This document shows positions 1 through 64,000 of a DNA stretch of 64,000 nt, one piece after another (the first letter of the stretch is position 1; each line of letters opens with the position of its first letter). Both the position numbers and the translations under genes were made by a program. The notes below the pieces were generated by a model. That model was not told the DNA's origin and did no database searches. It saw only the letters and a program-made list of their open reading frames with translations. Origin of the DNA: Octopus sinensis (taxonomy: Eukaryota); assembly GCF_006345805.1 (NCBI RefSeq), contig NC_043003.1, positions 116,436,001 through 116,500,000 on the forward strand. The letters are read 5' to 3'.

Positions 1-592
1 AGGTACATATACATACACGTATGCATACCAACGTATATGTACATACACTTACACATACCTATATAAACATACATATACACGCACTCGCGCACTCACACAA
101 ACGCACGCACACATAATGTAGAGGCATTTTGTGTGCATCGCAGATATATTAATGCACAATATTTATGTATCCATGTACAAATATGGGGAGAGTTACATAA
201 ATAAATGCATACAATTATGCATACCAATACATTAATGTAGATAAACAGATGCATGTGTATTTACATATAACCAAATGGAAAAAAAATCCATGAAAATAAT
301 TTTGTCGGCAATTGCATATATCATCTGCGAGCTGGGATGAGTAGCAAGGATATTCGGGTAGCAACAAGCTTGTCTCGGGTTCGGCCCGATGGCATAACAA
401 CTTGGGCACTTGTGTTATTCTTTACTCAAGGGATAAGCAGTGATTGTTAGCGCAACAGAGTAAATGCAAAAAGAAGGAGTCATGGAGGATTATAAGCAAT
501 AACGATATAAGGGTAGCGCCATTGTCAAATATCAATTGACTTCAACAACTGTTTCTTATTCGTAGAGTCGCAAGAATAACTTTTATCCTTTA

Positions 593-1273
593 CTAGCAGT
601 ATCGCCCGGTGATGCTCGGGTTTGTTTCGACCCTTTAGAATTGGAATTTTTGAAAAGCAAAAATTTTGCATTATGTAGCTTGTTATTCTCTTTAAGTGAA
701 CCCGGCTTTGCTCGGGTTTGTTTTGACCCTTTAGAATTGGAATTTTTGAAAAGTAAAAAATTTGCATTATGTAGCTTGTTCTTCTCTTTAAGTGAACCCG
801 GCTTTGCTCGGTTTGTTTTGACCCTTTAGAATTGGAATTTTTGAAAAGTAAAAAATTTGCATTATGTAGCTTGTTCTTCTCTTTAAGTGAACCCGGCTTT
901 GCTCGGGTTTGTTTCGACCCTTTAGAATTGGAATTTTTGAAAACTAAAAACTGTGCATTATGTAGCTTGTTATTCTCTTTAAGGGAACATTTTTCTGGTT
1001 GAAATACACCGTAAAATGGCGACACAGCAGTCAAAACAAATCGTAAAAAATAGGGCTTGTCATAGAAAAAAAGCACCTTTTTGATGTAAATAATTTTTGG
1101 TGTTAACATTGTCCGATTTGAATTTTTTCTTCTACGAAAGGAAGAGCAAGCCTTCTTTTATCACACTCTCAATTTTGGTTAACTTGCGCCGCAGGGTCTC
1201 GGAGAAGATAGTGTTAGTTGAAGGCTACCAAACCTGCCATACACAGACAACTTCAGCTTTATATAGAGAGAGA
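593..1273 (-). mobile_element. Non-autonomous Helitron with a 4x tandem repeat of its subterminal segment
   Basis: Minus strand starts A|TC(TCTCTATATAAAGCTGAAGTTG) at 1273 and ends with hairpin CCCGAGCATCACCGGG followed by CGATACTG-CTAG|T at 593. No TSD; A|T target site. Termini are shared with the copies at 8444, 17985 and 40206. Confidence 0.75.
605..988. repeat. Four tandem copies of a 95-96 bp unit containing the Helitron 3' hairpin
   Basis: CCCGG..TGCTCGG(G)TTTG...CTCTTTAAG.GAA restarts at 605, 701, 797 and 892. Confidence 0.9.
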
Positions 1274-1779
1274 TTTGGAACATACTTCATAATACGCAAC
1301 ACAGCAATGTGTTTCAATTCATTCTCATAAGCTTTTGCGTTGTAAGAACTCTGTATGACGAGTGGCATTTTTCCTATGATCACCTTAATTTAAATCCGCA
1401 CAATGTTGTTTATCCTAAACGTGTTCATATAGCTCTACATGCGTATTGTACGAATGGAACAAAAACTGTGATTCTACCATGTCTCAAGACACGCGCCGAA
1501 TAACAGCAAAATCTCTCTCAATCTCATAAAAGAAACACCTATACAGGTGGTAGATTTGATAGGAGCGATGACAATTTTTATTTCAATCGTACTCCACTCC
1601 ATCGTTTCAAGGGAAGCGATCTATCGCCGTATCACAATGGTGTGCTTTCAAGGCTACGATATTTCATTGGTAGAGTCAACCTGATATCTGACATTTCTGA
1701 AACATAAGGTATGAAAAAAGAATTAAGAAGAAAGTTAGAGCCCTTGGGATAGGTGCACTCAGAAAACTGACGCATCATG

Positions 1780-1781
1780 TG

Positions 1782-1858
<77 letters not shown>

Positions 1859-2024
1859 CATACATACATACATATATACATACATGCATACATAAATATA
1901 TACATACATACATATATACATACATGCATACATACATATATACATACATACATATATACATACATACATATATACATACATACATTCATACATACATACA
2001 TACACACATACATACATACATACA

Positions 2025-2058
<34 letters not shown>

Positions 2059-2105
2059 CATACATACATACATACATACATACATACATACATACATACA
2101 TACAT
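1780..2105. repeat. Compound microsatellite (TA)n(GA)n(TACA)n
   Basis: Read directly. Confidence 0.95.
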
Positions 2106-2814
2106 AGACGTATGCATGAAAGGAAGATATTTCGCTTGACTAGTAACTGTAGTTACAACTCTCACAAATTCATCATAAAAACAGAGACCACTTACTCATT
2201 TTTAGACTTATTGCCACTGAAACACAAAACCTTACAGTATGCACACGCACACATCTACACTCCCACCCAAGACAACATCCTGATTCCCCAAAGCCTACTT
2301 TCTTCTTACTTGGAGAGCACCATCAGCACACGATCCGATGCCATCATAAGAAACTCCACGTTCATGACAGCCATTATCTTTAGGGGATATCATACACATG
2401 TCTCCCGCCCTAGAGGCGTACGTGACCATCAGATAATTTCCCTAGAATCAACAGTTATTTTTTTTTTACAAGGCCCCTCTTTTACTCACCCGGAGCTCTC
2501 AATTGCGAAAACTCTCTCCGTTGATTCTACACATCTTCCATCAAACCACTATATCCATCAATAGAAAGAATGAGCTATCCTGTGATTGCCACCATACTTA
2601 CTTCTGTTTAATGATCTTCAAGCATCTGGCCGTTGACAATCCGGATATGTCACTCTAGACGTAGCTAGCTGTCCCATATACAATCCCTGTCCTACATACT
2701 ACTCACCTTCCTTTGTCACATAACCTCAAACGTAACCCAACAACCCCACCAGTGTGTTTCACAATAAGGATCTCGTGTCGCTAAATAAGGATCGTCCGAA
2801 ACGATCTCTCTCTG

Positions 2815-2930
2815 TGAGAGAGAGAGAGAGAGTGAGAGAGACAGAGAGACAGAGAGAGACAGAGAGACAGTGAGAGACAGAGAGAGAGACAGAGAGAGAG
2901 ACAGAGAGACAGAGAGAGAGACAGAGAGAC

Positions 2931-2983
<53 letters not shown>

Positions 2984-3004
2984 GACAGAGAGACAGAGAG
3001 ACAG
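2815..3004. repeat. (GA)n/(GACA)n microsatellite
   Basis: Read directly. Confidence 0.95.
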
Positions 3005-3118
3005 TTATATTATGGTCGGTATCCTACCTTCGCATTTCCCAATATGTGGGCCTAAAAGAAAACCATATACTTTGTGTAGTTCTGATGGCATCCCTACCAC
3101 GCGACCCGAGCTGACCAG

Positions 3119-3572
3119 GGAAGACCTTCCTTAGGGCCTCAGTCGGTCATGGCTGACCATGGATGATGTCATCCGTACGTTGAGTTGACTATTCAGTTTT
3201 TAAAATGCCTCCTGCGGCTGTAGAGTCCGATGCGAGAGGTCACACCTATACGTTGAACCGGTCAGTTGGCTGTCATTTCTTTTCTGCGGGTTCGGTTTTC
3301 AGCTGCCGCCACCCTCAAATTCTCTTCGCTGGTCTGCAGTTGTTTGTGAAGAGTTCCTCTCCGGCTGGTTCGGTCGGCTGCGAGACCTTCCCAAGAATTG
3401 GTGTTGATGCCAAGTGCCTTCATATCCCTCCTGCTCACGTCCCTGTACCTCAGCTTCGGGCGGCTAATATTTCTCCGCCCTGCGACAAGCTCTCCGAAGA
3501 GGATATCCTTTGGGATCCGACCATCTTCCATACGGCGAACGTGGCCAAGCCAGCGCAGCCGACGTCGTCTTA
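3119..3572 (-). mobile_element. 5'-truncated RTE-clade LINE, 3' end
   Basis: ORF 3262-3585(-) RRRRLRWLGHVRRMEDGRIPKDILFGEL..GRR...RPKLRYRD..RRDMKALGI...WE.LAADR is the typical RTE ORF C-terminus. Flanked by a ~31-bp direct repeat (3088-3118 / 3573-3603). Confidence 0.85.
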
Positions 3573-3754
3573 GCATCCATACCACGTGACCCGAGCTGAC
3601 CAGAAACCATGTAAAATATTTTCATACACTACACTTTGCCTCCGAAAATCTGATGAGATGTGTGTATCGTACTCATCCACGAAACTGTAAGCCATAAGGA
3701 GCTGAGTCAAACAGTTTGTACTTATACATGTATGCATCGATCTTTGGATGCATA

Positions 3755-4100
3755 GATAGACAGATAGATAGATATAGATAGATATAAATATACAAACAGA
3801 TATAAATATAAATATACACACATATATATATACATCAATATATATATATATATATATATAATATATATATATATATATGTATGTATATATGTATATATAT
3901 ATGTGTGTGTGTATATATATATATAGTTATATATGTGTGTGTGTGGGTGGGTGTATGTATATATAAATATATGTGTGCTAATGTGAAAGAGAGAGTGTTT
4001 GCGCATGTATGTTTATAAATATACATTTGCATACATACATGCTTACATAACGATTTATATTTTGTATGCGTGTCGTGGGTGTGTGTGTGCGCGCGCGCGT

Positions 4101-4149
<49 letters not shown>

Positions 4150-4484
4150 CACGAGTAGTCTGTATTTATGGATGTGTTGTCAGCCCAATAATTTAATTCA
4201 TTTGTATTAATATATTCATTGAAAACGCGATTTTAATTTCCAACATATATTCGTATTCCATGTATCATTTTTATTTCTATGTTTGCATTTGTGCATTTGA
4301 CTGTTGAATCATTACACACATATACGTGTCTTCACCGTAAGCTGTACGCCACCGTATTGCAGGAATCCCGTCGACTCACATACTTGTACACACGCTCACA
4401 AATATATATACATATATATACATATATATACACACATATATATATATACACATATATAAATATATACACATATATACACATATA

Positions 4485-4534
<50 letters not shown>

Positions 4535-4548
4535 AAATAGATAGATAG

Positions 4549-4624
<76 letters not shown>

Positions 4625-4641
4625 GGAGGGATGGATGGATG

Positions 4642-4694
<53 letters not shown>

Positions 4695-4817
4695 ACAGGA
4701 AGATAGATAGATAGATAGATAGATACACTGATAGATAAACAGAAAGATAGATAGATAGATAGATATAGATATGCATATACGTGTATATATTCATCTATAT
4801 ATAGTTGTATAAATATA

Positions 4818-4863
<46 letters not shown>

Positions 4864-5192
4864 AATAGACGTGTGCATGTGCGCACGTACGTAAGTATGT
4901 AGATAATTTTTCTGAATGTTTTACGTTTCACACGTTAGAATATGATTTATATGTAGCTGAATGCCTCCATATATGCATCGATGTGTTATTTATATATAAT
5001 TGTCATTTATATATAAACGTATTCAAATTAGATTTTGTAACTCAAACGTGTAGGCTAAAACTTTTCTGTTCCAGTCATACTTACTCGCACAGTCTTACAA
5101 ATATATGTGTGTATGTGTGTCCGTATGCATATAGATATATGTGTGTGCGTATGCATGTATATGTATATATATATATACATGTATATCTATCT

Positions 5193-5251
<59 letters not shown>

Positions 5252-5383
5252 TAGATGTATATATGTATGTATGTATGTATGTATTTATGTGTATGTGTGT
5301 GTATGTATGTGAAGCGAATCCTTTTTAACGATAAAACCATAACTATAGCGTGTACTATATTACGATATAAGTGTTGAAAAAAA

Positions 5384-5463
<80 letters not shown>

Positions 5464-5480
5464 GTGTGAGTGTGTGTGTA
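3755..5480. repeat. Microsatellite cluster (TA)n, (TG)n, (GATA)n with short unique spacers
   Basis: Read directly; accounts for the YIYI/SIYL/CVCV ORFs. Confidence 0.9.
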
Positions 5481-5872
5481 TGCGTAATTACAATTCGTTC
5501 TTATGGATTATTGCACGTTGGAATCTTCTGAATTTTCTCATGATCCCGCCTAGCAACACGCACCAATTTAACAGACGCAATCATAAAGAGAATGGATATC
5601 TCTGTTCTTTTCAGAAGATTACATTTAAATAAGGCTCTCACTTCTTTGGTTATAATTGGAAAATTATTTGCTTCCAGAAGATAGTTGTCTTGTATTTTGT
5701 GGTTGTAGTTCTTACATACCTTTTTTTTTTCTTTTTGTAGTTGTTAATTAAAGTGGATTCTTGATTGAGCATATAACAAGGTTGTATGTTCATTTGGCGT
5801 TATAATCAAAATTCCTCTCGAATATTCATTTCAGAGACGATTGTGTATGCAATTCTAGTTATTCTTATTTAA

Positions 5873-6267
5873 AAGGGGCTAAACATAGAGGGGACAAACA
5901 AGGACAGACAAACGGATTAAGTCGATTACATCCACCCCAGTGCGTAACTGGTACTTAATTTTATCGACCCCGAAAGGATGAAAGGCAAAGTCGACCTCGG
6001 CGGAATTTGAACTCACAACGTAACGCAGACGAAATACCTGTTTCTTTACCACCCACAAGGGGCTAAACACAGAGGGGACAAACAAGGACAGACATAGGTA
6101 TTAAGTCAATTACATCGACCCCAGTGCGTAACTGGTACTTAATTTATCGACCCCGAAAGGATGAAAGGCAAAGTCGACCTCGGCGGAATTTGAACTCACA
6201 ACGTAACGCAGACGAAATACCGCTAAGTATTTCGCCGGCGTGCTAACGTTTCTACCAGCTCGCCGCC
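5873..6267 (-). mobile_element. tRNA-derived SINE family A with duplicated body
   Basis: Head GGCGGCGAGCTGGTAGAAACGTTAGCA (A box), GAGTTCAAATTCC (B box) and body GCCTTTCATCCTTTCGGGGTCGATAAA. The body occurs twice. Confidence 0.85.
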
Positions 6268-6530
6268 TTTGTTCATACAATACCGTACGCATAAGCAGTG
6301 AAAGAAAGCTAGGCACCAAATATCACAACAAACCAAATTATTGTTTAGAATTTTGCTATTATTACTGCAGCAACTTATTTTGAAATAAGATAGTTATCAG
6401 ATCTTCGATCGGTCTTCGAGAATTCACGATCAAATCTTAGATATTTTCCTATCGTTTCCTACTATCGCTTTTTATCGTCTAAAAATTTATATGAACTATG
6501 TGGAACCAATTGTTTCAATATTATGGAAAG

Positions 6531-6843
6531 TGGAGGCACATGGCCTGGTGGTTAGAGCAGCGGACAAGCGGTCGAGGGATCGCAGGTTCGAATCTCAGAC
6601 CGGTCGATGTGTGTGTTTATGAGCGAAAACACCTAAGCTCCACGCGGCTCCGGCAGAAGGTAATGGCGAACTTCTGCTGACTCTTTTGCCACAACTTTCT
6701 CCAACTCCTTCCTCCTGCATCTTGCAGCTCACCTGCGACGGACCGGCGTCCCGTCCAGGTGGGGAAGCTATACGCCAAGAAACCGGGAAACTGGCCCTTA
6801 TGAGCCAGGCATGGCTCGAGAAGGAACAAATAAATAAAAATAA
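6531..6843 (+). mobile_element. tRNA-derived SINE family D
   Basis: A box TGGCCTGGTGG, B box GGTTCGAATC, A-rich tail. 14-bp TSD AATATTATGGAAAG at 6517-6530 and 6844-6857. Confidence 0.9.
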
Positions 6844-7430
6844 AATATTATGGAAAGATACACGACTCTATGAACAAAACACTATAATAATAATGGCAGG
6901 AAAGATAATAATTAAAACAGGAAGTGCTTTTGATAACTCTTTCTTGCCGTCTGCGCACAATATAGATAAACCTATTTCATGCCCAAAACTTTGTGTTACT
7001 GCACAATATTAGAAATATTCTTCATACAACACTCACAGTATTAAAGACTATTTTTAATGTTGTTAGTGGCGTTTTACGGATGACTGCAGTTCTATCAGTA
7101 ATTATGAGATTCAGGGAAAATTGGTTCAGGAACCGTCCTTTACTGTCCTAACAACCAAAATGCACAGCGCTCACTTTTCTGAATTATAGTGAAATTGTAC
7201 AATACTAACCTTTTCATAACAGGATGGTATGATGAGATACACAAAAATATTAGCTTCGAAGACATCACAATACTGGGAACATTAGTAAATGTTTAGGAAA
7301 AGACCGAATATATCAAATACTCAAAATAATGCATGCGTACAAATACACATATGTATCAAACACGTTAATAACCGTTAACATCGGAGACTGTTACCAAGTA
7401 AGATGCTCCTCAATAGCTGTTGGGATTCAA

Positions 7431-8013
7431 GGCGGCGAGTTGGCAGAAAGTTAGCATGCCGGGCGAAATGCTTAGTGGTATTTCGTCTGCTGCTCTGTTC
7501 TGAGTTCAAATTCCGCCGAGGTCGACTTTGCCTTTCATCCTTTCGAGGTCGATTAAATAAGTACCAGTTACGCACTAGGGTCGATATAATCGACTTAATC
7601 CGTTTGTCTGTCCTTGTTTGTCCTCTCTGTGCTTAGCCCCTTGTGGGTAGTAAAGATATAGGTATTTCGTCTGACTTTACGTTCTGCTTTCAAATTCCGC
7701 CGAGGTCGACTTTGCCTTTCATCCTTTCGGGGTTGATTAAATAAGTACCAGTTACGCACTGGTGTCGATATAATCGACTTAATCCGTCTGTCTGTCCTTT
7801 TTTGTTTTCTCTGTGTTTAGCCCCTTGTGGGTAGTAAAGGAATAGGTATTTCGTCTGACTTTATGTTCTGAGTTCAAATTCCGCCGAGGTCGACTTTGCC
7901 TTTCATCATTCCGGGGTCGATAAATTAAGAACCAGTTGCATACTGGGGTCAATCAAATCGAATGGCTCCCGTCCCAAAAATTTCGAGCCTTGTGTCTAGA
8001 GTAGAAAAGAATA
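7431..8013 (+). mobile_element. SINE family A with three tandem bodies
   Basis: One head at 7431. GTATTTCGTCTG...CAAATTCCGCCGAGGTCGACTTTGCCTTTCATC occurs three times; the last body has a different tail. Confidence 0.85.
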
Positions 8014-8443
8014 TCTATTGGTATTCAGATAGTAGAGATAACATGAGAAATGATGCAACTTGATCTTGACCTGTGTCCTAATCTCCCGACACAAACTCAC
8101 GCTCGCATAAGTTAACAATCTAATGTCAATAATTACATCCTTCTTTTACCTTGTACACGTCCAAAATATATTCCTATGTAGTTATACTCTCCCTATATAT
8201 ATACCACACGCTCACGTGGTCGCACATGTTGATCCTGTCATTTCTTACCAACGGACTCTTTATCTACTCTTTATCTACCACTTACGGATTTGTTTGAATA
8301 CTTACACTCCGGCTGCACCTCCCCTACATACGGATCATTGTGGACTCTACTCTTGATGAGAAATCCTTGCAATACACCACGACTTCAAAAAACCTTTGAA
8401 CTTTACGTAAAACTGTTATTATTGTCATTACTTTATTTTCATA

Positions 8444-8825
8444 CTAGCAGTATCGCCCGGCGTTGCTCGGGTTTGTAAGGGAAGTAACTATATAAGCATT
8501 TTTAGAGAGTTATAGCCCAAAAATAGCAAAAGAATGCATTAAAAATGGAAAAAAATTATGGTAAATTTTTTTTAATCGTTGACTCATCGTAGACATTTTT
8601 AGAGAGTTACTTCCCTTATATAATAGCGAAAAATGCATTAAAATGGAAAAAATGATGGTAAATTATTTTTAAAATCGTAGACGCGCGCTAATACCCAGAA
8701 GGGCTCGATATGAATCACGACTATAAGATACCCGGTTTTGGTTAAACTGCACCGCAAAATGTGGGAGTAGTTAGGAATCTAAATCGTAGGAGACAAACAC
8801 ACAACTTCACTTTTATATATAAAGA
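8444..8825 (-). mobile_element. Non-autonomous Helitron (~380 bp)
   Basis: A|TCTTTATATATAAAAGTGAAG ... CCCGAGCAACGCCGGG-CGATACTG-CTAG|T on the minus strand; near-identical to 17985-18378. Confidence 0.85.
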
Positions 8826-8864
8826 TTTATTTTTATACTTTCTAAACTTTCCTGTAACCACTAC

Positions 8865-9030
8865 ACACATTTTTTTCTCTCCTTGTTTTTTCTGTGTCCC
8901 TCTCTGTAGAAGAGCGTAGGCTCGAAACGTAAAAGACTTTTTCTATTCCTGAGCGTTATACTAATACATCTGTTTGTTGTTTAGACACCTATCTTCGTCT
9001 TTGTTTTTTTTTATCGTAAGTTCTCCCTTT
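8865..9030 (+). mobile_element. Penelope-like terminal repeat remnant with a degenerate hammerhead motif
   Basis: CTGTAGA-A-GAGC(GTAG)GCTC-GAAA-CGTA at 8904-8931, with the conserved core A6 replaced by T. Related to 60560-60740; its tail recurs inverted near 61755-61800. Confidence 0.5.
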
Positions 9031-9357
9031 ATATTCTCAATACATCCATTAATGAAAAGAAAATGAGAACTTCCAGCGTCTTCTTTGCCGGACTGGCCGA
9101 TGACTATGGTCACTTGACGATACTCTAAGACTACGTTTACTTAAAGCTTTAAAAATCGCAGTGTAAGAATTGCAGGAAGAATAAAAATCACCAATACCAT
9201 ATTCTTCGACATACAAACGACAGTACCTATATCCCATGCATATTTAGAGATGTATATTTAATATCTCATAATCCAACACGCAATACTCAGAGTTTGTTAG
9301 AGACAAGAAAGAGTCAACCTCAAAACCAGAAACAACCTGAAACACTATACACTAAAC

Positions 9358-9558
9358 CAGTGTTTTTCAACCAGGGTTCGGTCAGTACAGTCCAGGGGTT
9401 CCGCAAGAAGTTACAAAACTGCTAAAATCGGCAGTAATTTTTAATTCTCCTGTGCAGATATGTGTGTATAAGACTATTAAATCATTGAACAGGGGTTCCT
9501 CGAGCCAGTGGAATGATTCCTTGGGGTTCCACTCCAGCAAAAAGTTTGAAAAGCACTA
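9358..9558. mobile_element. hAT-type MITE
   Basis: TIRs CAGTGTTTTTCAA / TTGAAAAGCACTA. Perfect 8-bp TSD CACTAAAC at 9350-9357 and 9559-9566. Confidence 0.85.
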
Positions 9559-9734
9559 CACTAAACCAACACAAACCGATGCCTATTACAAGAGATTTCC
9601 AAAACAAGAGATTAACAAAACTTAAAGGTGGGGATAACAGGCAAGCTTTTGTACCAAATACATAATTGAAAACAGCGGCAAAACGCTGTAGGGAATTATT
9701 AGTAAATGCACACAATGCAACTTTAATCAGACTT

Positions 9735-10110
9735 AGACACAGATGTGTTTGGGTGGTAAGAGGTTTGCTTCCCGACCACATGGTTTCGGTTTCAGTCCCA
9801 CTGCGTGACACCTTGGGCAAGGGACTTCGATTATAGCCTCGGGCAGACCAAAGCATCGTGAGTGGATTGGAGAGATGAAAAATGAAAGAAGCCCATCGTA
9901 TACGTATGTATGTCTGTGTGTATGCACGCGCTTGTATGTGATTTGTATTTGTGTTTGTACCTCAGTACCGCTCGACAAACAGTGATTGTGTGTTTGTGTC
10001 TCCGTGACTTAGCGGTTCGACAAGAGAGTCTTATAGAATAAGTATCAGGCCTTAGATAAATATAATAGGTCGATTCGTTCGGCTAAAATTCCTCAGTCAA
10101 GTGAAACAAT
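9735..10110 (+). mobile_element. Diverged CORE-like SINE family B
   Basis: CACCTTGGGCAAG..GTGAGTGGATT..CTTAGCGGTTCG..AGAATAAGTA matches 37870-38303. Confidence 0.75.
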
Positions 10111-10629
10111 TAACAGACAAAATATTTTATGCTAATACTCAAAATTCGGGCACTAAATCCCAAAACATAAAGACGGTGAGAGGAAGCGAAGAATATGCCC
10201 CATTTGCGCCTCATTCGGAAACGTGATCGCCTTCACCCGAACTTCCAAATCATGATAATGTAATCCACAAACCCAATAGGAACAGGGTTAGTTAAGGCCG
10301 CAAACATTCACAGATTAATTTTAGGTTTTAATACAACCACCGCAGTTACTAGCCAAGAACTTTTAATTATTTAATACTCCACCTTTCATGGTTAGAGAAA
10401 TTCTTTCCTAAATGGCTGGTTTTCATTAAGTGTTTCTATAATTAAAGTCAATAAATTATAAAATGTTACGAGCGAGTGACCTTAGAAATGTGTTCGTTAT
10501 TTATTAACGAATACAAACATTTGTTGCGACTTGGAAAAATATCAACTGCCTGAAATTTTAAATTATTGGGTATTGGTATACTTGGTATTGTCAACCAATA
10601 TTCTGAATTAATTCAAATTACACCCTCAA

Positions 10630-10630
<1 letters not shown>

Positions 10631-10662
<32 letters not shown>

Positions 10663-10696
10663 GGCAGCAGCGGCAGCAGCAGCAGGCAGCAGCAGC

Positions 10697-10747
<51 letters not shown>

Positions 10748-10934
10748 GGTGGTGGTGGCGGTGGTGGTGGTGGTGGCGGTGGTGGTGGTTGTAGTAGTAG
10801 TAGAAGTAGTAGTGGTAGTAGTTGTAGTAGTGGTAGTTTTGGTGGTGGTGGTGGTAGTGGTAGTAGTAGAAGTAGTAGTAGTAGTAGTTGTAGTAGTGGT
10901 GGTGGTGGTGGTGGTGGTTGTAGTAGTAGTAGTG

Positions 10935-10984
<50 letters not shown>

Positions 10985-11013
10985 TGTAGTAGTAGTAGTA
11001 GTAGTAGTAGTAG
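10631..11013. repeat. Trinucleotide array (CAG)n-(TAG/TGG)n
   Basis: Read directly; source of the poly-Q/poly-V ORF. Confidence 0.95.
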
Positions 11014-12532
11014 TCGTTCAGTCAGATGCATCTCGATGCTATGTCGAATGCTTTAAAATGTTGCTGATTGAAGGCGGATTACGTATATTTGTTCATCTTC
11101 CAAACTGGATAAGCGTGAATAATATGTGCAGCGCAGCAGATATAAGATCAACGTTTCACTCACAGAGTTGTGCCTGCTTTAGAAACAAACAGCTGTTGAA
11201 ATCTAAAGATTTTCTTCTTTTTTTTTTTTTTTGCTTTTTCTGTTCTTTTTTTTTTTTTTCGTTTTTGGCTCTGAAAAAGAACATCTTTTCACTTTCTGTA
11301 AATACATTGACAGGTTAACAATAAACTACATACATCAGTAGGTAGCCGAGCATATCAATAGTTGCTGGGTTAGAAAGGTTACGAGAGAATGTTCTTGGTG
11401 AGTATTTGATAACCTTGAGCATTTGTATGCATGTCATCGGCCTTCATTCAATAGCTTGCGAAGGTGTGGTAGTAAACGGCTGGATTTAGTTCTTATACCA
11501 ACACTAACAAAAATAGCAGTAGCATCTCGCAGAACAAGATGGAACTAAATATCAATAATATAAATCATATTAATTCTGCTCAGTAACTAAATGCCACCAG
11601 TATTAATAGACCACTATTTTCGTCCAAACAAAAAAAGTATGTTTCAAGATATATAGATGGGAAAATATTTCAAATATATTGATATGTATGTGTGTCTGTG
11701 TGTCTGTGTATATGTTTGAGTGTGGTGGGGGTGTATGTATGTAAGTGTATATATCTGTATGCATGTATACGCATGCATACATGAATCTATCTCTGATTTT
11801 CTCATTATGAAGACTGCCCCGAATTAATGCAAAAGTGGGCATAACGCTTTTGTTGACTGGAATTTCTCTGTCAACTTGGTCATTTTCGTAGAGTAATTCT
11901 TCCTCGAATACAGACTCCAACGCCAACGATTCATTGTCCCAGTATTGAATCCAGCCCTTTGTATCAATTTATGCAGTACCAGCTTCAGCTGTCACCAACT
12001 CGTTGCCCAAGAAGACTGAACCAAATAGACTGAAGCCAGTTGGCACCAGATTCGGGTTCTACATCGGTCCAGCCAATTTACCGATTATCTGACGCGATAC
12101 CAAAACGTGTGTTCACTCTAGTTCTCCTTCGTCAATAACTCAATGATTATCAAATTATATTAACAAACTCCCCTAACTGGATATGTAAAACCACCAAACC
12201 TTTTAAGTTTTAAACAATAATCAATAACTAATTATCTTAATCATTTTCATAATACTTAGGTAAATAAAAATCAATTTTTACACTACAAAAAAAACAGGGT
12301 ATCTAATTCTAGTTTATTCTCAAAATTCCAAAGTACTAACAATAAAGAAAAACAAAAAAAAAACGAATCAATTCTAAAAATTTTACCAAAAAAACAACTA
12401 TAAAATGTTCTTTTACAAAAATTCACATCTTACTTTACTTTAAACCAAAACCTTTTAATCTTAATCGTCGCTCCTACTTGGAGCCCTTAATTTTCTTCTA
12501 ATGAATAAAAGAATGAAATGTTATTATTAAAT

Positions 12533-12770
12533 GGGCGAGCTGGCAGAAACGTTAGCAGGCCGGGCGAAATGCATAGCCATATTTCGTCTGTCGTTACATT
12601 CTGAGTTCAAATTTCGCGGAGGTCGACTTTGCCTTTCATCCTTTCGGGGTCGATAAACTAAGTACCAATAACGCTTACGCACTGGGGTCGATGTAATCGA
12701 TTTAATACCTATGTCTGCCCTTGTTTGTCCCCTCTATGTTTAGCCCCTTGTGGGTAATAAAGAAATAGGT
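12533..12770 (+). mobile_element. SINE family A
   Basis: Full head, body and AAAGAAATAGG tail as in the other copies. Confidence 0.9.
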
Positions 12771-13171
12771 ATTATAGGGGTAGAGTCATTCTAACACGTC
12801 CAAATTAAAAGATCTTTGTCAGATTTCAGAAATAATCTTTGTGTGTTTTATTTTCTGTGTGTGTGTGAGTGTGCGCTTGTGCCTAGGTATATGTTTGTTA
12901 ATATAATTATTAGACGTCGTTTGCTTAAATGGCGGTGTATGTGACACAAGCGGTCAAGTGGTTTCGGGTATATGACAATTTTTCCCCTTACTGAAAAAGT
13001 GTGATAGTGTAGTCAAACCACCAATGATTCGCACAGAAAAGATTCATTTAAACCGGTTTACGTACTTTTTACCGTTTCATCGAAAATGTTAACCTTTATG
13101 TATCCCCGGTGAAAGAAAACTGCACATATACATATACCACATATATATAATTTAATCCATAAATCATATAT

Positions 13172-13210
<39 letters not shown>

Positions 13211-13262
13211 TGATGGATATATGTATATATATATATATATATATATACATACATACATATAT

Positions 13263-13311
<49 letters not shown>

Positions 13312-13436
13312 ACATACATATATCCATCACACACACATATATATATACATCTAATATAGGATAAAAAATTTTTCGAAAAAAATGTTATCATTGGCCAGCA
13401 TATTAAAAAAATACATTTAAAGGTTAAATTTATAAA

Positions 13437-13715
13437 CTTATAAACAAGGGCAAAAGAAAAAAATTTCTAATGCCAAATATATATGCCGAAATAGACTTAA
13501 TCGTCAATAACCATATAATTTATCACTATAAGCACATATCTCGAAAAGACCGACAGAAATTTCTAAAAAATTCCGTTATTACCATATCGGGCCCGATTTC
13601 AGAGTTAGTTTTTCGAGATACGTGCTTATAGTGATAAATTATATGATTATTGATGATTAAGTCTATTTCGGCATATTTGGCATTAGAATTTTTTTCTTTT
13701 GCTCTTGTTTATAAT
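13437..13715. repeat. Fold-back inverted repeat, ~110-bp arms
   Basis: TTATAAACAAGGGCAAAAG...CACATATCTCGAAAA pairs with TTTTCGAGATACGTG...CTTTTGCTCTTGTTTATAA. Confidence 0.85.
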
Positions 13716-13905
13716 TTGCTTTCATATATATATATATTTATATATTGCCGAAACTATGCATAGTCCAGAAAGGAGAGGGTAAACGTTTTTATTTCTCTTT
13801 CCATTTCAGAATTACAACTATTAGTGGTTTGGAGTTTGGCTGCTCTTTCTAGTGAGTCGGATGTCCTATTATGGCCATCCCTTATATGTTTGAATGTATA
13901 TATAT

Positions 13906-13940
<35 letters not shown>

Positions 13941-13942
<2 letters not shown>

Positions 13943-15228
13943 TCCTAAAAATTGAAATTTATTCGTGCAATATTCACCACAAAAATTAAATAATATATAC
14001 ATCTCCGAAATATAATGAGGTATCAGACAACACGATCCCTTCATTTAAGTAAGCAATAAAGAGATGTGATTAATTCCATACCAGTTCTACGTATAGTAGT
14101 TCCAGTTTCCTCCAATCAACAAATAGTACTTGTAATCGTGAATACTTCATCATATTTGGTAGCAGTTTTTGCACTGATAATGGCAAAACGTCGCATCATC
14201 AGAAGGAACACTGCATATTTTACTTTCTTTATACGGAAAATTAAACACAAATCTATAGATTTCGACTCTTTTGCTTAGCAGTATTGTAAAATAATTGGCA
14301 ACGTAAAATAACTTAATCGAAGAATTTGCATGACGCTTAATTAATGAGAGATGTAAAGTGAAGCTTCTGCGATATGTGTGTAGTAAGTGTATTTTAATCT
14401 CACTGTAGAGAGATGATCCTGCGGTTTAATCGCATATTTTTCTCGGTGACCAGAAAAGTTATATCGATGTCACGTGTTTCAACCTTTTCACCACTTCACA
14501 TTTTATTTGTCGTTCGTTGTCTTGACCGAAGATAAATCAGTAAAAGACATTGGAAATATTGAGAATGATCGTTATTCTTCTTCTGGCAAGAGGGGAAAAC
14601 AAAATTGTGACATTGTACAATTTTATCCGTATCAACCTGTATTTACGAAAAAGCCTGTCAATCCTCATCTGTAGATGTTTCTCCAAAATAGATATTCGAT
14701 CCGTCATGGACATGATAAGCATCGTTGCTACACCCGATCTTATACGTTGCTGACACTTCGCATTCTGACAGCAGCAACACATCTTCACAATGTCATGTTT
14801 AGACATTTCTTATTGTGTTTATACTTTTTACAAAGATCTGGCAACCCTATTTTGGGGAATAACGAATGACGTATGGAGGGGAATTTCAACCTTCTAATGT
14901 TGTACTGTTGTATGTGACAGCTTATGCCTCTGTATAACGTGGTCGTTCAAAAATATATTTCTTGTTATGTGAAATATTCAGTATTCATTCTGATGATGAG
15001 ACATTTTGCCATTATCAGTGCAAGAACTGATAATGGCGAAATGACTCTTTGTTGACTGAAAGGAACTGGAACTACTATATGTAGAACTGGTATGGAATTA
15101 ATCACATCTCTTTATTGCTTACTTAAATGAAGGGATCGTGTTGTCTGATACCTCATTGTATTTCGAAGATGTATATATTATATAATTTTTGTGGTGTATA
15201 TTGCATGAAATATTTTCAGTTTTTAGGA

Positions 15229-15230
<2 letters not shown>
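13941..15230. mobile_element. Unclassified element with ~260-280-bp terminal inverted repeats, inserted in (TA)n
   Basis: 13941-14220 is the reverse complement of ~14972-15230 (e.g. GAGGTATCAGACAACACGATCCCTTCATTTAAGTAAGCAATAAAGAGATGTGATTAATTCCATACCAGTTCTAC). (TA)n on both sides. Confidence 0.7.
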
Positions 15231-15306
<76 letters not shown>

Positions 15307-15454
15307 CATATATCCATCACACACACACACACACAGACACTTATATATGATTTATGTATTAAATTATGTATATGTGCAGTTTTATATGCTTTGTTTTATG
15401 TATGTCTTTTCATGCATATATCTACACATCTAGACATGCTCATACACACTTAAA

Positions 15455-15700
15455 TTATAAACATCTGGAAAGTTTTACAGATTGTTTACAGTTCTAATGG
15501 TGGCTTGGATCTGTAGTCTTGAAATCAAATTTCTCCTTTTGAGAAATCTAATTTCTCAAGGTTGTTATTTAGGCAATGTGTAACATATCCTAGTGTCCCA
15601 ATATTTACAAGTATGAACCTAAACTTCTAATCCAAGTAGAGTAACTAAGGATTTCTCAATATGTATGTATGTTTCCCAGGTCATTTCATAAAATTCAATA
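15455..15700 (-). mobile_element. 3' fragment of R4/Dong-like LINE
   Basis: Similar to 45480-45620 (CTAATTTCTCA.G.TTGTTATTTAG.CA...AGTG.CC..AT). Confidence 0.55.
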
Positions 15701-15879
15701 ACATATGAAATGACCACTTCAGTTGATACGGTTACCTTCCTAGAGATGGACTGATCATCTCGGCATTACTAGAAAGAATGCCTTATGTGTTTAGTGAAGA
15801 GGGTGGTATGGCCAACTTCATCAAAAATATTCTCAGTCTTTATGATAAGAATTTGAAAAGAAAAAAAAACACTCCTCTT

Positions 15880-16640
15880 AAATGGTTAAAAAGATTTTAG
15901 AAGGATAGTTTCGGCTTAAAAGTTGCTTCGCGAATAGTTCATCTTGTTCAGTGAAATGGCGATCATTTTTCCCGAACGTGATCAAAATAGACCAGCTAAT
16001 TTTTGGTGAAGAGTCCGAGAAGAGCAATTCAAACCATTCAACAAGTGAACGGTAACTACAGCGGATTAGAATATTGCCGAGCAGCACCAGTATATATCTT
16101 CACTTTTTTACACAGTGGTGAGCGCATGTTACCATTTTTGAACTAGCGAGAAGTGGGCTTTTCATGAGAATGTGTCAGTTGGTGCAAAAAATAGCTTAAT
16201 TATGGTAAATTAGTCAAACCACAACCCGAATCAGACCTTCCCATAAGAAAACTATTGGTTAATGTTTGGTGGGATTATATCTGTGTGATTCATGTACAGT
16301 GCTGTCAGTTAATGTAATGGTTAAAACAGGCAATTACTGTCCTCAGTTAGAACATTAAAACAGTTTCGAGGAAGAAGCTTGCTATAATAAAGTGCATAGG
16401 AGTGTTGTGCCGCCATAATAATGCGCGGCTTTATGCAATAATCATGTCTGAAAACCTCGGCCGGGAAAACCAAAGTAAAAAAATCTTATTCATCGGAGAA
16501 CGTGATGAATTAGTTTTTTTTTTAAATCGCTTGAAAAAGATGAAAGTTTCCTTTCAAAACTCTTTTTCCTAAAATAATAATAACTTTCCACAAATGGTAT
16601 TCACTAGTGAAAACGAAGCCATTAGTTACGTGCAGTTAAT
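15880..16640 (+). pseudogene. Highly decayed mariner transposase relic
   Basis: Scattered motifs in the expected order: T.SEKW, NVWWDYICVIH, NYCPQLE, HNNAR (cf. TGDEKW, VWWD..GVIH, YC.QL, HDNARPH). Many stops and frameshifts. Confidence 0.55.
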
Positions 16641-17495
16641 AGAGTAGATGTTTCTGTTTCACCATTAAACAGTTTTAATGATTGTGAAGAATGTCAATGA
16701 ATTCCTTTAAATTTTATAGTTTCCATAATGACTTTAACCAATCACTTGAACGCCCAACTAAAAATTTTAATTGTTTCCTTACACCTTATTTCCTTGCTAC
16801 TTTAGAAATCATGTCGAAATTTCTAGTTTGGTTTTCTTTTCCGTAATTTACTTTTTTTTATTTTTTTGTGGCACTTTAAATTTTGAATTTCTGTTGATAC
16901 CATATTTCTATCGGTTCACTTTCCAACCATAATTAGCCTTCCCTTCTGAATATGAGCAATTAACTTTATTGAAATTTAATTTCATTTTAGTAATTATACG
17001 AATTTTAAAATTTAGTTTAGATTTATTCTTACAATAACCAGTGATGTATACTAGTCTCCATTTTAATTAATAATTGATGTTTCATTCCATAATAGTAAAT
17101 GGTTATCTCTTTCATTTCAATGTCCTACGTTCCTTCTCTTACAGGAAGTTTACTCATTTTATCAAAGGCCTTCCGCAAAGCTGGCGTGGAAATGTATGCA
17201 ATTCTTTAGTCCTTACTAGATTTCAATATGTTTGTACTAGTGAGGTATTTTCGTTCTCTATTATTAATTTGTGATTACTGTTTTGGGGTTGTTACATACT
17301 CTAAAAATGTTCTAATACATTATAGTTTTCGGATTGATGATACAAAACAATTACAGTGAATTATCGCCTAATTTGTACTTTATGTTTCCGAGTACACAAA
17401 CTTATTTATGTAAGATCACCTGGATATTTATTTTTCCAGAATTTGTTCATTATATGTCCAATGCCTTCCTGATGAGATGAGGTGAGATTCGTTAA

Positions 17496-17720
17496 GGCGG
17501 CGAGCTGGCAGAATCATTAGCACGCCGGGCGGAATGCGTAGCCGTATTTCGTCTGCCGTTGCGTTCAAATTCCGCCGAAGTCGACTTTCCTTTTCATCCT
17601 TTCGGGGTCGATTAAATAAGTACCAGTTACGCACTGGGGTCGATGTAATCGACTTAATCCGTTTGTCTGTCCTTATTTGTCCCCTCTATGTTTAGCCCCT
17701 TGTGGGTAATAAAAAAATAT
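17496..17720 (+). mobile_element. SINE family A
   Basis: Family A head and body; imperfect ~20-bp TSD AGATG(A/T)GGT(G/A)AGATTCGTT. Confidence 0.9.
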
Positions 17721-17984
17721 AAGATGTGGTAAGATTCGTTTAAGACTGGAGCATTTGCCAATTCTGGACTCCACACAGTCCATTTAATTGACAATTTCCC
17801 AGGATTAACACATATACTCTATTTTCTATTTTAAAAACATTTATATTGCGTTTAATTCAAGAGATTTCACAGTAACGAAAAGTTTTTGAATCGTTAAAAC
17901 ATAGCCGTTACCTACAAGTGTAAAGGTTTGAAATTTCTAAACATCATTATTAATCATGCTGATACATAAACATATGTACAAAAA

Positions 17985-18378
17985 TCTTTATATATAAAAG
18001 TGAAGTTGTGTGCTGTCTCCTACGATTTAGATTCCTAACTACTCCCACATTTTGCGGTGCAGTGTAACCAAAAGCGGGTATCTTATAGTCGTGATTCATA
18101 ACGAGCCCTTCTGGGTATTAGCGCGCGTCTACGATGAGTCTACGATTTTAAAACAAATTTACCATCATTTTTTTCCATTTTAATGCATTCTTTTCGCTAT
18201 TATATAAGGGAAGTAACCCTCTAAAAATGTATACGATGAGTCAACGATTTAATAAAAATACCATCGTTTTTTTCCATTTTTTAATGCATATTTTTGCTAT
18301 ATTTTGGTTATAACTCTCTAAAAATGCTTATATATTATTTCCCTTACAAACCCGAGCAACGCCGGGCGATACTGCTAG
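17985..18378 (+). mobile_element. Non-autonomous Helitron (~395 bp)
   Basis: A|TCTTTATATATAAAAG ... CCCGAGCAACGCCGGGCGATACTGCTAG|T; internal ~100-bp tandem duplication. Confidence 0.85.
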
Positions 18379-18904
18379 TAATATATAATATAATCCTGGT
18401 GAATTCCAAGTGTAATTCTATCTCGGATTGAATGTTCAATGAGACTATATCAATATGCACACCACCAATCACACACTGTTTATTATCGTCTAATAAATGA
18501 GGAAGAGCTTTTGAGAAATAAACTGTTAAAAGATTAAAAACAAAACAAGTTTTGCCCTGAAAAGAAAAGAAAAGTGAAGTTTAAGACGAAAATAAACGAA
18601 AGATGGCTGCAAACAAAGAGAATTCAAACAAAATATACATATAGATTGGAAGAACGAACGGCAGAGAGTATGCACGTTGTCAAGTATAAAATTTTGAGAC
18701 GGCATATTCATGTTAAGAATAAATATAAGACGTTAGAAAAAAAGCAATCAAAGAGGAAGACTGATGCCAAATATAGAGTGTCACAGCGTGTTTGTGGTAG
18801 GAGGGAAAATATATTTGTGAAAGAAAAAAAAACATAGCTAGTATGAAATTTCGGAAATTATACCTAGCTGTCAATATGATATACACATATAAATTATAAA
18901 TCAA

Positions 18905-20690
<1,786 letters not shown>

Positions 20691-21229
20691 TCTCGTAGGT
20701 ACCTTACTATACATATTTGCATATATATTTACGGTCATGAATACATTCATGCAAAATTATATATACAAGAGACTGTGTCATTTTCTGTGATTGTATGCGC
20801 GTGTGTTTGTGTCTGTGTGTTTGTGTCTGTGTGTTTGTGTGTGTGTGTGTTCATATTATGGAGACATTACCAGTAATCATTGAAGACGCAACCGTGGACA
20901 TGTTACGTATCTCCGTATGTAAATATTTTGACTAGTTCGTCATGCATTTGCACCAGCAATGAGATACTTAACGCATATTTAACGTCCAGGTATAGATGAA
21001 TTTACACATATACATATATTTATAATTATAAATCTATATATTTTGTGGAGCACTGGATCTCGAGGCACATAATATAAAGCTATAAATATTAGCATTAAAA
21101 TATTTTGTTGGAAATCTCTGGTTTAGAAAACTCTGATGGCCGCCCGTAGGGCTCGAATCCACATCTCCAGTAGACATAATATACATATATATAGAGAGAT
21201 AAGAGAGATACATACATACATATATATAT

Positions 21230-21302
<73 letters not shown>

Positions 21303-21480
21303 TCCAACAAATTTTGAGGTTGTGAATCCAACCAACTAAGGGATAATATCTATCCAATATACTGCTGGTAGAATACCCAATTCTTAATACACAAATGGTT
21401 TTTCATTGCAAGGCAACTACATTACCGAGCGTAATACATGGTTTAGGGTAAAGAGATATTTTACCATTGATTTATTGAAC

Positions 21481-21611
21481 AATAAAAAAATGGAGGGGAT
21501 CAAGAGTTGGTATTCATCAACTTATAGATATTATATTTTTGTCTAAATAGGTATAATATAATGTCTATAAGTTGATAAATACCACCTCTTGATCCCCTCC
21601 ATTTTCTTATT
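21481..21611. repeat. Fold-back inverted repeat, ~55-bp arms
   Basis: AAATGGAGGGGATCAAGAGTTGGTATTCATCAACTTATAGA vs TCTATAAGTTGATAAATACCACCTCTTGATCCCCTCCATTT. Confidence 0.85.
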
Positions 21612-21613
21612 GC

Positions 21614-21668
<55 letters not shown>

Positions 21669-21690
21669 TTATTTCACATATATATATATA

Positions 21691-22560
21691 CCAGGTGTAT
21701 TCAAATTACCTGGAAACGTTTTCTGTAGGACAAACCCGTTGTAGTTCAGGCTACCACCATTAGAAATCACTTGATGCGGTCCTTAGGCATCCGTCTGCCG
21801 GCCGGAGTTGCAGGGTGATTTTCTACTGCGTCTTTGTTTCGCAGTGCTTCTACCCTCTTCGTCGATTTTGGGGGTGGATAAAAGGAGGGAACAACGTGCT
21901 TCCGTGAAATTCTGTTTTCTGCTGGAGAATACGGAGGCCAAAACAGTTAAAATTCTTCAAACCGCTTACAAGGACGCTGCCATGAGTAAAACACAAGTTC
22001 ACCAGCAGTTTTCACGCTTTATGAATGGTCGCTTGTCACTTGGAGATCAACACCGTTCAGGTCGAACATCGACCTTCCAAACGAATGAAAATATGAAAAT
22101 TCAAGAACTGTTCTTGTAGGTCCGTCACGAAAATCTTGACGAACATTGTTGATATGACTGATGTCTGCTAGAGCTCCTGCCAACGAACTTTGAGCTAGGA
22201 ATAGTGAATGAAACGAGTTACAGCAAAATTTGTGTCTTTCTTCCTCACGGAAGATCAAGAGCAATCATGACTGAAAGTGTGTCGTGAAATGAAAGAAGAG
22301 TTTGAAGTTGATCCGGGTCTTTTTCCAAGATCACCAATAGTGGCGAAAGCCGGTGCTACAGAATATGCAGATGTGGAATATGTGAAAAGCATAGCTTTCA
22401 ACAGGAGTTCCCACACTGCTTCGAGTCGTAGAAAACGCGTCTGGACAGATGAATTACTTCAAATGGAGAATGCCTTGAAGGCGATAAAAAGTGTAAACAT
22501 GTAAAATTAAGTGAATAAAATAACATTGCGAAATTCCGGTTCCTTTTGGGTACCCGCCTC

Positions 22561-22561
<1 letters not shown>
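21691..22561 (+). mobile_element. Internally deleted mariner element
   Basis: ORF 21808-22119 EQRASVKFCFLL...TVKILQTAYKDAAMSKTQV..FSRF..GR..L.D..RSGRTST is a mariner N-terminal HTH region. Degenerate TIRs in TA context; catalytic domain mostly missing. Confidence 0.8.
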
Positions 22562-22623
<62 letters not shown>

Positions 22624-22802
22624 CAGATGTAAGACAGAAGATAGAATATACGATAATATATTAGTATATATTTATATATGTGTGTGCGTGTGTGTAAGTA
22701 TATGTGTGAATATCTCCGTGTGTGTGTGTAACCAATTATGCGGATAAACATATTAAATAGAACACCTTGTTTAATATACACAATATAAACATGTGTATAA
22801 TA

Positions 22803-22840
<38 letters not shown>

Positions 22841-23030
22841 ATATATATATATATATTATATATATATATATATATACATATGTATGTATATGTATGTATG
22901 TATATGTATATGTATATATATACATGCAAACAGAAAGAAAGCAAGAATTGAAAATTTAAGCCTATATGAATATCTATATTAATAGATCAAACTTACACAG
23001 GATACAAACGACCAAATTGTTGTTATGAAT

Positions 23031-23151
23031 CCTACACCTGTTTCTGGGGATCGGAGTTCCATCGTAATGTTGGTAGATGTTGTTCATCATAATGCGCAGC
23101 CGGTAATGGACGCAAATAAACACTGGATATATCAAGCCTCCGTCATCAGGG
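23031..23151 (-). ncRNA. Degenerate type I hammerhead-like motif with long stem II
   Basis: CC-CTGATGA-CGGAG...CTCCG-(7-nt insert)-GAAA-CAGGTG-TA-GG. Confidence 0.35.
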
Positions 23152-25128
23152 TAAAAAAATGTCTTACATTTCAGATAATGAGGCAGAGCGGTTTACAGTT
23201 TGAATGTTAAATGTAGAGAGCAAGCAGTATTAGAGACCGGAAGTAGGGGGCTCCGTGAGGTTGTGGTGAGTGTTGAGGCAAAGAAAGGTGAAAAGAGATG
23301 ATAGAGTGAGTTGAGGTAGATGGAGAGGGTTAAAAATCAAAGTATTAGGGAGGTAGTTACAGAGAGAGTTAGGAGATGAGAAGGAGAAGAAGGATGGTGG
23401 TAATTGAAGGGTGGTCGATTGTTATTGGGTTTGTGAATAGATGTCAAAACTTGGTGATAATGTCTATAGAACTACCGGAAGATTAGACAGTGAGAAACGA
23501 GAGAGCAATTATTAGAGAAGGACATGAGTCTAATTCATAAATGTTTATAGGGTGTCTAAGAGGGAAATCGAAGACAGAAGTTATGTTGGCGGCTGAGGGA
23601 GATTACTGAGGTTTGTTCCCCACAGACTGTGCATCCATAAAGCACAAAATTAAAATTTCTACTCATTAAGCAAATTGCTTATAGAATGAACCCACAGAAA
23701 GAAACATACGAGCTAGCAAACTTTCCACCTACACACATCCTCTCGTGAACTTCAAAGAACAAGATAAACAAATTTCTATACTAATAACACCACGAAATGC
23801 GCAACTAATAACCCCCAGCTTCCAAATACAGACAGGAAGCAGCCTTGATAACAACAAGTAAAGAAACTAACCTGTTAAAACATACTAACTACTTGCATTT
23901 GGAACCCTTAAAACTTTCCATTACAGAAAAGCTGTCACACTTAGTTTCTAAGTGTTTTAAAATACTCGATTAAAGCAAAAGATTAAATGCAATAAACGAA
24001 ATTTAACTAAAACTAATGGCATGTCCCTTGATCAAAAAGACTCCTTATACCCACCCCTACGACATAATTACCACTCAACTTAAACCCACACACTAAAGGA
24101 AGATTTTTACCTAAACAAAGACTTTGTGTGTGCGTTTATTTGTGCGTGTGTTTGTTTGTGTGTGTGTGTGTGTATGTGTGTGTGTGTTCTAAGTTAACTA
24201 AGTACACTAAGAGATTGCGTGTTTGTAAATTCACCATCCAATGGAAGTTCTACAAATGGGTCGTAGTGAAATAGTCTGTGTATTGCAGAGGGGGATCAAG
24301 ATAACCCGCTCCATTGAAAGGTGACCAATAATTACCAAAATTCAAGCAGAGAAATAATCACAAATTTCTAGTTGCCAAGATATCACCCATGCCAAATTAA
24401 CACTACATTTAATTAACGACCAAATGAGCAAATTTTAATTTCTATCTCAATTTTAATTTACTACCAATTAGCCTCAGTAAAATTCGACTACCAATCTTCA
24501 CTACAAACGCAGTACTGAGGCAACGAATACATCAACACCATTAGCCAAGACCGAACACCACCGTCACCACCATCGGGTGGTTTACACCAAGTGACCAAGT
24601 GTCCACGTCTGCACTTGTACAATCATAAAGTATTTTCATAATTTAAGAATTTTTTTCAACACGACTTTAAATACGCCATCCTGTATAGTATTATGATTGT
24701 TTCAGTAACGGGTCTCTTGTCCAAGCTTGATTGACGCGTTCACCACCACAGCCTCGTTTAGGCTTAGCAGCCATTCCTGTTTGTTTTCACTGTCCTGTTT
24801 CTGTTACCTATTTTGACCCTCCACAAACTCCCAAATTTTATTTAATTTGCTTTGCGGCAGCAACAGTTTTATCGAAAGCATATATTGTTGTTAAATCCTC
24901 GAAATGCGAGACTAGAAAAACAGCCACCAACTGATGAAGTGTCGTTCTTTGCGTTGTTGTTATTTCTTATTTTCCTGTTGTGTCTTTCGTCGTTCGAAAG
25001 AATATTTCATATTCCATGTACTCGTACTTCGTACTTTTTTGTTGTACACGTTTCATGAAGTTCTGTGTCCACATATGCATATATATATACGTATAGATGC
25101 AAGTATGTACATATACGCATGTATATAT

Positions 25129-25209
<81 letters not shown>

Positions 25210-25354
25210 TAAGAGAGTGGTCACTATATGGCTCACTCTAGCACCAGTTAATCCAAAAGGTTTCAACCACGAAAATACATGTTTCCCATGAAAGTCAGTA
25301 CGATCGTTAGCTCACACGGACAGGGCAAATAAAAAATAACAAAAATACAGATTA

Positions 25355-25437
25355 TTTTGGGACAATTGTTTCGCTATTAATGAATTAAATGTAATTTTAC
25401 TTACAAAAAAAATCCATTTGTAGCTCGTCAGCCAAAA
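25355..25437 (-). ncRNA. Type I hammerhead ribozyme (intact core)
   Basis: Reverse complement reads TTTTGG CTGACGA GCTA..TAGC GAAA CAATTG TC^CCAAAA. Confidence 0.85.
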
Positions 25438-25888
25438 CTATCTGGATGAAATCCACTCAATCACACGCCAGATTTTACCATAACGATAAATACGCGTGTG
25501 GTTCAATTGATTACATCCGACGTTATAATTCAAATGCCCCAACTAACAGCGCGCCAAACTTTCACGGAAAACAAATACAGCATTTAGAAATAAATGCAGC
25601 ATAATTATAATTAATTAATAAGGGTGAGAGAATTAGATACTAATTTAATAGTAATCTATTCAACACCAAGTGGCCTAGTGCTCCGAGAAACCTGAATATT
25701 ATAATATTTTATAACATATTATAATATTTTTACAAAATAAATATAAGAGAGTGGTCACTATATGGCTCACTCTAGCACCAGTTAATCCAAAAGGTTTCAA
25801 CCACGAAAATACATGTTTCCCATGAAAGTCAGTACGATTGTTAGCTCACACGGACAGGGCAAATAAAAAATAACAAAAATACAGATTA

Positions 25889-25970
25889 TTTTGGACAATT
25901 GTTTCGCTATTAATGAATTAAATGTAATTTTACTTACAAAAAAAATCCATTTGTAGCTCGTCAGCCAAAA
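25889..25970 (-). ncRNA. Type I hammerhead ribozyme (one C missing at the cleavage site/stem I)
   Basis: Same motif, GTCCAAAA instead of GTCCCAAAA. Confidence 0.7.
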
Positions 25971-26674
25971 CTATCTGGATGAAATCCACTCAATCACACG
26001 CCAGATTTTACCATAACGATAAATACGCGTGTGGTTCAATTGATTACATCCGACGTTATAATTCAAATGCCCCAACTAACAGCGCGCCAAACTTTCACGG
26101 AAAACAAATACAGCATTTAGAAATAAATGCAGCATAATTATAATTAATTAATAAGGGTGAGAGAATAGATACTAATTTAATAGTATATCTATTCAACACC
26201 AAGTGGCCTAGTGCTCCGAGAAACCTGGATTATTATAATATTTATAAACATATTAGAATATTTTTACAAAATACATATAAGAGAGTGGTCACTATATGGC
26301 TCACTCTAGCACCAGTTAATCAAAAGATAACTGGTGCTAGAGTGAGCCATATAGTGACCACTCTCTTATATTATTTTGTAAAAATATTATAATATGTTAT
26401 AAAATATTATAATAATCCAGGTTTCTCGGAGCACTAGGCCACTTGGTGTTGAATCGATATACTATTAAATTAGTATCTAATTCTCTCACCTTATTAATTA
26501 ATTATAATTATGCTGCATTTATTTCTAAATGCTGTATTTGTTTTCCGTGAAAGTTTGGCGCGCTGTTAGTTGGGGCATTTGAATTATAACGTCGGATGTA
26601 ATCAATTGAACCACACGCGTATTTATCGTTATGGTAAAATCTGGCGTGTGATTGAGTGGATTTCATCCAGATAG

Positions 26675-26758
26675 TTTTGGCTGACGAGCTACAAATGGAT
26701 TTTTTTTTGTAAGTAAAATTACATTTAATTCATTAATAGCGAAACAATTGTCCCAAAA
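26675..26758 (+). ncRNA. Type I hammerhead ribozyme (intact core)
   Basis: Stem I TTTTGG/CCAAAA; CTGACGA 26681-26687; stem II GCTA/TAGC; GAAA 26741-26744; palindromic stem III ACAATTGT; GTC triplet 26750-26752. Confidence 0.88.
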
Positions 26759-27205
26759 TAATCTGTATTTTGTTATTTTTTATTTGCCCTGTCCGTGTGA
26801 GCTAACGATCGTACTGACTTTCATGGGAACATGTATTTTCGTGGTTGAAACCTTTTGGATTAACTGGTGCTAGAGTGAGCCATATAGTGACCACTCTCTT
26901 ATATTTATTTTGTAAAAAATTATAATATGTTATAAAATATTATATAATCCAGGTTTCTCGGAGCACTAGGCCACTTGGTGTTGAATAGATATACTATTAA
27001 ATTAGTATCTATCTCTCCACCCTTATTAATTAATTATAATTATGCTGCATTTATTTCTAAATGCTGTATTTGTTTTCCGTGAAAGTTTGGCGCGCTGTTA
27101 GTTGGGGCATTTGAATTATAACGTCGGATGTAATCAATGAACCACACGCGTATTTATCGTTATGGTAAAATCTGGCGTGTGATTGAGTGGATTTCATCCA
27201 GATAG

Positions 27206-27290
27206 TTTTGGCTGACGAGCTACAAATGGATTTTTTTGTAAGTAAAATTACATTTAATTCATAATAGCGTAGCGAACCAATTGTCCAAAA
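27206..27290 (+). ncRNA. Hammerhead copy with GAAC for GAAA and a small duplication
   Basis: CTGACGA intact; TAGCGTAGCGAACCAATTGTCCAAAA. Confidence 0.55.
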
Positions 27291-27743
27291 TAATCTGTGT
27301 TTTTGGTATTTTTTTATTGCCCTGTCCGTGTGAGCTAACGATCGTACTGACTTTCATGGGAAACATGTATTTTTTGTGGTTGAAACCTTTTGGATTAACT
27401 GGTGCTAGAGTGAGCCATATAGTGACCACTCTCTTATATTTATTTTGTAAAAATATATAATATGTTATAAAATATTATAATAATCCAGGTTTCTCGGAGC
27501 ACTAGGCCACTTGGTGTTGAATAGATATACTATTAAATTAGTATATAATTCTCTCACCCTTATTAATTAATTATAATTATGCTGCATTTATTTCTAAATG
27601 CTGTATTTGTTTTCGTGAAAAGTTTGGCGCGCTGTTAGTTGGGGCATTTGAATTATAACGTCGGATGTAATCAATTGAACCACACGCGTATTTATCGTTA
27701 TGGTAAAATCTGGCGTGTGATTGAGTGGATTTCATCCAGATAG

Positions 27744-27827
27744 TTTTGGCTGACGAGCTACAAATGGATTTTTTTTTGTAAGTAAAATTACATTTAATTC
27801 ATTAATAGCGAAACAATTGTCCCAAAA
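27744..27827 (+). ncRNA. Type I hammerhead ribozyme (intact core)
   Basis: Same as 26675-26758; GTC at 27819-27821. Confidence 0.88.
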
Positions 27828-28275
27828 TAATCTGTATTTTTGTTATTTTTTATTTGCCCTGTCCGTGTGAGCTAACGATCGTACTGACTTTCATGGGAAA
27901 CATGTATTTTCGTGGTTGAAACCTTTTGGATTAACTGGTGCTAGAGTGAGCCATATAGTGACCACTCTCTTATATTTATTTTGTAAAAATATTATAATAT
28001 GTTAAAATATATAATAATCCAGGTTTCTCGGAGCACTAGGCCACTTGTTTTGATAGATATACTATTAAATTAGTATCTAATTCTCTCACCCTTATTAATT
28101 AATTATAATTATGCTGCATTTATTTCTAAATGCTGTATTTGTTTTCCGTGAAAGTTTGGCGCGCTGTTAGTTGGGGCATTTGAATTATAACGTCGGATGT
28201 AATCAATTGAACCACACGCGTATTTATCGTTATGGTAAAATCTGGCGTGTGATTGAGTGGATTTCATCCAGATAG

Positions 28276-28356
28276 TTTTGGGACGAGCTACAAATGGATT
28301 TTTTTTGTAAGTAAAATTACATTTAATTCATTAATAGCGAAACAATTGTCCCAAAA
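28276..28356 (+). ncRNA. Hammerhead copy with damaged core (CT missing from CTGACGA)
   Basis: TTTTGGGACGAGCTA; 3' half intact. Confidence 0.5.
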
Positions 28357-28800
28357 TAATCTGTATTTTTGTTATTTTTTATTTGCCCTGTCCGTGTGAG
28401 CTAACGATCGTACTGACTTTCATGGGAACATGATTTTCGTGGTTGAAACCTTTTGGATTAACTGGTGCTAGAGTGAGCCATATAGTGACCACTCTCTTAT
28501 ATTATTTTGTAAAAATATATATATGTTATAAAATATTATAATAATCCAGGTTTCTCGGAGCACTAGGCCACTGGTGTTGAATAGATATACTATTAAATTA
28601 GTATCTAATTCTCTCACCTTATTAATTAATTATAATTATGCTGCATTTATTTCTAAATGCTGTATTTGTTTTCCGTGAAAGTTTGGCGCGCTGTTAGTTG
28701 GGGCATTTGAATTATAACGTCGGATGTAATCAATTGAACCACACGCGTATTTCGTTATGGTAAAATCTGGCGTGTGATTGAGTGGATTTCATCCAGATAG

Positions 28801-28883
28801 TTTTGGCTGACGAGCTACAAATGGATTTTTTTTTGTAAGTAAAATTACATTTAATTCATTAATAGCGAAACAATTGTCCAAAA
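28801..28883 (+). ncRNA. Hammerhead copy (core intact, one C missing after GTC)
   Basis: TTTTGGCTGACGAGCTA...TAGCGAAACAATTGTCCAAAA. Confidence 0.7.
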
Positions 28884-29330
28884 TAATCTGTATTTTTGTT
28901 ATTTTTTATTGCCCTGTCCGTGTGAGCTAACGATCGTACTGACTTTCATGGGAAACATGTTTTTCGTGGTTGAAACCTTTGGATTAACTGGTGCTAGAGT
29001 GAGCCATATAGTGACCACTCTCTTATATTTATTTTGTAAAAATATTATAATATGTTATAAAATATTATAATAATCCAGGTTTCTCGGAGCACTAGGCCAC
29101 TGGTGTTGAATAGATATACTATTAAATTAGTATCTAATTCTCTCACCCTTATTAATTAATTATAATTATGCTGCATTTATTTCTAAATGCTGTATTTGTT
29201 TTCCGTGAAAGTTTGGCGCGCTGTTAGTTGGGGCATTTGAATATAACGTCGGATGTAATCAATTGAACCACACGCGTATTTATCGTTATGGTAAAATCTG
29301 GCGTGTGATGAGTGGATTTCATCCAGATAG

Positions 29331-29412
29331 TTTTGGCTGACGAGCTACAAATGGATTTTTTTTTGTAAGTAAAATTACATTTAATTCATTAATAGCGAAA
29401 CAATTGTCCAAA
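29331..29412 (+). ncRNA. Hammerhead copy (core intact, stem I shortened)
   Basis: TTTTGGCTGACGAGCTA...TAGCGAAACAATTGTCCAAAT. Confidence 0.65.
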
Positions 29413-29859
29413 TAAATCTGTATTTTTGTTTTTTTATTTGCCTGTCCGTGTGAGCTAACGATCGTACTGACTTTCATGGGAAACATGTATTTTCGTGGTT
29501 GAAACCTTTTGGATTAACTGGTGCTAGAGTGAGCCATATAGTGACCACTCTCTTATATTTATTTTGTAAATATTATAATATGTTATAAAAATATTATAAT
29601 CAGGTTTCTCGGAGCACTAGGCCACTTGGTGTTGAATAGATATACTATTAAATTAGTATCTAATTCTCTCACCCTTATTAATTAATTATAATTATGCTGC
29701 ATTATTTCTAAATGCTGTATTTGTTTTCCGTGAAAGTTTGGCGCGCGTTAGTAGTTGGGGCATTTGAATTATAACGTCGGATGTAATCAATTGAACCACA
29801 CGCGTATTTATCGTTATGGTAAAATCTGGCGTGTGATTGAGTGGATTTCATCCAGATAG

Positions 29860-29942
29860 TTTTGGCTGACGAGCTACAAATGGATTTTTTTTGTAAGTAA
29901 AATTACATTTAATTCATTAATAGCGAAACAATTGTCCCAAAA
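29860..29942 (+). ncRNA. Type I hammerhead ribozyme (intact core)
   Basis: CTGACGA 29866-29872; GTC 29934-29936; CCAAAA 29937-29942. Confidence 0.88.
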
Positions 29943-30387
29943 TAATCTGTATTTTTGTTATTTTTTATTTGCCCTGTCCGTGTGAGCTAACGATCGTACT
30001 GACTTTCATGGGAAACATGTATTTTCGTGGTTGAAACCTTTGGATTAACTGGTGCTAGAGTGAGCCATATAGTGACCACTCTCTTATATTATTTTGTAAA
30101 AATATATAATATGTTATAAAATATTATAATAATCCAGGTTTCTCGGAGCACTAGGCCACTTGGTGTTGAATAGATATACTATTAAATAGTATCTAATTCT
30201 CTCCCCTTATTAATTAATTATAAATGCTGCATTTATTTCTAAATGCTGTATTTGTTTTCCGTGAAAGTTGGCGCGCTGTTAGTTGGGGCATTTGAATTAT
30301 AACGTCGGATGTAATCAATTGAACCACACGCGTATTTATCGTTATGGTAAAATCTGGCGTGTGATTGAGTGGATTTCATCCAGATAG

Positions 30388-30465
30388 TTTTGGGACTGAG
30401 CTACAAATGGATTTTTTTGTAAGAAATTACAATTAATTCATTAATAGCGAAACAATTGTCCCAAA
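30388..30465 (+). ncRNA. Hammerhead copy with damaged core
   Basis: TTTTGGGACTGAGCTA; GAAACAATTGTCCCAAA retained. Confidence 0.5.
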
Positions 30466-30910
30466 TAATCTGTTATTTGTTATTTTTTATTTGCCCTGTC
30501 CGTGAGCTAACGATCGTACTGACTTTCATGGGAAACATGTATTTCGTGGTTGAAACCTTTTGGATTAACTGGTGCTAGAGTGAGCCATATAGTGACCACT
30601 CTCTTATATTTATTTTGTAAAAATATTATATATGTTATAAAATATTATAATAATCCAGGTTTCTCGGAGCACTAGGCCACTTGGTGTTGAATAGATATAC
30701 TATTAATTAGTATCTAATTCTCTCACCCTTATTAATTAATTATAATTATGCTGCATTATTTCTAAATGCTGTATTGTTTTCCGTGAAAGTTTGGCGCGTT
30801 GTTAGTTGGGGCATTTGAATTATAACGTCGGATGTAATCAATTGAACCACACGCGTATTTATCGTTATGGTAAAATCTGGCGTGTGATTGAGTGGATTTC
30901 ATCCAGATAG

Positions 30911-30992
30911 TTTTGGCTGACGAGCTACAAATGGATTTTTTTTGTAAGTAAAATTACATTAATTCATTAATAGCGAAACAATTGTCCCAAAA
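30911..30992 (+). ncRNA. Type I hammerhead ribozyme (intact core)
   Basis: CTGACGA 30917-30923; GTC 30984-30986; CCAAAA 30987-30992. Confidence 0.88.
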
Positions 30993-31283
30993 TATTCTGT
31001 ATTTTTGTTATTTTTTATTTGCCCTGTCCGTGTGAGCTAACGATCGTACTGACTTTCATGGGAAACATGTATTTTCGTGGTTGAAACCTTTTGGATTAAC
31101 TGGTGCTAGAGTGAGCCATATAGTGACCACTCTCTTATATTTATTTTGTAAAAATATTATAATATGTTATAAAATATTATAATAATCCAGGTTTCTCGGA
31201 GCACTAGGCCACTTGGTGTTGAATAGATATACTATTAAATTAGTATCAATTCTCTCACCCTTATTAATTAATTATATATATAT

Positions 31284-31318
<35 letters not shown>

Positions 31319-31429
31319 TTTTATTAGAAAAAATAAGATATTCAGAGACCTGGATATATGTACATATACAAATATTTATTAACATATCATATGTTTTTAC
31401 AAATCACACTCTAATAGATTCTTCAAATT

Positions 31430-31473
<44 letters not shown>

Positions 31474-31649
31474 TACATTCATATATACGGTCATGAATAC
31501 ATATATATATATATATGAATAAATGAAAGAATGGAGTCGAACGAAGATGTTAACAAGATTCCTTTACTTACTCTGACGTGAATTTGCTACCCAGGTTTCG
31601 GTTAAACGAAGTTTCCATGCTGACGATAAACATAGGATAATTCATTCAC

Positions 31650-31697
<48 letters not shown>

Positions 31698-31849
31698 TAT
31701 ATTAGTATATGATTGAACTTCCAAGTAGTTTTATATATATATGTGTGTGAGTGTGTGTGTGTGTGTGTCGGTGTGTATAACATTACCATTTGATTAGGAG
31801 GAGGAGTTACAGACTTACAATTTAGAGGATAATTAGAAGTTCGTACGGG

Positions 31850-34423
31850 ACAACTTGCTACGAGGCACAGGCCAAATCAGTGGTTGTTGCAAGGCTTCTA
31901 CCTGACCTAGAGTGATGTTGTGGTGGTGGAACAGTACAGTTGACAGTGCTTGGAAGGACTGGAACGGTGGCGGTAACGGGGTGAATAAGAAAGAAAGAAA
32001 TTTGACAATGTTATGCAGTGTGACAAGCGGCGGCGTAAAGTGTTTCGGCGGCGAGATGGTAGAATCGTTAGCACGCTGAGCGTAATGCTTAGCAGTATTT
32101 CGTCTGCGGTTACGTTCTGAGTTCAAATTCCGCCGAGGTCGACTTTGCCTTTCATTCTTTCGGGGTCGATTAAATAAGTACCAGTTACGCACAGGGGTCG
32201 ATATAATCGACTTAATCCGTTTGTCTGTCCTTGTTTGTCCTCTCTGTGTTTAGCCCCTTGTGGGTAGTAAAGAAATAGTAAAGTGTTTCGGCTTACATGA
32301 CAGTGTGCCAGGGAAATTTGAGATATTGTTGGTGAGAAGTATGTTAGGGTCTCTGCAAGGAAAGAGGTTGTTTAAAAGTGTCACTATGAGAGGCTACTAA
32401 ATGTAGAGACAGCATAGGAGAAAAAGTGTCTGCCTATTGTGGATCCAACAGAGGGACCAGCAATCCAAATATACAGTAGCATGGTAGATAAGGCCATGAA
32501 GGATATCAAGACCAGAGAAGCTCCTGGCCCCTCAGGAATCACCGTTGGGTTGCTAAAAAAATCAGGTGGTGTGGGTGATGGCCTAATCACCCACACAGCT
32601 AACCAGGTTGTACACGAGTGAGTCACACCCAATGGCTGGTGTAGCAGCATTATAATCAACTGCTACAAAGGTAAATGTGACGCTTGAGATAGATATAATT
32701 ACAGAGACATCAAAGTGTTGGATCAGGCGATGAGAGCTATGGAGAGGGTCTTAGACCAACTAATTGGGAAGATATTTAGTCTAGATGAAATGCAGTTGGT
32801 TTTGTACCAGAGAGAAGTACCACTGATGCTATATTTCTGGTAAGGCAGCTGTAACAGAAGCATCTAGCTAAAATTATACCTCTGTACTTGGCATTTATTG
32901 ACATGGAGAAATCCTTTGATAGGGTTCTCCGCTCCCTTATCTCGTGGACAAAGCGGAAACTAGGGATAGAGGAGTAGCTGGTGAGAACTATACAAGACAT
33001 ATACAGGGTCGCTGTGAGGAAAGTGTGGGTTGGCAACGAGTATAGCGATGAAATCTGGATACAAGTAGGAGTTCACCAAGATCAGTCCTCAGCCGTCTCT
33101 TGTTCATCATAGTCTTCCAGGCAATAATAGGGGCATTTAATATGGACTGCCCTTGGAAGCTCCTTTCTGCTGATAATCTTGTTCACATAGCGGAACCACT
33201 TCCAGAACTAGAGAAGAAATTTCAAGTGTGGAAGCAAGATCTAGAATCAAAGGGCCTTAGTGTTAATCTAGCAAAAACCAAAGCCTTAGTAAGTAGGAAA
33301 GTGGACTAATCACAAATACCGTGAGGCAGATTGCCCTGCTCCATCTGTAGAAGAGGTGGAGGTAGACATTCCATAAGATATACCCGGTGCAAACTATGTA
33401 TATATAAAGGGTGCAGCGACATGAGAGGAATGTTAACAGACAAAATCGTTTTTGTGTTGGCAGATACACAGTTACAACAAACACTAAAGAAAATAGACTC
33501 CATCCGATGGTGGGGTGGTACTAGAAGTAGTTGATAGCTTCCATTAACTGGATGACCAAGTCAGTCATGGAGGTGGATGCTCTGAGAGCGTAGCTGATAG
33601 AATAAAAATGGGCTGGGCAATGTTCTGAGAGTTTCTACTTCTGTTGGTAACAAAGGGGCTCTCCCTCAGATTGCAAGGTAGACTGTATGATGCGTGTGTG
33701 CGAACAGCTGTGCTCCATGGCAGTGAAACTTGGGGTGTGACTGCAGAGGACACGCGAAGGCTTGACAGAAATAAAGCCAGTATGTTTTATTTCTTTGAGC
33801 AATGTCTGTGTGCATGGGTGACAGAGAGTAAATGCATTGAGAGAAAAACTGGGCACCAGAAGCATCAGATGTTGAGTGCAAGAGACATGAATGCACTGGT
33901 ATGGTCATATGAGGCATATGGACGAAGACAGTTGTGTAAAGAAGTTCTGATCTCGAACTGTGGAAAGAACCTGTGGAAGAGGTAAACCCAGGAAGACATG
34001 AGGCGAGGTGGTGAAGCACGATCTTTCAATGTTGGGCCTAATGGAGGTGATCACATGTGACCGAATCCTTTGGAGTCATGCTGCGCTTGAGAAGACTGGT
34101 CAAACCAAGTGAAATCGTAGTCGTGGCCGTTGCCAATTTCATGTGAATGGCACCCGTGAAAGCGAAATCGTGACCGTTGCTTGTGTCATGTAGATGGCCC
34201 GTGGCACGTAAAAAGCATCCATTACACTCTTGGAGTCGTTGGTGTTAGGAAGAGCAACCAGCCGTAGAATCCATGCCAAATCAGACTGGAACGTGGTGCA
34301 GGTCTCCGGCTTACCAGTTCCACTCAAACTCTCTAACTCATGCCATCATGGAAAGCGGGCGTAAAACGATTATAATGATAAAGATGAAGATGAGGATGAC
34401 GATGACGATGATGACGATGATGA
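31850..34423 (+). mobile_element. Decayed 5'-truncated RTE-like LINE (RT domain to 3' tail)
   Basis: RT motifs across frames in order: EAPGPSGI, YRDIKVLDQAM, GFVPERSTTDAIF, FIDMEKSFDRV, GVHQ.SVLS, LLSADNLV (YADD box), LYDACVRTAVLHGSETW. Ends in (GAT)n at ~34385-34423. The 5' boundary is approximate. Confidence 0.85.
32047..32277 (+). mobile_element. SINE family A inserted in the RTE LINE
   Basis: TSD GTAAAGTGTTTCGGC at 32035-32049 and 32278-32292. Confidence 0.9.
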
Positions 34424-35917
34424 TATAATTTATGTGCATATCATGCATGTATTATGTATGTATGTACGCATGCATGCATACATGTATGCATGCATGTATG
34501 TATGTATGTATGTATGTATGTATGTATGTATGTATGTATGTATGTATGTATGTATATAAAAGTACGGGATATAGGGAAATTTTCGCGGTGGAAAATTGAC
34601 GACATGAGAGGCGTGCCATCTAGACAAAGAAGTTGCTACAAAAAGTAAAGTGAGAGCAATTATGGTGGGGCAAATAAGAACGAAAAACAAAGCAATGTAT
34701 TTAAGAACACAAAACAATGTTTAAGAACACAGAGGCAAACAAAACTATGTGTTTAAGAAGCTCAAAATGCGAAGAGTAAAAAGACTACGTAAATTCTTTA
34801 ACAACCCCGCAAAGAACGTATGTATCCGACATTGCTACTATTAATTTTTCCCCACTTAAGCGCTCACCAAGAACTCTTGACCATATAGTGTTTTATTCAA
34901 ACCGATTTACATTGAATTCCATTGTTCAAGACAACGGAAATATACCAAAATATGTGTGTGTGTGCGATTTGAGAACGATTTATTTGCTGTTTTTTTTTTA
35001 GTTAGGATGTAGAACAAGGCACAAGAGTAATATGGTTGTGCAAATAGAAAATAACTTTTTAACTTGCAGCCTCGATCCCAAATCTTTTTCTAGGATATCT
35101 CTTTGGGGTTGAACTGTTTTTTAGAGCATATATGAAATTTCTTTGATGTTTTTCGCACGCCCGTTACTAGTTCCATGTTTAAGACTCGAAAGTTTAATGC
35201 CATTTTGTGTTTTAGCAACAAAATATAAGCTTGTGTCACCTTCCCTGATGATAGATCAACATCTTTAGGGACTTGTATTTGACCAGGCATAATGACTGCC
35301 TATTTCGATGGAAGGAAATCACGAAGGTAGGTTGTTGCAATTCCCGTGTTTATTAAAATTTCATTTCGATGTACGTTAGCGGCAAGTTTATTATTCATTA
35401 TTCTGCACAGCCTGTTTCGCATGCACAATATTAATTTAATTGTAAACCACTGACGAAGTGGTAAATTAATGACGATAACTATAACTGACAGCCAGCTCCT
35501 GCAAGGGCTCTTACTCAACAATTTTAATTGTAGAACTTAATTGCACATTGACTCAATCCATTCACATTCACATTGAACCTCAAATGCCTAATGGCTACAA
35601 GTAGTGTTTGTATACATCGCAGTAATTAGTCTTCTCTCTCAGGACCTCATACAATAGAAACAGCGTATTACATTCTAAAACTCCCAAACCACACACTTCT
35701 TATTAGAATATGCTGATTATTTCAACAGAATATATTTTGCCACTCTGCCATGTTGGCACAGATTTAATTCTTTGAAGCAAACGATTCTCTTTTCTTTTCA
35801 TTTGATTGTGGCTTAGTTACAGGATCCCTTTCTACTTCGATGACTTAATCAGTGGAGCAGTATCCATGATGTTTTGTGGGACCATCGGAAATGGTAAGAG
35901 ATGTCGTGGAGTTGGTG

Positions 35918-36300
35918 GAAGCACTCCGTCGGTTACGACGACGAGGGTTCCGGTTGATCCGAATCAACGGAACAGCCTGCTCGTGAAATTAACGTGTAAG
36001 TGGCTGAGCACTCCACAGACACGTGTACCCTCAACGTAGTTCTCGGGGATATTCAGCGTGACACAGAGAGTGACAAGGCCGGCCCTTTGAAATACAGGTA
36101 CAACAGAAACAGGAAGAAAGAGTGAGAGAAAGTTGTGGTTAAAGAGTACAGTAGGGATCACCACCATCCCCTGCCGGAGTCTCGTGGAGCTTTTAGGTGT
36201 TTTCGCTCAATAAACACTCACAACCCCCGGTCTGGGAATCGAAACCGCGATCCTACGACCGCGAGTCCGCTGCCCTAACCACTGGGCCATTGCGCCTCCA
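35918..36300 (-). mobile_element. tRNA-derived SINE family C
   Basis: Minus-strand head GGAGGCGCAATGGCCCAGTGGTTAGGGCAGCGGACTCGCGG, B box GTTTCGATTCC. TSD GTGGAGTTGGTG at 35906-35917 and 36304-36315. Confidence 0.9.
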
Positions 36301-36862
36301 CGAGTGGAGTTGGTGCTAGTGGGTTTGCTCATGACGTTATTGCTGCTATTTCCAGCAGATGTGCACCACGTTGTCCATCGGGTGTCTGTAAATAGGTTGA
36401 TTCAGCTTTAGGCACCAAGCAGACTGCTGCCTGATGAATTCGAAACGTTGACGAACAAGTTAATTTCCTATGATTTGCGAGTTGAGGTATGCATTGCTTC
36501 CTAAACTGTTTCCCGCCACTAGTATATCATCTCTGTTATATACATATTAAGAGGTATGTCAAACAATGCCAGTCAAAATCAACTCCTATTTTAACACGAA
36601 GAGATCTCCCCGACGAATTCATTCTGTACAACCCATATCGGTATAAATACTTCCATAACGTGCCCATTGTACAGGATCTTTGCTTAAAATCAGAATGCAT
36701 GTTTTCAATTAAAATTATCTTTATCTATACGGCCAGGTAATTAATGGCTGCCTCTTTGCAATTTAATAACGTAGCTGTATATATACATATATAAAAGAAA
36801 GTTCCTATATATATATACATACATATATATATATACATACATACATACATACATACATACAT

Positions 36863-36895
<33 letters not shown>

Positions 36896-37337
36896 GATAT
36901 ATATATATATATTGTAATGAATAAAGCTGTACATCTGAGGAAGCGTAAGACGAAGTTCACGCCCACCATTATCAATACAACAGATAAGGATAAATGATTT
37001 GATATTTGTCACTCACAGGAACGATGACCTGCATACATGACAGTCTTTAAACTTGGATAGTGTTAGATCGTTTTCCAAAACCAATAAGAAAAATCATTCG
37101 ACTCAAGCTTATATACACCGGTAACAGAGTTGATACTAGTATGCAATCGTTCATGAAGAGTATATGTTGCAACCGCAATAAACTGATGCTGAGAACCTAG
37201 ACAAACGAAGGAATCTATGTGTTTGTAAAAGGCCTACATTTTATAAGTAATCGGAAGAATTGTAATAACGTGTCACTCAATGCCCCACGATATAATATCC
37301 TCTACTACAGACAAAATATCCTGAATGAACTATTGTG

Positions 37338-37720
37338 TGGAAGCACTCCATCGGTTACGACGACGAGGGTTCCGGTTGATCCGATCAACGGAACAGCCTG
37401 CTCGTGAAATTAACGTGTAAGTGGCTGAGCACTCCACAGATACGTGTACCCTTAACGTAATTCTCGGGGATATTTAGCGTGACACAGAGAGTAACAAGGC
37501 CGGCCCTTTGAAATACAGGTACAACAGAAACAGGAAGTAAGAGTGAGAGAAAGTTGTGGTGAAAGAGTACAGCAGGGATCACCACCATCCCTGCCGGAGC
37601 CTCGTGGACCTTTTAGGTGTTTTCGCTCAGTAAACACTCACAACGCCCGGTCTGGGAATCGAAACCGCGATCCTACGACCGCGAGTCCGCTGCTCTAACC
37701 ACTGGGTCATTGCGCCTCCA
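37338..37720 (-). mobile_element. SINE family C
   Basis: Near-identical to 35918-36300; imperfect TSD GAACTATT.TG. Confidence 0.9.
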
Positions 37721-37869
37721 AACGAACTATTATGAACTGGGCCTATCCCCTGAACAATTTGAAACTCTGAACGAGCTCATGTTTTGGAAATATGTGTATT
37801 TAGAGATATATCTTTCAGCCAGGATCAAGTTTGTCAAAAGCAGATAGCAACCTATCTTTAAGGCTGTCA

Positions 37870-38040
37870 GGCGCAGGAGTGGCTGTGTGGTAAGCAGCTT
37901 GATTAAAACCCACATGGTTCCGGTTTCAGTCTCACTGCGTGGCACCTTGGGCAAGTGTCTTCTACTATAGCCTCGGGCCGACCAAAGCCTTGTGAGTGGA
38001 TTTGGTAGACGGAAACTGAAAGAAGCCCGTCGTATATATG

Positions 38041-38091
<51 letters not shown>

Positions 38092-38303
38092 CTGTCTGTG
38101 TCTGTATGTGTGTGTGTGTTTGTCCCCCCAACATCGCTTGACAACCGATGCTGGTGTGTTTACGTCCCCGTAACTTAGCGGTTCGGCAAAACACACCGAT
38201 AGAATAAGTACTAGGCTTCCAAAGAATAAGTTCTGGGGTCGATTTGCCCGACTAAAGGCGGTGCTCCAGCATGGCCGCAGTCAAATGACTGAAACAAGTA
38301 AAA
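37870..38303 (+). mobile_element. CORE-like SINE family B with internal microsatellite
   Basis: GGCGCAGGAGTGGCTGTGTGGTAAG head, CACCTTGGGCAAGTGTCTT core, (TG)n middle, AATGACTGAAACAAGTAAAA tail. Confidence 0.9.
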
Positions 38304-40205
38304 CAGCAATCTACAGGTTGTCAATGATCCACAGGCTGTCAACAAACTTCATATGACTTAATGGCGGTGCACTTTGAATTTTTGTGATGTGCAAATTGAC
38401 AGTAAGTTTCTTGATGCAATTAATTTGGTCTGTTTAAGTTGAAATACTACACCCAAGTTTTGTTACCAATTGCTGAGATTGTAAACAAGATAACAACAGT
38501 AAGTTGCCTCTTCGGTTTCGAAGTTCAATGTTCTCTTGTCTCATAAACACGTAAATGGTCGAACATTTCACAATCGAATGTAGTTATCGAGCAAAATGAT
38601 CGTGGGAGTAACAAAGGTGGACCTCTAATTTTTTAGTACAGTTCATGGGAAAGGGATTCTACGGATGTTATGTCCAAAAAATCTCACTCCAAATGCATTG
38701 GTAGACACTCTGATACGGTAAAAGACACCTTCATAGGTTACTATGCATTGAGATCGAAACTGTAACTTCAGACTTCAACCGCCTGGAACGACATCAAGAA
38801 AAATATCTGATTTTATATGCAGACAGGAATCATAATTGGGAATGCACGAATATTTATCGATCACCTTGATCCAAATTTTATCATTAAAAAAACAAAAACA
38901 ACCTCGTTGATAGAATTACATTCAGAACCCAAATTTTATCTCTAAAATGCTTTCAATTCTCCTAAATTTGTAATCCAAAATCAAGGTTTACCATTAATTT
39001 TCCCTTCATTCATTATAATCTCCGCTTCCCAATCAGCTGTTTTCAAAATATGCTTCCGAAACCCATGATTTGTTGATCTGCTAATTAGAAATCTTATGTA
39101 CATAGAAAGCAAAATAACATTAAAACTTTCGTCAGACCCAGTTTTGAAACAAAAACATTGTGAAATGAAGACGGTACTTCGGTATATTTATTGGGAGGAT
39201 GAGACAAACTAGAGATTTAAAGAACTAAATGTACACACATGCACACATGCACACACACGTACGTATACAGACTGAGCGTATATATATATATATGTACACG
39301 CACTATATATATGCACTTTGTATATGTTATTTGTATGTGTATGTATGATTGTTGTATAGTATGTAAATAAATGTGCATACTTATACATGTGGCGAGAGAA
39401 GGGAGTGTGGGTGTGCGTGATTTTCTAACAGAGAATGGAATCATTTTAATTAGGCTGAGTAAATTAGACATCTAAAATCATTTAAGAAACGTCCGCAATC
39501 AGGCATTAATTTCAAAGTTATCGGATTACGGAAGCCTGTTATAATTCCATTCATCTTAACAGCGTGCAAACAAGGTTGATTGGCTGTATTTACTGAAACC
39601 GCGTAGATACTCCTTCTAATTATTGGTTTTCTAACGTAACAAACGTTCTTCAGATTTACAACAGCGCGAAGAGAGACATGAATTGTTAAATGAATTTATT
39701 TCTTCATTGCTTCGCTTGTGACCATTTCAGAAATACAAGCAAGCCTCCTAGTAAAAAAAAACTAAACTAATGGTGTTTCTTCATTCATTATCGTATTTTC
39801 TTTAAGCCTTTTATGCATTAGTGTGTATGTATATTATAGCATGTATATATTCTTTTATACGTGATCGAGTATGTGAAAATATATGGAGTTCAGCATATGT
39901 TTTGGCTATAAGAAATTCTATTGTATTTAATACCTTCAGTCAGAATTTTTATGTCTGTTATTAAACAATCACTTGTGGCAAATTCTAGATTGCAATGTTC
40001 TATGCTTCTCTAGCCACCTCGCTAATGATAAATTAAACACAGTAATAAACCAGTAAATTGTAAAACTAATGTATTTCTTATTCAAATGTGTCCTTAAGAA
40101 CTTGGACCATTAAATTAACAAATATATTTCCTGTACTTTTTTTCAGTCTTATATGCCTACCTGCCTGCCTGCTGCTAGCTTTCTCTATCTGTATATATAT
40201 CTATA

Positions 40206-40716
40206 TCTATATATACAAAACTGTAGTTGTGTGAGTGTCTGTCCCCTTCGATTTAGATTCCTAACTACTCCCACATTTTGCGGTGCAGTTTAACCAAATT
40301 CGGGTATCTTATAGTCGTGATTCATATCGACCCGTCTGAGTATTAGCGCGCGTCTACGATGAGTCTACGATTTAAAAAATAATTTAACATCATTTTTTAT
40401 TCCATTTTAATGCATAATTTTTCGTGTGTCGATGGCGGCGGAGTTGGCGTCCATGGTCACACCTGCACCTGTTTGCTTCTCCCCCTTCTTCCTTCCCTCG
40501 TGAAGCTGTGGGGAAGGGAGTGTAAGGAAATCAACGTCGTAAAGCGTTGTCAAGGAGACCAGCGTTCTTTTAGAACAACGACTTCATGGCTTGAAGACAC
40601 CAAAACAGAAATGACTAAGAAAGCCCGAATTGGCATCTATAAGGGAAGTAACTCTCTAAAAATGCTTATATAGTTATTTCCCTTACAAACCCGAGCAACG
40701 CCGGGCGATACTGCTA

Positions 40717-40717
<1 letters not shown>
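40206..40717 (+). mobile_element. Non-autonomous Helitron with a distinct internal segment
   Basis: Same 5' region and CCCGAGCAACGCCGGG..CTAG|T end as 17985-18378; ~40422-40636 is not found in the sibling copies. Confidence 0.85.
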
Positions 40718-40788
<71 letters not shown>

Positions 40789-41250
40789 ATAAACAGCTTT
40801 TATCCTTTACTACTTTCAGTTCGGTCACTGCCGTTAGCTTTACTACAATATCACTGCCTGGAACCTCCTCTGACATGTGGTATTTGGTGAATGAGGCAGT
40901 TGATGGACAGCTACCCTCATCTGCGTTTCTTGTCGCGAGATATGTTCATCCGGTACTTTTGACAGGAGAAGATCCAGTTTTGTTTTGAAGGCACCTACCG
41001 CCATCCCATGTAGATCTCTCATGAATTTTTAGGGAATATTTCTTTGTCTTCTTATTCGGACTATATTTTGCTCTTCGCTAAGCCCACAGAATGGCATTAC
41101 CGTAGTGAAACGAAGATTTTCTACACCTGAAGAATTTCGGTACTTATCTGGATTCCTACAGAACACGGGTTGAGTGCTTCTCTCGAAATATCCTATATTT
41201 ATGCCCAACCAGGACATTATATTGTGTGTGTGTGGTGTGTGTGTGTGTGT

Positions 41251-41283
<33 letters not shown>

Positions 41284-41691
41284 TGTGTAAGTGTGTTTAC
41301 TATTTCCTTGAGAGAAACCTGTCTACGAATGCTCCACTAATATTCCATTGAAACAAAACTTTACATGACAGGTATGTATAACTATTTTTCTAGTGCCAGA
41401 ACACTACATCGAGTAAGTACAATGCAAATAACTAGTTGAATTGGCCACGCTGTCATTTGTGGAACTCTTTCTGAAATACTAAAAATACATTCTAAGTTTC
41501 TAAGCCTTGTGCTCTATGACTTGTCCAATATAAAAAATATTTGCTTTCGCTTCAATTAGTTGAATGAAACCGATTGTATCTACACTAGACCTTGAATACA
41601 AATAGATATTACTGTTCTATATTTAAGAGATGAAGAATTATGTGCATTATTTATATTTGACGGATATTTGTCCTCATCTTGTTTGTTGTTA

Positions 41692-41735
41692 ACACAACGT
41701 TTCGGCTGATATACCCTCCAGCCTTCATCAGGTGT
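41692..41735 (-). ncRNA. Minimal type I hammerhead in a Penelope-like terminal repeat
   Basis: ACAC-CTGATGA-A-GGCTG(GAGGGTATAT)CAGCC-GAAA-C-GTT^GTGT. Confidence 0.7.
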
Positions 41736-42284
41736 CTTGGGGAAATTTCGAACCTGGGTTCTCGTTCATAAGTCACTGCCTGGAATCGATTTAAGGTGGG
41801 TTTATATGAGAGATCATCTGATTAAATGAATTTCAACATATTATTCTATTTTTCAATTCACTTGAGAATTAATTACTTTTTAATTAATAAAATATATCCA
41901 GACAATAAAATTTCGATTCCGTCAGGTGTAAATAATGTAAATAATGTTCAAATAGATATTTCATCGACTTCAGAGCGAGTAAATGTAAAATTGATACCAA
42001 TTTTAAATCTTATAGACTTAAAATTGGAAGGCATGCAGGTATCACTGAATACCTGATCGTATTTTTTTTTCAGGTGCAAACTACATATAGATAGACAGAC
42101 AGACAGATATACTGTGATTTCGTATCTCAGATCTTTTAGAGTCGTAGTAGTTCTGTCATGAAATGCGGCGTTTTTGGAGAATTTCTTAAAATGAATTTCA
42201 AATCTTTCAACAAGAAAGAAAACAAGCATAAAAGACAAACAGAAAGGAATAAAGAGAGAAAGATGGAAAGAAAGAAAATATATA

Positions 42285-42666
42285 GGCGCAGGAGTGGCTG
42301 TGTGGTAAGTAGCTTGCTAACCAACCACGTGGTTCTGGGTTCAGTCGCACTGCGTGGCATCTTGGGCAAGTGTCTTCTGCTATAGCCCCGGGCCGACCAA
42401 TGCCTTGTGAGTGGATTTGGTAGACGGAAACTGAAAGAAGTCTGTCGTATATATATGTGTGTGTGTGTCTGTGTTTTTCCCCCTAGCATTGCTTGACAAC
42501 AGATGCTGGTGTGTTTACGTCCCCGTCACTTAGCGGTTCGGCAAAAGAGACCGATAGAATAAGTACTGGGCTTACAAAGAATAAGTCCCGGGGTCGATTT
42601 GCTCGACTAAAGGCGGTGCTCCAGCATGGCCGCTGTCAAATGACTGAAACAAGTAAAAGAGTAAAG
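42285..42666 (+). mobile_element. SINE family B
   Basis: Full-length match to 37870-38303. Confidence 0.9.
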
Positions 42667-43100
42667 AAAAAAAATATATGACACAGGACAAAGTTGGTGT
42701 TTTATTTAACGAATGCGAAGAAATGAAGGCATTGCTGACCTCCGTGGGATTCGAATTCGGAACGTAGAGTACCAGAACGATGCATTCGAAGCGATTGCTC
42801 ATGTGTCCGTTGTAGATATTCTGATCATAATCAGAACGGACTCTGATATTGAATGGTGTTCGTAAAAGATGATGGATGGGCGTTGTGAGATGGCTAAGCC
42901 ATGTGATATGAAGAAGTTGATAAATGAGAACTAAATAAATCAATAGATAGAATGTTAGGCATGATGGAATGAAAATTAGACACGAATATTTCTCTCTCCC
43001 TCTCTCTTCCGCTCTGTCTCTCGCTCTCTCTTCTCTATCCCTCTCTACATATGTGTCTGTGTAAGTCTGTATGGGTATTTGCAGTATGTATGTATGTATG

Positions 43101-43170
<70 letters not shown>

Positions 43171-43579
43171 TATTATATATATATAGGTAAGACTGCGTAG
43201 CCCTCAGCAAATTAAGAATACTCAAATCATAAAGAATATTGAAATATTTATTCGTATGACCCTAATAGTGATTATACAACGACACTTGATTTCAAATTTC
43301 ATATCCAGAAAAATATCTAGAAAATCATCAAATAATAATAGACAACTATTCAACGAGAAAATTTTACAATATATATATTGTGAATTTTTTTACAATGGCG
43401 CCTAGAATTTCTGGTGTTGCATTAGAGAAATAAGTTTATGGTGCCATAGCTCATTACCTGTTGATATACAACATTAGATGTGTTTTATTTCCCTTGGGTT
43501 TAATCAAAACGATACGAGAACGTTGATAAACTATAAAATGTGGTTAGTATTGGAATGAGTTTACTGTAAATTTTAAATA

Positions 43580-44250
43580 GGCGCAGCAGTGGCTGTGTGG
43601 TTAGTAGCTTGCTTACCAACCACATGGTTCCAGGTTCAGTCCCACTGTGTGGCACCTTGGGCAAGTGTCATCTACTATAGCCTCCGACCGACCAATGCCT
43701 TGTGAATGGATTTGGTAGATGGAAACTGAAAGAAACCCGTGGTATATATATATATATATATATATATGTGTATGTGTGTGTGTGTGTGTGTGTTTGTGTG
43801 TCTGTGTTTGTCCCCCTAGCATTGCTTTACAACCGATGACGGAGTGTTTATGTCCCCGTCACTTAGCGATTCGGCAAAAGAGACCGATAGAATAAGTACT
43901 AGGCTTATATCCCGGGGTCGATGTGTTCGACTAAAGGTAGTCATCATCATCATCATTGTTAAACCATGGTCGAGACAATTGAATTTACCATGCTACGCCA
44001 GACTTCACGATCCATCATGGCATTATGGAGGTCCTGTTGCTGGATGCCTGTATCCCTGGAGAACGTCATCAGAGACAGGACCCGGCAAAGCAGGGGCTGG
44101 ACTTATATCCGCAGGTATACCATTAGGTCTGGATCCCTGGGGAAGAGGAACCCTGGTGCAGTTAATTGTAAATTCCATAGTCTTTTCAAATGGCTAATAA
44201 TGTGTGCGCGCGCTGGCCGCAATCAAATGACTGAAACAAGTAAAAGAGAA
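43580..44250 (+). mobile_element. SINE family B interrupted by an RTE derivative
   Basis: SINE sequence stops at CTAAAGG (43937) and resumes at TGGCCGC..AATGACTGAAACAAG (~44214). Confidence 0.85.
43938..44212 (-). mobile_element. Short RTE derivative
   Basis: 43942-44070 matches the RTE 3' end and (GAT)n tail at 49349-49476. Confidence 0.75.
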
Positions 44251-44662
44251 TAAAAGAGAAAAGTTCCTGGAATCAGTCACATTTCAAAAATTCATCAAAC
44301 CATTAATTTTAATATGAAATTTTATATACTTACTTCCATGGTTTTTAATACGCTAATACAAAATCCAAGTCTCTCGCCAGCATTGCAAAAATAATGTTCA
44401 AATAAACTGCTGTGGCTATTCCTGAAGAAGTAACGGTCGGGTTTCAGCCAATGATCTTTATGGAATACACTCTGTATGAAATTTCATTTACTTTGTAAAA
44501 TCAGCGATAGGGATAATACGAATTATGCACACGCACGCTTACACGCCCACACACATATGTACACGTGCATATATAATCAAACAGACATACATACTATGTG
44601 TATATGTATATGTACAAATATACGTATATGTATATATATATGTGTGTGTGTGTGTGTGTATG

Positions 44663-44700
<38 letters not shown>

Positions 44701-45479
44701 CAGACAGACAGACATATATACATTCATACATACATTGAGAGACGAATGAGAGAGAGAATGAGACAGATAGAGAAACGGACATAGGTAGATAGATAGAAAG
44801 ATAGATAGATTTGATTAATGAGTGGTTGAAGTGAACCGCTGGAGTGATGGTGAGATGTCTGCATGGATTGATAGATTGTTGAAGTGCTGGATATAGAGAC
44901 GGACGTATGTAGATGGATTTATGGATGCATGTATGTATGGCCTGAATAGTAGATACACCGGAAGCATGATATATCACTGTATAGCCGATTATATAGATAG
45001 CTTGAAGAAATTGTGCATTGAATGATGGATGAATGAATGGGAAATTTGTTGGAGTGAAAAGAAAATAGATTTGTTAAGTTTGGAAAGGGTGATATGGTCA
45101 TTTAGATGGATCGAAATAAACCTGGCTTATTCACTCTCTGCGATTTGTTGAATTAATCGAAATGTGGGGAATCTAGATAGATGGAAATCTAAGAGGGATT
45201 TAATATTATGCTTTGGAAAACCAGTGGAGTGGCAGAAACATCAGTGTTGTTCACTAGCTAAAACTTTAGATCTGTTTGTCATTCCATCTCTATCGCTACA
45301 CTTTGAGTTCAAATATTGTTTGTTTGGACTTTATATTTCCATCTCTGATACCTTGTGTGTTGTGTTCCGTTTAATTATATCTACGAATCTCTCTCTAATC
45401 AGAGAAATTAATATAGGAAATTAGCTTCAGGGTAATTAACAGTGATGGCTTGGGGCTGCAGTCTTCAAATTAACTTTCT

Positions 45480-46760
45480 CCCTTCTGATTTTGAGGAGAC
45501 TAATTTCTCAGGATTGTTATTTAGACAGCATGTTACAAATCACAGTGCCCTAATAAATACAAATTGAAGTTGTAATCTGGATAGGGCAACTGCAGATTTC
45601 TCAATAATCCAGGTATTCCCCTTTTCATTGATTTTCAGCTTTATGTTAACATCCGTTGGGCAGCTAATTTCCACAATTGAACACACTTTCTCTTCTGTGT
45701 CCCAAATCAATATATCTGGTTTGTTGCGCTTAAATTGTATAGGGGTTTACACTGGGACACTCTACCAGTGCTCCTTTTTATTATGAATAGCTATGGCTCC
45801 CATCATACTGAAGGTTCTTATTTCTTTGTCGTCGGGTTTGGCTCTTCGACGGGTCTCGTTATGCAGTGTCCTAGCCACAACATTATGTCTCATCAATAGA
45901 TAATACTTTACTGACATTTCCTGACAACTGCTTATGATGTGGTTCAGTGTTAACTCCACAAAGTCTGCATTGGTTGTCTTATTTTGCTGCTGTTCTTACA
46001 TTTCTGTCCTTTTTGTGCATCAGGTATTTGGTTCATATTTCTTGTTCCTGGATTGCAAACACATTTCCTTGAAAGCAGGAGTTAGTAATCCTGTTCTTAG
46101 TCTATGGTAGACCGCTTTGATCATCAATGTTACTATGATCCGGAATCTTTCTACTAACATATCCATGCATGGTCTTCTGCTCATATACGCCCATCCTTTC
46201 GTCTGATGATACGTTGCGGCAGAGAGAGTCGTGCGACTTCTTTGCTCATGCATTTGAGTTATCAGACAACGAATGCAGCTCATTGAGCTGCCTTCCAAGT
46301 CTTATGATGTTATCGGCCTCATGTTTGCAAACTTGGTCAAGGGATGCACTTCGACACTTGGTGCTTAAAAGATGTTGCCGAAGGGATACGATATGACATT
46401 CAAAGGCATTTTGAAACGATGTTAAACCTCTACTGCCTTGTTTTCGTTTTAGGCAGAGGCGGTCTACGTCACTTCATTTGGAGATTATGTGTACTGATTA
46501 GTATCCTCCTGATTTTCACATCAATGGATCGGATCTCATCAGGCGTTCAATGAAGCGTCCAATATATCAAGCGTCCTATCAAGGGTCCAGTCAAGAAACC
46601 CACATGTCGGTATGAGTACTGGCACTTCAAACACATTGTGGGCCACAGTTTTATTGAATGCAGAGAGTTCCGAGGTCCAAATTTTCTTTATTCGTTCGTA
46701 ATATTCTTTAGTGACACCTGTTTTGTCAGAGGCACAATTGTAACATATGCTTTCATCCAC
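45480..46760 (-). mobile_element. Decayed R4/Dong-like LINE with restriction-like endonuclease
   Basis: KIWTSELSAFNKTVAHNVF.VPVLIPT.G.LDWT; zinc-knuckle remnant HIISSCQEM...YLLMRHNVVA; NKPDI..WD..EKVCSIVEISCP PD-(D/E)xK motif near 45660-45725. Confidence 0.75.
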
Positions 46761-47103
46761 TCCTAGGCTTTAAAGAGTAAGACCTGGGGCTCGATGTATT
46801 CGATTAAAACCCTTCCATGTCCTGCTCCAACGTGGCTGCAGTCGAATTACTGAAACAAGTGAAAGAGTGAAGTGTAAAAGAATACGCGCGCGCATGCGCG
46901 TGTGTGTGTGTGGTGCTAAAATAGCAAAGGCACCAAGGTTGAGAGTCGGAAACAATGATAGTGAATCAGTGCATTAGCAATGTGTACGGACACACGTGTT
47001 GTTCTTAAAGTGAATCCGAATTTGTCTCACCATTCATGCACACATTCACAAATACTGACCGAATGCACAACGTGTATGCACAGTCACACAGAAGTACACT
47101 CAC

Positions 47104-47262
47104 GGTACGTATTCCACCGTCGACAATAGGCTCAATATCCAATGCAGAGAGGGTTCCCAGTGTGGTGAAGTATAAAACAACATAGATTACCCAAGGTTCA
47201 CAACAGCTGTCTCTCACATGTTCTTTATTTGGTGTGACCAAGATGGAAGCGTCAACTTGCAT
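47104..47262 (-). CDS. Candidate first coding exon of a host gene (signal-peptide-like)
   Basis: ATG at 47262 with A at -3. Exactly 53 codons then a GTGAGT donor (47103-47098). Upstream acceptors TTGCAG|G (47313) and CTTAG|G (47286). Hydrophobic stretch WVIYVVLYFTTLGTLSA. No homology recognised. Confidence 0.3.
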
Positions 47263-47450
47263 TATTTTCCATTTATCAAAAGAAGCCTAAGTGTGAAATC
47301 GTATTAAATTCACCTGCAAGCGAGATAACTCTTTCTTTATAATATTTGTCGGGTTTAGAAGCTTGAAGGCGAAATTTAGGAACAAATAAGATGCAAAGAA
47401 TATACTTGCTTAAGATTTTTCTCTTTCGTTATTCGTTATCTACCATAAAG

Positions 47451-47838
47451 TAGAGGCGCAATGGCCCAATAGTTAGGGCAGCGGACTCGCGCGGTCATAG
47501 GATCGCGGTTTCGATTCCCAGACCGGGCGTTGTGAGTGTTTAATGAGCGAAAACACCTAAAGCTCCACGAGGCTCCGGCAGGGGATGGTGGTGATCCCTG
47601 CTGTACTCTTTCACCACAACTTTCTCTCACTCTTACTTCCTGTTCCTGTTGTACCTGTATTTCAAAGGGCCGGCCTTGTCACTCTCTGTGTCACGCTGAA
47701 TATCCCCGAGAACTACGTTAAGGGTACACGTGTCTGTGGAGTGCTCAGCCACTTACACGTTAATTTCACGAGCAGGCTGTTCCGTTGATTCGGATCAACC
47801 GGAACCCTCGTCGTCGTAATCGACGGAGTGCTTCCATC
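47451..47838 (+). mobile_element. SINE family C
   Basis: Full length; perfect 13-bp TSD ATCTACCATAAAG at 47438-47450 and 47839-47851. Confidence 0.92.
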
Positions 47839-48437
47839 ATCTACCATAAAGGACATAACATTTCTATCCTTAGGTAGTCATGTATAGCACCATTTCGTTT
47901 GTTTTAAAAACACGTATTAATATATTGTGAGTGTGTGTGTGTGTATGTGTGTTTAGGTACATATTACTGTGAATTTATTTATTTATTTTCTGCATTCTAG
48001 TAATATTTTCAACAAATTGGGATAGCTCACGTTCATGCATAAACCACTAAATTTTGTGCCTCTATTTGAGCAAACAACAAAATGCAACAGAGCGCACGAC
48101 CAGCTACCATTGCTCTTCTTTATACTTCGATTATCGTCTACTCTTCGAAGCGAGAAACTATGGATGTTGTGGAGTTCTGCTTCGTGTTCGATTCAGAACG
48201 CTTCAATGATAACAAGCAGAATTTTAAAAAACTGTTTGTTTCCTAGTGAGCAGCGTGCAGAAAAATGTTTTAAATTGTGTAAATTCCGTTTATACAGTAT
48301 GAACTACACTCTGTCCTCCCACTTATATAATCTAACCTGGCGTTTACTTTGTCGAACAAAGGCATTGATATTGGTCATCGAATTCCTTGAAGTGTGCAAC
48401 ATAAGTGTGATTCCCCCTTGCCATAGTTTAACACTTA

Positions 48438-48624
48438 CTCTTTTACTTGTTTCAGTCATTTGACTGCGGCCATGCTGGAGCATCGCCTTTAGTCGAGCAA
48501 ATTGACCTCGGGACTTATTCTTTGTAAGCCCAGTACTTATTCTATCGGTAAATTTTGCCGAACCGCTAAGTGACGGAGACGTAAACACACCAGCATCGGT
48601 TATCAAGCAATGCTAGGGGGACAA

Positions 48625-48697
<73 letters not shown>

Positions 48698-48860
48698 CGA
48701 CGGGCTTCTTTCAGTTTCCGTCTAACAAATCCACTCACAAGGCATTGTTCGGCCCGGGGCTATAGCAGAAGTCACTTGCCCAAGATGCCACGCAGTGGGA
48801 CTGAACCCGGAATCATGTGGTTGGTTAGCAAGCTACTTACCACACAGCCACTCCTGCGCC
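48438..48860 (-). mobile_element. SINE family B
   Basis: Reverse complement of the family B consensus. Confidence 0.9.
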
Positions 48861-49348
48861 TTACTTACGGTAAGCTTAAATGGGAACATAGACACTCACC
48901 GGAATACATGTAACGTACGGAACTACAATATGATACATTAAATGTCCTGTTTCCATGAGAGTCTTCCTCATGTATACTCCTGCTTTGCTAACGCAATATA
49001 TAAGACTCAGCTACCTATGATATACTGTAATGGAAATATTCCACTTACACCTGTATCCCTAATTTTCTAGCAACCCAGGCTGAGTTTTCGGGTTGTTCGT
49101 TCAGTTACTGACAACGCCACTATGTGATGTTAGTTGATTTTTTTGGCTCAAGAAGCAAAAAGCAAGGCCATGTAGGGGGACATGGAGTTATGTACAGGGT
49201 GGTGTTCATGTAAAGATAAGCTAGCATCATATGTTGCACAGAGACCAATCTAAGAAACCTGGTATTATAAGATACATTCATTAATTTTGCAGCAAGACCA
49301 ACGCCCATGTTGATTTGATGCTTAGAATGTATTTAGTTGACAAGAGGA

Positions 49349-49818
49349 TCATCATCATCATTGTTCGACCGTGGTCGAGACAATGGAATTTACCATGCTA
49401 CGCCAGACTTCACGGTCCATCATGGCATTACGGAGGTCCTGTTGCTGGATGCCTGTATCCCTGGAGATTACATCAGGGTAGGAGAGTGTGCGCCCTCTGG
49501 TATTGCGAGTAGATGGCTTCCAGAGGAGAAGAGTAGAAATTACCTCTTTTTCAGCTCTACAATAATGTCCAGCAAACTGGACTCTCTTACCTTTCACAAG
49601 AGATGACACAGGTGGTAGTTTCCCATATATTTGCATTTTGGTTGGATGGCGCTTCCACGAGAGATTTTGAGCTCTCATAAGGAGGCGAGTGTAGGTTCCA
49701 TCAAACCGCCTCTCAAGCTTCTTTGATAACGTCCAGGTTTCTGAGCCATATAGTAGAATTGGTTCGACTGTGGTTTTGAAGATTTCAAGATGGAAGTCTC
49801 TACTTAGATTTGAGAGAC
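49349..49818 (-). mobile_element. 5'-truncated RTE LINE with open frame
   Basis: FKTTVEPILLYGSETWTLSKKLERRFDGTYTRLL...FAGH.CR...MMDREVWR; (GAT)n tail; TSD TTGACAAG(A/T)GGA at 49337-49348 and 49819-49830. Confidence 0.88.
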
Positions 49819-50879
49819 TTGACAAGTGGAACCTGCGTTCATATTCTACTTCAAACTCGAATTTTTGCTCCTTTAATTTCATATTGGTTTTAAGTCTGCG
49901 TTCTGCTTTTCACTAAAACTGCATTTGCCAACTTGATTTTCAAAGTCCATCACTCCATGTTTAAATGTCCTCTGAAGCTCTACTCAAAAGCGTATTTGTT
50001 ACCGGAGGCGAGGGTTTATTTGTCTGATAATTCTTAGAAGAGCTAAAAAAATTTCTCCATCAGAGTAAAGAAAACAGATGTAGTTTATAACTATTTCAGA
50101 CCCCAGAAACTGCTGTAAGTCATAGATTTTATAGATATATAATCAGTTTCATTATCTGAATATAGACGTCTGTAGACAAACGTGTGCTGGAAGGAAAATT
50201 GTAGAGTCTAATAAAGAATACTGGGCAACCTGCTTTCAATAAATCAAAGAAATGGTAAAAATACAGTTGCAAGAGATATATTCTACACCCTGTAGAATAC
50301 CATCATTACTGTGAGCTCATTGCCCACGGCGCTCAGGGTAAATATAAATAATAATCTAGTTGATGTTATGAATAAAGTAATGTTCTTAAGATGTTGTGAA
50401 AATTAAATGTTTCACATTTAATCGTTAAATTACTCTAGTATTAAGTAGTTGAAGTATATTCGGTACTTCAGTGAAATTTAGAGAACCCAGGGGAAAAAAT
50501 TCATAGTATGCGTATTCAATCTATCATATCTTGAGGTTGTTTAGAATGCTTTAGAAATGATGGAAAGGTATGAATTATTATCAGGTTACTGATGTTAAGA
50601 AAGTGAAGAATAAAATAGAAATTATCAATGGGAGGTACTAGATAACTAAGTTCTATCAAAACTCCGGGGTGTTAGAACATAAAATCTAAAAGCATCTTCC
50701 ATGCCTATATCTTCAAGAATCAGAGTGCATCCTGAGGGCATTTATTGGGGAAAGTAACAGAAATAAATTATAGTTGGCTAAGAGAAATGTAGAAATATAC
50801 ACAAAACGCCAGAACAGATACGTACACAGAAATAGATATTTACACAGATTTAGAGAAAGAAAACGTATGAGAAACTACA

Positions 50880-50943
50880 GCTACTACTACAACTACGACT
50901 ACGACTACTGCAACTGATAATGATGATGATAATGATAATAATA

Positions 50944-51008
<65 letters not shown>

Positions 51009-51055
51009 GCTGTTCTTGCTGCTGCTGCTGCTGCTGCTATATTAACTATCATCAT
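50880..51055. repeat. Trinucleotide cluster (CTA)n/(AAT)n/(GCT)n
   Basis: Read directly. Confidence 0.9.
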
Positions 51056-51395
51056 TATTTTATCATAACTATGTTCACAACAGTCTTTTACAAGCTTCTT
51101 CTAAACCACGAGATGAAAATGCTTATCCGTCACGTGCGTATGGCATTGTTGTCTAGAAGTGTATATCCCCTAGGTTTTCTTTCTTGGGGAACTTCATTTA
51201 ATTGTTACCCCCGTATATTTTAGGGTTTAGTCTTTTGTGTAGATTATGCGCACTACAAATTCTTTTTCTATTTTTATTTTCAAGTAGGTTGACAAAAGAG
51301 CACATGTTTGCTTCTTCCTTCCCACCAGGGACGCATTGATAGGCGGAGTTGATACTTCATACACTTATTGAGAGTTTGGTAGCCTTATATGGGAT

Positions 51396-51640
51396 CACTC
51401 CGTCGGTTACGACGACGAGGGTCCCAGCTGATTCAATCAACGGAAAAGCCTGTTCATGAAATTAATGTGCAAGTGGTTGAGCACTCCACGGACAAGTGTA
51501 CCCATAATGCAGATTCAGCGTGACACAGTGTGTGGCAAGACCGGCCTTTTGAAATACAAACTGTCTTCCTCAAGGACACAACGCGTCGCTGAAAATTGAA
51601 CTCACGACCTTACGATCTTGAGCCGAACATCCTTGCCACT
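51396..51640 (-). mobile_element. Diverged SINE with a family-C 3' tail
   Basis: CACTCCGTCGGTTACGACGACGAGGGT...GAGCACTCCAC..CAGCGTGACACAG. Confidence 0.7.
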
Positions 51641-51670
51641 AAGCCTTCCGTCTTCGCATATCCACGCGTC

Positions 51671-52000
51671 TTCACATGGCCATTGCCTTCACATGGTCAC
51701 TACCTTCACATGGCCATTGCCTTCACATGGTCACTACCTTCACATGGCCATTGCCTTCACATGGTCACTACCTTCACATGGCCATTGCCTTCACATGGTC
51801 ACTACCTTCACATGGCCATTGCCTTCACATGGTCACTACCTTCACATGGCCATTGCCTTCACATGGTCACTACCTTCACATGGCCATTGCCTTCACATGG
51901 ACACTACCTTCACATGGCCATTGCCTTCACATGGTCACTACCTTCACATGGCCATTGCCTTCACATGGTCACTACCTTCACATGGCCATTGCCTTCACAT
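51671..52000. repeat. 34-bp minisatellite made of two alternating 17-mers (~9.7 copies)
   Basis: TTCACATGGCCATTGCC alternates with TTCACATGGTCACTACC; nearly perfect. Confidence 0.95.
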
Positions 52001-52190
52001 AGTAGCGTTATATACGAGTAAAATAAAAACAATGGCACAGAAGCAACATAGACACTAAAGCTGTCTTTTGTCTCTCCGTCACTTTTCGGACCGGTATGCT
52101 TAAGGGGTGAAACAAACGTTAAACAAACTGACACAAAATCAGTCAGGGTCTGTAAGGACCTGTCAGACCTAACCACTGTTGTAGATCATA

Positions 52191-53738
52191 CACGGCGTCC
52201 TACCTTATTAGGCAAATCAAACTTCTCTCAATAAATAAATGTACATTCGTTCAAAACCAGTTGTTTTCCCACTGACTGTTGGCAATACCTATCTGCGCAC
52301 GTTTTGTTAAAACAATTCGGATCTTCACAGAAGAAGCAAACGGCCACCATTATCATGAAGCAGTAACAGTTATGGAGTCCCAAACTATTAGGCAGGTGCT
52401 CAATTTAAGTGTCATTATGGGTCAGAAATGCGATCTTACCTTGAATGAGAAGTCTATCATCGTGTCAAAACTTAGGAAAAGAAAAAAAGCCATAGAAATA
52501 TCAAAAAACTGGGAAGAGATCATCAAAGAGTGAAGACATTTGTGTAGTCTCCTATAAAAGGACAAGTCGAGGGTTGCTTTGAACCGTATTTTGTCACGTG
52601 TGAAAAGGGAAGTCGTACGGAACCCATGTTTGACAAGTGAAGAAATCTTCAAACTTTGTGGCAGCGAAGACGTATCGAAGACTACCAGGTGTCACCCTAT
52701 GATGCAAGTAGCCAGGAATGTTAAACATGTTACAAGGCCCCCTCTGAAGGCTGTTCATAAGCAGAAGAGACTGAAATTGGCAGAAGAATACATGAAAATA
52801 GGCTTTTCAAAAGGTCTGCTCACTGACGAATGCCGCGCTACCCTTGATGAACCAGATGGCTGCAGGAAATGTCGGGTATCAATCAATGGAAACCGTCCTC
52901 ATCGTTTGAGACGCCAACAGGGGGAGTTGGGGTTATGTTTTGGGCTGGCATCGTTGGTCTGGCATCCTTGGTCCCAAATTGCATTAAGATAACATAGAAA
53001 ACATACTTTCTTAATGTCCAACCGTGTTTCAAAAGGCAAACACTTTCAATTCAAAAGAAATCTGGTCTTCGTGCAAAATAATGCCCGTGCCACGCAGCGA
53101 AAAATTCTAAGGAATACCTGCCGCAAACAGGCTTCTCTGGAGATCGTTTGATGGCATGGCTACCTTGTTCCACTGATTTAAACCCAATCGAGAACCTATG
53201 GAGTGTTCTGAAGAGGCGCGTTTACCAAGATGAACGACAGTTTTCGTGTAAAGTTTCCCTCTAGGTTGCTATTGTAGATGCTGCTCAAAATATGACACAA
53301 GAGGATATCATCACCTTGTTAAATTCAAAAGATCAGCGTGTAAGGAAGGTTATTGCTTGTGGAGAGCCATACAGCAAACATTAAGAGTTGTATGACATAA
53401 TAATCGCATGATTATTTTCATTGCGACGTGTTATTATGTGTACCATTAAATCCTTTATGGATGACATTTGTCAAACCTTTGCTGTTGAATTAAATAAATG
53501 TTTGTTCTGACACAATGACTATTTTTTTTATTCTTGCCTAATAATTTGTGACGGTGAAAATATTGCCCAGTCACAAAAATGGCCGCCATTTGTTGGCGTC
53601 TGCGCAGATCCGATTTATTGTAACAAAATGTGCATAGATAGTTTTCGCCAACAGTCCGTGGGAAAACAACTGATTTTGAACAAATATACATTTATTTATT
53701 AAGAGAGGGTTGATTTGTCTAATATGTGAAACGCAGTA
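52191..53738 (+). mobile_element. Tc1-family DNA transposon, full length but decayed
   Basis: TA flanks; ~170-210-bp TIRs. Transposase from ATG 52417 (MGQKCDLT..) with TDECRATLDEPDG, QNNA (QDNA-like) and STDLNPIENLWSVLKRRV; frameshifts and stops. Confidence 0.88.

Positions 53739-64000: not shown

Follow-up and report, generated by a model that had tools for sequence, protein, structure and literature searches.

Back-to-back arms with fixed ends in an octopus hammerhead retrozyme hint that Penelope-like elements copy one RNA from the two ends of a DNA break

We analysed a 64,000-nt window of Octopus sinensis contig NC_043003.1 and found, at 25201-31276, two back-to-back arms of a repeated hammerhead unit, whose fixed ends suggest that Penelope-like elements (PLEs) start copies of a single RNA at both ends of a DNA break. 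The array is probably (roughly 65%) the product of a single retrotransposition, in which the RNA of a hammerhead-bearing non-LTR retrozyme, here named R1, would have been inserted by a PLE reverse transcriptase (RT)-endonuclease acting in trans; on the best reading, this enzyme would prime both ends of the break on one RNA, probably a circle. Retrozyme identity and a Penelope-type RT in trans, both proposed in the first-pass annotation, appear well supported by the sequences, because the insertions are dispersed and clonal, show a PLE-type tail and inversion, lie in a (TA)n target, and follow the end rule of an autonomous PLE (R3).

The non-coding unit of ~535 bp is present, as annotated before, in ~11.4 copies, each 93-96% identical to one reference unit; the units are noisy (~3 indel columns per unit family-wide), and the exact copy number may be off. 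The array had been described as tandem, and its repeated units stand; the order is not head-to-tail throughout, since two opposed arms, one on the minus strand (25201-26326) and one on the plus strand (26328-31276), diverge from an inversion near 26326, inside (TA)n. With unit positions numbered from the first base past the predicted cut, the outer end of the minus arm is position ~161 (end B, no tail), and that of the plus arm is position 291 (end A), which carries a 130-nt tail. The sequences flanking the array on the left and right differ, and (TA)n was seen on both sides, in agreement with the annotation. The inversion and the two fixed ends, which the first pass had missed, are the most informative features of the locus. 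The features are as follows.

25163..25200, no strand, left-flank (TA)n target microsatellite
25201..26326, minus strand, B arm, ~2.1 units, measured 1132 nt
25355..25437, minus strand, intact type I hammerhead, predicted cut after 25361
26312..26334, no strand, near-palindromic junction where the arms meet head to head, with unit positions 102 and 111 as their inner ends
26328..31276, plus strand, A arm, 9.3 units, measured 4997 nt
26675..26758, plus strand, intact type I hammerhead, predicted cut between 26752 and 26753
27744..27827, plus strand, intact hammerhead, predicted cut after 27821
29860..29942, plus strand, intact hammerhead, predicted cut after 29936
30911..30992, plus strand, intact hammerhead, predicted cut after 30986
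31277..31318, no strand, right-flank (TA)n target microsatellite
31514..31658, no strand, miniature two-armed copy of a Hydra-type PLE 3′ end (family R3), separate from the array

None of the ORFs of at least 120 aa overlaps the array, and tblastn of PLE proteins against it gave no match below E=1 among the matches listed; with no ORF for RT plus GIY-YIG, R1 behaves as a PLE passenger and not as a PLE. The unit has a GC content of 0.32-0.33, below 50%, and its monomer folds strongly (z=-8.5; 0 of 100 shuffles fold as well), with 68% of bases paired when folded as a circle. The miniature R3 insertion near the array, with a B-ended arm at 31514-31568 (minus) and an A-ended arm at 31572-31658 (plus), obeys the same end rule, though it belongs to another family.

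Motif inspection bore out the annotated 11 hammerhead sites in 11.4 units, five of them (25355, 26675, 27744, 29860 and 30911) fully intact, with core, stem II base, GAAAC-AATT-GUC and 6-bp stem I all present; three others keep the core but have a shorter stem I, and small indels account for most of the damage in the last three. The site at 26675 combines stem I TTTTGG/CCAAAA, core CUGACGA, a 51-nt stem II domain, GAAA, and a 2-bp stem III that lies within the palindrome ACAATTGT; its predicted cut after GUC is at the position annotated before. A search with Rfam models, the check proposed at that time, returned no hammerhead at the gathering threshold over the whole window and none even at E≤10 over 26300-28500, probably owing to the 51-nt stem II domain, so that the hammerhead call rests on motif inspection and comparison with a sister retrozyme, R2 (524-nt period). 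Five of the six stem I pairs are changed on both sides between R1 and R2, and core positions C3, A6, G8, G12, A13 and A14 were never variant in about 230-260 units; the free core position N7 varied in 14 loci. The compensatory stem I changes and the invariant core indicate, at the sequence level, that the R1 ribozyme is kept under selection. Core position U4 reads C in 13 units out of 233, spread over six loci and, in one insertion (L050), over both arms, which suggests that some templates may have had a weakened ribozyme. In the predicted minimum-energy fold, the core pairs with the cleavage triplet and the active junction is not formed. Both observations count against the reading that we prefer.

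A genome-wide search for further arrays, as suggested in the first pass, gave 564 and 252 exact matches to the two end patterns and 0 for reversed controls; the 564 copies of the A-end junction correspond to at least 564 insertions, and the array belongs to a young dispersed family with hundreds of copies. R1 insertions stop at two fixed unit positions, A (291) and B (~161), 130 nt apart. Among 67 two-armed insertions, 61 were A+B, six had one irregular end, and none was A+A or B+B. The best-match sample, in which L033 duplicates L032, held an inverted copy in 29 of 39 loci, and 28 of these 29 two-armed insertions were A+B, the last being B plus an irregular end. Similarly, 38 of 60 A-anchored insertions carried an inverted arm, which ended at B in 33, elsewhere in five and at A in none (read by eye; a looser automatic rule gave 34, four and none). 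The lengths of the two arms are uncorrelated (rho 0.03, 28 insertions). The target is (TA)n or AT-rich at this locus and in the sampled loci. Where no inverted arm was present (22 loci), the 5′ flank was still TA-rich in 18, and the fetched stretch ended too early in two of the remaining four; both ends sit in (TA)n, which would mask a target-site duplication. The insertion signature of PLEs, namely a head-to-head inverted 5′-truncated copy, a tail at one end and a (TA)n target, is present. Furthermore, neither A+A nor B+B occurred in R2 (20 loci), and the autonomous Hydra-type R3 had a diverging arm in 12 of 30 A-anchored loci, ending at B in ten, near B in two and at A in none. The same end rule is followed by R1, the sister retrozyme R2 and the autonomous PLE R3.

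Comparison of the two arms of each insertion revealed agreement at 131 of 137 informative sites, whereas 2000 shuffled pairings gave 88% discordance (minimum 75%). Variant events within the arrays of 97 loci were fixed in all covering units in 249 cases, mixed in 21, and confined to a single unit in 153, the last class being transversion-rich. Three locus-private variants of L044 are present in 13-14 of 13-14 units, those of L037 and L053 in 8/8 and 4/4 units over both arms of each locus, and private variant A56G in 10 of 11 units of the window array. Of the 58 A+B insertions, 46 have an A arm and 43 a B arm that crosses a predicted cut site, and inner arm ends are not enriched there (5 of 116 vs 4.6 expected). 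Both arms exceed one unit in 25 of 58 A+B insertions, and the inversion point varies between insertions.

We propose that multimeric R1 transcripts would self-cleave to 535-nt monomers, possibly as dimers via the palindromic stem III, and that the monomers would be ligated into circles. A PLE protein, probably a dimer, would bind the RNA at the tail region and cut both strands of the (TA)n target; both DNA ends would be primed on a single RNA, one of them at site A and its partner at site B, and each RT would make a variable number of rounds of this template. The 3′ ends of the two cDNAs would then be joined head to head, mostly blunt or with an overlap of a few bases, and a single 5′-truncated arm would remain if the other was lost or never extended. 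In L1 twin priming, too, the second target strand finds its priming site on the RNA already in use, and a 5′ inversion results, as in R1. The second L1 site is variable and homology-driven, whereas both R1 sites are fixed and both cDNAs may exceed one unit. We tentatively extend this scheme to PLEs in general, which may insert by an obligate asymmetric twin priming, with a dimer on one ribozyme-made circle, starts at A and B, and both cDNAs rolling. Published biochemistry is in part consistent with this, as a PLE protein for which a dimer is predicted cuts both strands, extends them, and starts at two internal RNA sites bounding the tail (PMC11167929); in vitro, however, no difference in start site between the strands was observed (PMC11167929), and 8 of 9 predicted retrozyme dimers failed to cleave (10.64898/2026.07.22.740005).

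The rolling reverse transcription of a circle, proposed in the first pass, is favoured by the fixed private variants, though not separated from a second route that we consider unlikely, in which the same PLE twin priming copies a linear multimer transcribed from an existing array and left uncleaved. Clonal source arrays would also give cut-site read-through and clonal units, U4C-bearing templates did insert, and, against a circle, ribozyme cleavage was dispensable for insertion, and RNA that had not been processed served as the main substrate in vitro (PMC11167929). Linear copying, however, can only shorten arrays and would transmit a new mutation in one unit, whereas private variants are fixed over 8-14 units and mixed events are few (21 vs 249 fixed); the linear route would have to pass through a single unit at some stage and expand again, and its source arrays may lie outside the 97 sampled of at least 564 insertions.

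Single priming followed by cDNA fold-back and self-priming, with endonuclease resolution setting the second end, is improbable, and as a sole mechanism is already contradicted. Self-priming and endonuclease-mediated resolution are proposed in PMC3846280 and PMC8557442, respectively. Fold-back accounts for the shared haplotype and the head-to-head geometry, and would fit the subset of near-palindromic junctions (12 of 58 vs 3.4 expected, p=1e-4; eight of these 12 perfect hairpins apart from the tail), to which the junction of the window array belongs; two RTs running off the same broken RNA end also predict perfect hairpins. In 22 of 58 A+B insertions, however, neither arm fits inside the other, so that neither is copyable from the other, and in three (L117, L148 and L157) the arms do not overlap.

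Local growth of a satellite, with a solo PLE terminal repeat amplified by unequal crossing-over, a route suggested in 10.64898/2026.07.22.740005, is very improbable: it would explain tandem units that are homogeneous within a locus, and long arms may have gained or lost units after insertion, but the same two ends recur at hundreds of dispersed loci, the inverted arms are often both multimeric, and no parent PLE with the unit was found among the families compared. Assembly expansion or a chimeric fold-back read, to which the noisy units might point, is the least credible explanation given the differing flanks, the A+B anatomy at dozens of loci in three families, a locus-private variant running through 10 of 11 units, and contigs from four other public runs that cover the unit and bridge the tandem junction.

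Returning to a PLE acting in trans, we searched for its driver through GIY-YIG candidates, scoring 150 of 5029, which yielded the Neptune-type N1 (781 aa, copies ~99% alike) and N2; both were rejected as parents of R1, their termini being unlike the unit. Likewise, R3 and a further family, H2, were rejected as homologous parents, the likeness being limited to geometry (31 of 300 shuffles score as high for R1 vs R3, and 28 of 300 for R1 vs H2). Comparison of the unit with N1, N2, R3 and H2 gave shuffle-level scores or no BLAST match, and the Penelope element sharing the unit as its terminal repeat that the first pass had anticipated was not found among these four; thousands of other PLE candidates remain in the genome. 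A gapped-pattern search, whose gap bounds excluded most typical copies, gave only R1/R2-like units among the matches listed. N1 copies adjoin three arrays (L021, L032 and L033), most likely because both target (TA)n. R3 and H2 have stem II domains of 54-55 nt, an 8-nt palindromic stem III and tails of ~145-155 nt, while R1 and R2 have stem II domains of 45-51 nt and tails of 113-130 nt. R3 and H2 were not recognised by Pfam, and their Hydra-clade label comes from motifs judged by eye against the clade description in PMC8557442 (no CCHH; CxxC and CxH around E and N), and not from a tree. A protein atlas placed H2 near animal HTH/GIY-YIG clusters, a lead only. From ribozyme geometry, long tail and target, and not from sequence homology, a Hydra-type PLE would be the likeliest driver of R1.

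Contigs of the four public runs (RNA by guess) cover the unit and cannot show transcription; one of 565 nt closes on itself, as either a circle or a multimer would. An A-to-I editing imprint was considered and rejected: the first 39 loci gave 11 A>G vs 2 T>C, an excess that faded in the 97 loci (19 vs 11, p=0.013, unpolarised; 12 vs 9, without significance, when only variants shared by the two arms are counted; neighbour preference was not clear), and A>G differences in the public-run contigs are not separable from subfamily alleles.

R1 resembles the metazoan non-LTR retrozymes of coral, mussel and axolotl/newt (satellite 2), which are likewise non-coding tandems whose units each carry a type I hammerhead, with GC below 50%, a strongly self-paired monomer and PLE co-occurrence (PMC7229834; 10.64898/2026.07.22.740005). 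Its 535-nt monomer exceeds the ~170-400 nt given in the former and lies within the 51-972 bp of the latter, and R1, whose cleavage and circles are predicted, differs from those described there in its 51-nt stem II domain. Two-armed inverted insertions with paired fixed ends are not described in the accessible text of either source ('inverted' does not occur in that of PMC7229834). With endonuclease-bearing PLEs (PMC3846280, PMC8557442 and PMC11167929), R1 shares the head-to-head inversion, 5′ truncation, one-end tail, AT-rich/(TA)n target and type I hammerhead upstream of the 3′ ends; unlike them, it has no ORF, both arms are multimeric, and its 130-nt tail is far above the published 30-40 bp, which counts against our preferred explanation. 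The PLE tail is optional or often at one end in those texts, whereas the pairing in R1 is near-obligate and its arms are of one haplotype. Hydra-clade PLEs have a canonical hammerhead and a (TA)n target, as R1 does (PMC8557442), and R3 and H2 share with R1 the long stem II, palindromic stem III and long tail, with DNA similarity not above shuffles. Chlamys/MRC1 are also non-autonomous PLE derivatives with multicopy head-to-tail insertions, but are green algal and share 3′ sequence with autonomous partners, and no such partner of R1 was found among the families compared; most Chlamys have no canonical hammerheads (PMC8557442). Dimeric PLE hammerheads are mentioned in PMC7761336. A literature search, with supplements, Repbase and Dfam outside its scope, found no paper on an octopus retrozyme or on PLE twin priming; the retrozyme kind is known, and the two-armed anatomy and mechanism were not found in the papers searched.

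The origin of inverted, tailed, tandem PLE insertions is named an open problem (PMC8557442; PMC11167929), and for retrozyme arrays circle copying has been proposed (PMC7229834) and local amplification suggested (10.64898/2026.07.22.740005). In hundreds of young, short R1 insertions, the two ends and the haplotype of every event are preserved; from these, the two start sites are seen to work as a pair on a single template haplotype, and long arrays to be clonal. An animal retrozyme is thereby tied to PLE machinery by mechanism instead of co-occurrence, and R1 provides a 535-nt RNA with two mapped start sites, usable for in vitro tests. If true, asymmetric twin priming would account for pseudo-LTR tandems and animal retrozyme arrays as well as for the PLE tail and the head-to-head inversion, and it could be tested on these 535-nt elements, which would offer a compact natural substrate.

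The array in the window comprises about 11.4 copies of a ~535-bp unit (25201–31276), the period and copy number given by the first-pass annotation; its two arms, however, lie in opposite orientation (minus strand, ~2.1 units; plus strand, 9.3 units) and diverge near 26326, an inversion overlooked when the array was described as tandem. Motif inspection returned the same tally of 11 hammerhead sites, five of them fully intact; in three others the core is intact and stem I shorter, and the remaining three are damaged. The motif is a type I hammerhead: stem I pairs TTTTGG with CCAAAA, the core reads CUGACGA, the stem II domain spans 51 nt and is followed by GAAA, and a 2-bp stem III sits inside the palindrome ACAATTGT; the predicted cut lies 3' of GUC, between 26752 and 26753. 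Rfam models, a check suggested by that annotation, did not recognise this hammerhead in the window.

The unit, which defines the retrozyme family R1, is scattered through the 2.72-Gb assembly (at least 233 matches, from 40 of 870 candidates), so that the genome-wide search for further arrays proposed earlier yielded dispersed loci. With position 1 as the base 3' of the cut in the natural copy at locus L022, insertion arms end outward at unit position ~161 (B) or 291 (A), bordering (TA)n and leaving a 130-nt tail between the two ends. Exact junction matches numbered 564 for A and 252 for B, with 0 for controls. Among 39 best-hit loci, window included (L033 being a duplicate of L032), 29 were two-armed (28 A+B, and one with B and an irregular end) and 10 one-armed (five A-ended, five B-ended). 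A second sample, the first 60 A junctions listed with the previous loci left out, showed by eye an inverted arm in 38, ending at B in 33, irregularly in five and at A in none (34, 4 and 0 under an automatic rule); 20 lacked an inverted arm and two extended past the fetched stretch. B+B insertions were detectable in the first sample only. Inversion junctions were mainly blunt or had a few bases of overlap. The A arm had a median of 460 nt and exceeded three units in 6/59; most R1 insertions being short, the window array is a long example. Two pairs of near-identical insertions (L032/L033, L158/L159) share identical junctions 9–27 kb apart, and are either segmental duplications or assembly duplicates.

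We examined the same ends in two further families. R2, a sister retrozyme family with a 524-nt period found among 40 scored candidates of 1128, aligns to R1 across the entire unit with a score reached by 0/300 shuffles. Its 20 loci include nine clear A+B insertions, one interrupted A+B insertion (L104/L111), two with B and an end short of A, and one irregular; the others have a single arm, and neither A+A nor B+B occurs among the 20. R2 is older than R1; its copies (L095–L114) are about 90–96% alike, with a GUA triplet, a 113-nt tail and, in some, a U-to-C change at core position 4 (U4C). Contigs of other sequencing runs extend from L023:3796-4331 into R1/R2-like sequence that has diverged, and the genome therefore probably has additional retrozyme families related to these two. 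For R3, an autonomous Hydra-type Penelope-like element (PLE), 30 A-anchored loci showed a diverging arm in 12, at B in 10, near B in two and at A in none, omitting a downstream piece in L189 taken as a separate insertion. Two R3 pieces lie in the window, listed with its other features.

Features of the window outside the array
31514–31658: miniature two-armed A+B insertion of R3, 240 bp right of the array, with its own (TA)n
49358–49909, minus strand: frame presumably similar to the C-terminal end of an RTE-type LINE
51670–52000: 34-bp minisatellite, 9.7 copies, 99% match
52558–52992, plus strand: frame that we take to resemble a Tc1/mariner transposase fragment
60754–60960, minus strand: B-ended 3' fragment of R3 with a hammerhead, 93% identity to the copy at L085

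In the R3 ORF (L205–L206), RT and endonuclease are separated by an asparagine-rich insert that resembles those of rotifer Penelopes as described in the accessible text of PMC3846280.

Conservation between R1 and R2 covers the hammerhead core, the stem III palindrome and the inner hairpin of stem II, while 5/6 stem I pairs are altered on both sides. Within R1, the unconstrained core position N7 varied in 14 loci; C3, A6, G8, G12, A13 and A14 were invariant in about 230–260 units, and U4C occurred in 13/233 units spread over six loci. The monomer folds with z = −8.5, and in its predicted minimum-energy structure the core is base-paired to the cleavage triplet, which may represent an off-state shielding a circle or a sign of poor activity. 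The accessible part of 10.64898/2026.07.22.740005 reports that eight of nine predicted retrozyme dimers did not cleave.

An arm copied from the other arm must fit within the other's span. Among 58 A+B insertions with measured arms, B could have been copied from A in 25, A from B in 11, and neither in 22; arms were disjoint at three loci (L117, L148 and L157). Near-palindromic junctions numbered 12/58, against 3.4 expected, eight being perfect hairpins tail aside, which is consistent with two RTs running off a single broken RNA end or, in a subset, with fold-back. Variants were tallied in 97 R1 loci (duplicates L033 and L159 removed; AT tract 158–200, T run and first 8 positions masked): 249 events were fixed across all covering units, 21 mixed, and 153 confined to a single unit, the last rich in transversions and probably mostly assembly noise. 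Arms of 65 two-armed loci were identical at 131/137 informative sites; shuffled pairings disagreed at 88%. We strongly favour twin priming on one template. Across the 97 loci, inherited variants on the ribozyme strand showed a mild excess of A>G (19) over T>C (11), a possible RNA-editing imprint.

That template is either an RNA circle formed by ligation or a multimer that was never cleaved, and is probably the circle. Templates bearing U4C and the in vitro results in the accessible text of PMC11167929 speak for the main rival, an uncleaved linear multimer. Against it, private variants are fixed throughout long R1 arrays (A56G is present in 10/11 window units), and fixation over 8–14 units requires a monomer bottleneck. 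A cleaved linear monomer is excluded, as most arms cross the predicted ribozyme cut and inner ends are not enriched there (5/116).

PLEs are numerous in the genome, and two look young. N1 (Neptune-type; L079–L082, L087) spans about 4.8 kb and its copies are about 99% alike; a 479-aa frame lies upstream of the 781-aa RT-endonuclease frame and overlaps it. Stem II of its hammerhead is 17 nt long and the core is degenerate, and a single 3' end was seen in the loci sampled. H2 (Hydra-type; L210–L213), unrecognised by Pfam, has frames of about 890–900 aa, copies 97–98% alike, a tail of about 155 nt and a hammerhead of canonical form; over the RT stretch searched, scores are identical for many copies. 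The first-pass annotation had envisaged a PLE sharing the R1 unit; similarity of N1 and H2 to R1 did not rise above shuffles. H2 and R3 resemble R1 in ribozyme geometry (their stem II domain is 54–55 nt, with an 8-nt palindrome) and in the long tail. A Hydra-type driver appears somewhat more likely than not.

R1 is a real, young non-LTR retrozyme family and so of a kind already known; the first-pass annotation had proposed a retrozyme, and we put PLE-type mobilisation at a probability of about 0.9. In the likeliest mechanism, transcripts would self-cleave and be ligated into circles; a PLE dimer would cut the (TA)n target on both strands and prime on a single RNA, using site A for one DNA end and site B for its partner; both RTs would roll on that RNA, and the cDNA ends would then be joined head to head. 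In their accessible text, non-LTR retrozymes and the circle model are described in PMC7229834, PMC5680766 and PMC7761336; a PLE origin of retrozymes and suggested local amplification in 10.64898/2026.07.22.740005; inverted pLTRs, optional tails and a self-priming hypothesis for PLEs in PMC3846280 and PMC8557442; and two RT start sites, extension of both strands and a predicted dimer in PMC11167929. In these texts and in the accessible literature searched, we found neither two-armed retrozyme insertions nor an A/B pairing count or a PLE twin-priming model. The anatomy of R1 insertions ties the family to PLE machinery, and the insertion mechanism of PLEs becomes testable.
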